Shown here: in pieces, positions 1 through 64,000 of the stretch | Numbering within the stretch: the stretch's first letter is position 1 | Layout of the letters: each line of letters starts with the position of its first letter | From: Thermoplasmata archaeon | Lineage (GTDB): Archaea; Thermoplasmatota; Thermoplasmata; Lutacidiplasmatales; UBA184 | Reading direction: 5' to 3' | NCBI GenBank assembly: GCA_027314165.1 | Contig: DAHVCH010000008.1 | Location: forward strand, 27,274-91,273 | Length of the DNA stretch: 64,000 bases | The notes under the pieces: generated by a model | The model's database searches: none | What the model saw: the letters and a program-made list of their open reading frames with translations, nothing else | Told to the model about the DNA's origin: nothing | Translations under genes and position numbers: made by a program

Positions 1-615
1 CATCGGTCTCTTCGCGGAGGCGGGAGAGGGAGCCTCCGAGCGCATCCCCAGGTCATACGGGGAGGGCCGTAGGAACGCCAGCACGATGAGCGTCGCCACG
101 CCGATGACCATGGCCGAGAGGGCCACGGTCCACGGAAAGCCGAGGTAGACGACCAGGCTCCCCCCGACCGCAACCCCGGCCGCGAATCCCGCGTTGAAGC
201 TGATCCGGTACCAGGTGAAGGCCATGGTCCGCTCGGAACCCTTCTCCCAGTCCGCGATGTACGCGGCGAAGGCCGGGCCCGTCGCCGCGAGGACGCATCC
301 GGCGACCCCAGCTACGGCGACCCCAAGCACCAGCGAGTGGATCTGGAAGGCGTAGGCGAGCGCGGCCGTCGACGCGGCCTCCGCCGCCAGACTGAGCACG
401 ATGAGCCTTCGACGCCCGACCCGGTCGGTCCAAAGGCCTCCCACGAAGCCGAAGGGGAGCTGCACGGCCCCCAGTCCGACGAAGATGATCCCGAGCTCCA
501 GGTAGCCGACGTGGAGGATGGAGTACAGGAACAGGGCGAGGAACGGGCTGTAGATCGCCGCTCCGAAGGTACGGACCGCGTACCCTATCGAGAGCAGCCG
601 AAGGTCGCGCTCCAC
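1..615 (-). CDS. MFS transporter (N-terminal part; runs off the window edge)
   Basis: Not in the ORF track. Manual translation from GTG 615 gives VERDLRLLSIGYAVRTFGAAIYSPFLALFLYSILH...GLWTDRVGRRRLIVLSL..., with MFS motif A (G-x3-D-R-x-G-R-R) and successive TM helices. Open to base 1. Confidence 0.85.
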   Translation of the reverse strand, partial: MERDLRLLSIGYAVRTFGAAIYSPFLALFLYSILHVGYLELGIIFVGLGAVQLPFGFVGGLWTDRVGRRRLIVLSLAAEAASTAALAYAFQIHSLVLGVAVAGVAGCVLAATGPAFAAYIADWEKGSERTMAFTWYRISFNAGFAAGVAVGGSLVVYLGFPWTVALSAMVIGVATLIVLAFLRPSPYDLGMRSEAPSPASAKRPM

Positions 616-697
616 GTGAGGAACGGGGTGGGCTTCACGGATAATGTGACCCCCTAGGGGTCGAGGCCCTCGCTCACGGGGGGCCGGGGATCGAAGC

Positions 698-1315
698 CTA
701 GGCGCGCTCCGCGCGGTCCCGACGGGCGCGGCCCGCAGCACAGAACGGCGGCAGCTGGGACCCTCCGCCGCCCGCGTTGGACAGGGTGACCGGTCCCATC
801 CGCTCGTCCACGGCGAGGAACGCCTCCGCGACCGAGGCGAGGTCGCCCGGGGAGAGGATCTCTCTCGCCATGGGGAACAGCACGGTCTCTTCCTTGTCGA
901 TGTGAAGGTCCAGGAGCTGGTGGACCTCCCCGGCAGAGCGGAGGACGGTCCGCTGGGTCTCCGGGTCCTCCGCGTCCGAGGTCAGACGGACGGCGGCCTG
1001 CGCGAGGGCGCGCTGGAACCCCCGGAGCTCCTCGTGCTCCTGCAGGAGCATGCCGACGGGCCCGCCGTCGGAGGGGACGTGCCGCGCGAGCGCGGGGAAG
1101 AGCCCTTCCTCTTCCTTCGCCCCATGTCGTCGGTCCACGTCGTCCGCGAGGAAGGTCGAGAACCCCGCGACGAGCTCTGCATCGAGAGGGACCGTGCCGA
1201 CGAGCGCCTCGTACCGGCCCACGGCCTCGGAGAACGACCGCGTGCGGTCGCGGAAGGCGCGGTGCTCTACCATGAGCTGGGCCAGGGGGTCCTGCGCGGG
1301 AGAGGGGGCGCTCAT
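698..1315 (-). CDS. Hemerythrin/HHE cation-binding domain protein
   Basis: Motifs EH...RHGAKEEEGLFPAL...LLQEHEEL...HIDKEETVLFPMA, the duplicated H-x3-E-E-x2-LFP pattern of hemerythrin-like proteins. Confidence 0.85.
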   Translation of the reverse strand: MSAPSPAQDPLAQLMVEHRAFRDRTRSFSEAVGRYEALVGTVPLDAELVAGFSTFLADDVDRRHGAKEEEGLFPALARHVPSDGGPVGMLLQEHEELRGFQRALAQAAVRLTSDAEDPETQRTVLRSAGEVHQLLDLHIDKEETVLFPMAREILSPGDLASVAEAFLAVDERMGPVTLSNAGGGGSQLPPFCAAGRARRDRAERA

Positions 1316-1424
1316 GCCGCGAGGGACCGGAGCCGGCGCTTCAGCCGCTGGCCGTACCCGTGAGGGTAGAATCGGGTCCCCTGTCAGCCCGCCAAGCGTT
1401 CTTGTCGGGGAGAAGCGGTGCCGC

Positions 1425-4400
1425 CTAGGGCGCTTTCTTCTCTTCGGGTTTCGGGCGCGGGGCCGTCTTCTTGGAGTTCGGCTCTCGGCTCCACCCCTTC
1501 CAGATCCAGTCCTTCCCCAGGGTCAGGACCGCGGGGGTGAAGTAGAGCTGCACGACGAAGGCCTGCAGCAGGACCGCGAAACCTATCCCCAGTCCGATCG
1601 CCGCGAGGAGGCCGAGCGGCGAGGTCAGTCCCAGGAGCAGGAAAGCCCCGCCCAGGATCACGGCGGCCGCGACGATCACGCCTCCCGCATGGGTGACCGC
1701 GCTCCGTATGGCGCGCGAGCCTCGATTGCCGAGGATCCGTTCCTCCTTCACCCGGGTCAGGAGGAGGACGTTGTAGTCCATCCCGAGGCCCATGATCATG
1801 ATCAGAAGGATGAGGGGCAGGAGGAAGATCAGCGCCTCGTTCTCCAGGAACCCGACGACGAAGTACGTCCCGGCCCAGCTCCAGAGGATGGAGAGCCCGA
1901 TGACGCCCATCGCCAGGAGAGGGACGAAGATGGACTCGAGCATGACGAACATGAGCACCATGAGGCCCACGGCGGCGCCGATGAGCATCTCCTCCGTCGC
2001 GGTGTTCACCAGGGTGCGGATGTCCTCGGTCGTCGGAGCCGCGCCACCGTAGTAGACCTTCGCGATCCCGGGGTGACCCGACGCGTAGGTCTGGACGTTG
2101 GAGCGGACCGCGTTGAGGACGTCGATGGCGGAGGCCGAGTAGCCGCTGGCCGTGGTCTGGACGTTGAACAGCACGGTCTTGCCGTCCTGGCTCACGTACT
2201 GTCCCACGGTGGCCTCCAGACCGATCCGGACCGCGACCGGCTCGACCGAGTAGTTCATCAGGGCCGAGGCGGGGGCGCCTCCGCTGCCCACGAACGTGCT
2301 CACGGCAGCGACGCCGGGGGTCCCGTTCATCACCGAGACCAGGCCCGCCACTTCCAGGACGGTCTGGTTGTCGGGAACGCCGCCGGTGAGCACCGGAGCG
2401 GTGAACGTGACGAGCACGAAGCTCGGGGAGGTGGCCCCTTCCCCAAAGTCGTTGGTGAACTGGACGAAGCCCGCTTGAGCGGGGTTCGAGGCGGGCAGGC
2501 CGATGTTGGTGATGTCGTAGGAGACGGGGACCTGGAGCGCGACGACGACCACGGGGATCGATAGGAGCAGGATGAGGGCGATGACCGTCTTGGGGCTCCT
2601 CGTGGCGGACCGCCCCGCGCGGGCGATGTAGTCCTTGTGGGTCCGGATGCTCCGCTCCCGTCGCTCGGCGTAACGTTTGAACCGCGTGCCGGAGTTCGGC
2701 CAGAAGATCTTCGGTCCGACGAGACGTACGATCGCCGGGAGGACGGTCAGGTTGACGACGAGCGCGAAGGCCACCGCGATGAGGAGGCAGAGGCCGAGCT
2801 GCTCGAGGAAGCTGATGTTCGAGAGCGTGAGGGCGATGGCCACGACGATGACCGCGAGGCCGCTCGTCGAGATGCTCTGCCCCGCCCACCGGACCATGAG
2901 GTAGACCGCCTCCTCCGGGTCCTTGCCGCGGACCAGCTCTTCCCGGTACCGGGCGAGGAGGAAGACCGAGTAGTCGGTCCCGATGCTCATCAGGAAGACC
3001 AGGATGATCGACTCGATCTCCGAATTGAACGTGGTCACGAGCTTGCCCACCGCGAAGATGCCGGCCAGGCTCGCCACGAGGGCGATCCCGATCATCCCGA
3101 AGGCCAGCAGCGGGGCCGAAGGCGACCGGAAGTAGAGGAGCATGATCACGAGCAGCACGACGACGGTGAGGACGAGGAGCAGGCTCAGGGTGGAAGTGGC
3201 GAGGTCGTTCGTGGCCTGGTCCAAGGGCGCGGAGCCGGTGACGTAGGGCGTGAAACCGGTCCCCTGGAAGTGCTGGGTGGCGACGCTCTTGATCTCGTCG
3301 ACATCGGCGTACGTCACGATGGAGCCGTTGGCGGTGTAGGTGTCATCGACGTTGAACGAGACCGAGAGGAAGGTGGCGGTCCCCGACGGGTTGACGAAGG
3401 CCTTGAACATCTGACCCGGGATCGGCAGCGGCAGCCGGCCGAGCGGGTCGGCCTGCACCTGGAGCGCGACCCACGCCGAGACCTGGGCGGTGCTCGGGGG
3501 CGTCACCCCCGGGAACGCTCGCCAGGCCGTCAGGAGCCAGCTCGGGGCGACCCCGACCTGACCTCCCACCAGGTCGACCACGATGGGCTGCTGGGCCCAC
3601 GCGTTCGACCAGTTCGAGAGGTCGAGATGGCTCAAGACGAGGGCGGCCGGTGCGACCGCGGCGGACGTGGGGAAGAGGCTCGGAAGCACGGGCGCAACGT
3701 TGGCCAGGAGCGCGTCGCCCGCGCAGGAGGAGACGTTCATCGCGGAGAGGCATCCGCCGTGGATGCTCGCGTTGAACCCCGGGGCCGCTTGACCGGTCCC
3801 GTTGTAGAAGTCCGAAAGGACCGCCAACCCGAGGGGGTTGGCCGCGAGCTGGCTCTGGGTCGCTCGGTAGGCGGGCCAGTCCGCCGAGGCGGGGGGAGCG
3901 CCGCTCGGCAGTCCCGCGACCGCGAAGTTCCAGTTCCCGACGTAGACGGCCACCGTCCCCCACAGCAGGCCGGAGGTCTGGTTGATCGTCGAGGGGAGCG
4001 AGGGCGACGAGGTCAGCGACGGGGCGAGGAATCTCCAGGCGAGGGCGACCTCCCCTCCGAGGTAGGCGCCGTACGTCGAGTAGAGCGAATCGATCGAGGA
4101 GACGTTGTGGAGCTTCCGGTCCAAAGCCAACGACTGGGAGAGCTGGAGGGTGAGGTTCTTCCCGACGGGTCCGGCGATGTTGGACCCCTCGACGAGGATG
4201 ATCGCCGAGGAGGGGGACCCCTGGTGACCGGGGAACTCCTTGGCGAACTCGTTCTGGGCCACCACGCTCTGGTCGGTGCTCGGAAGGGGGTTCGAGAAGG
4301 AGCTCGAGATGACCGAGCCGACCTCGGAGGCCGGGAGCAGGCAGATCAGCACGATCGCGATCCACAGCCCGAGGGCGTGCCAGGGATGCTTGACGATCCG

Positions 4401-4466
4401 GTGACCGAGCCACCCGAGGGGGGAGTCGCGCCCGTGGCTCAGCGCTTTCTCGTCCTGTTTCGCCAC
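1425..4466 (-). CDS. MMPL family (RND superfamily) transporter, 1013 aa
   Basis: Two 1+5 TM repeats with IGTDYSVFLLARYREE and GLGMDYNVLLLTRVKEE signatures; large extracytoplasmic loops. GTG start. Confidence 0.92.
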   Translation of the reverse strand: MAKQDEKALSHGRDSPLGWLGHRIVKHPWHALGLWIAIVLICLLPASEVGSVISSSFSNPLPSTDQSVVAQNEFAKEFPGHQGSPSSAIILVEGSNIAGPVGKNLTLQLSQSLALDRKLHNVSSIDSLYSTYGAYLGGEVALAWRFLAPSLTSSPSLPSTINQTSGLLWGTVAVYVGNWNFAVAGLPSGAPPASADWPAYRATQSQLAANPLGLAVLSDFYNGTGQAAPGFNASIHGGCLSAMNVSSCAGDALLANVAPVLPSLFPTSAAVAPAALVLSHLDLSNWSNAWAQQPIVVDLVGGQVGVAPSWLLTAWRAFPGVTPPSTAQVSAWVALQVQADPLGRLPLPIPGQMFKAFVNPSGTATFLSVSFNVDDTYTANGSIVTYADVDEIKSVATQHFQGTGFTPYVTGSAPLDQATNDLATSTLSLLLVLTVVVLLVIMLLYFRSPSAPLLAFGMIGIALVASLAGIFAVGKLVTTFNSEIESIILVFLMSIGTDYSVFLLARYREELVRGKDPEEAVYLMVRWAGQSISTSGLAVIVVAIALTLSNISFLEQLGLCLLIAVAFALVVNLTVLPAIVRLVGPKIFWPNSGTRFKRYAERRERSIRTHKDYIARAGRSATRSPKTVIALILLLSIPVVVVALQVPVSYDITNIGLPASNPAQAGFVQFTNDFGEGATSPSFVLVTFTAPVLTGGVPDNQTVLEVAGLVSVMNGTPGVAAVSTFVGSGGAPASALMNYSVEPVAVRIGLEATVGQYVSQDGKTVLFNVQTTASGYSASAIDVLNAVRSNVQTYASGHPGIAKVYYGGAAPTTEDIRTLVNTATEEMLIGAAVGLMVLMFVMLESIFVPLLAMGVIGLSILWSWAGTYFVVGFLENEALIFLLPLILLIMIMGLGMDYNVLLLTRVKEERILGNRGSRAIRSAVTHAGGVIVAAAVILGGAFLLLGLTSPLGLLAAIGLGIGFAVLLQAFVVQLYFTPAVLTLGKDWIWKGWSREPNSKKTAPRPKPEEKKAP

Positions 4467-4587
4467 GCTCGCCGCCTCCGCGCGGGCCGGGGGGGCCGGT
4501 CTCAGGTCTTATGCTTTCGCCGACGCCCGGGCGCGGGGGCCGCGACGTGGCGCGGCCGCGCTCTCCCTCGGATGGGGATGGTCCCGC

Positions 4588-5838
4588 TCAGACCCGTTGG
4601 AGCAGCGCCACGGTGCCCTGGCCGCCGTCCGCGCACACGGAGACGATGGCCTTCGACCCCGAAGGCATCGCGGACAGCTCTTTCGTGGCCTGGCTCAGGA
4701 TCCGGGCCCCGGTGGCCGCGAAGGGATGGCCCAAAGCGATCGAGCCCCCGTGCGGGTTGACGCGGTCGTAGGGGAAGGTCCCGAGGTCGAAGTCGACCCC
4801 CGCCTTCTCCCGGCGGTAGACCGGGTCCATGAACCCCTTGATGTTGGCGACCACCTGGGCCGCGAACGCCTCGTGGATCTCCCACAGCTGGATACCGTCG
4901 GCCGTCAGTCGGTGTCGGGCCAGCAGCCGGGGGACCGCGCGGGCGGGAGCCATGAGCATGCCCTCCGTTCGGAAATCCACGGCTCCGACCTGCCAGTCCA
5001 CGAGCTGGACCGTCGGCTTGGCTCCGAGCCGCCCGAGCCCTTCGGCGTCCCCGACCCAGACCCCGGCCGCCCCGTCCGTGAGGGGCGAGGAGTTGCCCGC
5101 CGTGATGGTCCCCTTGCCGCTCCTGTCGAAGACCGGGGAGAGCTTGGAGAGCTTCTCGAAGGACGTGTCGCGTCGGGGGAAGGTGTCGTGGTCCACTCCC
5201 GCGTGGGGGACGATGAGGTCGGTGTAGAACCCGGTGTCCTGCCCCTTGATCGCGCCCTGATGGCTGGCAAGGGCACGGCGGTCCTGTTCCTCCCGAGAGA
5301 TCCCCATCTCCTTCACGGTCTCCTCCATGTGGTCGCCCATCGTGCGACCGCTCACCCGGTTCGACCAGCCGCTCGTCGGGAGATGGAAGTCCTCGGGCGT
5401 CAGCTGTCCGAAGGTCTCGACCGCCGCCGCAGGGTCCTTGGCGAACAGGCCGACGAGCTTCTCGGCCACCTTGTACTTGAGAGCGATCGGGACGTGGCTC
5501 ATGCTGTCCACGCCACCCGCGAGCGCGAGGTGGGCCCCTCCCTTCCCGATCATGCCGGCGGACTGGAGCGTGCCGATGAAGCTCGAGGAGCACGCGAGCA
5601 CCGTGGAGTAGGCCGGGATGGTCGGGTCGAGACCCGCCTCGAAGACGAGCTCCCGCGCGATGTTCGAGATCTCCGCATCGGGGATGACCTGGCCCCAGGC
5701 CAGGTGATCGGGCCTCGCCCGGGCGGTCATCGCCTTGAGGACCGGGACGGAGAGCTCGATCGAGGACTGGTGCGCGTAGGAGCTGCCGGCCTTCACGAAA
5801 GGTGTGCGCAGTCCCGGCACCAGGAAGATCTCGGTCAT
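4588..5838 (-). CDS. Acetyl-CoA C-acyltransferase (thiolase), TFE-beta/FadI-like class
   Basis: Start ATG 5838 (MTEIFLVPGLRTPFVKAG). Catalytic motifs ACSSS, HEAF, GHPFAATGAR and VCADGG. The ORF-track extension to 6666 is treated as spurious. Confidence 0.9.
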   Translation of the reverse strand: MTEIFLVPGLRTPFVKAGSSYAHQSSIELSVPVLKAMTARARPDHLAWGQVIPDAEISNIARELVFEAGLDPTIPAYSTVLACSSSFIGTLQSAGMIGKGGAHLALAGGVDSMSHVPIALKYKVAEKLVGLFAKDPAAAVETFGQLTPEDFHLPTSGWSNRVSGRTMGDHMEETVKEMGISREEQDRRALASHQGAIKGQDTGFYTDLIVPHAGVDHDTFPRRDTSFEKLSKLSPVFDRSGKGTITAGNSSPLTDGAAGVWVGDAEGLGRLGAKPTVQLVDWQVGAVDFRTEGMLMAPARAVPRLLARHRLTADGIQLWEIHEAFAAQVVANIKGFMDPVYRREKAGVDFDLGTFPYDRVNPHGGSIALGHPFAATGARILSQATKELSAMPSGSKAIVSVCADGGQGTVALLQRV

Positions 5839-6200
5839 CGGTGGGGCAAGAACGCCGGCCGCGTATGAAGCCAGAGGGTCCGAGCCCTCGCGATGCCGTC
5901 CTTCCGTCGAGGGACCCCCATCCTCCCGAGGGGCCGGGTCTCCTCGCTCGGCGAGCGTCCCGCTCTCCCCATCCGCCTCGGACCTTCCCCGACCCATCTT
6001 CCCGCTCGCGAGCAGCTTCAATAGCCGCCCCGCGGTGAACGTTGCAGCGCTGGGTGACGCCGAGGCCGATGGAGCGACTCCCCTTCCCCTACGACATCGG
6101 CCCGGGTCGCCACGAGGCGCGATCGGGGGGCTCCTCCATGCCCCTCCGCTCCGAGCCTGGACCCGCGTGGACCGCGAACGGAGGAGGCGCGGAAGCTCAC

Positions 6201-6611
6201 ATGGCCGGGCACGGGGGCGGAGGTGGGGGCGGCGGGGGCTTCCCCGGCCACCACGGACCGCCACCGGGCACCGGGGGCGGAGAGGGGCACGGGGGTTCCG
6301 GCCCGGGGTTCTTCCCGTTCTTCTTCCCCTGGTGGGGGTACTCGTCCTTCTACGCGAACCACACCTGCAAGAGCTGCGGGGAACAGGTCCCGAACGTGGC
6401 CAAGTTCTGTCCGTGGTGCCGGGCGCCCCAGGGAGGCCCGAACGCGACGGCCGCCCCCTGTCCGGAGTGCGCGGGGTCGACGGTGGCCGGGGCGCCCTAC
6501 TGCCCGCACTGCGGGACCAAGATCCCGTCCACCGAGTGCAGCGAGTGCCATGCCGAGCTCGACCCTCGCGCGAAGTTCTGCTCCGCGTGTGGCAAGGCCG
6601 TTCAACGCTGA
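6201..6611 (+). CDS. Zinc-ribbon (DZR-like) protein with Gly/His-rich N-terminus
   Basis: Six CxxC motifs (CKSC, CPWC, CPEC, CPHC, CSEC, CSAC), i.e. about three zinc ribbons. Start uncertain: in-frame ATG at 6069, 6138 and 6201; GGAGG lies upstream of 6201. Confidence 0.75.
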   Translation: MAGHGGGGGGGGGFPGHHGPPPGTGGGEGHGGSGPGFFPFFFPWWGYSSFYANHTCKSCGEQVPNVAKFCPWCRAPQGGPNATAAPCPECAGSTVAGAPYCPHCGTKIPSTECSECHAELDPRAKFCSACGKAVQR

Positions 6612-6740
6612 TCCGCGCCGCGCCCGCCCGTGATGCGGCGGGCCCGAAAGTCGCGTGGGGGGACACACGGCCCGACGACGCCCTTGGGCCCCCTCACGGG
6701 TCAGGGCACGACCATAGAACGCTCACGAACTTGTTCGAAC

Positions 6741-7532
6741 ATGGCCAGTTCGCGCGAGGAGACCTCCCGCACGCCAGAGGAGCTCTCCTTCGTCTCCAAG
6801 CTCCTGCAAGAGGACCTTGCGCTCACCGCGCCACCGGTCCAGGTGACCTACCTGGACGCGCGACCGGCCGGGCCCGTCGAGGTGGGGGCGCCTCTTCCCT
6901 CGGTCTGCAGCTACTTCATCGCCGGCCGGGAGAAGGTGCTCGCTGCGGACAAGGCCGCGCACGAATCGTGCGAGATCGGGGCGTTCGTCCTCGGGATCCC
7001 CCCGAAGGGAACGCTCGGGTCCCGGCTGGGCTCCACCGTGGAGTTCTTCGAGCGCGTGGGGTACCTCGCGCACGGGGAGGCCGCTCGGATCCCCAGGAAC
7101 CCGCATCCCCCTTCCTGGGTGCTCTACGCCCCTCTCGGCGGCGCCCCTCAGGCCCCCTCGGTCGTGCTCTTCACGGTCTCTGCGCGTGGCCTGATGCTCG
7201 TGGTGGAGGCGACGACCCGCGGTGAGCCGGGGTTGCCTCCCGCCCCCCTGCTGGCGCGCCCGATGTGCGGTCTCGTGCCGGTGCTGCTCTCCGGAACTCC
7301 TGTCGCGATCTCCGTCGGCTGCGCGGGCTCCAGGGTCCACACCGGGATGCGCGATGACGAGGTCATGGTCGGCGTCCGAGGCGACGCCCTGATGGCGCTC
7401 GCGGACCGCATCCATCAGCTACGCCGGGCCAACGAACTGGTCTGGAAAGAGGAGGCCTCCCGCCGCTCGGACTTCCTGCAGATCCAAGGGGCCTCGCCCG
7501 CCCGGGCGGCCGCTTCTCCCAGGCCGGCCTGA
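6741..7532 (+). CDS. DUF169 family protein
   Basis: L-x-L-x2-PPV start, SVCSY, HESCEIGAFVLG, RPMCG, SVGCAGSRVHTGMRDDEVMVG pattern recalled for DUF169. ATG 6741. Confidence 0.75.
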   Translation: MASSREETSRTPEELSFVSKLLQEDLALTAPPVQVTYLDARPAGPVEVGAPLPSVCSYFIAGREKVLAADKAAHESCEIGAFVLGIPPKGTLGSRLGSTVEFFERVGYLAHGEAARIPRNPHPPSWVLYAPLGGAPQAPSVVLFTVSARGLMLVVEATTRGEPGLPPAPLLARPMCGLVPVLLSGTPVAISVGCAGSRVHTGMRDDEVMVGVRGDALMALADRIHQLRRANELVWKEEASRRSDFLQIQGASPARAAASPRPA

Positions 7533-7552
7533 TCCCCTCCCGCCGGTCGCGC

Positions 7553-7598
7553 GTGCGGTGCGCCCGTGCGGTGCGCCCGTGCGGTGCGCCTGTGCGGT
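7553..7598. repeat. Tandem repeat of 13-bp unit GTGCGGTGCGCC(C/T), about 3.5 copies
   Basis: Units start at 7553, 7566, 7579 and 7592 (partial), between two convergent stop codons. Confidence 0.9.
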
Positions 7599-7615
7599 CG
7601 GGCCTTCTTCGCCGT

Positions 7616-8494
7616 TCAGGCCGCCCGGGCACCCGGACCGAACCCGTACCGGAGGAACAGGAGGTCCCCTCCCCTCCGCACGGCTCGAAGCTTGCCCCAG
7701 AGCGGGCGGTCCGGCCCGAAGGTCCGGCCTTCGACGAGCCCGAGACGTCGGGAGGCGCCGTCACGGCCGGCCACCTGCGGGGCGACGGTGAGGAACAGCT
7801 CGTCCAGAAGGTCGTCCTGCAGGAAGTCGGCCAGGAGGCTCGGCCCGCCCTCGAGGAGGATGAGACGGGCGCGCCCGTTCCGCGCGAGGCCGCGGAGCAC
7901 CGTGCTCGGTCGGATCCGGGGCCCCTTCCCCCCGACCCACACCGCGGGCCCCCCCGGGAGCGTTCCCCCGGTCGGGGGCCCGGGTGCGAGGAGCCGGGAC
8001 TTGCCCCGGGGCGTCGTGACGATGAGGGAGGGCTGGTGGGGGACGTGGAAGGCCGGTTGGCTCCGGTCCACCCTGCCGGTCGCGGACACCACGACCAACC
8101 CCGGCTGCGGGGCGAGCCCCATGCGGGTCCGAAGGGAGGCGTAGGCCGCGCCAAGGGGGGCGAAGACCGCTCCCGGGGTCCACAGGTGGCGGGGAACCGC
8201 GCGGAAGGTCCCCGCGCCGACCACGACCACGTCTGAGACCGCCCGCAGGAGGCCCATCATCATCCGGTCGTGCGGGTCGAGGGCGGTGATCGCGCTCCCG
8301 CCGGAGCGCGGCCCGTCCCCTCCGAGCGAAACGACCCCGTCCACGGTGCTGGCGAAGTTGGCGATGACGTGCGGCCTCCCGGCATGTCGGGGGAACCGGA
8401 CCTCTCCGCAGAGCCGCGACAGCTCGCGAGGCAGGGGAAGGGGGCTTCCCGGGCTGCGGTCGAACAGGTCCACCAACGGGGACGGCAGGGGCAT
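7616..8494 (-). CDS. RibD C-terminal / dihydrofolate reductase family (pyrimidine reductase-like) protein
   Basis: VIANFASTVDG, LLRAVSDVVVVGAGTFR, LEGGPSLLADFL, DELFLTVAP are RibD_C signatures. Confidence 0.88.
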   Translation of the reverse strand: MPLPSPLVDLFDRSPGSPLPLPRELSRLCGEVRFPRHAGRPHVIANFASTVDGVVSLGGDGPRSGGSAITALDPHDRMMMGLLRAVSDVVVVGAGTFRAVPRHLWTPGAVFAPLGAAYASLRTRMGLAPQPGLVVVSATGRVDRSQPAFHVPHQPSLIVTTPRGKSRLLAPGPPTGGTLPGGPAVWVGGKGPRIRPSTVLRGLARNGRARLILLEGGPSLLADFLQDDLLDELFLTVAPQVAGRDGASRRLGLVEGRTFGPDRPLWGKLRAVRRGGDLLFLRYGFGPGARAA

Positions 8495-8650
8495 CGAGGC
8501 CGGGAGGCCCCGGGGCTATTACTGCGCCCCCGCCCTTGGCCGGGGACCGGTCACGGACCGGGCCGGTTTCCCGGGGGGCAGGGGAGGGAACGGAGGTCCG
8601 AGGGCGGCCGCGCGACGCGCGGGGCACGGCCCTCGGGGGTGGTCGCGGTC

Positions 8651-9169
8651 TCAGTTGACGGAGATCTTTCGCTCCGGGACCGGGTGCGCCTTGGGCACGG
8701 TCACGCGGAGCGTCCCGTCCTTGTAGTGGGCCTCGATCTTCTCGGACAGGACCGGTTCCGGAAGCTCGAAGACCCGTTGGAATCCCTGGTAGGTCCGTTC
8801 CCGACGGACGTAGCTCTTCCCGTTCGACCCTGTGGTCTGAGCGCTCTCCGCGCGGATGGAAAGGACGTTCCCGTTCCATCGGATGTCGATCTGGTCCTTG
8901 GGGACCCCTGGGAGGTCGGTGTGGATCTCGTAGGCTTGTCCCCGGTCCTCGATGTCCGAGAGCGCGGGAAGGAACGGGAGCGACCTCTCGTCCCTCGCCC
9001 CCGCCACCGCGGCGAAGGGATGGGTGGGCCAGAAGGAGGAGAGGATCTCCTCGCGCAATCCGTCGAGGAGCCGGTCCATCTGGGACCCGCCGGTCTCCAC
9101 AGGGGCGGTCTCCGCAGGCGCGATCTCCGCGGGCGCAGCTCGGGGTCGGACGCGCAGTTTCGTGGTCAT
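8651..9169 (-). CDS. hsp20: Small heat shock protein (Hsp20/alpha-crystallin)
   Basis: DIED...DLPGVPKDQIDI...ERTYQGFQRVFELPEPV...AHYKDGTLRVTVPK. ATG 9169 preceded by SD GAGGTGA at 5-nt spacing. Confidence 0.93.
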   Translation of the reverse strand: MTTKLRVRPRAAPAEIAPAETAPVETGGSQMDRLLDGLREEILSSFWPTHPFAAVAGARDERSLPFLPALSDIEDRGQAYEIHTDLPGVPKDQIDIRWNGNVLSIRAESAQTTGSNGKSYVRRERTYQGFQRVFELPEPVLSEKIEAHYKDGTLRVTVPKAHPVPERKISVN

Positions 9170-9216
9170 GTTCTTCACCTCGGCAAGGTGGCCGATGTTA
9201 GGCAAGAGTATGTGGG

Positions 9217-9241
9217 ATATTGTATTAAAAGCTTTAGTATT
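9217..9241. promoter_or_regulatory. AT-rich divergent promoter (TATA-box candidates on both strands) for hsp20 and the surface protein gene
   Basis: GATATTGTATTAAAAGCTTTAGTAT island in a very GC-rich background; TTTTAATA on the minus strand upstream of hsp20. Confidence 0.6.
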
Positions 9242-9452
9242 GGTGGGGCTCGAGCGGCGGCGGGGGATAGAAGAGGGCGTACCTCGGCGGGCACCCCGTC
9301 CGGCCCTCCAGCCACTCCCCCGAGGCAGGACCGACGGTATGGCCCTCTCGCTCCCTCGTCCCGGTGTATCGCGTTGGCCAAGGAGGAAATACCCGAGCCC
9401 GTCCGTTCGGGAGGAGAGCGCGCTTCCTCGGTGGGAGGGCGATCCCAGGGCG

Positions 9453-12353
9453 ATGTCCGCGCGAAACGGGCTCCGTTCGGGGCGAGCGGCGATCGTGGCG
9501 CTGACGGTCGGACTGATGCTCCTCTCCTCGTTGCCGGGGGCGCTGGCTCCCGCCCCTCGGACCTCTGCCCCTTCTGTGGCCGCGTCGACGCTCGGGCCCA
9601 CCGAAGGCTCCGCCGCGCTCCCGGCCCTGCCCGAGCACTTCTGGCAGCGGAGCATCCCGACGAACGTCCCCGTGAGCAACAACTGGCACCTGGCGGCCGC
9701 CGGCGAGCCGGAGTTCACGATCAACCGTTGGGGGGCGATGTCGGCGACGTGGGAGGACCAAGCGACGGTCGGCTGTCCTCTGGGCCCGGTCGGTCTCTCG
9801 GAGTCGAACGACTCGGGGGCCTCCTTCGGGAGCAGCACGGTCCTCGGACCGTTCTATGGGTCGGACACCTCCTGCGCGAACGGGCAGTTCGAGTTCGATG
9901 TCGCGCAGACCTCCAACTCCCCCAACGGCACGATGTGGTTCAGCTACGGGGCCGAGTCCGGTCCCGGGGACAACACCTACACCACGATGCTCTGGAACAA
10001 CGGCACGCACGTGAGCGAGCCGGTGATCTCCGTTCCCGCGGCGACCACGGGCAACAACTTCCTCGACAGGGACTGGATCATGTCCACGCCGAACGGCACC
10101 GTGGTCTCCGTGGTGGACTCCTGCCCCGGCAACACCTGCGCGAACATCTACGAGTCGACCGCCTGGGACGGGATGCACTTCAACCCCGTGGTCCAGGTGT
10201 ACAACAACGGGGACACCACCGCCTCCGCGGATGCCCTCAACAACGCCCAGTGGCTCGTCGGGGACCAGGCCACCCCGAACCAGCCGGGGGTCTGCCAGCT
10301 CATCACCACGAACAACTCGGGGGCCTCCTGGCAGGCCGCGCCCTCCGCCCCCGCCGGGTGCGGGTCGATGACCTGGCAGATGGTCTGGGGGCAGGGCCCT
10401 TCGGTGGACATCGTGTTCCTCAACTCGGCGGGGACCGCGGCGCTCTTCTCCCAGACCTTGAACTGGGGTCGTACCTGGTCGACCCCTGTCACCATCTCGG
10501 GAGCTCCTCCGTCGGGGACGATCTTCCAGACGCCCACGATCGCCGCCGACCCTGCGACCGGGGAGATCGCGATCTTCTGGCTGGACACGCGGGCCAACCC
10601 CTCCACGGACCAGTGGAACGTCTACGAGACCGACAGTCCCAACAACGGCGCGTCCTGGACGCCGGCGCAGCAGGTCTCCAGCGCGGTCGTGGGGACGGGC
10701 TCGAGCTTCTGGTCCGGGGACTGGATCTGGTCCCGCCTCACGCCCTGGGGGACCGCGGCGGTGATCTGGGGCGACAACCGTACCCACAGCCGGCTCCTCA
10801 CGGAGTTCGCCCAGATGCCGTACGAGGACCCCTCCGCGGGGAACCTGTCGGTCAGCGTCGTCGACGCCGCGCTCAACCCGGTGGCGAACGCCTACGTCAG
10901 CGTGGGCGGGAGCTACGGCAGGACCTCGAGCGCCGGGACGGTCACCTTCTACAACCTCGCTCCAGGCCCGGTCCCGTGCACCGCGTACAAGGCCGGGGTC
11001 GGGAGCGGGTCGGCGACCGGCTCGGTCACGAAGGGGACCACCTCCTCGGTGCAGATCCGGCTTGGAGGGGGTTCCTCGCTCACGGCGGGGGCCTCCGCGA
11101 ACGTCACCCTCGGTCGGAGCCCCCTGGTCGTGGGGTTCACCGGCACGGCCTCGGGAGGGACCGCACCCTACAGCTACGCCTGGAACTTTGGCGACGGCGC
11201 GAGCTCCCTCCTCCAGGGTCCGAGCCACACCTACTCGGCACCCGGGAACTACACGGCGCACCTGTGGGTGAACGATTCCGCAAGCGGCAGCGCGACAGCG
11301 CAGGTGTCCATGGCGGTCTGGAACGCCCTGCAGCCGGTGACCGTGGCCCTTCAGGCGCTTCCCGCGACGGCGACGCTGGGGAACGCGGTCGCGTTCACCG
11401 CGACCCCGGGAGGCGGCACCGGGACGTACACGTCCTACCTCTGGTCCTCGCTCCCCACGGGTTGTCCCACGCCCACCGCCCCCTCCTTCTCCTGCACGCC
11501 GACCGCGGTGGGCCACTGGAACGTCTCGGCCGTCGTCACCGACAGCGGGGGCCGCCAGGGCACCGCGAGAGTCCAGGTGAACGTTGACTCGGGGACTCCG
11601 CCCGCGTTGACCCTCGCGCTCGTGGCCGTCCCGTGGGCCTTCTCGCTCGGGACCTCCACCACCCTCACGGCGACGCCTTCGGGAGGCACGCCTCCCTACG
11701 CCAGCTACGCCTGGACCGGGCTCCCCGCGGGCTGCGCAAGCGCGGACCAGGCGAGCCTCAGCTGCGTCCCCGCTGCGGCCGGCCACTTCAACGTCACGGT
11801 CACGGTGACCGACACGGCAGGCGGCCAGGCCTCAGGGACCGCCGAGGTCGACGTCTGGTCCCCGCCCACCCCCGTCGGGGTCACGGCGACGGCCCACCCC
11901 GCGTCGCTCGTCGTCGGGTCCTCCACGACCCTCACGGCCGTTCCCCAGGGCGGTTCCGGGACCTATCCCACCTACGCGTGGGGCGCGCTCCCGCCCGGCT
12001 GCGCTCCCCAGAACGCCGCGTCGTTCTCCTGCGCGCCCTCCTCCCCGGGCCACTACAACGCGACCGTCACGGTCACCGACTCGCAGGGACACTCCGGACA
12101 CGCGATCGTGGAGATCGACGTGTACTCTGCCTCCGGCCGTCAGTCCCCGCCAACAGGGTCGACGGGCCCCCTCGGCCTGGGGGCCTGGGGCTTGCCGCTC
12201 CTCGCGCTCGCCGTGCTCGTGGTGGTCGTGGCGGTCGCGGCGGCCCTTCTCCTTCGGCACAGACGCCGCCCGCGCTCCCCTGGCCCGGACACCGGACCGG
12301 ACCCGGGCGGCGCCGGGCCCCCGGGGCCCTGGGCGCCCTCGGGCCCCTCGTAA
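9453..12353 (+). CDS. Membrane-anchored surface protein: Asp-box (BNR/sialidase-like) propeller, Ig-like/PKD domains, C-terminal TM
   Basis: Signal peptide (MSARNGLRSGRAAIVALTVGLMLL), Asp-box-like SNDSGASF, TNNSGASW, TLNWGRTW, SPNNGASW; PKD motif GGTAPYSYAWNFGDG; TM helix followed by RHRRR; many N-x-S/T sequons. ATG 9453 after GGTGGGAGG. Confidence 0.85.
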   Translation: MSARNGLRSGRAAIVALTVGLMLLSSLPGALAPAPRTSAPSVAASTLGPTEGSAALPALPEHFWQRSIPTNVPVSNNWHLAAAGEPEFTINRWGAMSATWEDQATVGCPLGPVGLSESNDSGASFGSSTVLGPFYGSDTSCANGQFEFDVAQTSNSPNGTMWFSYGAESGPGDNTYTTMLWNNGTHVSEPVISVPAATTGNNFLDRDWIMSTPNGTVVSVVDSCPGNTCANIYESTAWDGMHFNPVVQVYNNGDTTASADALNNAQWLVGDQATPNQPGVCQLITTNNSGASWQAAPSAPAGCGSMTWQMVWGQGPSVDIVFLNSAGTAALFSQTLNWGRTWSTPVTISGAPPSGTIFQTPTIAADPATGEIAIFWLDTRANPSTDQWNVYETDSPNNGASWTPAQQVSSAVVGTGSSFWSGDWIWSRLTPWGTAAVIWGDNRTHSRLLTEFAQMPYEDPSAGNLSVSVVDAALNPVANAYVSVGGSYGRTSSAGTVTFYNLAPGPVPCTAYKAGVGSGSATGSVTKGTTSSVQIRLGGGSSLTAGASANVTLGRSPLVVGFTGTASGGTAPYSYAWNFGDGASSLLQGPSHTYSAPGNYTAHLWVNDSASGSATAQVSMAVWNALQPVTVALQALPATATLGNAVAFTATPGGGTGTYTSYLWSSLPTGCPTPTAPSFSCTPTAVGHWNVSAVVTDSGGRQGTARVQVNVDSGTPPALTLALVAVPWAFSLGTSTTLTATPSGGTPPYASYAWTGLPAGCASADQASLSCVPAAAGHFNVTVTVTDTAGGQASGTAEVDVWSPPTPVGVTATAHPASLVVGSSTTLTAVPQGGSGTYPTYAWGALPPGCAPQNAASFSCAPSSPGHYNATVTVTDSQGHSGHAIVEIDVYSASGRQSPPTGSTGPLGLGAWGLPLLALAVLVVVVAVAAALLLRHRRRPRSPGPDTGPDPGGAGPPGPWAPSGPS
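11394..12090 (+). repeat. Three intragenic ~90-aa PKD-variant repeats with an LPxGC-x9-C motif
   Basis: TATPGGGTGTYTSYLWSSLPTGCPTPTAPSFSCTP, TATPSGGTPPYASYAWTGLPAGCASADQASLSCVP and TAVPQGGSGTYPTYAWGALPPGCAPQNAASFSCAP. Confidence 0.85.
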
Positions 12354-12453
12354 CGGCGGATCCCACGATGCCCCCCGACACCCCGCGCGGGGCTCGCCGC
12401 CGCGAGCCGACTTGACCGAGCACTTATCCGCATAGCCCGTTCACGTCGCGCCC

Positions 12454-12948
12454 GTGCTCCGACGGGTCGACCACGTAGCTCTGCGCGTTCCCTATCTCCG
12501 GAAGGCCGAGGCGCTCTACCTTCACTTGTTCGACCTGACCGTGGCGTACCGTGAGGTGGAGACCCCCGAGGGGTGGTTCACGCTCCCCCCGGAGATGGGA
12601 TGGGGGGAAGCGGCCGGGGCGCGGATCGGGCTGTCGGTGCTCTCGCGCGAAGGGCTCGTCCTCCAGCTCGAGGGCAGGGACCGGGTTCTCCCCGGGGAGC
12701 GCCTCGCGCACGTGGGGCTCGACGGGGACGAAGGGGAGATCCGCCGCCTGGAGTCGCTCGTCTGGGGGCTCGGCGGACAGGTCGTCACGCGGCTCCCCGA
12801 CCATCTGGTCTTCGACGACGCCTACGGGGTCCGCTGGGATGTCTCCACGAACCGCGCGAGCTACGTGAGCGACACGAGCTCCGGGGCCCGGTCGGGACGC
12901 TGGTTCCGTCCCAGGACCTCCTCCGCGGCCTCTCGGCGCGGCCTCTGA
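12454..12948 (+). CDS. VOC/glyoxalase superfamily protein
   Basis: N-terminal RVDHVALRV...AEALY...LF; later LAHVGL and VFDDAYGVRWDV (cf. F-x-D-P-x-G-x2-WE). GTG start. Confidence 0.75.
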   Translation: MLRRVDHVALRVPYLRKAEALYLHLFDLTVAYREVETPEGWFTLPPEMGWGEAAGARIGLSVLSREGLVLQLEGRDRVLPGERLAHVGLDGDEGEIRRLESLVWGLGGQVVTRLPDHLVFDDAYGVRWDVSTNRASYVSDTSSGARSGRWFRPRTSSAASRRGL

Positions 12949-12973
12949 CGGCGGTCCCGCACGGAGGGGCGGT

Positions 12974-13759
12974 TCACACCGGCGACGGGGTCTCCGCCGA
13001 GAGCGGCCAGCTCCCGATGAAGGCCGACGGGTATCCCGTGTAGTAGAGGGAGATCGTGCAGGCGCCGGGGAGCGTGTTGCACCAGGCCGGGGGACCGTAG
13101 TAGTCGTCGTTGATGCTCCCATCGATGGAGGTCGAGATGCAGTAACCTCCCAGGTACGTGGTGAACGTGTCACCGGCGTTGATCACGGGGCTCCTGGGGT
13201 TGGTCTGGTTGAAGTAGACGAGGTCGTACATCGGGACCCCGGCGCCGACGGTCCCGAAACAGTTCAGATTCCCGGTCTTGTAATTCGGGGTGAGATGGCC
13301 CCCGCACACGGAGACCGTGGGGGTGGGAGGCGTCCCGGACCCCGCGCCCTTGAACGTGTTGGTCATGTTGATCGAGGAGAGGGGAGCGATGAGCTTGACC
13401 GTCCCGTTGCAGGAGAGCTCCACCTCGATGAGCGAGATCAGCGGGGCGGGATTCTGCACCTGGGAGACGATGGTCACCATCCCATTGACGAAGCAGGCGC
13501 GGTAGCCGGTGGCGGTGTTGATCACCGGGCACTGGCTTCCTTGGGTTCCCGGCTGATTGTCCCCCTGGCCGATGAGCTCGACCTGGGTGTTGTTCCACTC
13601 CGTGGTGAACCCCACGTACGGGGTCGGAGGCGGCATTGGGACCTTGATCATGTAGTAGAGGGCCGCCAGGAGGACCATCGTGAGGGCGATCAGCATCACC
13701 GACGCGATGACGGGAGTGACTCCCCGCTTTCCGTGACGACGGAACCGCCACCTTTCCAT
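12974..13759 (-). CDS. Archaeal type IV pilin-like protein (class III signal peptide)
   Basis: MERWRFRRHGKRG|VTPVIASVMLIALTMVLLAALYYM: basic leader, G-V cleavage site and hydrophobic helix; 8 Cys in the mature domain. Confidence 0.88.
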   Translation of the reverse strand: MERWRFRRHGKRGVTPVIASVMLIALTMVLLAALYYMIKVPMPPPTPYVGFTTEWNNTQVELIGQGDNQPGTQGSQCPVINTATGYRACFVNGMVTIVSQVQNPAPLISLIEVELSCNGTVKLIAPLSSINMTNTFKGAGSGTPPTPTVSVCGGHLTPNYKTGNLNCFGTVGAGVPMYDLVYFNQTNPRSPVINAGDTFTTYLGGYCISTSIDGSINDDYYGPPAWCNTLPGACTISLYYTGYPSAFIGSWPLSAETPSPV

Positions 13760-13869
13760 GGAACAAGCCGGTGGGCGAAACTCCGCCCTCCGTAGGATAT
13801 GATACGGGCTTCTCGGATAAAAGGCTCCCCGACCGCTCCCGGGGGGCTCGTGGGCCAAAGTGCCCTGGT

Positions 13870-14658
13870 TCAGTCGCCCTCTCGCCAGCGGTACAGGTAG
13901 AACGAGAGCAGGATCCCGGCGATGGCCATCCCCACGAGCAGCCCCGCGTCCAAGAGGTAGTCTCCCAACGTCGGGGGCACCGGGAGAAGTCCCAAGGTCC
14001 CTTTGGTGAGCTGCGCCGCGTACGTCCCGGGCAGCAGCCGGGCCGCGTCCTGCCAGATGGGCGGCAGGATGCTCAGGGGGTAGTAGAGCGGCGAGATCAT
14101 CCCGAGGGCCGTGAAGACCAGGTTGCCCACCGGCCAGACCTCCCGCCGGGTCCGGATCCGGCTCGAGATGGCGATCCCGATGGCCGAGAAGAGGACCCAC
14201 AGTACGACGATGGACCCCGCGAGGACGAACCACCCGTACACCGGGATGGAGATCCCGGGCTGGACGGCCAGCAGGATCCCCAGGACCACGAGCGCGGGCG
14301 CCGCCGCGATGAAGTTCGAGGTCGCGATGCCCATGAGGTAGCGGAACTTCCCCATGGGGGAGGCGACGAACAGGTCCTGGAGGGCGTTCTCGAGCCGGTA
14401 CCAGGCCGAGTCGCCCAGGACCCAGTTGCCGCAGTTCTGCGTCGTGAAGAGCATCGCCCCCACGATCTCGCCGGGGAAGAGCGAGGCGGGGGAGATGAGG
14501 CGGAGGAAGTACAGGAAGATGAACGGGACCAGCACCGGGGCGACGGCCACCGCAGGGTTGCGCGAGATCCACCGCCAGCCGATGATGCCCCAGGCCGGGA
14601 GCACCCGGCCCGACCGTGGAAGCCCCTCCCCGACAGGTTGCACTGACGCGGTCGCCAT
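13870..14658 (-). CDS. ABC-2 type exporter permease
   Basis: Six TM helices; ISPLYYPLSILPPIWQDAARLLPGTYA C-terminal ABC-2 signature; in operon with the ATPase. Confidence 0.85.
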   Translation of the reverse strand: MATASVQPVGEGLPRSGRVLPAWGIIGWRWISRNPAVAVAPVLVPFIFLYFLRLISPASLFPGEIVGAMLFTTQNCGNWVLGDSAWYRLENALQDLFVASPMGKFRYLMGIATSNFIAAAPALVVLGILLAVQPGISIPVYGWFVLAGSIVVLWVLFSAIGIAISSRIRTRREVWPVGNLVFTALGMISPLYYPLSILPPIWQDAARLLPGTYAAQLTKGTLGLLPVPPTLGDYLLDAGLLVGMAIAGILLSFYLYRWREGD

Positions 14659-14664
14659 CCCTTC

Positions 14665-15486
14665 TCACCCCTCCCGGGCCGCGACGCGGGCCCAGTGGAC
14701 GGCGAAGGCGAAGAGCGCGAGGGCGGAGACGGTGATGGAGAGCGACGCGGTCAGGAGTTCCGCGTTCGAGAGCTGGGTGAGCCCTTCGGCCCAGGTGACG
14801 AGGGCGGCCGCCGCGCTGGGCGGAAGGAGGAGCGCGAGCGGCTCCAAGGCGGGAGGGACCCCGATCGTCCTCCACGTCTGGAGCGGATAGAAGACCGGCG
14901 GTAGCACGCCGAAGGCGTTGTAGAAGAGGCTCGAGTACGGCCAGATCGCCCGCGAGTCCTCGAAGAGCGTGGAGAAGATGTATCCCAGGGAAGAGGCGAA
15001 CAGCCAGAGGCCGATCAGGCAGAGGAGGAAGATCCCTGCCGCGAACCAGCCCATCGGGTGCACGACCTCGGCCACGAGAAGGAGGAGACCCACCGGCGGC
15101 AGGTAGGCCAGCATGATCCCGGCCGCGATCCCGACGAAGTACGCCTCCGGGGTGAGCGGGGAGGCGTGGTAGAGCTCCGTCAAGCGGTGGTCGATCCGGA
15201 TGTAGGCCGCCTCGTTCGTGACCCGCTCGCCGATCTGGAAGACGGAGAAGAGCACCGCCCCGACGAGCGCCCAGGGCAGGAGGCTCCGAGCGAGAACCCA
15301 GACGAAGACGAGGAACACCACCTGCACGATCATCGAGGTCGCGAGGGCCAGCGTCTCGTGGAGCTGCACCCGTAGCTCTGTCGCGGTGAACGCCGGGAGC
15401 CCCTGCCAGCGAGAGCTCCGGGACCTGCGTTCCCCCTCCGCCCGTCGGGCGGCGACGCCGGGGAGACCGAAGTCAGCCGTGGCCAT
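14665..15486 (-). CDS. ABC-2 type exporter permease
   Basis: Multi-TM; LPPVFYPL...LLLPPSAAA ABC-2 pattern; overlaps the ATPase stop codon. Confidence 0.8.
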   Translation of the reverse strand: MATADFGLPGVAARRAEGERRSRSSRWQGLPAFTATELRVQLHETLALATSMIVQVVFLVFVWVLARSLLPWALVGAVLFSVFQIGERVTNEAAYIRIDHRLTELYHASPLTPEAYFVGIAAGIMLAYLPPVGLLLLVAEVVHPMGWFAAGIFLLCLIGLWLFASSLGYIFSTLFEDSRAIWPYSSLFYNAFGVLPPVFYPLQTWRTIGVPPALEPLALLLPPSAAAALVTWAEGLTQLSNAELLTASLSITVSALALFAFAVHWARVAAREG

Positions 15487-16426
15487 TCTCTTCCCCGTCG
15501 ATGGAGCGCCCCACGAGCCGGAGGAACGCCTCCTCCAGGGTCACGGGACCGACCGTGGCGGGGACCTTCCGTCGTAGCGCGATCTGCAGCAGCTCCTCCA
15601 CCTTCTCCGGACCGGTGATCACGTGGAGGGCGACCCCGTCGTCCATCAACTGTCCAAAGCCCTCGAGCTCGGCCTTCAGCCCGGGTCGGTCCGTGAAGGG
15701 CCCCTGGAAGCTCACGCGGAGCGTGCCGCCCGTCGAGCGCTTGAGCTCCTCGGAGGTCCCCTTGCCGACGACCTGGCCGCGGTCGATGACGTACAGGTGG
15801 TGGGACAGGACGTCGGCCTCGTCCAGGTAGTGGGTCGTCAGGAGGATCGTCGATCCCAGGCGGGTGAGCCGACGCAGCGACTCCCAGACCCCCCGGCGGG
15901 CGAACGGGTCGAGCCCGATGGTCGGCTCGTCCAGGAAGAGGAGAGGGGCCTGCGTCGCGATGACGGTCGCGACCATGACCCGCTGCTTCTGCCCTCCCGA
16001 AAGGGTGACGTTGAGACGGTCGGCGACCTCCTCCAGACCCATCAGGCCGAGGGCTTCCTCCGTGCGGCTCTTCGCGGTCTCGCGCACGAACCCCCGCGAC
16101 CGAAGGTAGGTGTAGATCTGCTCGCGGGGGGTGAGGTGGAAGAACGGCTTGCCTTCCTGCGGCACGACGGCGATGAGCGGGCGGACCCCCTCCGGGTCGG
16201 ACACCACGTCCCGGTCGAAGACCCGGATATCCCCCGAGGTGGGCATGAGGAGCGTCGAGGCGATGCGGAGGAACGTGGTCTTCCCGGCCCCGTTCCGGCC
16301 CAGCAAGGAGACGCGCTGGCCCCGTTCCACCGTGAGGGAGACGCCGGAGAGCGCTTCCACGGGCTTCTGCCCGCGCGTGCGGTAGGTCTTGCGGACCTCC
16401 TCGGCGTGGATAGCCTCCGCCACCAT
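15473..16426 (-). CDS. ABC exporter ATP-binding protein (DrrA-like)
   Basis: Walker A GRNGAGKTT, signature LSGGQ, Walker B LFLDEPT, H-loop TTHYLDEA. Confidence 0.95.
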   Translation of the reverse strand: MVAEAIHAEEVRKTYRTRGQKPVEALSGVSLTVERGQRVSLLGRNGAGKTTFLRIASTLLMPTSGDIRVFDRDVVSDPEGVRPLIAVVPQEGKPFFHLTPREQIYTYLRSRGFVRETAKSRTEEALGLMGLEEVADRLNVTLSGGQKQRVMVATVIATQAPLLFLDEPTIGLDPFARRGVWESLRRLTRLGSTILLTTHYLDEADVLSHHLYVIDRGQVVGKGTSEELKRSTGGTLRVSFQGPFTDRPGLKAELEGFGQLMDDGVALHVITGPEKVEELLQIALRRKVPATVGPVTLEEAFLRLVGRSIDGEENGHG

Positions 16427-16538
16427 GTTGACGGAACGTTCGAGCTGGCGTCGCTATAAATCGGTTAGTTCAGCGAACTATTCGCGTATGGCGCACCGTC
16501 CCGGTGAGGGGGGGGGGCGGGGGGGGCCCTTCGCGCCG

Positions 16539-17468
16539 CTACCCCAAGGCTCCGGAGAGGCGTTCCGCCATCTCGACGGCCGCGTCCAGGTTGTGGTGGG
16601 AGACCTGCTCGATGTTGAGCCCCATGGGGACCTTGATCCCGTTCTTGCGGACGAAGGAGACCGTCTCCTTCCAGACGCGGAGCGCGATGTCGATGGAGTT
16701 GTCCTTCGCCGCCTCCGGGTCCCGGGAGAAGAGGCTCTCCTCCACGACATCCGGGACCTCGGCCCCGAGCCACCGGACGAACTCCAGGTCGTGGATGTCG
16801 GAGACCGGGGCCAGGCTGATGATGACGGTGAGCGGGGACACCTCGAACTCTCGGCAGAGCACGTCGTACTCGGTGAGGAGCCCCTTCAGACTGTCCGTGT
16901 CGAAGAGGATCTGGGTCGTGGCGAAGCGGATCCCCGAGAGGGTCTTGGTGAACAGGCGCTCGGCCTCGTGGGGCCGGGAGGGTATCGCGATCGACCCGAC
17001 GGTCCCTTCGTGCACCGCGAGGGACCGGTAGAGGTGGGAGATCATCCCGGCCGCCTCCACGACCCCCGGGCCCGGGTACTTCCGGATCGAGCTCGCCCCG
17101 CCGACCAGGACCATGTTCCGGATCGACTGCTTCACGATCGTGTCGCGCGCCCAGCGGACGAAGGCCCCCCGAGAGGCCGAGTGCACCACCACCTTGTTCA
17201 CGATCACGTCGCGCGGGATCCGCTCCCGGAGCAGGGTCGCGAAGTGGCGGGGGTCCGTGGTCCGGTAGAACGGCTGGCCCATGTGGTTCTCGTCGAGCAC
17301 TTCCGGGACGTTGATCGCCGAGAGGCGGTGCAGCCTTCGGAGCGGGGGCTCCAGCTTCGCGAGAAGGCCCTCCACGGTGTGCGGGGTGGCCCGACGCGCG
17401 GGCGGGACCGCTTCGAACAGGAGCGGAGTGCGTTCCAGCTGCTCCGCAAAAGGCCGGGGGCTCGTCAG
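16539..17468 (-). CDS. Mycobacterial-type (Mfr/Rv2172c-like) methylenetetrahydrofolate reductase homolog; start codon non-canonical or uncertain
   Basis: GSIAIPSRPHEAERLFTKTLSGIRFATTQILFD resembles the recalled Rv2172c GVIVIPTRDGEQGRLNFKCSRGATYGMTQLLYS. The frame continues upstream of GTG 17375 to LLFEAVPP (cf. IALELVPP). No ATG/GTG/TTG in frame up to the stop at 17600; CTG 17468 chosen on SD spacing. Confidence 0.65.
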   Translation of the reverse strand: MTSPRPFAEQLERTPLLFEAVPPARRATPHTVEGLLAKLEPPLRRLHRLSAINVPEVLDENHMGQPFYRTTDPRHFATLLRERIPRDVIVNKVVVHSASRGAFVRWARDTIVKQSIRNMVLVGGASSIRKYPGPGVVEAAGMISHLYRSLAVHEGTVGSIAIPSRPHEAERLFTKTLSGIRFATTQILFDTDSLKGLLTEYDVLCREFEVSPLTVIISLAPVSDIHDLEFVRWLGAEVPDVVEESLFSRDPEAAKDNSIDIALRVWKETVSFVRKNGIKVPMGLNIEQVSHHNLDAAVEMAERLSGALG

Positions 17469-17624
17469 AGGTATCGCCCTCTCGGAACGGGAGGACCTTC
17501 GTCCTCTTGGCCCCTTGGCCCAGGGCGTTGCATCCGACGCAAGCGCGGGACGGTCGGGTGGAGGCCCTGACGGGCCGCTCCGGGCCCGGCGGACCTTTCA
17601 AGACTTGTCGCCACTCCCGCCCTC

Positions 17625-18125
17625 ATGTCCCCAAGGAAGGGGCACCCCAGACCCGAGGAAGGGGCCGCGGCCGCGGTTCCCCCGGACTCCCCGGTCCCAG
17701 GGGGGGGTAGCGAGGGGTCGGTGGACGCCCGCCCCGGCCCGGGGGAGGTGCTCTCCGGCCTACCCGCCTGGCCTCGGGAGTGGGCCCAACGGCTTGGGAG
17801 GGAGGCCCGCGGGCTGGGCGCCCGGGTGGAGGTCCACCGGAGCCGCGAAGGGAAGGCGTGGGAGCTCCGTTGGGTCATCGAGCGAAGGTCCCTCTTGGTC
17901 CTCCGCCCGGTCGCCCAGGGGGTCCGTGCCGAGCTCTCCATCCCCGAGCGGGCGCTCCCCCACATCCTCGAGCACCACCTGACGGACGAGGAGTTCCGAC
18001 AGAAGCTCCTGGCCGCCGAGCCGCTCCGGGGCCGCCGTCGGATGGACGTCGCCCTGGACAGCGCGAGGCGGGTCAACACGATCTCGGGCGTGCTGATCCT
18101 GCTCTCCCGTCTCGGCCCCGGCTGA
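17625..18125 (+). CDS. Hypothetical protein (weak DUF3788-like resemblance)
   Basis: Globular-looking C-terminal part (AWELRWVIERRSLLVLRP...); TTTCAAG TATA-like box about 25 nt upstream. Confidence 0.5.
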   Translation: MSPRKGHPRPEEGAAAAVPPDSPVPGGGSEGSVDARPGPGEVLSGLPAWPREWAQRLGREARGLGARVEVHRSREGKAWELRWVIERRSLLVLRPVAQGVRAELSIPERALPHILEHHLTDEEFRQKLLAAEPLRGRRRMDVALDSARRVNTISGVLILLSRLGPG

Positions 18126-18160
18126 GCCATGGAGAACGGGGACCGAGGACGGTCCGGACC

Positions 18161-18592
18161 CTACACGAAGTGCCTGCGCACTCCGAGGAGGTAGATGAAC
18201 AGGATGAGCAGCACGAAGAAGAGGACCCACGACGCGACGAGCAGCGAGCTCAGCATCAGCAGGAACACCACGATCGCGGTCAGCCAGAGCGCCCAGGACT
18301 CCAGGTCCCAGAGCCCGCGAGCGGTGGCGAGCAGGACCATCCCGAAAATGAAGTAGAACCCGCCGATCAGCACGGCATCGCCGGCAACGCCCGTGAGCAG
18401 GGCCGGCGCGTGGGCCATGAACGCGATGCCCAGTCCTGCGAGGAGGACGAGCAGCCCCACGATCAGGATGAGCGCCCCGACGATGCCGATCAGGATGGCC
18501 AGGATCCCCACCAGGATCGGAAGCTGGTTCCGCGTGGGCCGGTAGGTCCCCGAGGGGTAGTAGGTGCTCACGAAGACGAACGCCCGGCCCAT
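18161..18592 (-). CDS. Small multi-pass membrane protein (about 4 TM)
   Basis: Hydrophobic helices; LLATARGLWDLESWALW pattern. Start ATG 18592 (or a slightly later GTG). Confidence 0.7.
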   Translation of the reverse strand: MGRAFVFVSTYYPSGTYRPTRNQLPILVGILAILIGIVGALILIVGLLVLLAGLGIAFMAHAPALLTGVAGDAVLIGGFYFIFGMVLLATARGLWDLESWALWLTAIVVFLLMLSSLLVASWVLFFVLLILFIYLLGVRRHFV

Positions 18593-18754
18593 GGCGCCGG
18601 GGCCGACGCGCCGCCCCGTCCCCTCGGGGGGCTCCGCCCGGGAACGGTCTTGCCGGGTCGGCTCGCCTCCCCTCCCCCTGGAGCGTTGCATTCGCACCCA
18701 CCCTAGCAGGCCCGAGGGGCCTTATTTATCTCCGCCTCGCTCGCGCCCGAGGTC

Positions 18755-20725
18755 ATGAAGCTCCTCTTCATCCACGCCGACCGTCTGTCCTACGAGGCGA
18801 GGAAGCCCGCGCTCAAAGTGCCTCCCCCCCTCGCTCCGGAGGAGAGCAAGGGTTCGGCGGAGGAGGCGCTCGTCGTCTTCTACTGCGTGGAGGCCGCGGA
18901 CACCTCCGACCTGCCCGCCATCGTGGAAAAGACCCTGGCAGAGATCCAGGACGTCCTGGGGCAGGTCAAGGCCGAGCGCGTGGTCCTCTACCCGTACGCC
19001 CACCTTTCGCAGTCGCTCGCTCCCCCGAAGGAGGCGCAGCGGGCGGGGGAGATGCTGAAGGCCCTCGCCGCCGAGAAGCTCGGCGTCACGGTGATCTCGG
19101 CCCCGTTCGGGTACTACAAGGCCTTCGAGCTCCGGGCCAAGGGACACCCCCTCGCCGAGCTCTCCCGGACCGTGTCGCTCGCCGGCTCGGCTCCCGCGAC
19201 CGCCGCCTCGACGGGCCTGGTCAACAAGCCCGCCAAGGGGGCGCCCGCCCCCTCTTCCTCCTCACCGGCCCCTTCCGCCCCGCAGAAGGGCGCAGCCCCC
19301 GCGGAGAGCGAGGCGCTGACGAAGGAGAAGAAGCTCGTCTCCAAGTGGTTCGTCCTGACTCCCGAGGCCAAGCTCGTCCCCGCCGAGGAGTTCGACTTCT
19401 CGAAGGACAAGGAGTTCGAGGCCTTCTTCCGCTACGAGACCCAGGGGACCCGCCAGGCCGGCGAGGAGCCCCCGCACGTCCGCCTGATGCGCGAGCTCGA
19501 GCTCGTCGACTACGAGCCGGCCTCCGACGCGGGGAACTTCCGCTGGTACCCGAAAGGGCAGCTCATCAAGCGCCTGCTCCAGGAGCAGTGTTCGGAGGTG
19601 ATCCGGAAGGCGGGGGGGATGCGCGTGGAAACCCCCATCATGTACGACTACGAGCACCCGGCGCTCAAGCGGTACCTGGACCGGTTCCCGGCCCGGCAGT
19701 ACATCCTGCGCTCGGAGGACAAGGACTACTTCCTCCGCTTCGCGGCCTGCTTCGGCCAGTACATGATCTTCCACGACATGGTGATGGGGCGGAAGGACCT
19801 CCCCGTCAGGCTGTACGAGCTCACCCACTACTCCTTCCGGCGCGAACAGACGGGAGAGCTCTCCGGGCTCCGTCGCCTGCGGACCTTCACGATGCCGGAC
19901 ATGCACACGCTGGTCGCCGAGGTCGGGCAGGCGAAGCAGGAGTTCCTCCAGCAATTCCAGCTCTGCCAGCAGTGGATGGCGGACCTGGGGGTCCCCTACC
20001 ACGCGGCGGTCCGATTCGTCCGCAGCTTCTACGAGGAGAACCCGGACTTCGTCCAGGCGCTCGCGAAGGCCAACGGCCGCCCGATGGTCGTCGAGATGTG
20101 GGACGACCGTTTCTTCTACTTCGTGACGAAGATGGAGTTCCACCCCCTGGACAGCCAGGGGCGCGCGGCCGCCCTCTCCACGGTCCAGATCGACGTCGAG
20201 AACGGGGAGCGCTTCGGCATCCAGTACACGGACTCGGACGGGAAGCGGAAGCACCCGCTCATCCTCCACACGAGCGTCCCCGGGGCCATCGAGCGGAACG
20301 TCTACGCGATCCTCGAGAACGAGGCGAAGAAGATGGCCAAGGGCCAGAAGGGCTCCTTCCCGTTCTGGCTCGCACCGACCCAGATCCGGCTCCTGCCGGT
20401 CTCGGACACGTTCATCGACCCGTGCCTGAAGCTCGTCCAGGAGCTCGAGGAGCGCTCGGGAGCACGGGTGGACCTCGACGACCGGGACGAAGGGATCGGT
20501 CGGAAGATCCGCGACGCGGAGAAGGAATGGGTCCCGCTCATCCTCGTCTACGGCGAGAAGGAGGCGGGCGGGGCGAAGTTTGCCGTCCGCACCCGCGACG
20601 GCCCCCAGCTCTCCGTGAGCATGGACGAACTCGTGGCCGAGATCGCCCGGCGGCAGGGCCCCCGGCCGAAGGCGGCCCTAGGGCTTCCCGTCCGGGTCAA
20701 CCTGCGCCCCATCTTCCGAGGATAG
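18755..20725 (+). CDS. thrS: Threonine--tRNA ligase, archaeal type with N-terminal editing domain
   Basis: MKLLFIHAD...LYPYAHLS...APFGYYKAFELRAKGHPLAELSR (archaeal editing domain); class II core FAACFG, FRREQTGEL, MPDMH; anticodon domain WLAPTQIRLLPV. Confidence 0.97.
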   Translation: MKLLFIHADRLSYEARKPALKVPPPLAPEESKGSAEEALVVFYCVEAADTSDLPAIVEKTLAEIQDVLGQVKAERVVLYPYAHLSQSLAPPKEAQRAGEMLKALAAEKLGVTVISAPFGYYKAFELRAKGHPLAELSRTVSLAGSAPATAASTGLVNKPAKGAPAPSSSSPAPSAPQKGAAPAESEALTKEKKLVSKWFVLTPEAKLVPAEEFDFSKDKEFEAFFRYETQGTRQAGEEPPHVRLMRELELVDYEPASDAGNFRWYPKGQLIKRLLQEQCSEVIRKAGGMRVETPIMYDYEHPALKRYLDRFPARQYILRSEDKDYFLRFAACFGQYMIFHDMVMGRKDLPVRLYELTHYSFRREQTGELSGLRRLRTFTMPDMHTLVAEVGQAKQEFLQQFQLCQQWMADLGVPYHAAVRFVRSFYEENPDFVQALAKANGRPMVVEMWDDRFFYFVTKMEFHPLDSQGRAAALSTVQIDVENGERFGIQYTDSDGKRKHPLILHTSVPGAIERNVYAILENEAKKMAKGQKGSFPFWLAPTQIRLLPVSDTFIDPCLKLVQELEERSGARVDLDDRDEGIGRKIRDAEKEWVPLILVYGEKEAGGAKFAVRTRDGPQLSVSMDELVAEIARRQGPRPKAALGLPVRVNLRPIFRG

Positions 20726-21928
20726 GCCTCCGTTCCCCGCGCCGGTCGTGGACGGCGAAGGGGAGGCCTCCTCGCTCCCCGGGGGTCGGACGCGACGCCG
20801 ACGGGAGAGGAGCACGGAGGTGGACACCGCAAGGGCCAGGGTGGCGCCTCCGAGGACGGCCAGCAGCACGAACGTCGGTAGCACGGGCGCCGGCGCGGGG
20901 ACCATGGGGCAGTTGAACACCAGCCCTTGTTCGGTGACCGTCACGTTGGAGGCCGCCCGACCCCCTTGCGCGTCCGTCACCAGGACCGTGGCGTTCCAGG
21001 GGTCCTGACCGACGTAGGCGTGGGTGATGTTCTCGCCCGTCCCGTTCGGGGTCCCGTCGCCGAAGGACCAGTCGAAGGTGAACGGGGGCGCGCCGCCGGA
21101 GACCTGGGCGCTCAGGCTCACGTTCATCCCGGCGTGCCCCTTGCATGTGTCGCAGCTGCAGCTCACGTTCAGGACCCTCATGCTCGCGTGGACCGAGAGC
21201 GGTGGAGCGTTCTGCACGCTCACGAGGACCGTCGCGTTCGCGGAGTTCCCGTTGGAGTCGTTGACCCAGACGCGGGCCGTGTAGCTCCCGACGGTGGTGT
21301 ACGTGTGGGTCGCATTCTGGGTGGTGGCACGTTGGCCCCCGTCCCCAAAGGTCCAGGCGAAGAGGTCGAGGGGGACCCCGCCGGAGGGGAACGAGAGGAA
21401 GGAGACCGAGAGAGGGGCGGTCCCGCTCGAGGCTGCCGCCGTGGCGCGGATCGAGAGGGGAGGCACGCAGCCGCTCCCGGCGCCGATCGTGATGGTGAGC
21501 GACGCGCCGGCCACCTGCCCCAGGCTGTCGTGCACCTGGAGGCTCACGGGGTACGCTCCTCCTGCGCTGTAGGCGTGGAGCGGGTTCTCCACCGTCGCCG
21601 TGGCCCCGTCGCCGAAGTTCCAACCCCAAGAGTAGGGCGGCTGCCCTCCCTTCGCTGTTCCGTTGAACCCGGCGGGGGTCCCGCAGGGCGCGCTCGGAGG
21701 TCCGGCCGCCCGGGCCGAGAGCGGCGCCTGGGGGATCGGGACGGCGAAGGCGAGACGGCCGTTCTCCCCCGCAGCGCCGGTGGGGGGGGAGTTTCCCGCA
21801 AGCGCGAAGATGAGGGTGGGAGACCGGGAGGAGCTCGCCCCTGCTTCCCCGATGAAAAGCGAGGCGCCGTTGGTCACCACGAGGAGGGACAGGACCACCG
21901 TCCACGCCAGGAGATGGGCCGTCCGCAT
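20678..21928 (-). CDS. PKD-domain surface protein with signal peptide and C-terminal TM anchor
   Basis: Three W-x-F-G-D-G PKD motifs (WNFGDG, WTFGDG, WSFGDG); TM followed by RRRR. The 3' end overlaps thrS by 48 bp. Confidence 0.85.
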   Translation of the reverse strand: MRTAHLLAWTVVLSLLVVTNGASLFIGEAGASSSRSPTLIFALAGNSPPTGAAGENGRLAFAVPIPQAPLSARAAGPPSAPCGTPAGFNGTAKGGQPPYSWGWNFGDGATATVENPLHAYSAGGAYPVSLQVHDSLGQVAGASLTITIGAGSGCVPPLSIRATAAASSGTAPLSVSFLSFPSGGVPLDLFAWTFGDGGQRATTQNATHTYTTVGSYTARVWVNDSNGNSANATVLVSVQNAPPLSVHASMRVLNVSCSCDTCKGHAGMNVSLSAQVSGGAPPFTFDWSFGDGTPNGTGENITHAYVGQDPWNATVLVTDAQGGRAASNVTVTEQGLVFNCPMVPAPAPVLPTFVLLAVLGGATLALAVSTSVLLSRRRRVRPPGSEEASPSPSTTGAGNGGLSSEDGAQVDPDGKP

Positions 21929-22038
21929 GGTGCTCTATCCGTCGGTCGTCCGAGGATCGACCCTGGTCCCCACCGGCCTCAGGGGCGCTTCGCGCCAGGG
22001 AGGCCTGGAGGGGGAGAGGAGGGCCCTGTCGAGGTGAG

Positions 22039-23844
22039 CTACGAGGAGGAGGACGCGTTCGCGGGCTTCGACGCGGCAGTGCCCCCGTGGAGGTACCGGT
22101 GGCGGAGCAGGAGGCCGGCGACACCCATGAGCGCGAGGAAGACCAGCGGGCCCGCGACCACGAGATCCCCAAGGATCGGCATGGTCCCCTGCGCTCCGTT
22201 CGACGAGGATCCCGTGGGTGGCGGGGGTTGGCTGGAGGCGGGCGGCGTCGGGAGCACCTGGATCTGCGCGGGGTTGGACACGGCGCTGGCCACTCCCGAG
22301 GTCGCGCTCACGGAGATGGTCGCGTTCCCCGCCGCCTCTGCGGCCACGAACAGCGCCTGCGACCCGTCGTTCTCCGGGATGAGCTGACCCACCGCAGGGG
22401 AGGATAGGGTCCAGTTGTACGCCACCCCCGCCGAGGGCGTCGAGCCGTTCGCATCCAGGGCGGTCGCCCGCAGGGTGACCGACCCTCCGGCGTGCAACGT
22501 GCTGCTCGAGGGCGAGAGCTGGACGCTCTTGAGGGGAGAGGAGCCCCCGCCGCCCGGGGACGTGACGGCGACCTGGAAGGGGGATCGCAAGGGCGAGCCC
22601 GGCAGCGAGGCGAGGTAGCCGGAGACGTCCGAGGCCGAGAGATAGAGCTGGAGCGTGCCGACGACCGAGGTGGCGTTGAACGGAAGGGTCGCCCCGTACG
22701 TGCCGTTGAACGGCTTGCCCGAAAGCAGGGAGAGCCCGACGGTGGACCAGAAGAACGCCGCGGTGTCCTTGTACGTGACCGTCACGGTCGGGGCCACCAC
22801 ATCCTGGACACCCACCTGGACCCCCAGCGACGTGCCCACCGGGACGGAGGCGGGCAGGGCGGGGGCGGAGCTGAACCTCGGGAACATCGTGGCGTAGGGG
22901 AGGGCCGCCCACCACTCGTCCGCGATCTCCGCGTGCCCCGTGGGACTCGGATGGAAGTAATCGAGGTGGTTCACGTCCTGGGCCGAGAAGGTCAGGTTCC
23001 CGATGTCCCACAGCGAGACGTTCCAGGACCGGGCGATCCGCTGTTCGACGTGGTTGTAGGCCCGGACCATGTACTGCATCATGGCCCGGCTCGGGGCGTT
23101 CAGGAGCGCGGGGCAGGTGCTCTGCCAGACCAGCTCGGCCTGGGAGTTCCCTCCGAAGAGGGTCCAAAGGATGCTCACATTGACCACGTTGGCGAGGGCG
23201 ATGACGGTCGTCGGGGGGAGTTCTGTCCGGAGGATCTCGAAGGTCCGATTGAGGGAGGCGGAGAAGTTCCAGACGGGGGTGGGGGTGGGCGTGCTCCCGC
23301 TGTGGGAGCAGACGTCGTTCCCTCCGATGAGGATCGAAACGAACCCCGCGCCGTCCCGGACCGCCTCGAGCGACTGCCAGACCATGTCGCTCGCCTTGTC
23401 TCCCGGCACCGCGAGCAGCCGGTCGTACAGGCAGCCGGTCTGGACCTGGGGGAGCGTGCAGTCGACGCCGGTGGCGTTCGGGTAGATCGTGAGCAGCCGC
23501 TGGTAGAACGAGTAGACCCCCGTCGAGGCGGTGTTGTTCGCGACCGCGTAGGAGTACCATGGCTGGACCCCGAGGCTCGTCGCCTGGCCGTTGGCGTCGT
23601 ACGCGGGAGTGATCGAGTCGCCCAGTGCGGCGTAGACCTGGGGGTCAGGGAGAGGAAGCGCGCGGGCTACGTCGCCGCCCTGCGAGAGGGCCCCAGGGCC
23701 GTGATGCCCTGGGGCGGAGGGCAGGGCCGCAGGGGTCACCGGCGCGGAGTGGGCCCCGGGCACCGCCGGAACACCGGCGAGGAGGCTCATCCATGTCAGC
23801 CCCGCGACCAGGAGGGCCAGCGAGGCGAAGGAACGGCGAGACAC
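22039..23844 (-). CDS. Membrane-anchored SGNH/GDSL hydrolase with Ig-like stalk
   Basis: Block I ALGDSIT, block III GGNDVC, block V DYFHPSPTGH; signal peptide from GTG 23844; C-terminal TM followed by RHR. Confidence 0.88.
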   Translation of the reverse strand: MSRRSFASLALLVAGLTWMSLLAGVPAVPGAHSAPVTPAALPSAPGHHGPGALSQGGDVARALPLPDPQVYAALGDSITPAYDANGQATSLGVQPWYSYAVANNTASTGVYSFYQRLLTIYPNATGVDCTLPQVQTGCLYDRLLAVPGDKASDMVWQSLEAVRDGAGFVSILIGGNDVCSHSGSTPTPTPVWNFSASLNRTFEILRTELPPTTVIALANVVNVSILWTLFGGNSQAELVWQSTCPALLNAPSRAMMQYMVRAYNHVEQRIARSWNVSLWDIGNLTFSAQDVNHLDYFHPSPTGHAEIADEWWAALPYATMFPRFSSAPALPASVPVGTSLGVQVGVQDVVAPTVTVTYKDTAAFFWSTVGLSLLSGKPFNGTYGATLPFNATSVVGTLQLYLSASDVSGYLASLPGSPLRSPFQVAVTSPGGGGSSPLKSVQLSPSSSTLHAGGSVTLRATALDANGSTPSAGVAYNWTLSSPAVGQLIPENDGSQALFVAAEAAGNATISVSATSGVASAVSNPAQIQVLPTPPASSQPPPPTGSSSNGAQGTMPILGDLVVAGPLVFLALMGVAGLLLRHRYLHGGTAASKPANASSSS

Positions 23845-23944
23845 GGCACCCGCGCGTAGCTGGCGGCCGCTATTTGAGGCCAAGGGGAGGACGGACGTCC
23901 GGACGCCGGTCGCCCCCGCGTCCCTCGCCGGTTCCCCGGCGGTC

Positions 23945-26440
23945 TCACTCTCCCTGCGCCGAGAGGGCGTCGTGCAGGTCCCGTCGCAGCGTCTGGGCGG
24001 TCCGCGTGACCTCGACCCCCTGGGCGATCGCCTCGGCCTCGGAGAGGTGCGCCTTCGCCTCGTCGACCCGTCCGCGCATGTTCGAGGCCATCGCGAGGCG
24101 GAAGAGGGCTTCCGCCTGCGTGCGACGGAGGTTCGAGCGGCGACCGACTTCCAGGGCCTCCCTCGCACGGTGCTCCGCCCGGTCCAGGAGCCCCATCCGG
24201 CCGGCCGTGTCGCAGGCGTAGATCAGGGCGCGTCCCTCGCGCTCGTTGTCGTGAAGGGCCCGGGCCAGATCGACCGCGGCGTCCGCGAGGCCGAGCGCCT
24301 CTCGCATCTCCCCCTTCGCCAGGTGGTTCGAGGCCTTGCGGAGCATGGCGTCGAGCAGCCGCCAGACCTCCGGCATCTCCGGAAGGACCTCCGTCGCGCG
24401 CGCCATGGTCTTCTTCGCCGCAGGCTCGTCGTCCAGGGAGTACTCGATCGCCGCGCGTCCGAGCAGCGCGAAGAGCGCTCCGTCCCGGTCCCCGCCCTGG
24501 AACAGGAGGGTGATCCCGTCCTCGAGCTTCTTCGTGCTCGTCTCCCGGCTCGACGGATCGAGCATGAACTCCACGTCCGCGAGGGCCGTCAGGGCCCGCC
24601 CGAGCTCCACCGGTGGGGCGTGGGCCCGCGTGAGGGCGTCCAGGCATCCTTGGAGGTCCTCCCGGGCGGAGGCGTAGTCCCCCGCGCTGTAGGACAGGCG
24701 GCTCCGGAAGCGCCGGACCGAGGCGAGCCCCAGGTCGTCTCCGGTCTCCTGGAAGCGCGAGACGGCCTCCTCCGCGAGGGTGTGGGCGATGGCGGTGTCC
24801 CCCCGCCGGGCGGTCACCCGTGCGAGGTCGAGCAGCACGCCGGCGTAGGGCGCACCTCCCTCGTGGACGTTCTTCAGCAGGTCGCGGGCACGGGAGAGGG
24901 CCTGCGTCGCCGCGTCGTCCGCTCCGAGGGCATAGGCGACGGCCCCCAGCTCCTGAAGGAGCTTGGCCTCCCCGCGGACGTCCTTCGGTCGGCAGCGCTG
25001 ATGGACGGAGAGCGCCTGCTCCAGGAGCTCGCGCTCCCGGGGGAGCGAGCCCGCATCCCTCGCAAGCTCCACCGCCGCGCGGAGGTACTCCAGCGCCTTC
25101 TCGTCGCTCTTCCCCTGCGTGAAGTGGTGCGTCAGCGCGAAGACCCGGGCGGCGTCCCCGCCGCCAGGCATCGCCTCGAGCGCTTCCCCGATCTTCCGAT
25201 GCAGGACGCGGCGACGGGCGGCGGTGAGGTCGCGGTAGACCTTCTGGCGGAGGCTCTCCTCCGCGAACCCGAAGGCGCCCCCCGGCCGTTCCATGAGAAG
25301 ACCGCGGTGGACGAGCTCCTCGACCAGCTCAGCCGCCCGCTCCTCGCTCTCGCCCGTGGCACGCCGGAGCAGTTCGAACGGGACGGAGGGTCCGGCCACC
25401 GCGGCGACGGCGAGCGTCCGCTCCTGGTCCTCCGTGAGGGTTCCGCCCGGGTCCTCGGCCGCCTCCGCTTCCCGCGGGTCCCTCCCGGGTAGCGCGCCCT
25501 GGGTCTGATAGGCCCGAACGAGGCGCAGCGCCGCTCCCGGCAGACCTTCGGAGCGTTCGACGACCTCTTCCAGGACCGTCCCCGGAAGGGGCGCCTTCGT
25601 CGACAGGTGTTCCTGCAGGAGCGTGCGAAGCTCCGCGGAGGAGAGCGGGGAGAGGGGCCGACGTACGGCCACCTGCTGGAGGAACGTTCGCTCGAGGGCC
25701 CGGCGGAGGGCCGGGTAGAGCTCCTCCTCCTGAGTGTAGGTCAGCAGCAGCCAGAGCGGGGCCTCGGGCCTCCACTCGAGGAGCACCGCGATCAGGTCGG
25801 CCGATACATGGTCGGCGAGCTGCAGGTCCTCCAGGGCCAGAAGGAGAGGGGCTTCGCGCGCCCGGTCCACCAGGAACCGGCGGATCTGGGAGAGCAGTCT
25901 CGCGCGCTTCTCCTGCGCGGTCTGGCTCGGGTCCGAGAGGGACCGCACGAGGCGTTCGTACTCCACCTGAGCCGAGGGCGCGCTCGCGTGGGACCCCGGG
26001 GCCGGACGTGGACCGATCCCTGCCCCCAGGACCAGGGCGGAGAGGCCGAGCAGGCCCTCTCCCGGACCGGGGTCACGCTCGGCGGTCTCCTCTCCGGTCT
26101 GGCCGTCGCGGCCGCGGGTGGACCGTCCCTCCTCCGCGGCCGGTTCCCGGGGGTCGTGCTCCCAGGAGGCGAGGGCGCCGCGGAAGAGCGAGAGCGGGGC
26201 GAGCGCGTCGTCCGCCTCGGCCCGGCACAGCAGGGTCTCAAAACCCTCCCTCCTGGCGGCGAGACGGACCTGCTCGACGACCCATTCCTTCCCGAGGTCT
26301 TGGCCGCCGACGAGGCAGCTGGCGAGCGTCGTCGACCGGGAGACCACCTCGGCACGATCGCGCGCAAGCTCCCGGAGGACGGCCTCGCGGACCTCGCCTC
26401 GCGGGTGCGAAGGTGCGGGTGGGTCCCCTGGGGCCGGCAT
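23945..26440 (-). CDS. STAND/AAA_16-type ATPase-like protein with C-terminal TPR repeats (degenerate P-loop)
   Basis: LVGGQDLGKEW (P-loop variant), LLLALEDLQLAD (Walker B region), ERSEGLPG (GxP motif), winged-helix-like segment with FAEESLRQKVY, then helical TPR repeats. ATG 26440. Confidence 0.78.
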   Translation of the reverse strand: MPAPGDPPAPSHPRGEVREAVLRELARDRAEVVSRSTTLASCLVGGQDLGKEWVVEQVRLAARREGFETLLCRAEADDALAPLSLFRGALASWEHDPREPAAEEGRSTRGRDGQTGEETAERDPGPGEGLLGLSALVLGAGIGPRPAPGSHASAPSAQVEYERLVRSLSDPSQTAQEKRARLLSQIRRFLVDRAREAPLLLALEDLQLADHVSADLIAVLLEWRPEAPLWLLLTYTQEEELYPALRRALERTFLQQVAVRRPLSPLSSAELRTLLQEHLSTKAPLPGTVLEEVVERSEGLPGAALRLVRAYQTQGALPGRDPREAEAAEDPGGTLTEDQERTLAVAAVAGPSVPFELLRRATGESEERAAELVEELVHRGLLMERPGGAFGFAEESLRQKVYRDLTAARRRVLHRKIGEALEAMPGGGDAARVFALTHHFTQGKSDEKALEYLRAAVELARDAGSLPRERELLEQALSVHQRCRPKDVRGEAKLLQELGAVAYALGADDAATQALSRARDLLKNVHEGGAPYAGVLLDLARVTARRGDTAIAHTLAEEAVSRFQETGDDLGLASVRRFRSRLSYSAGDYASAREDLQGCLDALTRAHAPPVELGRALTALADVEFMLDPSSRETSTKKLEDGITLLFQGGDRDGALFALLGRAAIEYSLDDEPAAKKTMARATEVLPEMPEVWRLLDAMLRKASNHLAKGEMREALGLADAAVDLARALHDNEREGRALIYACDTAGRMGLLDRAEHRAREALEVGRRSNLRRTQAEALFRLAMASNMRGRVDEAKAHLSEAEAIAQGVEVTRTAQTLRRDLHDALSAQGE

Positions 26441-26550
26441 CGCGAGCACCTGGCGCAGCGTGCTGCCCCGCCATGTAGGTTGCGCGGGCGGCCGTTCGGG
26501 GCGCCCCGGAGCCCGAACGGGGTCCCCGGGAGCCGCCCTCGAGAGGGCTC

Positions 26551-27141
26551 CTAGTGGCGGCGAGCGGGATTCTCTACGCGGGCCCGGGCCGAGGCTCCGC
26601 CCGCGAGGGTGGCCGTCGCTCCGAAGCTCCGCTCGAGCTCGGAGGACGGCGGCCGGAACCCGGAGAAGAGCGATCGCGCGAGGTAGACGTGGGGGATCTG
26701 GCCCGCACGAAGTCCACGGAAGGGGCCCCCCGTGCGTGTCGCCTCGCGGTACTCGTAGTACTCGCCCTTCGGGAGGAACCAGACGATGGTGTCGTCGGTC
26801 CCTCGGGCCCCGTGCTCCCCCCGAGGGTAGGTGGCGATGCTCAGGTGCCGCTCGACGTCGTCCGGGAGGTTGAACACGAGCTTTCCGGTGAGCTGGGCCA
26901 CGCCGACGACGCGGTTCTGCGCCATCTCGCGGGCCAGGACCTCGGCGGCCCGCTGGGTCCCGATGACCCGCAGCGTCCCAGGGCCTCGGTCGAGGAAGGC
27001 GATCGCACGGCCAGGGCGCTGGAGCCCCTCCAGGTCCTCCGGACGGCAACCGAGAAGGTCTGCGACCTCGGAAGGTAGTTGGGCGGTGCACCAGCTCGGG
27101 TGGACCGCCCGGAGGATCACCCAGTCCTCGGTGCCGACCAT
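26551..27141 (-). CDS. Hypothetical protein, possibly tandem AbrB/MraZ-like swapped-hairpin fold
   Basis: Two similar segments, TAQLPSEVADLLG and AQLTGKLVFNLPDDVERHLSI. ATAAAT TATA-like box about 25 nt upstream. Confidence 0.6.
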   Translation of the reverse strand: MVGTEDWVILRAVHPSWCTAQLPSEVADLLGCRPEDLEGLQRPGRAIAFLDRGPGTLRVIGTQRAAEVLAREMAQNRVVGVAQLTGKLVFNLPDDVERHLSIATYPRGEHGARGTDDTIVWFLPKGEYYEYREATRTGGPFRGLRAGQIPHVYLARSLFSGFRPPSSELERSFGATATLAGGASARARVENPARRH

Positions 27142-27157
27142 GGGAATCTAAGAATTC

Positions 27158-27898
27158 TCATGATTTATGAGCTCTTCCAAGGCGGAACGACCCGAAGGAG
27201 GTGGCGCCTCCGTCGGTGGGCAGCGGGCGCGGCCTCGAACGGAGCCCGAGATGGAGGAGGGGGAGCAGGTCCCTCGCGTCCCGGGTGTCGGCGGTCACGT
27301 CGGCCGCCCGCCGGACCTCCGGGACGTAGCTGTTGAGCGCGATCCCCGTCGCGACGAAGGGGAAGACCCGTGCGTCCGCGGGCCCATCCCCCAGATGGGC
27401 GGTCTCGGCCGACGAGGCTCCCGTCGCGCGGAGGAGCATCCGCAGCCCGTCCCGCTTGTCGACGTGGACGTGCCGGACCCCTTCGACGGTCCCGTCCCGC
27501 ACGCGCTGGAGCACCCCTGCCCAGAGGTCGAACCCGTAGCGCTCGGCGTACCACCGGCAGACGTACCCCGGGTTGTGCGTCAGGAGCGCCACCTTCACTC
27601 CCCGGGCATGCAGCGCTCCCACGAGGGAGGCGAGGTGGGCCAGGTGGCGGGTCCGCTCCAGGATCTGCTCGAGCTCGTGGAGCGGCAGTCCTCTCGCGAA
27701 GTTGAGCAGGCGGACCAGGTGGTCGTCCTCGGTCGCCCGCCCGGAGCGGAAGAGCGTCTGCGCCTCATCGAAGGCCTTCGTCATGCCGCGGTGGCGAGCG
27801 ATGGCCCGCCAGCCATGGCCCACGGCGATGGTCCCGTCGATGTCGAAGGTGACCAGGCGGAGCGGACGAGATCCCGCCGGTAGCCCGTCCTTCTCCAT
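27158..27898 (-). CDS. HAD-superfamily phosphatase (phosphoserine phosphatase-like)
   Basis: Motif I FDIDGT, motif II LLTHN, motif III K (VDKRD), motif IV GDGPAD. ATG 27898 after AAGGAGG. Confidence 0.88.
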   Translation of the reverse strand: MEKDGLPAGSRPLRLVTFDIDGTIAVGHGWRAIARHRGMTKAFDEAQTLFRSGRATEDDHLVRLLNFARGLPLHELEQILERTRHLAHLASLVGALHARGVKVALLTHNPGYVCRWYAERYGFDLWAGVLQRVRDGTVEGVRHVHVDKRDGLRMLLRATGASSAETAHLGDGPADARVFPFVATGIALNSYVPEVRRAADVTADTRDARDLLPLLHLGLRSRPRPLPTDGGATSFGSFRLGRAHKS

Positions 27899-28009
27899 CG
27901 CGGCCTCCTTGCGGGGGTGGGCTGCCATCTTCCCTCCGTCTTAACGCTCGACGGCAGCCCCACCTCCTTCGCACGCACCCTCAAGTGGCGAAGTGGCCTG
28001 ACCTGCCCG

Positions 28010-28633
28010 ATGTCCGCGCCGCCCGAGAACCCCCCGCCGGATCGCGCCGACCCACCGGAGGAGGCGCCCCGGGGGAAGCGGCAGGAGGGGCAGGGGGAGG
28101 GGCCCTCCCCCGCGGCCGCGGAAAGCTCCCCCGCGGGTGCGGGGAGACGGAAGAAGGGTGGGACCCACCGGGTCCTCAAACTCATGCCGGGGGGGGCGGA
28201 GGAGGGGCACCCCCTCTCCCCGGCGGAGGCTCGAAAGGCTCGTGCGGCCCACGAGAAGTTCCGCGTCGACTACGCCCCGACCCCGTTGGGCGTCCCGGCC
28301 TGGACCATCGAGAGCGGCAGCGGGCAGACCTACCGCGTGCTCGTGCCGGCGTTCCCCGACCGGCAGGGGGCGCAGTGCAGCTGCCTCGACTTCCTCACAC
28401 GCGGGCTCGGGACCTGCAAGCACCTGGAAGCGACACTTGCGCAGGCGGCGAGCGCGCCCCCCGCGTCACTGGATGTCCGCTCCCGCACGCTGCGCTACGC
28501 CCCGGGGTGGGCCCGCATCGACCAGGAACAGGAGCGGGCGCTGAGCCTGCTCAGTGGCCCGGTCCCTCCGGACCCCGCAGTGCTGGCGGTGGCGCTGCGG
28601 AGGGCGGGGCGGTTGCTGTGCTCGGACGGCTGA
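28010..28633 (+). CDS. SWIM zinc finger protein
   Basis: IESGSGQTYRV...AQCSCLDFLTRGLGTCKHL gives CxC-x10-CxH, the SWIM signature; low-complexity N-terminus. Confidence 0.85.
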   Translation: MSAPPENPPPDRADPPEEAPRGKRQEGQGEGPSPAAAESSPAGAGRRKKGGTHRVLKLMPGGAEEGHPLSPAEARKARAAHEKFRVDYAPTPLGVPAWTIESGSGQTYRVLVPAFPDRQGAQCSCLDFLTRGLGTCKHLEATLAQAASAPPASLDVRSRTLRYAPGWARIDQEQERALSLLSGPVPPDPAVLAVALRRAGRLLCSDG

Positions 28634-31600
28634 TCCTCGCCCCCCGCTGACGGCGGAACTCTCCGACGAGCGGAACGAGGGCCGCTGCCGCGAGGGCCAC
28701 GGGCAGAAGGAACACCGTGGCCCCGTAGCCTTCCGCCGAGGGACCGATGGGGTACCCCGGAGGAGGCGCCCGCCAGGTGGTGGCCACGATCCACGGCGTC
28801 CAGGGCCCGGGGAGCCCGAGGGAGTTCCAGGCCCGCACGCGGAAGTGGTAGGTGGTGCCGGGGAGCGCCGGGGAGAAGAGGAAGGAGGTCCAAGTCGGGT
28901 CGGAGAGGTTCTCCTCCGCGCTCCCGTTCCCTTCGACGACCTGGACCGTGTAGTTCTGGAAGCGGCCGGATCCGAAGCTCGAGGGCGCGGTCCAGTTGAG
29001 GGCGACCTCGTTCGAGGAGGCGTTCGCGAAGAGCCCCGTCGCCGCGCGCGGCGGGACGCTGAGCCAGGACGGGACGATCACGACGGGGAGCTGGACGGAG
29101 AGGTTCTCGCCGCCGGAGGTGGCGCTCGCCGTGAACGTCGCGTTGCCTGCCGTCGCGTTGGCCTCGATCTCGAAGAGCTCGGAGCCAGGGCCCGAGGACC
29201 AGCCGGTCCAGAGAGGAAGCGCCAGGTCCGACGGCGAGATGGCCCCGCTCCATACGACCTGGCCGAAGGGGCGCCCCATCTGGTCGAAGGGCGCGAGTCC
29301 CACGAACGCGTTGTTGCCCGCGAACGTCGCGACCCCCATCGAGCAGCTCCCGACGCAGGGCCCCGTGAGGTCCTGGAGGTAGGCGAGATGGGGCCGATAG
29401 GTGAAGATCGGCCAGGAGGCGAAGAACACTGTCCCGTCCGGCCCGACGAGGGAGGCGTTGAGCCACCCCTGGGTCGAGGTCCCGGTCAACGAGACGTTCA
29501 CCTCGCGCCCGACCGTGTTGGAGAGGGTCCCGAAGGAAGCAGGGGCCAGCGACCAGTGGGCCGGGGCCTGCGCGCCCGGGACCTGGGTCGTCCCGGCGGT
29601 GAAGGCGGTCCCCGCGGGCTCGATCGTGGCCGAGGGAGAGGCGGGGCCCAGGAGCGCCGGACCGAGCAACGCGTCGACCTCGGCGGAGGCGCCGCCGGGG
29701 GTGATGGCGATCATCGTGGCGTTCGTGGGAGGGCCGATCACGTCGAAGAGGAACTCCTCCACCGCGGAGCGGGGGCCGTCCTGCCAGGTCAGGTTCCCGA
29801 GCACGATGCCCGGGGAGGATCCGGTCGTGACCGTGACCTGCGCGCGCCGGTTCGTTCCCGCGAAGCTCGCGTCGGACCCGGGGGCCAGATGCCAGGTGAA
29901 GTTCCCCTGGTCGTACGTCGGAGCCCCGTTCTGGTCGAGGACGAGCGCGGTGATGACGGCGGGGGCGTTCTCGAAGACGCCACCGTAGGGGGTCGCGGTC
30001 GCCGCGGGGACGAGGGCGACCGCGGAGGCGACCTTGGCGTACACCTGGAGCGGGAAGTCCACGGTCTGGCTCTCCCCCGCCCACTGCAGGGTCTCGACCG
30101 CTTCGCCGCTGCCGGGGAGTCCGCCGGCGTAGAAGACCGCCGTCTCGGGGAGGTCCTGCGAGGTGCCGTTCCCCATGGGAGCCATCACCCCGAGCGTGCT
30201 CGGGACCACCGCCCAGGAGACGTTCATCGCCGCGTACTGCAGCCCGTAGAACCCGCCGGCGAGGAGCAGGTTCCCGAAGAGGTCCTGGTCGACTCCCTCG
30301 AGGTACGCGAACCCGCCCACGGGCACGCTATCGGAGGGGGCCCCGTAGAGCGCGACCGAGCTCACCCCGAGAGGGACGATGGAGACGGGAAAAGGGACGG
30401 ACAGGTTCGTCCCCCCGGACCAGTTCACCTTCGCGAGGACAGTACCGTGCCCCGCCCGTGGACCGGCCACGAAGACGGCCCCTCCTCCCTGCGGGGTCAC
30501 CCGGCCGAAGGTCGAGGGCTCCACCTGCCAGGTGACGTTGAGCGTTCCGCGGGCGATGCCCCCGACCGCGTCGGTCCCGTAAAGGGAGAGCTGGACCCCT
30601 TGACCGGGGAGCAGGGGAGGGGTCTGCATGTACGGGGCGTAGAGCCCGGTCATGGGATCCGGGGGAGGGGGTCCGGCGTCGCGCACCTGAGCCGAGGCGG
30701 TGAGGGCTCCCCAGTTGCTCGAGAAGAACGTGACGTTGACCCACCCGGTCCCCGTTCCGCTGCCGGCGGTGAACGTCGCGGAGGACCCTCCCGGGGCGAT
30801 CGTGCCCAGCGAGGAGGGCGAGAGCGACCAGAGGTAGGTGCCCGTCGGGGTCGTGCCCCACCCGTCCTCGACGGAGGCGGAGAGGGTGAGCGTCTGCCCT
30901 TGGGAAAGTCGTGCGCTCCGAGGAGAGATGTCGAGCACGGCCCCGGCGGAGGCCGGGACCGCGGAGACCTGCAGGATCGCCGTGCGGCTCGCCCCGGCCG
31001 AGGTGGCGGTCGCGTTCACCCATCCGTCCCCCGTGGTCGCGTTCACGTGGAGCGTCGCCGGGCCCGCCGCCGTCGGGGTGAGCTCCCCGAAGGAGGAGGG
31101 CCACAAGGTCCACGTGGGCTGCGGGGTCGAGGCGCAGGGACTCCCGGTCTGGTCGAACCAGCGCGGAGCGAGGGTGAGATTGGACCCGGTCTCCAGGGAG
31201 ACCCGGGAGGGCAGGTCGAGGCTGAGCAGGATGCAGGCCGGGGTGTAGACGGTCACGGGCACCTGGTCGGAGGCCGAGGTGCCGTTCAGGGAGGCCACGA
31301 CAGTGACCGTACCGTTCTCCGGCGCCGGTCCGGCCGTGAAGGTCCCGGAGGCCGAGACCGAACCCAAGGACGATGGGCTCACGTTCCAGGAGAGCGAGGC
31401 GCCGGCGGCCAGGGCCCCCCCGGTGCCGTTCCACAGCGACGCCTGTGGGTAGAGGCCGTGCGTGCCGCCGACGGGGACGAGGAGGGCGCTGGGATCGTAG
31501 GCGCCCAGGAGGGGCGAGGGCAGGAGGTCCGGCCCTTGGAGGTGGGGCGCGAGAAGAGGGGCGGAGCGAGCTGGAGAGGAGGGTGCGGCCGCCCAGGGGT

Positions 31601-31775
31601 TCGAAGCGCCGCTTCCCTGAGCAACCGCGGCTCGAGGGAACGCGACGGACGACAAGTTTCGGTCCGCCGTGGGTGGGAGCACGGTGGCGAGGCCGGAGGC
31701 CAGGCTAACGAGGGCGAGCCCGACCGCGAGAGCGCCGAGGAGGTGCCCCCGACGCCTAAGCGGAGGTCTCCACAC
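28551..31775 (-). CDS. Large surface glycoprotein-like protein: tandem Ig-like (Big_2-like) repeats, FN3 domain, C-terminal TM
   Basis: Signal peptide; about 7 W-x2-x-PS-x-(L/F)-G repeats; FN3 motif LNWTAPSSFG...LPGTTYHFRVRAWNSLGLPGPW; TM followed by RRQR. Confidence 0.82.
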   Translation of the reverse strand: MWRPPLRRRGHLLGALAVGLALVSLASGLATVLPPTADRNLSSVAFPRAAVAQGSGASNPWAAAPSSPARSAPLLAPHLQGPDLLPSPLLGAYDPSALLVPVGGTHGLYPQASLWNGTGGALAAGASLSWNVSPSSLGSVSASGTFTAGPAPENGTVTVVASLNGTSASDQVPVTVYTPACILLSLDLPSRVSLETGSNLTLAPRWFDQTGSPCASTPQPTWTLWPSSFGELTPTAAGPATLHVNATTGDGWVNATATSAGASRTAILQVSAVPASAGAVLDISPRSARLSQGQTLTLSASVEDGWGTTPTGTYLWSLSPSSLGTIAPGGSSATFTAGSGTGTGWVNVTFFSSNWGALTASAQVRDAGPPPPDPMTGLYAPYMQTPPLLPGQGVQLSLYGTDAVGGIARGTLNVTWQVEPSTFGRVTPQGGGAVFVAGPRAGHGTVLAKVNWSGGTNLSVPFPVSIVPLGVSSVALYGAPSDSVPVGGFAYLEGVDQDLFGNLLLAGGFYGLQYAAMNVSWAVVPSTLGVMAPMGNGTSQDLPETAVFYAGGLPGSGEAVETLQWAGESQTVDFPLQVYAKVASAVALVPAATATPYGGVFENAPAVITALVLDQNGAPTYDQGNFTWHLAPGSDASFAGTNRRAQVTVTTGSSPGIVLGNLTWQDGPRSAVEEFLFDVIGPPTNATMIAITPGGASAEVDALLGPALLGPASPSATIEPAGTAFTAGTTQVPGAQAPAHWSLAPASFGTLSNTVGREVNVSLTGTSTQGWLNASLVGPDGTVFFASWPIFTYRPHLAYLQDLTGPCVGSCSMGVATFAGNNAFVGLAPFDQMGRPFGQVVWSGAISPSDLALPLWTGWSSGPGSELFEIEANATAGNATFTASATSGGENLSVQLPVVIVPSWLSVPPRAATGLFANASSNEVALNWTAPSSFGSGRFQNYTVQVVEGNGSAEENLSDPTWTSFLFSPALPGTTYHFRVRAWNSLGLPGPWTPWIVATTWRAPPPGYPIGPSAEGYGATVFLLPVALAAAALVPLVGEFRRQRGARISRPSTATAPPSAAPPPALRGPEGPGH

Positions 31776-32010
31776 GGGAGACCTACGCCGGCGGTACGAT
31801 ATGTGTCCATGACCTCCCCCCGAAGGGGTGGTCTTCCCCCCTAATGTCGGATTTTCTCAAGATCGTGGTCATTTCATTGGATATTGCAGCTGCGGATAGC
31901 CCATTGCGGTAAACACGTGGCAAGCCCACCGAACGGGCTCTCCACCCGGCCGCGGCCCCCCTCCCGGCCGGTCGGGCCGACACATCCCGGGCAAGGATCG
32001 GAGCGGCCCT

Positions 32011-32028
32011 GGGGGCGTCGACGCCCCC
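32011..32028. repeat. Perfect 18-bp palindrome GGGGGCGTCGACGCCCCC
   Basis: Self-complementary; lies 9 nt past the stop of the minus-strand pilin-like pseudogene; possible terminator or processing hairpin. Confidence 0.8.
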
Positions 32029-32036
32029 GAGGTGGC

Positions 32037-32598
32037 TCACAGGTTGGTCGAGCCGCTCACGGCAACCCCGTTCATGCCATAGACCATCCATGATGCATGG
32101 AGGAGGTCGATACTCCTCGCGGCCACGACCGCCATCCACTGACCGGACACCAGCGTGACTGGAAGTGTGGCGTTCCAGGCCACCCCACCCCGAACTGCCG
32201 AAGTGGGCCTGCTGGACCTGGCTTCCCTGCGATGAGAGGATCAAGATCCATCCCGAGGTTGGTGGGGCGACGCCGCACGCCGTGGTCCCCAGGGCGCCTC
32301 CGCTCCCCGGAGGCGACACGTTCGAGTTCCCTGCCAAGATGATCTCCAGGCCGATGGACGCGGTCGTGAAGGTGCTCGAGGTGCCCGCCACCGTTAGGTT
32401 TCAGGCCGTAGCTCCGTCGCAGGAGCCCTGGGTCGCGGCGCCGAGCAAGATGTCGCTCGGGCAGGCACACGGGTTCCCCGGGGTCGGGGCGAGCCGGTGG
32501 ACGACCGCGAAGAACCCCAGGACGAGGAGCGGCACGACGAGGATGGCCCTGATCATGGGCACATCTCGGAGGACCCGCCCTCCGGACGGCTTTTCCAT
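32037..32598 (-). pseudogene. Disrupted pilin-like gene (in-frame TGA plus +1 frameshift)
   Basis: MEKPSGGRVLRDVPMIRAILVVPLLVLGFFAVV...GATA*(32403-32401)NLTVAGTSSTF...HFGSSGW, then a one-base shift near 32184 to VAWNATLPVTLVSGQWMAVV...GSTNL* (stop 32039-32037). Confidence 0.7.
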
Positions 32599-32867
32599 GG
32601 ATCCCTCCGGAAGGCTGGGGACCCGCAAGCTCATCGCGGCCGGGCGAGCCCGGGGGGAGGCCCGCCGACCGCTTCGAGTGGCAGAGAGGCCGTCGGGGAC
32701 TACTTCAGTCCGGGGGGTCGGTGTTCGCCTGGCGCCGAACTCGCCCCCGTCATTTGTCGATGGAGTACGGGCGGGCAGCGCCTGGCGAGGGGGAGAGGCG
32801 AGGGTAGGGGGAAAGGGTTCGGGGGCGGCGATGACGACGACGAGGGCGGGACGTGCGGTCGAGGGAC

Positions 32868-34577
32868 CTACGCCGAGCCCATGCCGGGTTGGCCCTTCAT
32901 GGCGCGGATACGGTAGTAGTCCGCGTCCACGACGACCTCGCCGTTGACGCCCATCGTGTCCAGGGACTTCGCCTTCACCTTGTCCAGGCCCTTCGCCTTC
33001 TGGAAGTCGCCCACCGGGACGGAGAACTTCTGCTCCACCTCGGTCCGGTAGATCGGACCGGAGTTGTACGAGCAGAACGGGATGATGCGCCCGTCCGGGA
33101 TGGAGTAGTGGATATCGCAGCGCATCAGGCGCTGGATATCGTAGTCGTAGGCATCCTGGAAGTGCATGTTCCCGATGTAGAGGGCCCTCCACGCGAACTT
33201 CCCGACGGCGTCCTTCGACCCTTCGGTGAAGATCCCGGAAATGACCTTCACGACGTTCTTCTCGTTGATCCCTTCCGGGGCCTTCGAGAAGTCGAAGTAC
33301 TTCGCGACGCTGTGCATGAGCTGGGCGCCCGCGATCGCGGTCCGGACGCGCGCGAAGCGCGCCTCGCGGTACTTCTCGATGAGCTGCTCGACGTTCTCGA
33401 AGAACCCGTCGACGTCCATGAACCGGGTGAGCGGCGTGATCTTCCGGTTCTGGTCGACGAAGGCGAACGTCGCGCACCCGCACCCGGGGTGCGTCGTGAG
33501 CGTCATCTTCTCCTCGCCGTGGATGATGGAGACGAGCTCCGAGATCGGCGCGACCGAGGGGACGGGGAAGAAGTCGGACTTCTCGAAAGGTCCCTCGTTG
33601 CACAGGATCCGCACGAGGTCGCTCTGCGTGAAGCGCATCGCGAAGCGGTCCTTGTCGGGGATGCGCGCCGTGAGGGCGACCGGCTGGAAGTTGACGCCGC
33701 GGACGACGTCCAGGTTGTCCAGCGCGAAGTCGATCGTGGGCATGATCTGGCTCTCGTTGAACCCTCCGACGAGCGTCGGGACGAGCACGACCGAGAGCGG
33801 CTTGTCCGGCTTGCCCACCGCGAGCTCATCGGCCGGCGAGTGCGTTCGGCGGGCGTTCTCAATCGCCCGCTGCTTCACCTTGAGGAGCGGGACCCCCCGC
33901 ACCTTCCGGTAGATCTCGTCGTCGAGGCCGTCGAACTGCAGGTAGAGAGTGTGCAGGTGGTTGTTGCGCGAGGCCTGGGCGAACCCGGGCTCGTTGGCCA
34001 TGCGGATCCCGTTCGTGGCCACCTGGATCTGCTTGAACCCCAGCTGGTAGGCCATGTTGCAGGCGTCCAGGAAGAGGGGAGAAAGGGTGGGCTCCCCACC
34101 GGAGAACTGGACCGCGACGGCCCCCACGGGCTTCTGCTCGCGGAGGGTCTTCAGCATGAAGTAGATCTGCTCGCGGGAGGGCTCGTAGACGTATCCCGCG
34201 GCGTTCGCGTTCGCGAAGCAGACCGGGCACTTCAGGTTGCAACGGTTCGTGAGGTCCATCAGGGCGAGTCCCGTGTGGGACTTGTGGTGCGTGCACATCC
34301 CGCAGGTGGTCGGGCAGCCCTTGAACTTGTCATAGTAGGGGTTCTCGTACCCGACACCGTCGTGGGCGTAGACCTCCATCCGGAGGTAGAAGTCGACGTC
34401 GTTGGAGATCACGTCCCAGAAGTAGCCGTGGGTCCTGCAGGTCTTCTCCATGACCACGCGCCCTTCCTTCTCGCGGACGACGGCCGGGATGACCTTGATG
34501 CACTCGGGGCATACCGAGGCGGTCTTTCGGGGGAGTCCACGCGGGGCCTGGAATTCCTTCATCACTCGGGCGGGCAT
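32868..34577 (-). CDS. tes: Tetraether lipid synthase Tes (MJ0619-family radical SAM enzyme)
   Basis: N-terminal CPEC...CRTH, CPTTCGMC, radical SAM motif CNLKCPVCFA, FSGGEPT, VNFQPV, HPGCG, MRCDIHY, PFCSYN: the MJ0619/Tes architecture. Confidence 0.85.
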   Translation of the reverse strand: MPARVMKEFQAPRGLPRKTASVCPECIKVIPAVVREKEGRVVMEKTCRTHGYFWDVISNDVDFYLRMEVYAHDGVGYENPYYDKFKGCPTTCGMCTHHKSHTGLALMDLTNRCNLKCPVCFANANAAGYVYEPSREQIYFMLKTLREQKPVGAVAVQFSGGEPTLSPLFLDACNMAYQLGFKQIQVATNGIRMANEPGFAQASRNNHLHTLYLQFDGLDDEIYRKVRGVPLLKVKQRAIENARRTHSPADELAVGKPDKPLSVVLVPTLVGGFNESQIMPTIDFALDNLDVVRGVNFQPVALTARIPDKDRFAMRFTQSDLVRILCNEGPFEKSDFFPVPSVAPISELVSIIHGEEKMTLTTHPGCGCATFAFVDQNRKITPLTRFMDVDGFFENVEQLIEKYREARFARVRTAIAGAQLMHSVAKYFDFSKAPEGINEKNVVKVISGIFTEGSKDAVGKFAWRALYIGNMHFQDAYDYDIQRLMRCDIHYSIPDGRIIPFCSYNSGPIYRTEVEQKFSVPVGDFQKAKGLDKVKAKSLDTMGVNGEVVVDADYYRIRAMKGQPGMGSA

Positions 34578-34765
34578 CTTCGGTTCCTTCCTTCGTGGGG
34601 CTCGGCCGTTGGCCGACCTTGTCCCTCCTCACCCCAAGCCCACCTCTTAACCGTCATGTAGCGAATGCAACGACATTTAACCGGCTTCGACAACCATGGG
34701 GGGTCGTAGCATGGCGTCGCCCTTATGGGTCAGGCTTGACCTTGCCCCCCTCCGAGGGGAAAGAG

Positions 34766-35293
34766 ATGCCCAAGAGCGCGTCAGCGTCGAAGTCGAAGAA
34801 GCGGCCCTCCGCCTCCCCCAGACGCCCTGCAGACGCCCCCGCCTCCTCGTCGGGGGCCCGACGGCCTCCTCCCTCCTCTGCGGCCGGGACTCCCGTTCGT
34901 CCGGGCGGTCCGTCACCCTCGACACCAGCTCCACCGACCCCGCCGGCGACCGGCATCGGGATCACCCCCCTGCTCCGACTCGAGAAGCCCTTCGACGTGG
35001 ACGAGTTCTGTCAGCAGCTGGGGGAGACGAAGGTCACCGCGACGGTCCCGCGGGAGCACCTCAACGAGGTCCTCAAGCGTGTCGTGGAGTTCATGGAGTT
35101 CGGGATCTACGTCTACGCCGTCGTCGTGCTGCCCGGTCCTTCACCCACTTTGGAGAAGTTCACGGTACAGCTGGACCGGATCGATTTCGACAACGGGCGC
35201 AAGGGCTGGACCCCCTTCCAGGAGAAGGGGCGCTCCTCCTCCCCCTTCGGTCCGGCGGGCGACCGCTCCCCTCGGACCCCTCCGCATCCCTGA
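34766..35293 (+). CDS. Hypothetical protein with basic, Pro/Ser/Ala-rich disordered N-terminus
   Basis: ATG 34766; C-terminal ~100 aa looks globular (LLRLEKPFDVDEFC...GIYVYAVVV...DRIDFD). Confidence 0.65.
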   Translation: MPKSASASKSKKRPSASPRRPADAPASSSGARRPPPSSAAGTPVRPGGPSPSTPAPPTPPATGIGITPLLRLEKPFDVDEFCQQLGETKVTATVPREHLNEVLKRVVEFMEFGIYVYAVVVLPGPSPTLEKFTVQLDRIDFDNGRKGWTPFQEKGRSSSPFGPAGDRSPRTPPHP

Positions 35294-35339
35294 AGTAGGA
35301 CCCCGGGTCTCCGGGATCCGCTGAGGATCCTGGAGAGCT

Positions 35340-35573
35340 ATGGAAGACGAGAAGTGGACCGAGCTCTCGGTCCGGCTGGAAGACCTGAAGCGCCAAGTGG
35401 ACGCCCTCCGCGCTCAGCAGGAGGCGCTCGTCGAGAGCGTGCAGGAGCTCACGAAGACCTTCCGAGCCCTGGCCGTTCATCTGGGGATCGCGACGGACAG
35501 CTACCGCCCTTCCGGCGGCTCCTCCTCGACCTCGGGCCGGCGGAGCCATGATCCTCCCCCCGGGTTCGGTTAG
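35340..35573 (+). CDS. Small coiled-coil protein
   Basis: Heptad pattern LSVRLEDLKRQVDALRAQQEALVESVQELTKTF. Confidence 0.65.
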   Translation: MEDEKWTELSVRLEDLKRQVDALRAQQEALVESVQELTKTFRALAVHLGIATDSYRPSGGSSSTSGRRSHDPPPGFG

Positions 35574-35788
35574 GAACGGTCGCCGACCCAACCCCTCGAG
35601 GACCTCCAACGCGCGTCCGGCGCCGGGGTCGGTCCCCCGCATCGGGGCCTTCGCGCTCGCGCAGGCCTACGGTCACGGTTCCTGCCACCGAGGCATCTTC
35701 GTGCCAGAAGGGTCGTTCCGCGGTCTCTTGCGCATCCGCAGTGACATTCAAGTAGGTGGTCCGCGCGTTGCTGAGCAAGGTGAGCCAC

Positions 35789-36418
35789 GTGCGGACAGGG
35801 ATCGTCATCGTCGGAGTAATCTTGCTAGTGCTGGGTGCCGTTCTTGCCTTCGTGCCCTTGGTGACCCAGAGCGTGCAGCAGACCGGAAGCAGCTCTTCCT
35901 CGGGCTTCTCGGGGTACGTGTGGAACGACAACGGTATCTTCTTGCCGGCGACGGTCAAGATCTCCTGGTCCGCGTCCTCGACCGTGATGTTCCTCTACAT
36001 CACCTGCACCAACACGATCACCCAGAGCCAGGCGCAGGCGGCCAACTTCAACATCACCTCCTGCAACGGGATGCAGTCCTACGGGGCGCAGTCCTCCACC
36101 TTCCTTGGCCAGACCATCCACTACGACACGGGGACGAGCGGAAGTCAGAGCATCTCGGTTCCTGCGGGCGGGACGCTCCTCTTCTCTGGAGGGAGCGGGA
36201 GCCCGACCACCATCAACATCAGCGCCAGCTACCCGGAGCCGCTGATCGGGTTCATCCTCCTGGTCGTCGGCGTCCTGATCCTGCTCGTCGGACTGGTCTT
36301 GAAGTCGAAGAAGCGCACGGCCGCAGCCCCTCCCCAGGCCTGGGGACCCGGGCAGCCGGGCGCGGGTCCGTCCGTCCAGCCGGGACCTCCGGGCCAGTGG
36401 CAGCAGCCCCCGCAGTAG
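35789..36418 (+). CDS. Two-TM membrane protein with extracellular beta-rich loop
   Basis: GTG 35789 after SD AGGTGA; N- and C-terminal TM helices, Ser/Thr-rich loop with a Cys pair, Pro/Gln/Gly tail. Confidence 0.75.
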   Translation: MRTGIVIVGVILLVLGAVLAFVPLVTQSVQQTGSSSSSGFSGYVWNDNGIFLPATVKISWSASSTVMFLYITCTNTITQSQAQAANFNITSCNGMQSYGAQSSTFLGQTIHYDTGTSGSQSISVPAGGTLLFSGGSGSPTTINISASYPEPLIGFILLVVGVLILLVGLVLKSKKRTAAAPPQAWGPGQPGAGPSVQPGPPGQWQQPPQ

Positions 36419-36593
36419 TCCTGGGACCTGCGGACCGGGCCCCTCGGGGGCCCGGTCCAACCCTTTCCTTCCCTGACCATCAGGTGGTTCCTCCCCGCGT
36501 TCGCTTCAAGCTCACGGCGCCCGTGCCGCTCCCTCGAGTGTCGATGCGGGGCCCAAGGCGCGTCGGAGGACTGTTGCGGACGGAGGGCTGCGC

Positions 36594-37202
36594 TTGCGTC
36601 CCGGCATCGTAGCGATCGGGCTCGTGGTGGTCGCTCTGGGCGCCATGTGCACCTTCGCGCCGGTCTTCTCTCCACCCGGCGGGAGCCAGTTCGGGGCCGC
36701 GAAGATCCAGTCCAGGTCGGTGATGGTCGACTCCCGTTACGACTTCTCCTGGTCGAAAGGGGGCGCCACGGACTACGTCGCCGCCTTCGACTGCGGGACG
36801 ACCACCCCCGCGAACCTCTCCTCGGGATCGACGGCGGGCGCCGTCTGCCCGTCCGAGCGATGGCTCGCCCACGGGGCGGGGAGCTCGGGGGAGCTCTCCA
36901 TCGGGGCTCCCCCGGGCGACTGGGTGATGGTCGTCGCCTTCCAGAACGCGAGCGGCACGATCGACACGGGAGCCCAGATCTCGGTCACGGTGACCGAGGG
37001 GCTGATCGGCGTCCCCCTGCTCGTTCTCGGGGCGATCGTCGCGGTGGTCGGAGCCTTCGTTCGTTCCCGGCACCCTCGGACCCTTCCGGAGGAACGACCG
37101 GTCCGCCACGGGGAGCGGGTGACCGATGGGGAGGAGATCCGGGTGCTGCCGAAGCGACCTCCCGGTCCCTCGACCACGCGGAAGAAGCCGGGCGGGCCGT
37201 AG
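36594..37202 (+). CDS. Two-TM membrane protein, paralog of the 35789-36418 gene
   Basis: TTG start; MRPGIVAIGLVVVALG vs MRTGIVIVGVILLVLG; EGLIGVPLLVLG vs EPLIGFILLVVG. Confidence 0.7.
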   Translation: MRPGIVAIGLVVVALGAMCTFAPVFSPPGGSQFGAAKIQSRSVMVDSRYDFSWSKGGATDYVAAFDCGTTTPANLSSGSTAGAVCPSERWLAHGAGSSGELSIGAPPGDWVMVVAFQNASGTIDTGAQISVTVTEGLIGVPLLVLGAIVAVVGAFVRSRHPRTLPEERPVRHGERVTDGEEIRVLPKRPPGPSTTRKKPGGP

Positions 37203-37279
37203 CGCCCTTCGCTCGCCTGGAGCTAGGGAGCGGTAAGTACCTCTACGGCTCTCGAGACCTTCCCCTGAGGTCGAGTGGC

Positions 37280-39109
37280 ATGAAGGTACGTTACGTCGTG
37301 AGCGCGGAGGATGTCTCGTCGCATTACGTCCACGTCGCGATCGAGGTGTCCGGCGCTCCCGCCGGCGAGGGCGAGGTCGAGCTGGTCATGCCCGTGTGGA
37401 CCCCGGGCTCCTATCTGGTGCGCGAGTTCGCGCGGCTCGTCCGACGGGTCCAGGCCACCGGAGAGGATGGGCGGGCCCTCGCCGTCACCAAGGTCCGAAA
37501 GAACCGGTGGAGGGTCCAGAAGGGGAAGGAGACCGCCTTCACCTTCTCCTACAGCGTCTACGCCCACGACATCTCGGTGGAGGGCGTCGACCTCACCGAG
37601 GACCATCTCTACTTCAACGGCGCCCCGCTCTTCTGTTACGTCGACGGGACCAAGGAGGACCCCGTGGAGCTGGTCGTCCACGTCCCCTCGGGCTGGAAGG
37701 TCTACAGCGAGCTCCAGGAGTTGGGACGGAACCCGCCACGTTTCCGCGCCTCGAACTTCGACGAGCTCGTCGACTATCCCTTCGACTCGGGAAATCCCAC
37801 GGAGCTCTCCGTCCGCGCCGCCGGGGTGCCCCATCGCATCGTCCTCTGCGGCCGGGCCAACTTCTCCCCCCACAAGGTGGAGGAGGACGTCCGAAAGGTG
37901 GTGGAGGCGACCTACCGGCTCTTCGGCGATCTTCCGATGCCCCGCTACACGTTCTTCTACCACGCGAACGAGCGATGGGACGGCGGGCTCGAACATCTTG
38001 CGGGGACGGCCATCACGATGCCCGCCACGGTCTTCGCCCCGAAGAAGGACTACGAGAGCTTCCTCGAGGTGACCTGCCACGAGTACTTCCACCTGTTCAA
38101 CGTCAAGCGGATCCGGTCGAAGGTCCTCGGTCCCTTCGACTACGAGAACGAGAACTACACCCGGATGCTCTGGGCGATGGAGGGGACGACCGACTACTAC
38201 GCCCACCTGCTTCTGCGCCGGGCGGGCCTCGTCACCCCGAAGAAGTACCTCGAGAAGGTGGGGGAGCGGATCAAGAAGTTCCGGGAGATCCCCGGCCGGA
38301 ACCTCCAGAGCCTGGAGGAGGCGAGCTTCGACTCGTGGATCGACCTCTACCGTCCTGGGGAGGAGAGCCGGAACATCTCGATCTCCTACTACCTCAAGGG
38401 CGACCTGGTCTCCCTCTGCATGGACCTCGAGATCCGGGGCCGGACGGAGAACGCCCGTTCCCTGGACGACGTGATGCGGCACCTTTGGAAGGAGTTCGGC
38501 AAGAAGGGCGTCGGCATACCGGAGGGGGACTGGGGGAAGGAGGCGGAGAAGGCGACCGGGGTCGACCTCGGGAGCTTCTTCGACCGCTACGTCCGGGGAC
38601 GCGACGACGTAGACTTTGCCACCTTCCTGCGGCACGCCGGCCTCCTGCTCGAACCGAAGGACGACGAGTCGACGGACGGCGACGAGCCCGCGGAGCTCCC
38701 GGGATTCCTGGGGGTCGAGTTCAAACGGGAGGGGGACCGCCCGCGCATCACGGTCGCACTGGACGGAGGACCGGGGCGCCGAGCCGGGCTCACGCCGGGT
38801 GACGAGCTCCTCGCCTTCGACGGGTACCGGGTCACCTTCGATTCCGTCGGCGAGATGCTGAAGAAGTTCTCCCCGGGCGACAAGGTGTCGATCACGCTCT
38901 TCCGGCGCGGCCTCTTGCGGACCGTCGAGGCCACGCTCGGGAAGGCCCCGCCCTCGAAGTGGACCCTGAAAGCGGACCCCTCGGCGTCGGAGTCCGCGCG
39001 GAAGATCGCCCAGGGCTGGCTCGAGTCACCCTGGGAGGCGATCGCCGGCCGAGGCGACGCAGACTCCGAGAAATCGAAGGAGAAGGCGAAGGAGCGCCCG
39101 AAGACCTAG
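37280..39109 (+). CDS. M61 family glycyl aminopeptidase with C-terminal PDZ domain
   Basis: MPVWTPGSYLVREF, GGLEH, HEYFH (HExxH), WAMEGTTDYY, SYYLKG; PDZ segment GPGRRAGLTPGDELLAFDG. Confidence 0.95.
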   Translation: MKVRYVVSAEDVSSHYVHVAIEVSGAPAGEGEVELVMPVWTPGSYLVREFARLVRRVQATGEDGRALAVTKVRKNRWRVQKGKETAFTFSYSVYAHDISVEGVDLTEDHLYFNGAPLFCYVDGTKEDPVELVVHVPSGWKVYSELQELGRNPPRFRASNFDELVDYPFDSGNPTELSVRAAGVPHRIVLCGRANFSPHKVEEDVRKVVEATYRLFGDLPMPRYTFFYHANERWDGGLEHLAGTAITMPATVFAPKKDYESFLEVTCHEYFHLFNVKRIRSKVLGPFDYENENYTRMLWAMEGTTDYYAHLLLRRAGLVTPKKYLEKVGERIKKFREIPGRNLQSLEEASFDSWIDLYRPGEESRNISISYYLKGDLVSLCMDLEIRGRTENARSLDDVMRHLWKEFGKKGVGIPEGDWGKEAEKATGVDLGSFFDRYVRGRDDVDFATFLRHAGLLLEPKDDESTDGDEPAELPGFLGVEFKREGDRPRITVALDGGPGRRAGLTPGDELLAFDGYRVTFDSVGEMLKKFSPGDKVSITLFRRGLLRTVEATLGKAPPSKWTLKADPSASESARKIAQGWLESPWEAIAGRGDADSEKSKEKAKERPKT

Positions 39110-39156
39110 GCTCCCTTCCGGGGGGCTTGGAGCTCGGTGGCGCCCGGAGGTGGAAC

Positions 39157-39624
39157 GTGGTCGAGGTCGTGCTGGTCCCGATGACCCCGGAGGCCTACGT
39201 GGAGTTCCGACGCGAGGTCATCCGCGGCTACGCCGCCTCGAACGTCCAGGCGCGCCGTTGGACGGCGGAGGAAGCGCCGGCCGCGTCCGAGAGGGAGATC
39301 GACGCGCTCCTCCCGAAGGGCGTGGCGACCCCCGACCACTTCCTCTTCACGGTGCACGAGACCGAGGGGGGTCCGAAGGTCGGCGCCCTCTGGGTGACGA
39401 AGCGGAAGAACGAGGCTTTCGTCTACGAGCTCGAGATCGCCGAGGCGCACCGCGGCCGGGGGTTGGGGCGCGCGACGATGCTTGAGGCGGAGAAGGTCGC
39501 CCGCGGGTTCGGGGCCCCTCGGATCGGGCTGCACGTCTTCGGAGCGAACGCGACCGCCCGGGCGCTCTACAAGAGCCTGGGCTACGCCGAGACGAGCTTG
39601 ATCATGGCGAAGGACCTACCCTGA
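39157..39624 (+). CDS. GNAT family N-acetyltransferase
   Basis: FVYELEIAEAHRGRGLGRATM (acetyl-CoA motif A), LHVFGANATARALYKSLGY. GTG 39157 after GGAGGTG. Confidence 0.9.
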   Translation: MVEVVLVPMTPEAYVEFRREVIRGYAASNVQARRWTAEEAPAASEREIDALLPKGVATPDHFLFTVHETEGGPKVGALWVTKRKNEAFVYELEIAEAHRGRGLGRATMLEAEKVARGFGAPRIGLHVFGANATARALYKSLGYAETSLIMAKDLP

Positions 39625-40893
39625 GGTCCGCGGGCCTTTACCTCGAGATGGGCCGTTGGCCGACGGAACGTCCGCGTTGCCGGGGGCCACAAGGACGGCC
39701 TTCAGTCCGTACCGCCAGGCCCCCTCTTGCGGATAGAGGCGGCGGAGGACGAGCTCCACCTCGCCGCCGCTCGGCGCGCCGGAAGGCTGCTGGTCGGTGA
39801 ACTGGAACGTCAGGGTCGGGCCCTCCTCCGGCCATCGGACGAGCCCGACGGCGTAGCTGCCATAGACCTCCTGGTGCCAGTCGAACTCCGTGGGCTGGGC
39901 CCCCTTGTGGATCAACGTCGCGCTCTCGACCTTCGCCCCGATCCGGGGCAGCCGGCTCCGGCGCAGCCCGTCGCGCGCCCCGCACAGGTGGCATCGTCCC
40001 ACGGGTGGAAGCGAGAAGCCGTGGCACGAGGCGCAACGCTCCCCCTCCAGACGCCACCGGGCGGGGATCGAAGCGAGGTAGCTTTCCCGCGAGAGGTACG
40101 CCCCCTGGCTCACCGAGGCCATGGGGGCGCCCGCTCGGGCCCTCCATGCGTCGTCCGGGACCTGGAAGAAGGTGCGGTCCTCGGGGACGGGATACCCGGC
40201 GATGGGGACCCCCCGGCCCTCGAGGAACGTCCGCAACGCCGTCCGCTCGGCGGTGGCGTGGACCCAGGTGGCGGAAGCCCCTTCGGGCGTGCGCGTGGCG
40301 GCCTCCGTGAGCGTCAGCAGGACCGCGGTCCCGGAACCGGGCGTGGCTCGGAAGCCCATCAGCGACGGGGTGTTCGGCGATCCGGAGGGGGAAGCCCCGT
40401 CGCCCGTGACCCACGTGCGCTCCCGTGGTGTTCCCTCCGCCGCTCCCGGGGGCGGATGCGCGCGGGCCGCGCCGAAGGCGAGGGCCACCGCGATCGCGCT
40501 CCTCCGGGGAGGGTCCTCGACCCCAGCCCCTAGAGGGGAGGCGAGCTGGACCCCGAGCACCCACGTGGCGCCCCCGGTGGCATCTCCCGGATCGTCCAGC
40601 GCGTCGGAGAGCGCTTTCACGGCGCCTTCCGCGTTCTCGGGGTAGGAGAGGAGGTCCACCGGTGGAAGACCCCACGCCTCGAAGAGCGCCGCCCGCTCCT
40701 CGCCGCTGAGCGAGGAGACGATCCGGATGGTCCGAACCTCCGCCCTGGCGCCGGGCTCCAGTCTCTGCACGCGGCGGAGGAGATCTCCCACGCGGACGAG
40801 CAGGGTGAACGCGTCCTCGTCGGGGCCTTCCACGATGACGTTGCCCCGCGCCCAGGCCGGGACGGCGACAGCAGCCGCGACTACGACCGACAT
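39616..40893 (-). CDS. Degenerate HMG-CoA-synthase-like N-terminal domain fused to DUF35 zinc ribbon/OB-fold
   Basis: N-terminal VPAW...PDEDAFTL (cf. HMGCS DED-x2-T); C-terminal RWRLEGERCASC...PPVGRCHLC and OB-fold ending LVLRRLY...WRYGLKA. Directly downstream of a thiolase. Confidence 0.75.
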   Translation of the reverse strand: MSVVVAAAVAVPAWARGNVIVEGPDEDAFTLLVRVGDLLRRVQRLEPGARAEVRTIRIVSSLSGEERAALFEAWGLPPVDLLSYPENAEGAVKALSDALDDPGDATGGATWVLGVQLASPLGAGVEDPPRRSAIAVALAFGAARAHPPPGAAEGTPRERTWVTGDGASPSGSPNTPSLMGFRATPGSGTAVLLTLTEAATRTPEGASATWVHATAERTALRTFLEGRGVPIAGYPVPEDRTFFQVPDDAWRARAGAPMASVSQGAYLSRESYLASIPARWRLEGERCASCHGFSLPPVGRCHLCGARDGLRRSRLPRIGAKVESATLIHKGAQPTEFDWHQEVYGSYAVGLVRWPEEGPTLTFQFTDQQPSGAPSGGEVELVLRRLYPQEGAWRYGLKAVLVAPGNADVPSANGPSRGKGPRTSG

Positions 40894-40944
40894 GCGACCC
40901 TACCTCCGAACTCCTGCCGAACCCGCACCTCGCTCCGCTCCGGT

Positions 40945-42114
40945 CTACGTCGAGAAGAGGTGGACCATGGCGGTGGCCCCGCTCCCTCCCACGTTGTGCG
41001 TGAGCGCCCGCTCCGCCCCCTTCACCTGACGCTCCCCCGCCTCACCGCGGAGCTGGTGGAACACCTCGCAGACCTGGCCCACCCCGGTCGCCCCCAGCGG
41101 GTGCCCCTTGGACTTGAGCCCGCCCGAGACGTTGACCGGAAGGGCGCCGCCGAGCCGGGTCCTTCCCTCGGTGGTCGCTCGAGGTCCCTCTCCCTCCGGG
41201 AAAAGGCCTGTGTCCTCGAGCGCAAGGAGCTCGGCGATGGTGAAGCAATCGTGGAGCTCCGCGAGCTGGACCTTGTCCCGGCCGAACGGCGCGTGGCGGA
41301 ACGCCTCGTCGGAGGCTCGACGCGTCGCGGGGAGCGTGGTCAGGCTCTCGCGGTCCTGCAAGGCGAGGAAATCGCTCCCTCCTCCGCTGCCTACCACCCA
41401 GACTGGAGTGTCCGTGAAACGCCGGGCGACCTCCTCACGGGCCAGGACCACCGCCGCCGCCCCGTCCGAAACGGGGCAGCAGTCGTAGAGGCGAAGAGGA
41501 TCGGCGACCGCCGCGGCGGCATGGTGTTGCTCCAACGTGACCGGCTTGCGGAGGTGCGCGTGAGGGTTGAGGGCGCCGTGCGCGTGGTTCTTCACCGCAA
41601 CGGCCCCCAGGACGTCGGTGGTGAGCTTCCGCTCGGCGAGGTAGCGCTCGGCCAGGAGGGCGTAGACCCCGGCGAAGGTGAGACCGGCGAGCCGCTCCCA
41701 CTCGGTCTCCCCGCTCACGCCGAGCCAGTACCTTCGGCGGGCGGACGGGGTGTCGCTCATCTTCTCGACCCCCGCGACCAGGGCCACGTCGGCCGCACCG
41801 GCGAGCAGCGTGTGGTAGGCCTGCCGAAGTCCCGTGGAGCCGCTGGCGCAGGCGTTCTCCACATGGCTCACGGGCAGACCCGGAAGTCCCAGCTCCTCCC
41901 CCAGGAGGCTCGCGGGGTTGCCGATCTGCCAGCCCCCGAACCCGAGAGTGGCCAGGTAGCCCTCCCCGATGTCCTGGGGCGAGATCCCCTTGTCCACGGA
42001 GGCGAGCGCTTCGTAGATCGACTGACGGAGGAGTGCGCGGGGGGGGTGGGGCAAGGCCCCGAACGCCGTCTGGCCAGCGCCCACGATGGCCACCCGGTGC
42101 GTCCCGCTGGGCAC
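40945..42114 (-). CDS. Acetyl-CoA acetyltransferase (archaeal, SCP2-type thiolase)
   Basis: ENACASG, HDCF, KGHPLGATG and C-terminal HNVGG: SCP2/archaeal thiolase fingerprint. GTG start. Confidence 0.92.
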   Translation of the reverse strand: MPSGTHRVAIVGAGQTAFGALPHPPRALLRQSIYEALASVDKGISPQDIGEGYLATLGFGGWQIGNPASLLGEELGLPGLPVSHVENACASGSTGLRQAYHTLLAGAADVALVAGVEKMSDTPSARRRYWLGVSGETEWERLAGLTFAGVYALLAERYLAERKLTTDVLGAVAVKNHAHGALNPHAHLRKPVTLEQHHAAAAVADPLRLYDCCPVSDGAAAVVLAREEVARRFTDTPVWVVGSGGGSDFLALQDRESLTTLPATRRASDEAFRHAPFGRDKVQLAELHDCFTIAELLALEDTGLFPEGEGPRATTEGRTRLGGALPVNVSGGLKSKGHPLGATGVGQVCEVFHQLRGEAGERQVKGAERALTHNVGGSGATAMVHLFST

Positions 42115-42214
42115 GTTGCGCCTTCCTGCCCAGGGGTGCGCCCCGAGGCATCCTTAATGCGGCGAACCCTCTCTGGAGATGAAATCTCCCCCTGTGGGGA
42201 GCGGAGCGATCCTC

Positions 42215-42805
42215 ATGTCCACTCCCTCACCCGACCGACCCGTCCTCGTCGGCGTCACCGGCGGTAGCGGCGGTCCGATCGCGGTCAAGCTTCTGAAGAC
42301 CCTCGCGGAGACCGACATCCCGGTCGCCCTCGTCGTCTCCGATGGGGGAGCGGCCGTGCTGCGGGAGGAGTGCGGGCTCTACCCCAAGGACCTCGAGCAG
42401 TACGCCGACGTCACCTACGACGACGGGGACTCGGCGGCCAAGGTGGCCAGCGGCTCGTCCTCGACCCGGGGGATGGTCATCGTCCCCTGCTCGGGGAACA
42501 CGCTCGCGAAGATCGCCCACGGGTTCGCGGACACCCTCATCACCCGCTCGGCCCAGGTGCATCTGAAGGAGCGCCGGCCGCTCATCCTCGTCCCCCGGGA
42601 GACCCCGCTCTCCACGATCATGATCCGGAACATGTCCTCGGTCGCGGAGGCCGGAGCGCTCGTCATGATGGCCGCCCCACCCTACTACCTGAAGGTGCAG
42701 AGCGTCGACGGGCTCGTCGCCTACCTCGCGGGCAAGGTCCTCGACCATCTCGGGGTCCCTCACAATCTCTATCGGGGATGGAAGTCGGACGAGGCCGTGG
42801 CCTGA
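42215..42805 (+). CDS. ubiX: Flavin prenyltransferase UbiX
   Basis: VGVTGGSG, ASGS, PCSGNTLAKIAHGFADTLITR, LKERRPLILVPRETP. Confidence 0.92.
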   Translation: MSTPSPDRPVLVGVTGGSGGPIAVKLLKTLAETDIPVALVVSDGGAAVLREECGLYPKDLEQYADVTYDDGDSAAKVASGSSSTRGMVIVPCSGNTLAKIAHGFADTLITRSAQVHLKERRPLILVPRETPLSTIMIRNMSSVAEAGALVMMAAPPYYLKVQSVDGLVAYLAGKVLDHLGVPHNLYRGWKSDEAVA

Positions 42806-42823
42806 GGTGGCTGAACGGGACCG

Positions 42824-43492
42824 ATGGTGACGCGTCAACGTCGCTGGCTGGGATCGGAGGCCAACGTCCATTTCGCCTTCGCCGCGGTCGCGCTCCTGCT
42901 CCTCCTGGTGAACCTGCTCACCCCGGCCCTTCTCAACGGGGGATTCTCCCCGAACGGGACGTTCCTCAGCCAGGGAGGGCTGTACGTCGGGCTCTCCGGG
43001 AACGACAACCTCACCTTCGCGCTGGAGAGCGCGGGCCACGTCCAGTACGCGTTCATCGGCATCGGTCTCAACCTGAGCGCATCGGTGGCGGGGGTCCCCT
43101 TTCCCGGGAACGCCACCACCCCCAGGAGCTGGGACCGGTGGATCAATTCCACCAATGCGCTGGCCTCGGTCTTCATGGTCGGGAACTTGAGCCAGCCGGG
43201 TCGCTCCGAGTTCCTGGTCAACGTGACCGCTTCGTCCTCCTCCGTCCTTGACGTGGGGACCTTCGCCTTCCTCTTCCAGGGGTCCGGGAGCACCGCCCGC
43301 ATCACCGTCTACCCGATCTGGCCTCTGCACGGTCCGACCACGATCCCCGGCGGGCCCCAGCCCGTGTCGTGGGGCCCGCAGGACCTCCCCCAGGCCCTTC
43401 TCCTCGCCCAAGGGCCGGCTCCCGCGACGGGGAGCGCTCTTGCAGTCCCTTTGATGAGCCCCTTCCTTCTGGAGGGCAGGAGGGCCGGATGA
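42824..43492 (+). CDS. Hypothetical membrane-anchored extracellular protein
   Basis: N-terminal TM and several N-x-S/T sequons; its stop overlaps the next start (ATGA). Confidence 0.65.
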   Translation: MVTRQRRWLGSEANVHFAFAAVALLLLLVNLLTPALLNGGFSPNGTFLSQGGLYVGLSGNDNLTFALESAGHVQYAFIGIGLNLSASVAGVPFPGNATTPRSWDRWINSTNALASVFMVGNLSQPGRSEFLVNVTASSSSVLDVGTFAFLFQGSGSTARITVYPIWPLHGPTTIPGGPQPVSWGPQDLPQALLLAQGPAPATGSALAVPLMSPFLLEGRRAG

Positions 43493-43908
43493 GGATCTCG
43501 CGCACCATCCTGCTCTGGCTCGTCATCATCGTCGCCCTCCTCCTGCTGGAGGTCGCCCAGGTCACGCGGCTGTTCACGCTCGGGTTCGCCTCGATCCTGG
43601 GGAACGTCGTCTCCTTCGTGTTCGCCCTCCTGCTGGTCACGATCCTCGCGCTCGTCGGGGCCATCTTCGTGGGCATCTTCATCGCCCACCGCATCCTCGC
43701 CCCGCAAGGGTTCAGCCCCTTCGAAGAGGAGATGCTGAAGATGCGGCAGGAGGTCCAGGACCTCCACCGGAAGCTCGACCGCCTCTCCGCCCCTGACGGA
43801 GCCCCCTCGCCGCTGACGGGGGAAGCGGCGGAGGCTCCCGCGCACGCCCGCCCCCAGACCCCCTCGTCGGCATCGACCTCGGGCCCCCCGGTCCAGGAGC
43901 GCCCGTGA
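43489..43908 (+). CDS. Hypothetical membrane protein (2-3 TM plus coiled coil)
   Basis: ATG 43489; hydrophobic helices then FEEEMLKMRQEVQDLHRKLDRL; GTGA overlap with guaAA. Confidence 0.7.
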   Translation: MRISRTILLWLVIIVALLLLEVAQVTRLFTLGFASILGNVVSFVFALLLVTILALVGAIFVGIFIAHRILAPQGFSPFEEEMLKMRQEVQDLHRKLDRLSAPDGAPSPLTGEAAEAPAHARPQTPSSASTSGPPVQERP

Positions 43909-44471
43909 GGGTCCCTGTCGTGGACAACGGCGGGCAATGGACGCACCGGGAATGGCGTGTGCTGCGCGACCTCGGAGCCGAGACGCGGATCGTACCCAAC
44001 ACCACTCCCTTCGAGGAGCTCGAAGCGGACGGCATCGTCCTTTCCGGCGGGGCCCTGAGCCTCGAGGGGACCGACGCCCCGTTGGGGGCGGTCGGGAGCT
44101 ACCTGGACCGCGGCGAGGTCCCGGTGCTCGCGATCTGCGTCGGCCACCAGTTCCTCGCTCGCCATTTCGGTGGGAAGGTCGCCCGGGCCCCGTCCCCCGA
44201 GTTCGGACGTGTCCAGCTCACCGTCGACCGACCGGGCTCTCCCCTCTTCCGGGACATCCCGCCGTCGCTCCAGGTGTGGGCCTCCCACAGCGATGAGGTG
44301 AGCGTTCTCCCCCCGAACTTCGAGGTCCTGGCCCACTCCCCCTCGTGCCACGTCGAAGCGATGGCCCACCTCTCGCGGCCGATCTACGGTCTGCAGTTCC
44401 ACCCCGAGGTGGAGCACACGGAGCGTGGGGTGGCCTTCTTCGAGAACTTCCTCTCCCTCTGCCACCGGTGA
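43905..44471 (+). CDS. guaAA: GMP synthase glutamine amidotransferase subunit A
   Basis: VDNGGQWTHREWRVLR (archaeal GuaAA signature); class I GATase triad AICVGHQ and QFHPE. Confidence 0.93.
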   Translation: MRVPVVDNGGQWTHREWRVLRDLGAETRIVPNTTPFEELEADGIVLSGGALSLEGTDAPLGAVGSYLDRGEVPVLAICVGHQFLARHFGGKVARAPSPEFGRVQLTVDRPGSPLFRDIPPSLQVWASHSDEVSVLPPNFEVLAHSPSCHVEAMAHLSRPIYGLQFHPEVEHTERGVAFFENFLSLCHR

Positions 44472-44555
44472 TGGACCCTGGATGAACGAGGGGACGGTTC
44501 CGGTCGGCGGCTCAGGATCGACTGCGCTCCCGGGGGAACCCTGGGGGACCCTCCC

Positions 44556-45203
44556 GTGAACTCCTCAGTCTCGGCCGCCCCGGAACGTCCGACCCCGCGC
44601 GCCTCATCGGCCGACAGGTCCCATCGCGCGTCCTCTTCCGGTCGTCCCGACCTCGCGCGGGCGCGTCGCCGCTCGTGGTGGCTGGTCTACTTCATGCTCG
44701 TCTACGGCGTCCTTCTCATCGTCCTCACTCTAACGCTCTGGTACCTTTTCGTCGCGCCGGGGGGCACGGCCCCCGCCCCGACCCCCGTCAACTGCGCGAT
44801 CGGCACCCTGCCGGTCTCGACCACGAGCACCCAGGCGACCCTCGCGGCGAGACCCACGGCGTTCCCTCCTCCCTCCAACGGCTCCGGGACGCTGGAGAGC
44901 TTCGAGCTATGGGTGAACACGAGCCGTTCCCTGCTGCCGGGGACCAACGTCTCCTTCCAGGTCCGATCCATGCCCGGGCTCACGGGCGGCGCCTCCTGCA
45001 CGCTTCCGATCCCGACCGCCGGCTGGCAGGCCAACACGAGCTCGGTCACGTTGTACCCGGGTCAGGCCTACCTGGTCTCTTTCACAGGGGCTCCCCAGGT
45101 CCCCTACCCCCGGGCGGGCGGCTTCGCCGCGGAGACCTGGGTGAACGCGACGAACGCGGCGCTGAGGCTGGGCAGCACCCCGGTATACCTCAACGTGGTC
45201 TGA
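44556..45203 (+). CDS. Single-TM extracellular protein, pilin-like fold candidate
   Basis: Basic leader RARRRS, TM helix, then a Thr/Ser/Pro-rich domain with a Cys pair; SCTLPIPTAGW...VTLYPGQ resembles the 32037-32598 pseudogene. Confidence 0.6.
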   Translation: MNSSVSAAPERPTPRASSADRSHRASSSGRPDLARARRRSWWLVYFMLVYGVLLIVLTLTLWYLFVAPGGTAPAPTPVNCAIGTLPVSTTSTQATLAARPTAFPPPSNGSGTLESFELWVNTSRSLLPGTNVSFQVRSMPGLTGGASCTLPIPTAGWQANTSSVTLYPGQAYLVSFTGAPQVPYPRAGGFAAETWVNATNAALRLGSTPVYLNVV

Positions 45204-45243
45204 ACTCCCTCCCCGGGGAGGCCCCCCAGGGGTCGGAACGCGC

Positions 45244-45480
45244 TCAGTGGGCCGCGCCGGACGTGGTGGGGGTCGCCGCGCCGTGCTCGACGGGCGGCAG
45301 AGGCCGGGTGTCCGGTGGGGAACCGTAGTTGAGCGAGATCGCGAACAGGATGACCCCTCCCATCACGATGAAGAGGCCGATGATGAACCCGAACTGGCCC
45401 GGGGCGATGAACGCCTCCATCAGAAGACCCCCGACCACGATGAGCAGCATCGACGCGAGGAACATCCCGAGGCTAGCCAC
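45244..45480 (-). CDS. Small two-TM membrane protein
   Basis: 78 aa with two hydrophobic helices; plausible TATA-like TTTAAC upstream on the minus strand. Confidence 0.65.
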   Translation of the reverse strand: MASLGMFLASMLLIVVGGLLMEAFIAPGQFGFIIGLFIVMGGVILFAISLNYGSPPDTRPLPPVEHGAATPTTSGAAH

Positions 45481-45596
45481 GAGGGCCGGGGAACGCCAGG
45501 GACGTTAAACCTTACCTTCGGGTCGAGCGACGCGGCGGCGCAGGCGGGGTTCGCCTCACCCTTTTTCTGGGTAGGGCCGTCCCCAGGGCGGTCGCC

Positions 45597-47195
45597 ATGC
45601 CCAGGATCAGGACCACCTCCGGTGGCAGGGAAGGGGAGCTTCTGGCCCGGGCCAGGGCGCTGCGGAAGGAGCCGAGCCTGCTCCTCCCCCGTCTCGCGAA
45701 GGGGATCCCCACGGGGCCCTTCGACAAGGTCGAGCGGGACCTCATGGCCGTGCAGGAGGCCAAGAAGGACATTGCGGAACTCAAGCGCCTCTCCGGGAAG
45801 GGGGAGGACCTGGCGCGCGCGTACGCCGGCCTCCTCTATTATGCCGAGGAGCGGCCCAACGTGCTGGCGATCGTGGCTCGCCACCCGACGGGGGACATCC
45901 CCTATCTCCCTCTGGCGAACTCCTCGAAGGAGTCCCAGATCGCCGTCCAGTACTACGACGACCCCCGGCGCCTCCTGCTGGGGTACGTCCACCTGGCCCG
46001 GGGAGGATTCTTCGGCGGAGGAGGCTTCCACTTCTACGCGCTCGAGGACGGCATCCTCTGCACCGGGAAGGAGGCGGACCCGCCCCCCGAGTTCGTGCGG
46101 GCGGCCCTGGAACAGCTCCCCTACCGGCTCGCGCCTCCCGTCCCGAAGGACGCGGCCTCGGGGGGACGTTCCGAAGCGGGGAACGTGCTGGTCTGCCAGC
46201 ACCTCGCCCGAGGAGACGCCGCGGCGCACCTCCTCGTGCGCTGGAGGTCCGTGGGCCGGACGCTCAAGGTCTGCGAGCGCTGCGCACGCGAGGACGCCCA
46301 CCTGGTGGCCTCGCTCTCCGAAAGCATGGCCATTCCGAACCTGGAGGGGGAGTTCGAGGTGGAGGCGGTCCTTCCCGTGCGCCACCAGCACGAAGGAAGC
46401 TGTCCCCTCGCCCGGCTCCCCGACCTACCTCCCTCGCTGGAGAAGCGCTACCGCGCCGGGAAGATGAGCGACGCCGAGCTGCTGAAGGCGTACCGGGAGG
46501 AGGTCGACCGTGTCCTGGACGGCGTTCGCTCCACGGTCCTCGTGGCCGGAGGGCGGTGCTATCAGGACGACGTGGGGAAGTTCCTGGACGCGCTCGAGCC
46601 GACCCCGGCGGAGCGGCGCGCGCTGACGAAGGTGCTGCCTCACGTCGGCCATCCCTTGATCTCGCCCGAGGCCCGGGCGGGAAAGGTCGTCGAACTGCTC
46701 TGGAAGGACCACGCGTTGGACCTCCTGCGGGCCGCTGGCGCCTCGGAGGAGGAGGCCCGGCGACGGGAGACCGTGGCCCGCAACGCTCCCGGTCGAGCCT
46801 CCGAGGTGCTGAACCGGGTGGCGCAGCAGGTCCGGGAAGAGGCGGCGGTGGCCCAGTTGCCCGCCTACCGGGGCCTGGCCCCCGAGGCCGAGCTTGCGGA
46901 CCGTCTGGCCCGTCTCCTCCGCACCGCGGGCGCGACCGAGGTCGAGCGACGCATCTCCCGGGAGTCCCCCCCCGAGGGGAAGGTCCGGGGGATCACCTGG
47001 GCGTTCCTTCTGGCCCTTGGGAAGGAAGGCTCGCAGGCCTGGCGGTTCTCGGACACGGAGAAGGAGTTCGGGGCCGCGCTCGCCCCCGCCGCACGCCGCC
47101 TCCTGGAGGCGCCGTCGTCGGAGTACCACGAAGCGCTCAACGCCCTCCTGCTCGAGGCCGGGATCCCGACCTGGGGCGAACGCGTCGATCCGTGA
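45597..47195 (+). CDS. Conserved-looking hypothetical soluble protein, 532 aa
   Basis: Long ORF with normal composition; scattered Cys/His (ILCTG, VCQH, CERC, HQHEGSC); no family recognised. Confidence 0.75.
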   Translation: MPRIRTTSGGREGELLARARALRKEPSLLLPRLAKGIPTGPFDKVERDLMAVQEAKKDIAELKRLSGKGEDLARAYAGLLYYAEERPNVLAIVARHPTGDIPYLPLANSSKESQIAVQYYDDPRRLLLGYVHLARGGFFGGGGFHFYALEDGILCTGKEADPPPEFVRAALEQLPYRLAPPVPKDAASGGRSEAGNVLVCQHLARGDAAAHLLVRWRSVGRTLKVCERCAREDAHLVASLSESMAIPNLEGEFEVEAVLPVRHQHEGSCPLARLPDLPPSLEKRYRAGKMSDAELLKAYREEVDRVLDGVRSTVLVAGGRCYQDDVGKFLDALEPTPAERRALTKVLPHVGHPLISPEARAGKVVELLWKDHALDLLRAAGASEEEARRRETVARNAPGRASEVLNRVAQQVREEAAVAQLPAYRGLAPEAELADRLARLLRTAGATEVERRISRESPPEGKVRGITWAFLLALGKEGSQAWRFSDTEKEFGAALAPAARRLLEAPSSEYHEALNALLLEAGIPTWGERVDP

Positions 47196-47235
47196 GCTCC
47201 GGGCCGGACCCGGAGCCGATCTTCTCCCCTGGTCC

Positions 47236-48027
47236 TCAGGTCCCGGGAGCCGCCCGCTTTCGCCAGGAGCGCCAGGCCTCCTCCTCCACGACGTGGAGCG
47301 AGGGGGAGGGGAGGATGAGGCAGTGCAGGGGCGGGCCGAAGTCCCGTGCCTCGAGCTCCCCCCGGGGACCGACCACCACCTTCGCATCGGGAGCGCCGGC
47401 CCTTGCGATCACCGCGACCTCGCGCTCGGGCGGCAGCACTCCGCCCCGCCTCTCGGTCTCGAGCTCGCCCAAGAGCCGGAGGGCCTCGCCGGCGGTGAGG
47501 TAGTGACCCTCGGCGGGGTCCAGGTCGAGCAGCACCAGGGTGTGCAGCTCCGCCTTCCAGTTCGCAAGAAGCGCATCGTACGGCGACGTGGGTCGGAACC
47601 CTGGTCGCGGGCGCGGGAGCGAGACGGTCCGTCCGAACCGATAGTGGCTGAGCCCCACCAGGCTCGCCGCCGCGGTCAGGATGCTCGCGTTGTGGAGGAC
47701 CCTCCAGGTGTGGCCGTGCGCCTCGGCGGAGAGGCGAAGGGCGAGGTGGGTCGTCGCCGCGAACGGCTCCCCCACGACGAGGAGCGCGACGCTCCCGCCC
47801 TGGGCGAGGGCGTCCAGAACCCGACGCTCGCCCTCCACCTCCTCCCGCGACAGCTCTTGGACCTCCCGGCCCAGCTTCGAGCCCAATCGGGAGAGCGCCC
47901 CCTCCCCCCACCGGGAGGTGTACTGCTCCGCGAAGATCGCGCCGCACCCCGCAAGGTCCTCCATCGCTCTCTGCGAGAGGTCCTTCTCGTCGCAGAGACC
48001 CAGACCCACGAAGAGGAGTTCGCCCAC
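47236..48027 (-). CDS. dph5: Diphthine synthase
   Basis: MGELLFVGLGL...AEQYTS, LLVVGEPFAATTH, LHNASILTAA, YRFGRTVSLP, LHTLVLLDL, FGPPLHCLILP. GTG 48027. Confidence 0.93.
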   Translation of the reverse strand: MGELLFVGLGLCDEKDLSQRAMEDLAGCGAIFAEQYTSRWGEGALSRLGSKLGREVQELSREEVEGERRVLDALAQGGSVALLVVGEPFAATTHLALRLSAEAHGHTWRVLHNASILTAAASLVGLSHYRFGRTVSLPRPRPGFRPTSPYDALLANWKAELHTLVLLDLDPAEGHYLTAGEALRLLGELETERRGGVLPPEREVAVIARAGAPDAKVVVGPRGELEARDFGPPLHCLILPSPSLHVVEEEAWRSWRKRAAPGT

Positions 48028-48300
48028 GGCCGGCTCACCCCTCCCGAAACTTGAAGGCCACGATGGACGGCGAGGGCCATCCCCAGCGCCCCCCCCGAGT
48101 GCCGAACCGGCTAGGGACCCGTCCTCGGGGTGGGATCGGGGCGGCACGGGGAGGAGGGGAGGTTGCTCGGGGGGTGGTTCGGGGGAGCGGCGCCTCCCCG
48201 CGGCAGGGGAGAGGGGCGGGAAGGGGCTCGCTCCTCTCCCCTCTCGCGCTCCCAAATACTAATAATCCCCAGGTCACCCCCCATCCTCGACGTTCCCTTG

Positions 48301-49641
48301 ATGCCTCCCCCCCCTCAACAGGACCCTTCGTCCCTTCCCCCCCCCGCGCCAGGGGCCCCGCAGGCTCCCCAGGGTACCGTGAGCCTTCAGAAGATGGCGG
48401 AGCGCCGCCTCCTCTCACGCGCCCGGGTGCTGTCCTTCGTGGTGGTGGCCCTGCTGATCGTCACGGCCGGCATCTACTCGCTCTACGCCCTCGAAGGGAT
48501 CGGCCTCACCGAGGTCGTCTTCACGAACGACGTGATCGGCTACAACACCTCGTTGAACACGACGAACCCGAACGGGTCGGTCACGACCTCGACGACCCAC
48601 GTGGGGCCCAGCATCAACTCCACGACCCCCATCGGGAGCCTTCCGATCGGTACGTACTTTGCGTTCCTGAAATGGAGCGTGCTGATCGACCTCGCTCTCG
48701 TCTGGTTCCTCGTGATCTTCACGCTCTTCTCGATCCTGCGTCCCTCGAACCTGCGAGACCCGACCAAGCTCCTGGACGTGTTCTACGCCAACCTCCTCTT
48801 CGGGGTGGTCTTCTGGCCCATCGCGGCTTTAGGGGCCTACTTCGGAACGATAGCGCCGGCGGTGATGCTGGCCGTGGGGTTCCTCCCCGCGATCGTGCTC
48901 ACGAGGTTCCTCGCACGGTTCGTCGAAGAGGGGATCGGGAGCATCCTGCTCTTCGCGATCATCATCGCGTGCATGTCCCTCGTGATGATCATGAACGTCA
49001 TCCTTTGGGCGGCCTTCCTGGGCGGATTGGGCCTCCTGCTGGTGATCTTGCTCCAGTTCGTCCCGATCCTCATCTTCCTCCTCATGGCGTTCCTCGATCG
49101 CGCCGAGCCCATCCGGAGCCGGCCGCTGGTCGGAGAGCTCCTGCTCTGGGGAGGCGTGGGCGTGGTGCTGTCGGCGGTGGTAGGGGTCGCCTTCATGGGC
49201 TCGTTCAGTGGGGCCGCTTTCGACATCCTGACGATCACCTCCCTCTTTACCGGCTCGACCGTCCTCCTAGCACCCCAGATGACCCCCTGGACCTTCATCC
49301 ACGGGATCGCGAGCTCCTCCTTGGCCAGCTTCATCGCCGAAGTGGTGCCGCTGATCTTCGGGCTCACCGGCATCCTGACCGCCGTGATGAGCATCCCCCC
49401 GCTCCTCGCCGTCCGGGACTTCCTCATGGTGCGGAACGGGACCAGCGTGGCCGACCAGTGCAAGCGCTGCAAGCGCGCGTACATCGTGATGAAGTCCCGC
49501 AACAACGGCTACTGCGAGCGATGCCGCGTCCAGCCCCAGGTGCTACGGGCGGTCCGCGGCGCGTCGGCTCTCCCCCCCTCTCCGCTGGCGCCTCCCCCCA
49601 CGGCCCCGCCCCCGCCCCCACCCCCGGCGCCGGGAAGCTGA
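48301..49641 (+). CDS. Polytopic membrane protein with C-terminal zinc ribbon
   Basis: About 9-10 TM segments; C-terminal CKRC-x13-CERC; Pro-rich termini; AT-rich AAATACTAATAAT upstream. Confidence 0.75.
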   Translation: MPPPPQQDPSSLPPPAPGAPQAPQGTVSLQKMAERRLLSRARVLSFVVVALLIVTAGIYSLYALEGIGLTEVVFTNDVIGYNTSLNTTNPNGSVTTSTTHVGPSINSTTPIGSLPIGTYFAFLKWSVLIDLALVWFLVIFTLFSILRPSNLRDPTKLLDVFYANLLFGVVFWPIAALGAYFGTIAPAVMLAVGFLPAIVLTRFLARFVEEGIGSILLFAIIIACMSLVMIMNVILWAAFLGGLGLLLVILLQFVPILIFLLMAFLDRAEPIRSRPLVGELLLWGGVGVVLSAVVGVAFMGSFSGAAFDILTITSLFTGSTVLLAPQMTPWTFIHGIASSSLASFIAEVVPLIFGLTGILTAVMSIPPLLAVRDFLMVRNGTSVADQCKRCKRAYIVMKSRNNGYCERCRVQPQVLRAVRGASALPPSPLAPPPTAPPPPPPPAPGS

Positions 49642-49707
49642 TCGGGCGGTCCCGGGTCCTCGCCCGGGCGGAACAGGGTGGCAAAGAAGTGCGGGAAATG
49701 CCCCGCG

Positions 49708-50529
49708 CTAACCCCGGAGGGCGAGCACCGGACAGGGCGCGTGCCGGAAGAGCTCCTCGACGAACCGTCGGGTGAGGAGCGGCCCCTCCTCGCGCTGCGG
49801 GTCCTCGGCCACGAGGAGGAGCCCGTAGCGCTCCCTCCGGGCCGCCTCCAGGATGATCCCGGAGAGCGCCGTGTTGCGACCGACGAGCAGTCGCGCGGGG
49901 AAGAAGACCCGACGGCGCTGGTGGGAGACCCCGCGGGGCGTGATCACCGAAGTGTGACCGGAGCCCCCGGCGACGGACCCGAGGTGCGATCCGACGCTGA
50001 TGTTGAGCGTCGTGAGCGGGATACCTCCGTGCCGCACCGCCACCTGTTCCGCGAGGAGCATGGCCTTCGGGGGAGAAGCGCCCGAGAACGACGGAAGGAG
50101 GACCTTGTCGAAATGGGCCCCCGTGAGCGCGAGACGGTTCGCGATGAGCACGTCGCAGGGGGCGTGCTGCAGGAGCGCCGTGGCCGTGTGCCCGACGAAC
50201 GGGGCGCGGCCTCCCCTCTCGCCACGGAGCGTGAAGAGGATGGCGTCGATGCTGTGGCTCTCCGCCGTCTCCAGGATCTCCGAGGCCACGTCCTTCCCCG
50301 CCCGCACCTCCGGCTCCACGGGCACGTCGAGGGCCGCCCCGGTCTCATGGGCGGGCACCACGATGTTCACCGAGGAACGCCAGAGGCGGGTGACCTCGGG
50401 GATGGTGACGGCCGGGATGACGTGGAGGACCCTGAGCTCGCCATTCGGGTCGAGAAGCTCAGCTCCGAAGCGGAGGAGAGGCTCGACCTCCTGAGGGGTG
50501 GCGACCGGGATGAGGATCTTGCGGTACAT
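49708..50529 (-). CDS. Tandem universal stress protein (USP) domain protein; KdpQ-like by position
   Basis: MYRKILIPVA...LRVLHVI...FVGHTATALLQHAPCDVLI, then a second USP domain ending FVEELFRHAPCPVLALRG. Confidence 0.85.
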   Translation of the reverse strand: MYRKILIPVATPQEVEPLLRFGAELLDPNGELRVLHVIPAVTIPEVTRLWRSSVNIVVPAHETGAALDVPVEPEVRAGKDVASEILETAESHSIDAILFTLRGERGGRAPFVGHTATALLQHAPCDVLIANRLALTGAHFDKVLLPSFSGASPPKAMLLAEQVAVRHGGIPLTTLNISVGSHLGSVAGGSGHTSVITPRGVSHQRRRVFFPARLLVGRNTALSGIILEAARRERYGLLLVAEDPQREEGPLLTRRFVEELFRHAPCPVLALRG

Positions 50530-50641
50530 CTTCAGGCCTCACCCCCGAGCTTCCCCGGGGCAGGATGAGAACGTGGGGAGGACGTTAGCCTTTGGGCGAA
50601 CGGGCCCCACCTGCTTACCACGTTCCCCAGCCCCCCTCCGG

Positions 50642-51439
50642 TCATATCCATGCCCCCGCCATCTGGGGCTGCTGGAGCAGGAGCTGATCGAGCGTGATGA
50701 CGTTCACATAGGTCGGACCGACGATCCCGGCCGCCGGAGTGACGGTCGAGTCGTTGACGAGCCCCCAGAGCACCGACACCGAGACGTTGGAGTAGTGCGC
50801 CACCCGGGGGATCTGGATGAGCGCGGCGTCGGGGTACAGGTCGGGGTCCAGCCCGCTGGCCGAGGGGGAGACGAGGTCCAGCGGCACGGTCGAGTTCCCC
50901 AGGCCGTACTCCCGGATGTAGTGCAGCGTCGTGGCCTTGAGCGCCGGGTCCACGGGTCCGTACGGGGTCTCCCCTCCGGCACCGCTGAACGTCTGCCAGT
51001 CGATCTGCGAGGGTCGCAGCCAGAAGAGCGCGGGGTTGCTCACGTTCTCCCCGAGGAGGGTGCTCAGGCTGTGCGGGGTGACAGGGGAAACCACGTCGGC
51101 GGCCAGGGTGACGACTCCCGGGTAGATGGCGCCGGTGAGGAGGATCAGGATCGCGAGGAAGACGAGGGGGCCCCTGATCGATGGGCTATGGTAGGGCGGT
51201 TCCGGCGCGAGCTCGAAGCGCAGCCGGTCCGCGACCTCGGTGCCCGTCGCCGCTCCCGCTATCGAGGAGGGGGAGGCGATCGCCGAGTCGACCTCCTTCC
51301 CTTCAGGGGCCGCGCCCGCCGGACGGTCGGTGGCATGGTCTTTGGACGGAGGGTCGGCCGGAGCGGCATGCGACGTCGCCTTCGATGGCTCGGCCCCCGA
51401 CGGCCCGTGAGACGTGGTGGGTTTCCGCGTCGCGGTCAT
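50642..51439 (-). CDS. kdpC: K+-transporting ATPase subunit C
   Basis: LTGAIYPGVVT, LFWLRPS, VPLDLVSPSASGLDPDL, QIPRVA, YVNVITLD. Confidence 0.9.
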   Translation of the reverse strand: MTATRKPTTSHGPSGAEPSKATSHAAPADPPSKDHATDRPAGAAPEGKEVDSAIASPSSIAGAATGTEVADRLRFELAPEPPYHSPSIRGPLVFLAILILLTGAIYPGVVTLAADVVSPVTPHSLSTLLGENVSNPALFWLRPSQIDWQTFSGAGGETPYGPVDPALKATTLHYIREYGLGNSTVPLDLVSPSASGLDPDLYPDAALIQIPRVAHYSNVSVSVLWGLVNDSTVTPAAGIVGPTYVNVITLDQLLLQQPQMAGAWI

Positions 51440-53562
51440 CCGACCCCCAGGAGACGGAGCAGCGAGGAGAAGAGCCCCCCGAGCAGCGAGGGGGTGAGGT
51501 AGGTCATCGCGATGTAGAGGAGCTTGATGCCGGCGAAAGCGCTCACAAGCCCCCCGGCCCCGTAGAGCACGAGGTTCCTGCGCAACAGCTCGACGGCCGT
51601 GGCGGGCCGGAAGGAGGCCCCCGTGAGGGCGAGCGGGATGAGGGCGGGGATCATGAGCGCGTTGAAGAGCAGGGCGGCCAGCACGGCGAGGTTCGGGTTC
51701 GCCAGGCCGAGCACGTTCAGGGCGGCGACGTTCACGCTGCCGACGAAGATCGCGGGGACGATCGCGAAGTACTTCGCCACGTCGTTCGTGATGGAGAAGG
51801 TCGTGAGGGCTCCCCGGGTGATGAGGAGCTGCTTCCCGATGGAGATCACCTCGATGATCTTGGTCGGGTCGCTGTCCAGGTCCACCATGTTCCCCGCTTC
51901 CTTGGCGGCGGAGGTCCCGCTGTTCATCGCGAGCCCCACGTCGGCCCGGGCGAGGGCGGGCGCGTCGTTGGTGCCGTCCCCGGTCATCGCGACCAGGTGC
52001 CCGTAGAGCTTCTCACGCTGGATGAGCTCCAGCTTCGTCTCGGGCTTCGCCTCGGCGACGAAGTCGTCCACTCCGCTCTCCTTGGCGATGGAGGCGGCCG
52101 TGAGCCGGTTGTCGCCGGTGCACATGATCGTGCGGATGCCCATGAGCTTCAGTTCCTGAAGTCGGGAGTGGATCCCGGGCTTCACCACGTCCTTCAGCAG
52201 CACGACCCCCATGATCCGCTTGTTCACGGTGATCACGAGCGGGGTCATGCCCTGGCGGGAGGCGTCCATCGCCGTCTGGCGAAGGGGCACCGGCATCGCC
52301 CCCGCGTAGTCCTCGACCGCGGACATGGCCCCCTTCATCGCCTCCGTGCCGTCCGCCAGCACGAAGCCGCTCATCCGTCGGCTCGGGGTGAACGGGACCA
52401 CCCGTCCCTCCTCCACCCGCACCGACGGGTCGAGCCGAGCTCCGCGCAGGTGCGCGAGCCGCGCGATGGAACGTCCCTCGGGGGTGTCGTCGAGCGTCGA
52501 GGCGAGCAGCGCGGCCTTCTGCACCTCCGTCGCCGAGACCGAGGGGGCCGGGACAAGCTGCACCGCAAGGCGGTTCCCCACGGTGATCGTTCCCGTCTTG
52601 TCCAGGATGAGGATGTCCAGGTCTCCCGCAGCCTCGATGGCCTTGCCGCTCTTGGCGACGACGTTCGACCTCGCGACGCGGTTCACGCCCGAGATCCCGA
52701 TGGCGGAGAGCAAGCCCCCGATGGTGGTGGGGGCGAGGCAGACCACGAGCGCGATGAGCGTCGCGATGTTCAGCGAGCCCAGTCCGGAGAAGCGGAGCAG
52801 GTAGGCCAAGGTCACCACCACGACCAGCAACGCCGTCGTGAGGGCGGTCAGGATGATCATGAGCGAGAGCTCGTTCGGGCTCTTGTCGCGGGAAGTGCTC
52901 TCGACGAGCTTGATCATCTTGTCGAGGAAGCTGGTGCCGGGCTCGGCCGTCACGCGAACCTCGATGGTACCGCGGAGGACGCGGCTGCCCCCCAGGACGC
53001 TCGTGCGGTCCCCTCCGCTCTCCCGGAGCGCCGCCTCGGACTCTCCGGTCATCATCGACTCGTCGATGAGCGCGCCACCCTTGACCACGTCACCGTCGAG
53101 GGGGATGGTGTCACCCGGGCGCGCCTCGACGAGGTCGCCCATGTGCAGGTGGGAGGGGCTCACCCAGGTCCGCCGTCCGTCCGGCAGGACCTGCCGGGCC
53201 TGGATGCCGCTGCGCATCGTCCGCAGCGAGTCCGCCTGGGCCTTCCCCTGGGCCTCGGCGATGGCCTCCGCCAGGTTCGCGAACCACAGCGTCAGCAGCA
53301 GGATGATCGCGACCTCGAGGAAGTAGGAGCGGTCGAAGCCCTCCCGGAGGAGGTCCGGGAATGCGCTGGGCACCAGCGCGATGGTCAGGACGAGGAAGAA
53401 ACAGACGTAGACCACGAACATGATCGGGTTGCGGACCTGTTCCTTCGGGTGGAACTTCTTCAGCGAGGTCTTCACCACCAGCCCGACGTTCGTGTGGGAG
53501 CGCCGGCGCACGCTGACCCGGGCCCCCGCGGGCATCGGCCCGACCTCCGCCGTCACGCTCAT
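51436..53562 (-). CDS. kdpB: K+-transporting ATPase subunit B (P-type ATPase)
   Basis: RNPIMFVV, TGES, CLAPTTIGGLL, DKTGT phosphorylation site, TGDN, GDGTNDAPALA. ATG 53562 overlaps the kdpA stop (ATGA). Confidence 0.97.
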   Translation of the reverse strand: MSVTAEVGPMPAGARVSVRRRSHTNVGLVVKTSLKKFHPKEQVRNPIMFVVYVCFFLVLTIALVPSAFPDLLREGFDRSYFLEVAIILLLTLWFANLAEAIAEAQGKAQADSLRTMRSGIQARQVLPDGRRTWVSPSHLHMGDLVEARPGDTIPLDGDVVKGGALIDESMMTGESEAALRESGGDRTSVLGGSRVLRGTIEVRVTAEPGTSFLDKMIKLVESTSRDKSPNELSLMIILTALTTALLVVVVTLAYLLRFSGLGSLNIATLIALVVCLAPTTIGGLLSAIGISGVNRVARSNVVAKSGKAIEAAGDLDILILDKTGTITVGNRLAVQLVPAPSVSATEVQKAALLASTLDDTPEGRSIARLAHLRGARLDPSVRVEEGRVVPFTPSRRMSGFVLADGTEAMKGAMSAVEDYAGAMPVPLRQTAMDASRQGMTPLVITVNKRIMGVVLLKDVVKPGIHSRLQELKLMGIRTIMCTGDNRLTAASIAKESGVDDFVAEAKPETKLELIQREKLYGHLVAMTGDGTNDAPALARADVGLAMNSGTSAAKEAGNMVDLDSDPTKIIEVISIGKQLLITRGALTTFSITNDVAKYFAIVPAIFVGSVNVAALNVLGLANPNLAVLAALLFNALMIPALIPLALTGASFRPATAVELLRRNLVLYGAGGLVSAFAGIKLLYIAMTYLTPSLLGGLFSSLLRLLGVG

Positions 53563-55259
53563 GGGAGCGTCACTCCCGAGGAGAAGGGGCCCAGGGCCAG
53601 CACGGGCAGGAAGAGGAGGCCGCTCACCACGAGCAGGAACCCGATCAGGTAGATCGTGAAGGTCGCCGACTGGGTCCGCAGGGTTCCCGGCCCCGGAGGC
53701 AGCGTGGGCTCGCGGGCGAGCGCCCCGCCGATGGCGAGCATGGCGATGATGGGCAGGAACCGGCCGACGAGCATGATCACGCCGCCCAGGACGTTGAAGT
53801 ACGGTGTGGTGTCGCCGGCGTAGCCGGGGTAGCCCATCCCGCTCCCGTTGTTCGCGGCCTCGCTCGTGAACTCGTAGAGGATCTCCGTGAACCCTTGCGA
53901 CGTGTTCCCCGCGGTGGCGTGGAGGAGCCCCGGCAAGGAGACCGTGAGCGCGAGCGGGACGAGGATCGCGAAGGGGTGGGAGAGCAGGCTCACCGCCGCC
54001 CACTTCATCTCGCTACGGCCGATCTTGCATCCCAGGTACTCGGGCGTTCGCCCGACCATGAGCCCCGCGATGAACACGGCCAGCAGCGCGTTCACCAGGA
54101 GCATCCCGAAGCCGGTCCCCACCCCTCCAGGAGAGTCCTGCAGGAACATCCCCCAGAGGAGGACCATCTGGGCCCCCGGGGTCAGCGACTGGAGGGCCAT
54201 GGCCGTCGCCCCGACGTTGGCGTAGATGCTGGTCACCTGGAACAGGGCGTCCTCCCCGAGCGAGAATCGGGTCTCGCCTCCCATCAGACCGTAGCCCGCC
54301 GATTGGGAGACCGGGAGCCCCGAGAGCGCGGGGTTGCCGAGCTCAAAGATGAAGAACAGGCCGAGCGCCACCAGGAAGATGGCCAGGACGGCCGCGATCA
54401 ACGGGTAGGCCTCCCGAGGTCGGCGGGTCATCTCGCCGAACATGAACGGCGTGGCGAACGGGATGAGCATCATGATCACGGCCCCGGTGAGGAGCACCAC
54501 CGCGGTCGGCGCCTGCAGCGGATGGGCGAAGTTCGAGGCGAAGTAACCGCCCCCATTCGAGCCCAGCAGCTCGATCCCGCCCCAGGAGGCGAGGGGGCCG
54601 GAGGGGACGAGCATCCCTCCACCTCCGAGGTCCGGGACCGTGGTGGCCTGGGCGAGGGTCTGGTCGACCCCCATGAGCACGAAGATGAGCGCGCAGATCA
54701 CGGCCAGGGGGAAGAACACCCGGGTCACGGCCCGGGTGGCGTCGGCCCAGAAGTTCCCCAGCGTCCCGTCGCGGCGGACGAAGCCTCGGATGAAGGCCAC
54801 GACCACGCAAAGCCCGCTCACCGCGGAGAGGAACATGAGCATCTGAAGGCCGGCGAGGTCGGCGAGCAGGGAGACCCCTCCTTCGCCAGCATAGTGCTGG
54901 AAGTCGGTGTTCGTCGTGAACGAGGCGGAGGTGTGGAAGGCCAGATCCCAGGACATCCCCTGGGCGGACCAGAAATTGTAGGGCAGGAGCGACTGCTCCA
55001 TCAGCAGGACGAGGACGAAGACGAGCGCGAACGCGTTCAGCAGGAGCAGGGAGGCCGCGTACTCCTTCCACCCCATCGCCCGTCGGGGGTTGGTCCCCAC
55101 GAGGCGGTAGATCCCGCGCTCGATCGGCGCGAAGAACCCGTCCAGGAGGGTCGGTCGGTCCATGAAGACCCGGGCCATGTAGATGCCGAGGTACCGGGCG
55201 AGGACGAGCCCCACCAGCAGGGCCAGGCCTACGTCCCAGACGCTGAAGATGCTGGTCAT
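53559..55259 (-). CDS. kdpA: K+-transporting ATPase subunit A
   Basis: SFTTNTDFQHYAGE, LGSNGGGYFASNFAHP, GGVGTG, GRTPEYLG, SEAANNGSG, GRFLPI. Confidence 0.97.
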   Translation of the reverse strand: MTSIFSVWDVGLALLVGLVLARYLGIYMARVFMDRPTLLDGFFAPIERGIYRLVGTNPRRAMGWKEYAASLLLLNAFALVFVLVLLMEQSLLPYNFWSAQGMSWDLAFHTSASFTTNTDFQHYAGEGGVSLLADLAGLQMLMFLSAVSGLCVVVAFIRGFVRRDGTLGNFWADATRAVTRVFFPLAVICALIFVLMGVDQTLAQATTVPDLGGGGMLVPSGPLASWGGIELLGSNGGGYFASNFAHPLQAPTAVVLLTGAVIMMLIPFATPFMFGEMTRRPREAYPLIAAVLAIFLVALGLFFIFELGNPALSGLPVSQSAGYGLMGGETRFSLGEDALFQVTSIYANVGATAMALQSLTPGAQMVLLWGMFLQDSPGGVGTGFGMLLVNALLAVFIAGLMVGRTPEYLGCKIGRSEMKWAAVSLLSHPFAILVPLALTVSLPGLLHATAGNTSQGFTEILYEFTSEAANNGSGMGYPGYAGDTTPYFNVLGGVIMLVGRFLPIIAMLAIGGALAREPTLPPGPGTLRTQSATFTIYLIGFLLVVSGLLFLPVLALGPFSSGVTLP

Positions 55260-55284
55260 GATCCCTCCGCCGTGCCCGATGGCC

Positions 55285-55395
55285 CTACAGCCGCTCCGGC
55301 CGGATCATCGCGTAGAGGAGGTAGAACACCAGGGCGACCATGACCCCTGTGAACACGACGATGCCCAGGTTCTGAAGGAGCAGGTCGCCGACCAT
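55285..55395 (-). CDS. kdpF: K+-transporting ATPase subunit F (36 aa, absent from the ORF track)
   Basis: MVGDLLLQNLGIVVFTGVMVALVFYLLYAMIRPERL*, with the KdpF C-terminal YL-x-YA-x2-RPER signature, 25 bp upstream of kdpA. Confidence 0.9.
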   Translation of the reverse strand: MVGDLLLQNLGIVVFTGVMVALVFYLLYAMIRPERL

Positions 55396-55434
55396 GTCTG
55401 CATCCGGAGGTTCCCGGCCACCTCGAGTTCACGC

Positions 55435-55472
55435 CTTAAGTCTGTCCCCTGACTCGCAACGGCTCGCCAACG
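55435..55472 (-). promoter_or_regulatory. Candidate kdpF promoter (CTTAAG) with upstream imperfect direct repeat
   Basis: CTTAAG at 55435-55440; CTCGCAACG (55453-55461) and CTCGCCAACG (55463-55472) on the plus strand, 13-32 bp upstream of the box for minus-strand transcription. Confidence 0.4.
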
Positions 55473-55520
55473 TGCGAAAGAACCCTCCGAGGAGGGCCAG
55501 GGCCGGGGAAGGTGCCCCGG

Positions 55521-55958
55521 TTACGGGGCGCTGGAGAGGTCCGGACTCGTCGTCGGGCTCCGCGCGTAGCGGGCCTTGAGCACGGCCTCGCGAAGCGCCT
55601 CGGGGTTCGCCGGGGCCCGGACCAGGCTGTCGGCCCCCAACCGGGCGTCCGGATCGCTGGACGTCGCGCCGGCGTGCGGGTCCTCCTCTCCAAACGTCAC
55701 CGCCACGACGCGCCCTCCGGGCAGCGTGCGGCGCGTCTCGCGGACGGTGTTCCGCCAGATCTCGGGCGGTCCGCTCAGACAGAGGACGACCACTCCGTCG
55801 GAGAGGTCGTAACGCGCCGAAGGCGGGATCTCGCGGGGGCTCGACACCTCGGCGGTCGCCTTGACGCCCTGGCTGGCCAGCGACTCCTTGACCAGGTAGC
55901 GTATCATCGGGTCCTCTCCGACGAGGAGGGCCCGCAGCCTCTGGGAGACCTCGGCCAC
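55521..55958 (-). CDS. Atypical (pseudo-)receiver domain protein, CheY-like fold
   Basis: ALLVGEDPMIRYLVKESL (beta1-alpha1), VVVLCLS (beta3, no Asp), VVAVT (beta4), GADSLVRAPANPEALREAV (beta5-alpha5, conserved Lys replaced). Confidence 0.65.
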   Translation of the reverse strand: MAEVSQRLRALLVGEDPMIRYLVKESLASQGVKATAEVSSPREIPPSARYDLSDGVVVLCLSGPPEIWRNTVRETRRTLPGGRVVAVTFGEEDPHAGATSSDPDARLGADSLVRAPANPEALREAVLKARYARSPTTSPDLSSAP

Positions 55959-56107
55959 GTCTAGGGCGAGCTTGGCGGCCTATATCTGTATAATGTTACA
56001 CACCCGGTGGGTTCCCGGAGGTCCTTCCGGCCGAACGGCGGCCGCGCGGGACGGCCACTCCCTGGTACCCTGGGAGGGGGCACCCGTCACACCCACGGAA
56101 GGGAAGC

Positions 56108-56117
56108 TATTGATATA
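56108..56117 (+). promoter_or_regulatory. TATA-like box upstream of SUI1
   Basis: TATTGATATA ending 26 nt before the TTG start, compatible with a leaderless or very short-leader transcript. Confidence 0.5.
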
Positions 56118-56143
56118 CCGCCGTCCTCTTCTCCACTGACACC

Positions 56144-56422
56144 TTGCAGGACTACGACCCTCTCCGGGAAGTTACCCAAGAACTCGACAGAGAAGAAGCC
56201 GTTCTGAGCGTCCGCGTGGAGCGGCGTCGGTACAACAAACCGACGACGGTCATCACGGGATTCCCGAAGGACGCTGACCTTCATGGGATCGCGAAGCAGC
56301 TCAAGACCTCGCTCGCCACCGGAGGGACCGGCAAGGACGGGGAGATCGTCCTGCTGGGCGACCACGGACGGCGCGCGAGGGAGAAGCTCGAGACCCTCGG
56401 CTACCACGTCGCCGAGGCGTGA
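56144..56422 (+). CDS. sui1: Translation initiation factor aIF1 (SUI1/eIF1 family)
   Basis: LDREEAVLSVRVERRRYNKPTTVITG...AKQLKTSLATGGTGKDGEIVLLGDH; TTG start with an in-frame stop at 56111. Confidence 0.92.
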   Translation: MQDYDPLREVTQELDREEAVLSVRVERRRYNKPTTVITGFPKDADLHGIAKQLKTSLATGGTGKDGEIVLLGDHGRRAREKLETLGYHVAEA

Positions 56423-56455
56423 GCGGTCGGCTCCAGGGATGGAGCGGGGTCAGCG

Positions 56456-56812
56456 ATGGCCATCCAGCCCCTTCAGCCCGATGACGACGACCTGGAAGCG
56501 CCGTTGGCGCTGGACGACGCGTTGCTCGAACGGGCCGTCCAACTTTACAGCGAACTCCGTTTGATCAAGCGGCCACCGGAGGGCGCCCCCGGGGCCGAGC
56601 GCAAGAGCGTCCGGTGGCTCCGGGAAGAGGCGGAGCGGCTCGGACGGGACTTTGATCCCGCCTGGGTCCCCTGGCTCCGACGGGCGTTCCTGGAGATCGA
56701 GGGTGACGTCAAGGAGAGCGTGGCCAGGCGGCGTTTCGCCTGGCACGGGGGCCCCCGGCGGAGCCGGGAGCCCCCGTCGCTGAGCGAGGCGCTCAGCTGT
56801 GGTTCCAGGTGA
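56456..56812 (+). CDS. Hypothetical protein
   Basis: 118-aa helical-looking ORF 33 bp after sui1; the 3' end overlaps the convergent peptidase gene. Confidence 0.55.
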   Translation: MAIQPLQPDDDDLEAPLALDDALLERAVQLYSELRLIKRPPEGAPGAERKSVRWLREEAERLGRDFDPAWVPWLRRAFLEIEGDVKESVARRRFAWHGGPRRSREPPSLSEALSCGSR

Positions 56813-57659
56813 CCGAGAAGTCCTCACCGGAGCCGGAGAGGCCGCTCGGCGCCGCCTTGACGTAGTTCTTCCCGGACATCGTGATCTCGGCCGCGGCCCA
56901 GGACGAGTCCTGGATCGCGCCCGTGGTGCCGCTGATGGTCGCGGTGCACGCCGTGAAGTCGACCGTCCCGAAGTCCGCGAGCGGAAGGACACGGCCGGAG
57001 GAGGGGGCTTCCGCGATCCACTCGGCGCTCGAGCGCTGAGCGTTGCTGACGCTCCCATTCTGGAAGTAGACCCAGTTCGCGGTGGTGTCCGCGACGCTGA
57101 CCTCGAAGTTCGTGCCGCCCGTCCAGAGGACTTGGGCAGTGATCACATCGCCGGGGGTCACGGGGTACAGGGTGGTCGGAAGGTTCACGGGGTAGGCCGG
57201 ATAGAACTCGTACCAGGCGTAGTAGGAGGGTGCCCCGGACGCGCAGTCCGAGTCCGTGCCCGTCTGCTCCACGGTGGAGCTCGAGTATCCGTCGATCCCG
57301 ACCCAGAACGCGGAGTAGGAGTCATGCGTGCCGCACTGGACGCTCGGCTGGGTCCAGCTGCCCTTGACGTCGCTGACGGCGTTAGTTGCGGGCGAGGAAA
57401 GGCAGGTCTCCGCCGCGTACCCGCCCCAGTTGGAGCTCGAGGTCTGCGTGACGATGCCGGTCCCACATGCGCCGGTCCCGCCACCACCGCCGTGGCCGTG
57501 GCCGTTGCCGAACTGCACGTGGGAAGCCGCGACCGCGTGGGCGACCGCAGCTCCGGATAGGAGGGCCGGTAGAAGGAGGACCGCGAGGGCTGCGATCCCA
57601 GCGGGGGCCAAAGTCGCCAAGGTTGCTCGTCGGTGAGACCGGAGGGGTTGGTGGGTCAT
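56793..57659 (-). CDS. Secreted G1-family glutamic endopeptidase (eqolisin / peptidase A4)
   Basis: Signal peptide; SSNWGGY, WVGIDG, EQTG (catalytic Q), AWYEFYP, SAEWIAE (catalytic E), LADFGTVDFT. Confidence 0.92.
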   Translation of the reverse strand: MTHQPLRSHRRATLATLAPAGIAALAVLLLPALLSGAAVAHAVAASHVQFGNGHGHGGGGGTGACGTGIVTQTSSSNWGGYAAETCLSSPATNAVSDVKGSWTQPSVQCGTHDSYSAFWVGIDGYSSSTVEQTGTDSDCASGAPSYYAWYEFYPAYPVNLPTTLYPVTPGDVITAQVLWTGGTNFEVSVADTTANWVYFQNGSVSNAQRSSAEWIAEAPSSGRVLPLADFGTVDFTACTATISGTTGAIQDSSWAAAEITMSGKNYVKAAPSGLSGSGEDFSVTWNHS

Positions 57660-57855
57660 CGAACGACCTGCCGCCGGCCCGAGGATAAATCTTCCGTCGA
57701 GCAGAACGTCGCGTGGGCTCCCGACGCATGCCGGTACCCCGCACGACCCCCAATGGGAGCCCGCCGTGGTGTGCCCTTGGAGGCTTCCCTGGCTCGAGAG
57801 CGGTGCCAGGGATCGGTCGGAGGCCCCCCCCCACGCCCTGCTCCGAGAACGGGGC

Positions 57856-58884
57856 TCAAGACCTCTGTCGCACCGGCCACTCGCCGCAGACCCGGCAGAA
57901 GTCGGTGTCTCTCGAGACCAACTGATAGCCGCAGGCCGGACAGGGGTCGTCCCCGTTCCGGGCGATCGGAGGGCCGTCCCCGAACTCCTGCCGGAACACG
58001 CGGTAGTAGGCGAGATGCTCCGGGTCCCTCAGTCGGACCCCGTCCTCCTGCAGGACCCGCGCCCGCTCCCTCTCGAACTCGTGGGGCGGGATCTCTCGCT
58101 CAAAGAAGCTCCGAAGGGCGGCGCTGCCGGAGCCCACCTCGATGGGGTCCTTCCGGCGCCATCGGTTCGGGACGTCGGGGAACGCGAGGCGGAGGAGGTA
58201 CTTGCCGTGGGTCGCCCCGTCGACGGTCCGCACCTTCGCGGATCTCGGGAGGGTGAGGGAGAATCGCACGATGGCGGGGTCCATGTACGGGGCCTGGACC
58301 TCGACCCCGAGGGCCCGGCCGAGAGGATCGGACGAGAAGCTCATCCCGTGGGCCATCCGTTCGGAAGCCCGCCGGAACTCCTCCTCGTCCTTCCCCCACA
58401 GGAAGGAGTAGCCCCCGAAGAGCTCGTCCGCGGCGTCGCCGGTCAGCACCTGGGTGAGGCCCCTCTCCGCCGCCTCCCGCAGCCCCCGGGAAACGACGAG
58501 GCTGTTGCGGACCTCCATCGGATCGAAGGTCCGCATCGTGCGAACGACCAGGTGCGCCTCCCGAAGCAGCCCGGGGAGGTCCGTACGGACGACGTGATGG
58601 GTGAGCCCGCAACGCTCCGCCACGGCGATCGCGTGCTCCTCGTCCGGCGGGTGGTCGCCGACGAGCACGGTGACCCCTGCGGTCAAGCCCCGGGACCGTG
58701 CGACCTCCGCGAGGATGGAGGTGTCCAGGCCCCCCGAGAGCAGGATGGTCTCCGCCGGATGCGGCCCCACCGCGTCGGACACCAGTCCGCGCAGGGTCTC
58801 GGCCGCCTCGCGAAGCCCCTCTTCCACCGGAGGTACGTGGGGTACGGTCGGGAGGGCGGTCGGGAGGGAAGTCGGAGGGGTCAC
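57856..58884 (-). CDS. Asparagine synthase C-terminal (synthetase) domain protein without a glutaminase domain
   Basis: PP-loop LLSGGLDTS, LTGDAADELFGGY, APYMDP, RRKDPIEVGSG; C-terminal CPAC...CRVC zinc ribbon. GTG start. Confidence 0.85.
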   Translation of the reverse strand: MTPPTSLPTALPTVPHVPPVEEGLREAAETLRGLVSDAVGPHPAETILLSGGLDTSILAEVARSRGLTAGVTVLVGDHPPDEEHAIAVAERCGLTHHVVRTDLPGLLREAHLVVRTMRTFDPMEVRNSLVVSRGLREAAERGLTQVLTGDAADELFGGYSFLWGKDEEEFRRASERMAHGMSFSSDPLGRALGVEVQAPYMDPAIVRFSLTLPRSAKVRTVDGATHGKYLLRLAFPDVPNRWRRKDPIEVGSGSAALRSFFEREIPPHEFERERARVLQEDGVRLRDPEHLAYYRVFRQEFGDGPPIARNGDDPCPACGYQLVSRDTDFCRVCGEWPVRQRS

Positions 58885-58970
58885 GAGATCTCCCAGCGCT
58901 GATGCGAGCGTCCAAGAGACATAAATGTCGGACCCCTGGGGGGGCTCCGAAGGAATCCAGGAGGTCCCAG

Positions 58971-59915
58971 GTGTCCGCTCAGCCCACGACCCCCCCCAAG
59001 CGCATCGTGTCTTTCCTTCCGAGCGCGACGGAGATGGTCTGCGCCCTGGGACTCGCCGATCGCCTGGTCGGGATCACCCACGAGTGCGACTACCCTCCGG
59101 AGATCCGGGGACGGCCCGTCGTCATCCGGCCGGCCCTTCCCATGGAGGGGCTCACCCCCGAGGAGGTGGACCGGCAGGTCTCGCAACGTCTGCGCAGGGG
59201 GGAGAGCCTGTACCAGGCGGACGAAGAGATGCTGCGCAGGCTCGACCCGGATCTCATCTTGACGCAGGACCTCTGCCAGGTCTGCGCGCCCTCCGGCAAC
59301 GAGCTCTCCCAGGTGCTTCGGGCGCTTCCACGGCCACCGAAGGTCCTGTGGCAGACCCCGCACAACCTGGAGGAGGTCTTCGGCTGCCTCCTGGAGCTCG
59401 GGGAAGCGACGGGCAAGTCGAAGGAGGCGCGCGCTCTCGTCGAACAGGGACGCGCCCGCTTGGACCGGGTCCGCGCGAGGGTCGCGGGGCTGCCGAGGCC
59501 GCGCGTGTTCATGATGGAGTGGGTGGACCCGGTCTACTGCGCGGGTCACTGGGTGCCGGAAATGATCGACCTGGCCGGGGGAGAGGACCGTCTCGGACGC
59601 AAGGGAGCGTTCTCGGTACGGGTCCCCTGGGAGGAGGTCGTCCGCTGGGCACCGGAGGTGCTGGTCCTCGCGCCCTGCAGCGTCCCCCTTCCGCAAGCGG
59701 TCGAGCAGTGGCAGCGGCTACGAGGTCGGCCGGGCACCGACAAGCTTCCGGCGGTCCGGAACGGACAGGTGGTGGCCGTGGCCTCGAGCTCGTACTTCGC
59801 ACGGCCCGGTCCCCGGGTCGTCCCGGGGGTCGAGCTGCTCGCCCACCTCTTCCATCCGGGCGAGGTTCCCTGGGACGGTCCTACCGACGCCTTTGTGCGG
59901 CTCGACGCCCGGTGA
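58971..59915 (+). CDS. BtuF-like periplasmic-binding-fold protein lacking a signal peptide (Cys-rich)
   Basis: RIVSFLPSATEMVCALG...GITHECDYP...TQDLCQVCAP...AGHWVPEMIDLAGG...FARPGPR; GTG 58971 after AGGAGGT; no hydrophobic N-terminus. Confidence 0.82.
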   Translation: MSAQPTTPPKRIVSFLPSATEMVCALGLADRLVGITHECDYPPEIRGRPVVIRPALPMEGLTPEEVDRQVSQRLRRGESLYQADEEMLRRLDPDLILTQDLCQVCAPSGNELSQVLRALPRPPKVLWQTPHNLEEVFGCLLELGEATGKSKEARALVEQGRARLDRVRARVAGLPRPRVFMMEWVDPVYCAGHWVPEMIDLAGGEDRLGRKGAFSVRVPWEEVVRWAPEVLVLAPCSVPLPQAVEQWQRLRGRPGTDKLPAVRNGQVVAVASSSYFARPGPRVVPGVELLAHLFHPGEVPWDGPTDAFVRLDAR

Positions 59916-61335
59916 GCCCGGTCGAGCCCTCGCCGCTCCCGTCGGGAGCCCCCTCGGTACCGAGGAAGCGCGCGAGGAAACCCGGGACCTGGTCGAACCG
60001 GACGTGAAGGTAGGACGCGAAGGCGCGCCCCCGGAAGTAGCCATCCCTGACGGGGTCTCCCCCGGCGATCCTCCGGACCTCCAACGCCCACGACTGCTCC
60101 TTCGGCGCCACGCGGACGGAGTGATGGTAGAGGTGCCCGTGGACGCGGTCTTGCCGCCTTCCGAGGAGAACATCCTGCCTCAGCCTCGCCTCCACGTATC
60201 CGAAGCCCCCGAGCCGGGGGGAGAGGCGGGCGGACCCGGGGAAAGCTCCGGCCATGGTGTGGCGGCGCCCCTGCATGTCGTAGAGGCGGTCGAGCAGGTA
60301 CATCATCCCCCCGCACTCGGCGTAGACCGGACGCCCGTCCCGCACCCATCGTCGCATCTCCCGGCCCAAGCCGTCGTTGCGGGAGAGCTCGGCCGCGTGC
60401 AGCTCCGGAAATCCCCCTGGCAGGTAGATCGCGTCGGCTCCAGGGGGAAGGCCCTCGCCGGCCACCGGGGAGAACTCGACGAGCCTCGCCCCTGCGGCCT
60501 GTAGCGACTCCAGGTTCTCGGGATACACGAAACAGAAAGCGGGATCTGAGGCCACCGCGACCTGAGGGTGAGCGAGCGCCAGGATCCCGCTCCGCCGGGC
60601 CTCGTCCCTGGGTGAGGGGAGCGGGCGCGCCGCCCGGGCGACGGCGAGGACCGACGGCAGGTCCACATGCTCCTCCACGAGCGCCGCCGCACGACGGACC
60701 CGACGGGAGAGCCTCCCCCCGGGGTCGGTACGCGGAGTGACCAGCCCGAGGTGGCGTTCGGGGAGGGTCGCCTCCGGCTCCCACGGCAGGACCCCCAGCA
60801 CCGGTACCCCGGCCTTCTCCTCGATGGCGCGCCGGACCGCGGAGGAGTGCCATCCCCGTCCCGCCCGGTCGACCAGGACGCCCTTGAGCCGGGACCCGAG
60901 CAGGTGCCGGGCCCCCCTCGCGTGCACCGCGAGCGTCTCGGAGGCGGCGGAGGCGTCCAGGACCAGCAGGATGGGGAGGTCGAGGGCCTTGGCCACGTCG
61001 AGGGACGAGGTCCCCCACTCTTCCCCGTCCATGAGGCCCATCGCCCCCTCCACTATCGACACGCCTCCCGGCGCCCGGGCGCAGGTGCGGAGGAAGTCCT
61101 CGCGCATGGTTGGTTCCGGGACGAGCCACGTGTCGAGGTTCCGTGCGGGTGCGCCCGCCGCGACAGACAGCACCTGGGGGTCGAGGAAATCCGGCCCGCA
61201 CTTGAACGCCCGTGTCCTCAGCCCCCTCCGTCGCAGGGCTCCCAGAAGCCCGCTCGCCACCGTGGTCTTCCCGGCGGAGGACGTGAGCCCGGCGACGAGC
61301 ACGCGTGGGGCTTCCGACCGTTCGGGAAAGGGCAT
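59881..61335 (-). CDS. cbiA: Cobyrinate a,c-diamide synthase (CbiA/CobB family)
   Basis: SSAGKTT, FKCGPDFLDP, IVEGAMGLMDG, LPERHLGL, AFCFVYPEN, GGFPELH, YAECGGMMYL, ASYLH. Confidence 0.9.
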   Translation of the reverse strand: MPFPERSEAPRVLVAGLTSSAGKTTVASGLLGALRRRGLRTRAFKCGPDFLDPQVLSVAAGAPARNLDTWLVPEPTMREDFLRTCARAPGGVSIVEGAMGLMDGEEWGTSSLDVAKALDLPILLVLDASAASETLAVHARGARHLLGSRLKGVLVDRAGRGWHSSAVRRAIEEKAGVPVLGVLPWEPEATLPERHLGLVTPRTDPGGRLSRRVRRAAALVEEHVDLPSVLAVARAARPLPSPRDEARRSGILALAHPQVAVASDPAFCFVYPENLESLQAAGARLVEFSPVAGEGLPPGADAIYLPGGFPELHAAELSRNDGLGREMRRWVRDGRPVYAECGGMMYLLDRLYDMQGRRHTMAGAFPGSARLSPRLGGFGYVEARLRQDVLLGRRQDRVHGHLYHHSVRVAPKEQSWALEVRRIAGGDPVRDGYFRGRAFASYLHVRFDQVPGFLARFLGTEGAPDGSGEGSTGLTGRRAAQRRR

Positions 61336-61442
61336 CGTCCGAGGTAGGCGAACCTGCCCTTGGGCTTATCGGTGGTCTCGCGCGCCGGAGCGCTCGGGAC
61401 CTCCCGCAAGGATTATGTGAAAGAGCCCTTGATGCAAATCCA

Positions 61443-62501
61443 ATGTCCTTGAGTGACACGCCGTCCGCAGCCTCCTCCGCCCCCCGCAGGACCCTCTCCC
61501 TCACGTTGGCCGTCGTGCTCCTCGTCGCGGTGGCCGCCGTCGCGGTCGGAGCTACCGCCGGCTACTACGCCCTCCATCCTTCGTCCCCGGCCCCGGGACC
61601 GGGCGACGTGACCGTCGTCGACGACCTGGGGAGGACCGTGACCGCGCCCGCCAACGCCGGGAAGATCGTCGTGCTGGCCCCCAGCGTGATGGACATGGTC
61701 TTCCGTCTGGGCCTCCGCTCGAGCGTGGTCGCGGTGGGCTGCACGGCGTCGATCCCCGGAGGGATCCTGAACGAGTACTCCCCCAACCAGACGGCGGCCT
61801 GGAGCCTCACGAACGCGACCTGCGTCACCGACTACCCCACGCTCAACACGGAGGGGATCGCCAACGCGAGCGCACAGCTGGTGCTCGCCTCGACCATCAC
61901 GAGCCAGTCGGCGGTGGAAACCCTCACCGGCACCTACCACATCCCGGTGGTCATCCTCGCCCCCTCCACGCTGGAGGGCATCGTCGGGGACGTGCGGATC
62001 TTGGGGCAGCTCTTCCCGTCCGCGTCCGCTTCCGCGAGGTCGCTCGAGTCCGAGCTCTCCCGGACGCTCACGAGCGTCACGAGCGAGGACGCCAATCTCA
62101 CCAACGCCCAGGTCGCGGTCCCCTCGGTCCTGCTCTCCTACTACTTCGACTCGGGGGGCTACTACACCTTCGGGCCCGGCACGTTCGGGGCCTCGATGAT
62201 CGACCTGGCGGGCGGGAGCAACCTCGCGGGCTCCGTGCCGCTGCAGTATGACGAGATCAACGCCACCGTCGTGCTCAACGACCAGCCCACGACCATCCTC
62301 TACGGGACCAGCTGGAACGACCCCGACCTGGTGGCGGGGGAGACCCCGGGTGTCTGGGCCACCGCGCCGTATTGGTCGCAGTTGAACGGCGCCAAGATCC
62401 CCCTGGACGTGACGGAGGTCTCCGAGCCCGACCCGACGATGATCCTGGCGTTGCCCTGGGTACAACACGACCTGTTCCCGTCTCTCGTGCCCGCGCCTTG
62501 A
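61443..62501 (+). CDS. btuF: ABC transporter substrate-binding protein, cobalamin/siderophore (BtuF-like), membrane anchored
   Basis: N-terminal TM; VVDDLGRTV...IVVLAPSVMDMVFRLG; GPGTFGASMIDLAGG; first gene of an F-C-D-type operon. Confidence 0.75.
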   Translation: MSLSDTPSAASSAPRRTLSLTLAVVLLVAVAAVAVGATAGYYALHPSSPAPGPGDVTVVDDLGRTVTAPANAGKIVVLAPSVMDMVFRLGLRSSVVAVGCTASIPGGILNEYSPNQTAAWSLTNATCVTDYPTLNTEGIANASAQLVLASTITSQSAVETLTGTYHIPVVILAPSTLEGIVGDVRILGQLFPSASASARSLESELSRTLTSVTSEDANLTNAQVAVPSVLLSYYFDSGGYYTFGPGTFGASMIDLAGGSNLAGSVPLQYDEINATVVLNDQPTTILYGTSWNDPDLVAGETPGVWATAPYWSQLNGAKIPLDVTEVSEPDPTMILALPWVQHDLFPSLVPAP

Positions 62502-62635
62502 CGGAAGGCCTCGGGGCCGACCCCCGTCCCGGCCCCGGGCGCGATGCCCGAGGGACAGGGCATGCGAAGGAGGGCGGCTCGATCGGTCCGCCTTCGGGGC
62601 CCCGACCCGGCAAGGAGAAGGGGGCCCAGGGAGGG

Positions 62636-63727
62636 GTGCGCGCGGCTTGGGGCCACCCGCGATCCGGCGCGCTCCTGCTGTTGCTGGGGCTCGCGGCTGC
62701 GGTCCTGCTCTCTCCTCTCATCGGGCCCGAGCCGCTTCCTTGGAAGGACGTCCTGTCGATCATGCTCCACCAGGCGGCGGGGGGGGCCCTGGGGTCCGGG
62801 TCCTGCCTGCCGGCGGTCCCGCCCGCCCAGTGTCACGTGTGGACGGTGATCGTGTGGGACGCCCGGGTCCCGGCGGTGCTCCTCGCCGCCTTTGTCGGCG
62901 CCTCCCTCGGCGTGTCCGGCGCCTCGCTCCAGGGCGTCTTCCGGAACCCGCTCGCGGACCCGTACCTTCTCGGACTCTCCTCCGGAGCCGCCCTCGGCGC
63001 GGCCGCCGCCTTCGCGCTCACCGTGTCCCCCGGCAGCTCGCTGAACCCCGCGACCCGGTCCCTCCTCCTGCCGGTGGCGGCCTTCGCCGGAGGGCTGGTG
63101 CCAGGGACGGTGGTCCTCCTCGCCTCCCTCTCGGGAAGGGTGGGCGCCGGTTCGCTCATCATGGTGGGGATCGCTCTGAACGCCCTCTTCTCCGCCATCA
63201 TCTCCGCGGTGCTCCTCTACAACCAGAACATCACGATCCAGGTGACCTTCTGGCTCTGGGGCGGGCTCTCCTACGCCACCTGGACGAACGACGCGCTCGT
63301 CCTCTCCGTCCTCATGGTCGCCGGGATGCTCCTCGCGCTCCACGGGCGGCCGTTGAACCTGCTCCAGCTGGGCGAGGACGTCGCCTCCAGCCTCGGCACG
63401 GACGCCCCGAAGGTCATGCGACGTGTGGTCCTCCTCACCACCATCCTCACCGCCGCCGCGGTGGCCTTCGTCGGGATCATCGGGTTCGTGGGGCTGATCG
63501 CTCCCCACGTGGTCCGGCGGGTGGTGGGCGTGGACTATCGACGTGTCCTCCCGCTCTCGATGGCCACCGGCGCGGGCTTCCTGATCATTTCCTGGGACGC
63601 CGCGCAGATCATCATCCCCACGGTCGTGCTTCCGGTCGGCATCCTCACGGGCTTCGTCGGCTCCGCGTTCTTCCTCTACGTGCTGTTCCGCCGTTGGCTC
63701 CCCCGGGGGAGCGGGAGCTCGCGATGA
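62636..63727 (+). CDS. btuC: FecCD/BtuC family ABC permease
   Basis: RVPAVLLAAFVGASLGVSGASLQGVFRNPLADPYLLGLSSGA, LNLLQLGEDVASSLG, GIIGFVGLIAPH. Start uncertain (GTG 62636 after GGGAGGG). Confidence 0.85.
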   Translation: MRAAWGHPRSGALLLLLGLAAAVLLSPLIGPEPLPWKDVLSIMLHQAAGGALGSGSCLPAVPPAQCHVWTVIVWDARVPAVLLAAFVGASLGVSGASLQGVFRNPLADPYLLGLSSGAALGAAAAFALTVSPGSSLNPATRSLLLPVAAFAGGLVPGTVVLLASLSGRVGAGSLIMVGIALNALFSAIISAVLLYNQNITIQVTFWLWGGLSYATWTNDALVLSVLMVAGMLLALHGRPLNLLQLGEDVASSLGTDAPKVMRRVVLLTTILTAAAVAFVGIIGFVGLIAPHVVRRVVGVDYRRVLPLSMATGAGFLIISWDAAQIIIPTVVLPVGILTGFVGSAFFLYVLFRRWLPRGSGSSR

Positions 63728-64000
63728 ACGGGGCCCCCCTGGAGGCGGAGGGCCTCACCCTCCGTTACGGCGAGCGCACCGCCCTGAGGGGCGTGTCCTT
63801 CCAGACCGCTCCTCGTGAGCTCGTGGCGCTCGCGGGCCCCAACGGGTCCGGCAAGTCCAGCCTTCTCCGAGCGGTCATGGGCCTCGAGCGCCTCACCGAG
63901 GGGAGGATCGCGGTTCGCGGGAAGGACGCCCGCACGCTCACCCTCCAGGAACGGGCGCGAGAGGTCGCCTGGATGCCCCAGGAGGAGCCGGTGGGTGAGG
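63724..64000 (+). CDS. btuD: ABC transporter ATP-binding protein (BtuD/FepC-like), truncated by the window edge
   Basis: ATG 63724 overlapping the permease stop; Walker A GPNGSGKSS; Q-loop AWMPQE. Confidence 0.85.
   Translation, partial: MNGAPLEAEGLTLRYGERTALRGVSFQTAPRELVALAGPNGSGKSSLLRAVMGLERLTEGRIAVRGKDARTLTLQERAREVAWMPQEEPVGE

Follow-up and report, generated by a model that had tools for sequence, protein, structure and literature searches.

A cysteine-type pseudo-receiver gene upstream of a KdpD/KdpE-independent kdpFABCQ-type operon in Thermoplasmata, a candidate accessory regulator of Kdp

How is the Kdp potassium pump controlled in an archaeon with neither KdpD nor KdpE? The question is raised by a locus in a 64,000-nucleotide stretch of Thermoplasmata DNA, referred to here as the window, from a genome of 2.54 Mb. 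The minus strand between positions 49708 and 55958 carries a receiver-like gene, kdpF, kdpA, kdpB, kdpC, and a gene for a tandem universal stress protein (USP). All six are present and co-oriented, just as the first-pass annotation had placed them. We use the name pREC, coined here, for the receiver-like gene directly upstream of kdpF.

The components of the KdpFABC complex are encoded together. The kdpA gene (53559–55259, minus strand) matches PF03814 over its full length (E = 2.6e-171). The P-type ATPase subunit gene kdpB (51436–53565, minus strand) scores 835.7 bits against the TIGR01497 equivalog model (cut-off 527.9 bits), matches PF00122 and PF00702, and encodes a TGES motif; the start codon chosen for it overlaps the kdpA stop, and alignment with relatives begins at residue 2. 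The kdpC gene (50642–51439, minus strand), whose start overlaps the kdpB stop, matches PF02669 over residues 92–253 (E = 1.4e-28). Its product has an N-terminal extension of ~85 residues that is Pro/Ala/Ser-rich, poorly conserved, and alignable in the closest relative only. The 36-residue kdpF (55285–55395, minus strand) was read directly from the sequence. It scores 23.9 bits with TIGR02115, slightly below the cut-off of 26.85 bits, but its C-terminal tail (YLLYAMIRPERL) is typical of KdpF and the gene is kept in all related loci compared.

Control by KdpD/KdpE would be recognized from a KdpD N-terminal domain (PF02702) and an OmpR-type regulator (PF00486, Trans_reg_C). Neither gave a match in the source genome, which is 85.7% complete, and the earlier remark that kdpD and kdpE are missing thus extends from the window to the genome. 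There is no histidine kinase on the locus contig; the 16 Response_reg and 6 HATPase_c matches of the genome all lie on other contigs. None of the sampled genomes of this Thermoplasmata family has a PF02702 match above the cut-off. Across the class, KdpD occurs in 5 of 401 genomes, compared with 126 for kdpA, and only in distant families at loci with another gene order (kdpB-C-A). The absence of KdpD is therefore the rule in the class Thermoplasmata and not a peculiarity of this locus.

The gene at the 3′ end (49708–50529, minus strand) encodes a 273-residue protein. Pfam covers its first domain (PF00582, residues 1–129), and the second USP domain is visible only in the predicted fold. Two USP domains are seen in the AF2 model (pLDDT 86, pTM 0.85), and the best Foldseek matches are tandem USPs (UspE/YdaA, Rv2623, TTHA0350, and A. 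fulgidus 3loq). At least 451 homologues were found. Matches to Haloferax proteins annotated as amino acid permeases were set aside, as the matching parts are USP domains at the C termini of transporters with no linkage to kdp.

In size, architecture, and position, the protein resembles KdpQ of Halobacterium salinarum (272 residues), as the first-pass annotation had proposed: the gene for a tandem USP of ~270 residues follows kdpC directly and shares its strand. KdpQ is described as a positive auto-regulator or co-regulator of kdp expression (PMC8303175, citing Kixmuller et al., 2011), an effect known for Halobacterium only. The gap to kdpC is 112 bp in the window versus 7–30 bp in relatives. 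Pairwise comparison with H. salinarum KdpQ gave 26% identity (E = 7e-6), confined to domain 1, and tblastn with KdpQ matched the USP gene in many loci (E = 1e-4 to 1e-13). Orthology is weak at this level of similarity, and the gene could have been recruited independently. The same USP gene lies 3′ of kdpC in genera g1–g7 of family f1, in family f3, and at one f10 locus; in this Thermoplasmata family and its order, kdpC is usually followed by a tandem-USP gene. The locus had been read as a third arrangement of kdp genes. With respect to the USP this does not hold, as the layout is that of Halobacterium kdpFABCQ and the norm in the family and order. What is new is the upstream pREC.

Binding of adenine nucleotides is common among USP domains, and two of the tandem USPs matched by Foldseek, TTHA0350 and Rv2623, are ATP-bound. 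The original reading of the locus was that a nucleotide ligand of the USP protein, either c-di-AMP or ATP, controls Kdp in the manner of the KdpD USP domain, which in S. aureus binds c-di-AMP (PMC4686210). We consider this decidedly unlikely. The diadenylate cyclase domain (PF02457) was found neither in the source genome nor in any of 61 family genomes, whereas control archaeal genomes do match. An Rfam scan of positions 49000–57000 (E ≤ 1) returned no riboswitch or other known RNA, and so none for c-di-AMP at kdp. Because both the cyclase and a riboswitch are missing from these sequences, c-di-AMP appears an unlikely ligand, close to refuted. For ATP, the reference was the motif of the MJ0577/UspFG type, G-x2-G-x9-G(S/T), read by eye from the alignment. 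By this reading it is present in neither domain. Domain 1 has G-x2-R/G-x6-G-H-T (G-[DE]-R-x-x-R-x-P-F-V-G-H-T), with a shorter loop that is modelled with low confidence, and domain 2 has no motif. The suggestion of ATP as ligand is thus not supported in the form in which it was made.

The gene that sets this locus apart is pREC (55521–55958, minus strand), which begins with GTG and encodes 145 residues. Its 22 homologues are 47–93% identical and share 27 invariant columns, including C60, T88, D104, and G108-A109-D110. The dN/dS of 0.16–0.25 in pairs with unsaturated dS marks pREC as a real gene that is maintained by purifying selection. No paralogue turned up in the source genome, even at E = 10. 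Searches against Pfam (E ≤ 0.1) and NCBIfam returned no match, and pREC is not picked up when the source genome is searched with PF00072 at its gathering threshold. The predicted structure is nevertheless that of a receiver. The AF2 model (pLDDT 74) has (βα)5 topology, with β1 to α5 in order, and each of the top 50 Foldseek matches in the PDB is a receiver domain (prob 1.0, TM ~0.6). A profile search of the PDB aligned pREC over its full length with CheY 4qyw (E = 0.017), and C60 falls at the phospho-site position of that chain. Among 1.84 billion proteins, the next-best matches to the pREC profile are true Response_reg domains (E = 5e-5 to 5e-4).

From the canonical receiver quintet (DD, D, T/S, K), pREC keeps only D16 and T88. 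The phospho-acceptor Asp is replaced by the invariant C60, the Lys by Ala or Gly (R-A-P), and the first acidic position varies (E, Q, or R). Judged by these residues, pREC cannot be phosphorylated, because the phospho-Asp is a Cys, the Lys is lost, and the first acidic position is not maintained. Conservation is strong at the second acidic residue and the Thr, and in the loops that surround the former active site. A receiver fold with Cys in place of the phospho-Asp makes pREC a Cys-type aspartate-less receiver (ALR), here a stand-alone pseudo-receiver. The 5′ gene had been called an atypical, phosphorylation-independent receiver; the predicted fold and the catalytic residues bear out both parts of that description, though Pfam is silent.

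C60 is the sole Cys of pREC, is invariant in 23 sequences, and lies beside the conserved D16 and T88. It might be oxidized, modified, or metal-bound instead of phosphorylated, in which case pREC would be a thiol (redox or metal) switch coupling Kdp to the redox state. In the survey by Maule et al. (2015; PMC4395418), Cys-type aspartate-less receivers are a recurring class for which redox sensing is proposed. Structure alone might, however, account for the conservation of a small buried residue here, and no redox genes lie near the locus. A thiol switch is quite unlikely in our estimation.

The receiver fold and the location beside kdp also recall KdpE, two structures of which (4kny and 4kfc) are among the Foldseek matches of pREC. 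The protein could be what is left of a decayed KdpE after loss of its DNA-binding domain and of KdpD. We find this very improbable. KdpE ranks no better in the Foldseek list than dozens of unrelated receivers, and the purifying selection and highly conserved pocket of pREC are unlike a decaying relic. The few KdpD genes of the class belong to kdpB-C-A loci of distant families, and bacterial kdpDE sit downstream of kdpC, not upstream of kdpF.

The distribution of pREC bears on whether it has anything to do with the pump. The family comprises only four clusters in a profile search of the 1.84 billion representative proteins. A wider family was considered and rejected: beyond these clusters there were only weak matches, either to ordinary receivers or to repetitive proteins. 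In every contig long enough to tell (~12, from at least five genus-level lineages), kdpF and kdpA directly follow pREC. The first-pass annotation had named a receiver unlinked from kdp in relatives as a refutation, and this outcome speaks in its favour. The context downstream differs between genera and the pREC–kdp pairing is kept. The slot 5′ of kdpF is filled in other Thermoplasmata families by a stand-alone Lrp/AsnC RAM domain protein. Its use by a small sensor protein with no homology to pREC suggests that the position is regulatory.

Several observations point the other way. pREC is restricted to a subclade of the Thermoplasmata family and is absent from the sister genus g3, which retains SUI1, kdpFABC, and the USP gene; it is therefore not needed for the pump. 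The lineage of loci L061 and L063, inside the same KdpAB clade, also lacks it. In both cases pREC was either lost or never gained. The divergent upstream gene SUI1 is equally syntenic, being present at the locus in every pREC contig and in g3, and the pREC-bearing clade is shallow (KdpA at least 54–60% identical across it). Because of these two facts, the adjacency of pREC and kdp could be inherited gene order, and its conservation is weaker evidence of function than it appears. A distant pREC paralogue in genus g7 (L028) does not adjoin kdp.

The upstream sequences are relevant to the same issue. An AT-rich, TATA-like element (55980–56002, minus strand) lies ~22–45 nt upstream of the pREC GTG and is a putative promoter. 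Only seven patches of the 64-kb window, this one included, reach 11 or more A/T in 14 positions, and an AT-rich box stands at the same distance from pREC in all seven lineages compared. pREC thus probably has its own promoter, and its transcript is probably leaderless or near-leaderless. The 125-bp gap between pREC and kdpF holds a second TATA-like box (ACTTAAGGCGT; 55431–55441, minus strand), ~40 nt upstream of the kdpF ATG. All pREC-bearing lineages have a comparable box (CTTAAG, CTTATGAAG, CTTTATGAAG, or ATTTATCAAG) at the same distance from kdpF, and in genera that lack pREC this position carries boxes of the GCTAAATAC type. From this pattern we infer a separate promoter for kdpFABC and the USP gene in front of kdpF. 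Because pREC and kdpF each appear to have their own promoter, they may not be co-transcribed. A scan for bacterial-type promoters, with a model not suited to archaea, gave nothing.

Each lineage has GC-rich inverted repeats in the stretch from the TATA-like box to kdpF. A conserved RNA hairpin in the kdpF leader was considered and rejected, as folding was no better than that of shuffled sequences in five of six lineages (z = −1.2 to +1.1); L015 alone folded better (z = −2.9). A pattern scan found a terminator-like GC hairpin with a T-rich tail (49691–49706, minus strand) directly after the USP stop. Such sites are no more numerous in the region than in shuffled sequence, so that this hairpin is weak evidence.

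It follows that pREC could be unrelated to potassium, a lineage-specific small signalling protein that lies between SUI1 and kdp and whose adjacency to kdp was inherited in a shallow clade. The synteny of SUI1, the two promoter-like elements, the missing pREC in g3 and the L061/L063 lineage, and the g7 paralogue all fit this explanation. Against it, pREC and kdpF are co-oriented only 125 bp apart, none of the ~12 contigs has pREC away from kdp, the pair stays together while its downstream surroundings change, and the RAM domain protein of other families points to a regulatory slot. We regard independence from potassium as a real possibility, if a somewhat unlikely one.

We lean, with limited confidence, towards a KdpD/KdpE-independent operon of the kdpFABCQ type to which a subclade has added pREC as an accessory regulator of Kdp. 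The kdpFABC genes and the 3′ tandem-USP gene, the counterpart of Halobacterium kdpQ, would be co-transcribed. One subclade of this Thermoplasmata family would have added pREC directly upstream, with its own TATA-like putative promoter. From gene position only, we infer a role for pREC in Kdp control. It would be an accessory and dispensable regulator, acting through protein–protein contact rather than phosphotransfer. Since pREC has no DNA-binding domain, it would most likely bind the USP protein, KdpB (through its cytoplasmic domains), or a transcription factor. The pocket around C60 may be the sensing or contact site.

A broader scheme is speculative and, we think, unlikely. Archaeal Kdp systems without KdpD/KdpE might be run by small, kinase-free, stand-alone sensor proteins encoded at both operon ends. 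The 3′ position would belong to a KdpQ-type tandem USP and the 5′ position would be an interchangeable slot (the Cys pseudo-receiver here, the RAM domain in other Thermoplasmata), and the invariant Cys would be a thiol/metal switch signalling to the USP protein or KdpB.

The finding is only partly new, as the kdpFABCQ layout is already known and the absence of KdpD is usual; pREC is the new element. The control elements known for Halobacterium kdp are an operator and the co-regulator KdpQ, and to our knowledge no sensor is among them. pREC is a concrete candidate for Kdp regulation in archaea without KdpD/KdpE, and our survey places a different small sensor-domain protein in its slot in other Thermoplasmata. 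Should pREC act on Kdp, it would offer a clean case from nature of a receiver fold that stands alone and works on a transporter system without being phosphorylated, and the one invariant Cys would be an obvious starting point for experiments. Otherwise, the locus is no more than a further operon of the kdpFABCQ type.

Among known systems, TeaD offers a parallel for the 3′ gene. TeaD binds ATP and has a regulatory role. In Halomonas elongata, this USP is encoded by the last gene of the TRAP-transporter operon teaABCD, and its structure (PDB 3hgm) is among the matches of the window USP protein; TeaD is, however, a single-domain USP serving another type of transporter, whereas the window protein is tandem. 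As aspartate-less and pseudo-receivers are defined (PMC12632262, PMC4395418), pREC shares with the Cys-ALR subgroup the (βα)5 fold, a Cys at the phospho-acceptor position, the loss of other catalytic residues, and an activity presumed to be phosphorylation-independent. The 26 Cys-ALRs of the catalogue were drawn from Pfam REC matches and, as described there, are bacterial, mostly with output domains (PMC4395418). Compared with those entries, pREC is archaeal, single-domain, too divergent for PF00072, and a member of a very small family that is confined to one clade and linked to kdp.

Bacterial KdpD/KdpE and the window locus both place a USP module and a receiver-fold module beside the pump genes, KdpD having an N-terminal serine kinase and a USP domain (PMC11018627). 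The window lacks the KdpD domain, the histidine kinase, the DNA-binding output domain, and the phospho-acceptor, and its two modules are separate small proteins encoded at opposite ends of the operon. A close likeness is to H. salinarum kdpFABCQ (pNRC200, VNG_RS11175–VNG_RS11195), which has an archaeal BRE/TATA promoter (PMC8303175, PMC4299497). In both, kdpF-A-B-C is followed directly by a co-oriented gene for a tandem USP of ~272 residues, and KdpD/KdpE are lacking, although KdpQ and the window USP share only that 26% identity in the first domain. In Halobacterium, no co-oriented gene lies upstream of kdpF, and the trkA found there is divergent; to this layout, the window adds the pseudo-receiver gene.

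The six genes between 49708 and 55958 are all co-oriented, exactly as the first-pass annotation described them, and lie on the minus strand, in a window of about 70% G+C derived from contig C88 of a Thermoplasmata MAG (2.54 Mb, 85.7% complete). The receiver-like gene pREC (55521–55958, 145 aa, GTG start) is followed by kdpF (55285–55395, 36 aa, C-terminal end YLLYAMIRPERL), kdpA (53559–55259; PF03814, E 2.6e-171), kdpB (51436–53565; TIGR01497, 836 bits, above cut-off), kdpC (50642–51439; PF02669) and a tandem universal stress protein (USP) gene (49708–50529, 273 aa; its first half matches PF00582). Overlaps occur at the kdpA/kdpB and kdpB/kdpC junctions; gaps of 125 bp and 112 bp separate pREC from kdpF and kdpC from the USP gene, respectively. 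Residues 1–85 of KdpC (51185–51439, minus strand) form a Pro/Ala/Ser/Thr-rich extension of ∼85 aa ahead of the membrane anchor. This extension is conserved in the closest relative alone; other genera have a shorter or differing version. At two loci of genus g4 in the window's own family, f1 (L068 and L069), tblastn with the window KdpC detected nothing in the interval separating kdpB from the USP gene.

The divergent neighbor upstream of pREC is aIF1/SUI1 (56144–56422, plus strand, TTG start). Only seven strongly AT-rich patches occur in the 64-kb window, one of them 22–45 nt upstream of the pREC start, and an equivalent box was found in all lineages compared. A further TATA-like box sits inside the pREC–kdpF gap, ∼40 nt before kdpF, and genera lacking pREC carry such a box at the equivalent position ahead of kdpF. 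Because an AT-rich box precedes each, pREC probably has its own promoter and kdpFABC–USP a separate one; read-through from pREC may occur. The divergent intergenic region shared with pREC also holds an AT-rich patch (56104–56117) ∼26 nt upstream of aIF1/SUI1.

A GC3 of about 0.93 indicates that the pREC strand carries a real gene. Its 22 homologues are 47–93% identical, with 27 of about 125 core columns invariant and a dN/dS of 0.16–0.25 (pairs with unsaturated dS only). The protein has no match in Pfam or NCBIfam and no paralogue in its own genome. Searched against the PDB, the pREC profile matched CheY best, over its full length (E 0.017); the AF2 model is a (βα)5 domain (pLDDT 74), and all of its top 50 Foldseek matches are receiver domains. 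Only four clusters among the 1.84 billion representative proteins searched belong to the family, and the next small single-domain matches are genuine Response_reg proteins. Where receivers have the phospho-acceptor Asp by consensus, pREC has an invariant Cys (VVVLCLSGP; C60), its sole Cys. The Lys position holds Ala or Gly (LV-x-AP), and E, Q or R stands at the first acidic position; D16 (the second acidic residue) and T88 (the Thr) are conserved, as are the loops around them. The initial call of an atypical receiver is therefore upheld by the model, the Foldseek matches and the lost Asp. This pattern makes pREC an aspartate-less pseudo-receiver as defined in PMC12632262 and places it in the Cys-ALR subgroup, whose members have been suggested to sense redox state (PMC4395418).

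Conservation of the N-terminal strand, RLRALLVGEDP, shows the true start to be the GTG at 55958. Among the 22 homologue entries, fourteen are annotated from an internal Met (MIRYLV...) and so lack β1 (listed with this start are P0002, P0003, P0005–P0007, P0009, P0011 and P0013–P0018), a pattern suggesting that the start codon was systematically miscalled.

Lack of linkage to kdp in relatives had been named beforehand as grounds for abandoning the proposal; kdpF–kdpA directly follows pREC in every homologue whose contig reaches far enough, and on longer contigs kdpB, kdpC and the USP gene come next. This linkage was established from six Thermoplasmata MAG loci, five class-sample genomes and metagenome contigs. 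Within the class sample, pREC is confined to genera g1, g5 and g6 of f1; it is also present in two additional MAG lineages, L015 and L016. In genus g7, genome G380 encodes a distant paralogue of 183 aa (L028:1318–1869, plus strand) with Glu at the phospho-site (VVFIEAVG) and, in common with pREC, the motif W-x6-TRR-x-LP-x2-R-x-V-x-VT. This gene lies away from kdp and is followed by one for a small zinc-ribbon membrane protein.

In the KdpA+KdpB tree, all pREC loci fall within one clade (SH-aLRT 90). Two groups in this clade lack pREC, namely genus g3 and a divergent pair of loci (L061/L063); the distribution is compatible with a single gain plus losses or with two to three gains. Since g3 retains SUI1, kdpFABC and the USP gene, the pump can do without pREC. 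The main rival reading, which we consider less likely, is that pREC is unrelated to K+ and adjoins kdp through inherited synteny. At one g3 locus (L065), two opposite-strand ORFs of 115 aa each occupy pREC's place between SUI1 and kdpF; one product is a membrane protein bearing a zinc ribbon (CPKC...CPIC), and a 50-aa fragment of the other had no Pfam match. L061 and L063, from two g2 genomes, have kdpFABC without pREC or the USP gene; after kdpC comes a putatively DUF72-like ORF containing the motif GTSGWDYPEW. Their position apart from other g2 loci on the tree suggests that this operon was transferred within f1.

A regulatory role for pREC, the reading we prefer, gains indirect support by analogy with other families: counting pREC, two unrelated domain types use the 5′ position of kdp. 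At eight sampled f20/f34 loci (L080:8421–8714, L081, L092, L093 and L095–L098), a co-oriented, stand-alone Lrp/AsnC ligand-binding protein (RAM, PF01037; 73–104 aa) lies directly upstream of kdpF/kdpA and is a candidate for another KdpD-independent regulator. One f10 locus has a co-oriented RAM protein, a candidate of the same kind, downstream of kdpC (L077:3518–3775). Seven other f20 loci (L082–L086, L094 and L099) carry a ∼270-aa tandem USP (PF00582) immediately beyond kdpC, encoded on the other strand; it is convergent and only distantly related to the co-oriented KdpQ-like type. With pREC, RAM and USP genes counted, nearly all sampled Thermoplasmata kdp loci have one or more small sensor-domain genes.

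The reported absence of kdpD/kdpE held up: the window's own genome (85.7% complete) contains neither a KdpD N-terminal domain nor an OmpR-type Trans_reg_C domain, and its 16 receiver and 6 HATPase_c matches are all on other contigs. Among 401 sampled Thermoplasmata genomes, 126 have kdpA, including every sampled genome among those listed for f1. A clear KdpD domain occurs in only five, from three distant families (f8, f27 and f28; L087–L091), where the order is kdpB–kdpC–kdpA and a KdpD-domain ORF of 660–770 aa adjoins kdpA. The survey agrees with the report that a significant share of Archaea lack any form of KdpD (PMC11018627). Absence of KdpD/KdpE is the normal state in the window's lineage.

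Starting from the demonstrated anatomy, fold, residue pattern and linkage, we propose that the locus is a kdpFABCQ-type operon with pREC as a clade-specific accessory regulator. Since pREC has no DNA-binding domain, protein–protein contact independent of phosphorylation is its most likely mode of action. The conserved surface around C60, T88 and W68 would form the contact face, and the partner may be KdpB (through its cytoplasmic domains), the USP protein or a transcription factor acting at the kdp promoter.

The USP protein is modeled as a tandem USP (pLDDT 86, pTM 0.85), with UspE/YdaA, Rv2623, TTHA0350 and an Archaeoglobus tandem USP as best structural matches. Its family has at least 451 members. 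The gene follows kdpC in f1 genera g1–g7, save one divergent locus pair, and also in family f3 (same order) and at one f10 locus. Neither USP domain keeps the canonical ATP motif, G-x2-G-x9-G(S/T). Control by c-di-AMP, floated as a possible ligand, is unsupported because no diadenylate cyclase was detected in any of 61 family genomes or in the window's own, and no known RNA element in the kdp region. On H. salinarum pNRC200, kdpF-A-B-C is directly followed by VNG_RS11195 (272 aa, two USP domains), which is kdpQ, a reported positive auto-regulator of Kdp (PMC8303175); PMC4299497 credits Kixmuller et al. (2011) with mapping the kdp promoter and operator. Thus, of the third, new K+-sensing arrangement proposed initially, only part is supported: the pseudo-receiver is a new element, and the USP half is the already known KdpQ arrangement. 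Like KdpQ, the window protein has two USP domains, a similar length and a position after kdpC, and the two align collinearly, with 26% identity over domain 1.

Follow-up and report, generated by a model that had tools for sequence, protein, structure and literature searches.

What does an intact cbiA gene do in an archaeon that takes up B12 and lacks the pathway to which CbiA belongs? The question arises at the end of a 64,000-nucleotide stretch of a Thermoplasmata contig (the window, the whole of the DNA that was analysed), where an earlier note had described a six-gene cluster that includes cbiA. We established the gene order by GC3 frame analysis combined with Pfam and NCBIfam profiles.

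57856-58884, minus strand: AsnB-C-only PP-loop gene (GC3 frame analysis, Pfam and NCBIfam)
58885-58970, no strand: intergenic promoter region of the AsnB-like gene and the leaderless binding-protein gene, which diverge from it (read from the sequence)
58971-59915, plus strand: leaderless (cytoplasmic) BtuF-like class III binding protein, Peripla_BP_2 (Pfam PF01497)
59881-61335, minus strand: cbiA, CbiA-family a,c-diamide synthase with ATPase domain and GATase_3 (Pfam and NCBIfam)
61336-61442, no strand: divergent promoter spacer between cbiA and btuF (sequence)
61443-62501, plus strand: btuF, TM-anchored extracellular BtuF-like substrate-binding protein (Pfam PF01497, translation)
62498-63727, plus strand: btuC, FecCD permease (Pfam PF01032, E = 6.7e-78)
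63724-64000, plus strand: 5' part of the btuD ATPase gene (Pfam PF00005)

Gene arrangement and control regions

The cbiA gene is divergent from the btuFCD-like operon across a 107-bp spacer that is 98-100% conserved in genome G001, and convergent with the gene for the cytoplasmic BtuF paralogue, the two 3' ends overlapping by 35 bp. Both arrangements had been described before, and the second holds once the paralogue is reframed to 58971-59915. The plus-strand ORF at 58925-60007 was rejected as this paralogue because it lies in the wrong frame, with no Pfam or NCBIfam match and the wrong GC3 pattern; the true frame is that of 58698-59915 (GC3 0.88-0.90; PF01497, E = 1.5e-18). In the spacer at 58885-58970, a TATA-like ACATAAATGT is followed by GGAGG ahead of the GTG start at 58971. 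All elements that the earlier note listed for its six-gene cluster are present, with two further amendments: the sixth gene, which it left unnamed, is the AsnB-like gene at 57856-58884, and btuD overruns the window. Full-length btuD encodes 445 aa, ends at window-equivalent position 65061 (L002:6998-8335) and is followed by a DUF7839 regulator gene.

The importer genes btuF, btuC and btuD lie in this order on one strand and encode a class III binding protein, a FecCD permease and an ABC ATPase (PF01497, PF01032, PF00005). BtuF (61443-62501) has an N-terminal TM helix and many N-x-S/T sequons, and the top NCBIfam match of the permease is the BtuC model, at 213 bits against a cut-off of 461. As previously claimed, there is no recognisable cobalamin riboswitch (none at E<=1 within 55000-64000). 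An Rfam scan of the entire window returned no family at gathering score, and two sub-threshold mini-ykkC matches were dismissed because both lie within coding sequence. To our knowledge, archaea have no cobalamin riboswitch, and the conserved DUF7839 regulator offers a handle on archaeal B12 sensing. No common operator was found in the orthologous divergent spacers: shared 8-mers are confined to close relatives, and beyond these only TATA-like boxes recur.

B12 demand in the genome and its gene inventory

The window belongs to a metagenome-assembled genome that is 85.7% complete. It encodes a class II ribonucleotide reductase (NrdJ, 590 bits), two large subunits of the methylmalonyl-CoA mutase (MCM) family, a B12-binding subunit and PduO, and a tblastn search of the genome identified btuC as the only FecCD gene of the assembly. 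This soil Thermoplasmata archaeon is a B12-dependent non-producer with BtuFCD as its only FecCD-type importer. A FecCD orthologue occurs once per genome in 21 of 25 relatives; no FecCD permease was found in the de novo producer G005. That the non-producer has just this one FecCD gene, and that none turned up in the producer, lends indirect support to corrinoids as the importer's substrate.

CobQ, CbiB, CobS, CbiZ and CbiC were not found in the 85.7%-complete assembly, with zero matches each for CbiB, CobS and CbiZ. Biosynthesis and salvage genes were likewise not found in the genus (4/4 genomes); in genus g7, CobS was found in none of three genomes, and CbiB and CbiC in none of two. Since CbiZ, CbiB and CobS were not found, cobinamide salvage and remodelling would not be possible. 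CbiA is the only CbiA/CobQ-type gene of the genome; a second GATase_3 match, considered as a split CobQ, proved to be PdxT. The genome has two TP_methylases, Dph5 and a SUMT-like gene, of which only Dph5 lies inside the window, in agreement with the claim that the 64 kb hold no further cbi or cob gene. Nothing cob-like occurs in the remaining 8.9 kb of the contig either, which carry btuD, the regulator, pabAB with a class IV aminotransferase, ETF and HxlR. Ring genes and CobQ/CbiP, which would supply and consume around CbiA in a cobalamin pathway, were thus not found in the inventory. A complete de novo pathway, whether elsewhere in the genome or just beyond the window edge, was what the earlier note named as refuting its reading; none was found in this 85.7%-complete assembly, and the proposed orphan status of cbiA stands. 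Its proposed tie to corrinoid uptake is also upheld: cbiA adjoins the sole FecCD importer of a B12-dependent organism, and in relatives its orthologue shares an operon with the leaderless gene, near cbiZ and cobA.

A conserved set of amide ligases and a leaderless binding protein

CbiA combines an N-terminal DTBS-like ATPase domain (PF01656/PF13500) with a C-terminal GATase_3 domain (PF07685) and scores 406 bits on PRK01077 (cut-off 254) and 340 bits on TIGR00379 (cut-off 261). Sequence matching to the PDB gave no hit for CbiA at E<=1e-5. The P-loop G22-K23-T24, D49, D52, E96 and the glutaminase residues C341 and H401 are invariant relative to named CbiA proteins. The protein falls in a monophyletic orphan Thermoplasmata clade (SH-aLRT 100) with a long stem (0.59). 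In 10/10 genomes checked, CbiA of this clade never accompanies ring synthesis, and its gene adjoins btuFCD, the leaderless gene or the two together.

The AsnB-like protein, a carboxylate-adenylating ligase of the AsnB type, has the synthetase domain alone, with an SGGLDTS PP-loop motif and without a glutaminase domain (PF00733, E = 2.4e-24). It covers profile positions 231-508 of 554, the synthetase half, keeps the PP-loop and AsnB substrate-side motifs, and ends in a CxxC...CxxC zinc ribbon. Among PDB entries, its AF2 model (pLDDT 90) best matches AsnB 1ct9, human ASNS and beta-lactam synthetase, in each case the synthetase half. The leaderless BtuF-like protein has neither a signal peptide nor a TM segment in its translation. 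Its AF2 model (pLDDT 90) is closest to V. cholerae BtuF 5ysc, E. coli BtuF 1n4a (TMt 0.86) and heme-binding proteins. Four invariant cysteines, in HECDYP, QxLCxVC and PC, could form a metal or Fe-S site instead of serving corrinoid binding.

No gene accompanies the leaderless binding protein more constantly than the AsnB-like gene, which adjoins the orthologue of that protein's gene in g1, g6, g7, L032, L034, L037, L060-64, L085, L091 and L132. This pair also occurs in other phyla, together with a non-Dph6 DUF71 ligase or with CbiA. The idea that the AsnB-like family always stands in a B12 context was rejected, as many distant members have unrelated neighbours; of 80 loci of this family in other phyla, over half showed no B12-type neighbour with the queries used. 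Relatives of the AsnB-like enzyme are also present in B12-using early-diverging fungi.

Judged from gene order, the trio of CbiA, AsnB-like enzyme and leaderless protein behaves as a unit. In g7 the trio stays together though btuC sits on a separate contig. Bathyarchaeia L132 has a single operon of AsnB-like gene, CbiA and leaderless binding protein that adjoins an ECF S-component, DUF4430 and an alpha/alpha-toroid gene, i.e. a different uptake system; CobS and CbiC were not found in that genome. The best tree separates the L132 CbiA from the orphan clade, which suggests independent recruitment, but monophyly was not rejected (AU test, p = 0.15). In L038/L039, cbiZ and cobA-btuDCF are divergent from an operon of leaderless binding protein, CbiA and regulator. 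A second version of the module, with AsnB-like gene, non-Dph6 DUF71, leaderless binding protein and BtuFCD, occurs in g6, L032, L034, L037, L060-64 and L085; in sister lineages the DUF71 protein reaches 67-106 bits on the Dph6 model, whose cut-off is 197. No non-Dph6 DUF71 paralogue was found in the window's genome. CobS is absent in 4/5 distant genomes with the AsnB-like and DUF71 module, which argues against a remodelling role that needs rebuilding of the nucleotide loop. In genera g4 and g5, B12 import goes without all three members of the trio, and g6 has no CbiA; the function of the trio is therefore accessory.

Candidate functions and known systems

The conserved set probably processes or repairs imported B12. 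The best explanation, to which we assign a probability of about 45% on comparative sequence evidence, is that the module amidates carboxylate side chains on imported complete corrinoids. We infer re-amidation, as the earlier note did, because three unrelated amide-ligase families alternate in one module, in genomes unable to rebuild the nucleotide loop. After import, the corrinoid would be held by the cytoplasmic BtuF-like protein while two ligases turn free carboxylate side chains back into amides: the a and c acetates would fall to CbiA, with glutamine as donor, and another carboxylate to the AsnB-like enzyme, with ammonia as donor. As substrates we envisage complete cobamides that have lost some of their amides before uptake, such as the mono- or dicarboxylic acids of cobalamin that hydrolysis would produce in acidic or hot soil. 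Once repaired, the cofactor would pass through adenosylation by PduO to methylmalonyl-CoA mutase and class II ribonucleotide reductase, and in sister lineages the non-Dph6 DUF71 PP-loop ligase would substitute for CbiA. Counting against this repair reading, the known substrates of CbiA enzymes are cobyrinate and hydrogenobyrinate, and these enzymes are not known to accept complete cobamides. The comparatively high dN/dS of cbiA, the genera that do without cbiA or the whole trio, the many AsnB-like loci with no B12-type neighbour, the alternative reading of the four cysteines and the incomplete assembly count against it too. The literature we searched gave no description of corrinoid re-amidation or repair. 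Only tentatively do we extend amide repair to a dedicated damage-control system of B12-auxotrophic archaea and some bacteria. In it, a cytoplasmic, Cys-rich carrier of the BtuF-like kind would work with an AsnB-type PP-loop ligase and a second ligase, CbiA or DUF71-B12, to restore hydrolysed side-chain amides on imported complete cobamides.

Alternatively, CbiA could catalyse its textbook reaction on incompletely amidated early corrinoids (cobyrinate, partial amides) salvaged from producers, with other genes finishing the pathway. The sister genomes with the same CbiA clade (G004, G015 and G020) have CbiB, CobS or both, along with cbiZ, cobA and a CobQ-like ORF, and on this gene content such precursor finishing may be the ancestral role. 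It also accords with Shelton et al. 2019 (PMC6461909), who report that 46% of predicted precursor salvagers have cbiA/cobB. For the window's own lineage we consider it unlikely: CobQ, CbiB, CobS and CbiZ were not found in the genus (4 genomes) or in g7 (up to 3 genomes), and cobyrinate a,c-diamide could therefore not reach a cobamide.

We rate no higher the proposal that the module traffics or processes corrinoids without amidation, the Cys-rich BtuF-like protein, perhaps with bound Fe-S or thiolate, being a carrier, reductase or decyanase, and CbiA and the AsnB-like protein ATP-driven loading or gating partners. The four invariant cysteines within an otherwise BtuF-like fold fit such a role, as does the fact that the leaderless protein is the most constrained of the cluster (dN/dS 0.06 versus G001), with a paralogue retained in nearly every genome of the family. 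However, CbiA retains the glutaminase Cys/His and all synthetase motifs, and the AsnB-like protein its PP-loop and substrate-side motifs, none of which is expected of non-catalytic partners.

It is less likely still that cbiA is a relic of a lost pathway without present function. Its dN/dS versus the closest genome is fairly high, at 0.41 compared with 0.06-0.24 for its cluster neighbours, an intermediate value that is not decisive as a test of function, and cbiA is missing from genera g4, g5 and g6. Against decay, the ORF is intact, the catalytic residues are invariant throughout the orphan clade (10 genomes in 4 genera, at 51-63% identity), the position beside the leaderless binding protein or btuFCD is conserved, and a similar trio occurs in Bathyarchaeia. 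Least probable is amidation of a non-corrin tetrapyrrole, endogenous or imported, in a CfbB-like (Ni-sirohydrochlorin) or siroamide-like reaction, an option raised in the earlier note and favoured by the CbiA/CfbB homology, the SUMT-like gene and the match of the leaderless fold to heme-binding proteins as well as BtuF, but disfavoured by the CfbB score (NF033195, 310 bits, far under the cut-off of 560), by the phylogeny proposed as a check, which places the CbiA clade outside a 13-member CfbB-like clade (SH-aLRT 100), by the cbiZ and cobA that adjoin the gene in relatives, and by the carriers G015 and G020, whose single TP_methylase each means that the CbiA substrate must be imported.

Most B12-using microbes cannot make B12, and cbiA is a widely used metagenome marker gene for B12 producers. 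Here a whole clade of intact cbiA genes marks importers, not producers, and marker-based surveys would therefore miscount them. Re-amidation, if true, would constitute a new cofactor-repair pathway, provide a testable function for both the DUF71-B12 and the AsnB-C-only family, and add to the usable environmental B12 pool de-amidated forms that are otherwise regarded as inactive or antagonistic. A dedicated repair system, if it exists, would supply a function for the DUF71-B12 family, which has long lacked one, and explain the persistence of cbiA in many non-producers.

Compared with known systems, the window CbiA resembles CbiA/CobB of the de novo pathway (e.g. S. enterica CbiA) in its two-domain architecture, all catalytic motifs and ~40-44% identity to named bacterial CbiA. 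In contrast to these, its genomes lack corrin-ring synthesis and, within its own genus, also CobQ, CbiB and CobS; it belongs to a long-stemmed clade, lacks 3 residues after MGLxDG, has GHLYHHS instead of GHEFHYS, and is encoded in an uptake cluster instead of a cbi operon. CfbB, the Ni-sirohydrochlorin a,c-diamide synthase of F430 synthesis, is homologous and performs the same a,c-amidation chemistry, but its clade is that of Methanomassiliicoccales-type genomes. The AsnB-like protein shares the PP-loop fold and motifs of the synthetase domains of AsnB and beta-lactam synthetase (PDB 1ct9, 1jgt; Foldseek E = 1e-14, TMq 0.65-0.70), whereas it lacks the N-terminal Ntn glutaminase domain, has the zinc ribbon and scores far under the AsnB equivalog cut-offs.

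Archaeal corrinoid salvage in Halobacterium runs through BtuFCD with CbiZ/CbiB/CobY/CobS (Woodson and Escalante-Semerena, as cited in PMC3541065). The window shares with it a BtuFCD-type importer with a long BtuD, and L038/L039 add cbiZ and cobA to the cluster, but CbiZ, CbiB and CobS were not found in the window genome. The DUF71-B12 subgroup was predicted by de Crecy-Lagard et al. (2012, Biol Direct 7:32, PMC3541065) to comprise B12-salvage PP-loop ATPases beside btuCDF; in the passages searched, AsnB comes up only where it is fused N-terminally to DUF71, in a few archaea, and we found neither an AsnB-C-only partner nor a leaderless binding protein mentioned there. Their idea that DUF71-B12 replaces CbiZ misfits genomes without CbiB and CobS. 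The sister lineages L032, L034, L037 and L060-64 match this subgroup, which is marked by a non-Dph6 DUF71 paralogue beside btuCDF or cbiB, in carrying such a gene beside BtuFCD, whereas the window genome has CbiA in place of such a paralogue.

Gene layout around cbiA

The window (G000:C88:27274-91273, where G000 is its own genome and C88 the contig) lies on a contig of 100,215 bp in a 2.54 Mb metagenome-assembled genome of 96 contigs (85.7% complete). Since the DNA has a G+C content of ~70%, long spurious ORFs occur in all frames; genes were called by third-position GC and then confirmed with Pfam and NCBIfam. The calls in the cbiA region are as follows (L002 is the same contig including the stretch past the window end):

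56793-57659, minus strand, peptidase A4 (Pfam/NCBIfam and third-position GC)
57856-58884, minus strand, asparagine-synthase C-domain-only (AsnB-like) protein
58971-59915, plus strand, leaderless Peripla_BP_2 protein
59881-61335, minus strand, cbiA
61443-62501, plus strand, TM-anchored BtuF-like protein
62498-63727, plus strand, FecCD permease
63724 to beyond the window end (window-equivalent 65061; L002:6998-8335), plus strand, ABC ATPase (btuD), 445 aa
window-equivalent 65051-65887 (L002:8325-9161), just past the window end, minus strand, DUF7839 / HVO_A0261_N-type winged-helix regulator

These calls confirm the geometry described in the earlier note, with cbiA divergent from btuFCD and convergent with the leaderless BtuF paralogue. 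Its report that a riboswitch is absent also stands: the window holds no Rfam match above threshold, and a search around the cluster gave no cobalamin riboswitch even at E ≤ 1. Further downstream of the regulator lie pabAB with a class IV aminotransferase, ETF and HxlR genes, and no cbi or cob gene occurs in the 8.9 kb past the window end. The 445 aa BtuD has a C-terminal extension of ~200 aa that is annotated as an MJ0874 domain in relatives. The peptidase A4 is an eqolisin-type acid protease in an archaeon (dN/dS 0.59), and its gene adjoins the cluster in only two relatives, G001 and G003.

Corrinoid synthesis, dependence and uptake

Whole-genome searches bore out the claimed orphan status of cbiA, as the families searched gave no sign of a de novo pathway elsewhere or past the window edge. 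The GATase_3 search of the whole genome found cbiA and one other gene, which was ruled out as CobQ because it is PdxT; the CbiA protein query gave no second match of the CobQ type genome-wide. The genome has two TP_methylase genes, Dph5 and a divergent SUMT-like gene (G000:C30:14564-15181; L006:1252-2298). The latter, its sole non-Dph5 tetrapyrrole methylase, scores 118 bits against a cut-off of 185 and presumably acts in siroheme or heme synthesis. The Dph5 diphthine synthase gene lies within the window (47236-48255, minus strand; TIGR00522, 215 bits), and its ORF has an N-terminal extension of ~80 residues before the methylase domain. CbiB, CobS, CbiZ and CbiC had no match in the whole genome at its 85.7% completeness. 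Assembly incompleteness does not explain the missing genes, because CobS was not found in any of the four genomes of the window's genus or the three of the related genus g7, nor CbiB and CbiC in the searched genomes of both, yet the same searches were positive in sister genomes (G004, G005, G010, G015).

Judged by its genes, the organism is dependent on adenosylcobalamin. It encodes a class II RNR (590 bits; cut-off 400) and two large subunits of the MCM family, along with a B12-binding subunit that stands alone and the adenosyltransferase PduO. The window permease is the sole FecCD gene in the assembly, and relatives have a single FecCD orthologue per genome (21 of 25). No FecCD permease orthologue was found in G005, the family's one de novo producer, which has six TP_methylases and a CbiC adjoining its CbiA. 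A sole FecCD gene, B12 dependence without synthesis and the lack of an orthologue in the producer together mark the cluster, at the level of gene content, as the probable B12 importer of a non-producer.

An orphan CbiA clade and its partners

A B12-dependent non-producer retains an intact, clade-specific CbiA at what is probably its sole corrinoid importer. The protein passes the CbiA/CobB equivalog cut-offs, and its database homologues at no less than 51% identity form ~24 clusters, all from Thermoplasmata or "Euryarchaeota" MAGs. Below 51% there is a gap, and the next matches are named bacterial CbiA proteins at 44% identity or less. The upper group is monophyletic in a maximum-likelihood tree (SH-aLRT 100, stem 0.59) and carries clade-specific changes, namely the loss of three residues after MGLxDG and the change of GHEFHYS to GHLYHHS. 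Ring synthesis is missing in every genome found with a CbiA of this orphan clade: no CbiC was found in carriers G000-G004, G009, G014 and G015, and the TP_methylase count is one in G015 and G020 and two in G004.

CbiA is part of a conserved unit with the cytoplasmic BtuF-like protein and the AsnB-type ligase. The entire cluster is kept in G001; in G003 the AsnB-like and binding-protein genes occur with CbiA and btuF; and in G002 the AsnB-like gene and CbiA precede btuFCD and the regulator. The g7 genomes keep the AsnB-like, leaderless binding-protein and CbiA genes together, with btuC elsewhere on another contig, and in G004 CbiA is divergent from btuCD. In two loci of the G015 type, L038 and L039, a stand-alone MJ0874-like gene lies upstream of cbiZ and then cobA-btuD-btuC-btuF; this set is divergent from an operon of the leaderless binding protein, CbiA and the DUF7839 regulator, with pduO close by. 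The regulator, which shares that operon with CbiA and adjoins btuD in nearly all cluster versions (L019, L023, L026, L032, L034, L058-L064), is a candidate for a transcription factor that responds to corrinoids in archaea without cobalamin riboswitches.

The leaderless binding protein has neither a signal peptide nor a TM segment. Its model (pLDDT 90) is structurally closest to BtuF from V. cholerae and E. coli (TMt 0.83-0.86) and to heme-binding proteins. Four cysteines (HECDYP, QxLCxVC, PC) are invariant among its orthologues and in a second paralogue on contig C11 (G000:C11:179624-180511; L041:7625-8515). This paralogue is stand-alone, with unrelated neighbours (a TPR protein and an M50-like peptidase), and nearly all family members keep it.

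The AsnB-like protein (342 aa) combines an SGGLDTS PP-loop and the AsnB TGDAADELFGGYSF motif with a C-terminal four-Cys zinc ribbon and lacks a glutaminase domain; its model (pLDDT 90) matches only synthetase halves, those of AsnB, ASNS, beta-lactam synthetase and carbapenam synthetase. In the related genus g6 and in loci L032 and L034, its gene is divergent from a leaderless-binding-protein/btuF/btuC/btuD operon, and the next gene after it is a DUF71 (PF01902) member scoring far under the archaeal Dph6 cut-off. In L037, a lineage at 45% identity, a single strand carries the genes for the leaderless binding protein, the AsnB-like protein and DUF71 together with binding-protein, FecCD and ABC genes. 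Across 80 named AsnB-like loci from many phyla, a DUF71 gene is adjacent or within ~3 kb in ~22, a BtuFCD-like transporter is near in ~14, and the leaderless binding protein adjoins in ~11. More than half of the distant loci have unrelated neighbours, so gene order does not tie the whole family to B12.

In one Bathyarchaeia contig (L132, DASPWY010000153.1) the AsnB-like, CbiA and leaderless binding-protein genes form a single operon. Divergent from it are genes for an ECF S-component, a DUF4430 protein and an alpha/alpha-toroid protein (L132:2080-4427, minus strand). The last two are similar to the halves of transcobalamin-type B12-binding proteins, and the three genes together suggest a B12 uptake set that is transcobalamin-like and of the ECF type. 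Neither CobS nor CbiC was found in that genome. In the best tree its CbiA lies outside the orphan clade, although an AU test does not reject membership. AsnB-C-only homologues also occur in Zoopagomycota and chytrids, at 42-46% identity in Basidiobolus and Fimicolochytrium (P0099, P0113), and one ESM Atlas cluster of the family is mostly Zoopagomycota. Cobalamin use has been reported for these early-diverging fungi (Orlowska et al. 2021, as cited in PMC10406608), which is a lead only.

Possible role of the module and known systems

Our favored reading, drawn from gene content and gene order, is that the module may re-amidate imported corrinoids, with a probability of somewhat less than one half (about 0.45). 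The substrate would be a complete cobamide whose side chains include free carboxylates. CobQ, CbiB and CobS are missing in the genus, which argues against an early precursor in need of finishing and for a substrate usable after amidation alone. Across lineages, moreover, the module alternates among amide-forming ligases of three unrelated families (CbiA, AsnB-C and DUF71). Finishing of precursors by CbiA, to which we give less weight here, was probably the ancestral role, in relatives that bear CbiB and CobS. A trafficking role without amidation also ranks below re-amidation. The view of cbiA as a relic is less probable as well, as its catalytic motifs are all invariant. Its dN/dS against a 93%-identical orthologue, 0.41, exceeds the 0.06-0.24 of its neighbours, is comparable to other functional genes close by, and does not decide the matter. 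A non-corrin substrate is likewise outweighed, and the CfbB or other-tetrapyrrole alternative raised in the earlier note was not supported, as CbiA scores 310 bits against the CfbB model (cut-off 560), the orphan clade is nested among canonical CbiA and apart from the CfbB-like clade (genomes with two paralogues), and the cbiZ/cobA/btuDCF/pduO setting in L038 and L039 ties it to corrinoids.

Re-amidation of corrinoids, a CbiA clade confined to non-producers an AsnB-C-only partner and a Cys-rich leaderless BtuF-like protein had no description in the literature searched. The pertinent passages of a 2019 survey that reports cbiA/cobB in 46% of predicted precursor salvagers (PMC6461909) give no explanation for this pattern. 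DUF71-B12 beside btuCDF is a prediction from 2012 (PMC3541065), for which the literature searched held no later test, and passages of that paper propose a CbiZ-like hydrolysis. For DUF71-B12, amidation would fit better than such hydrolysis because the three ligase families alternate and most searched module-carrying genomes are without nucleotide-loop assembly.
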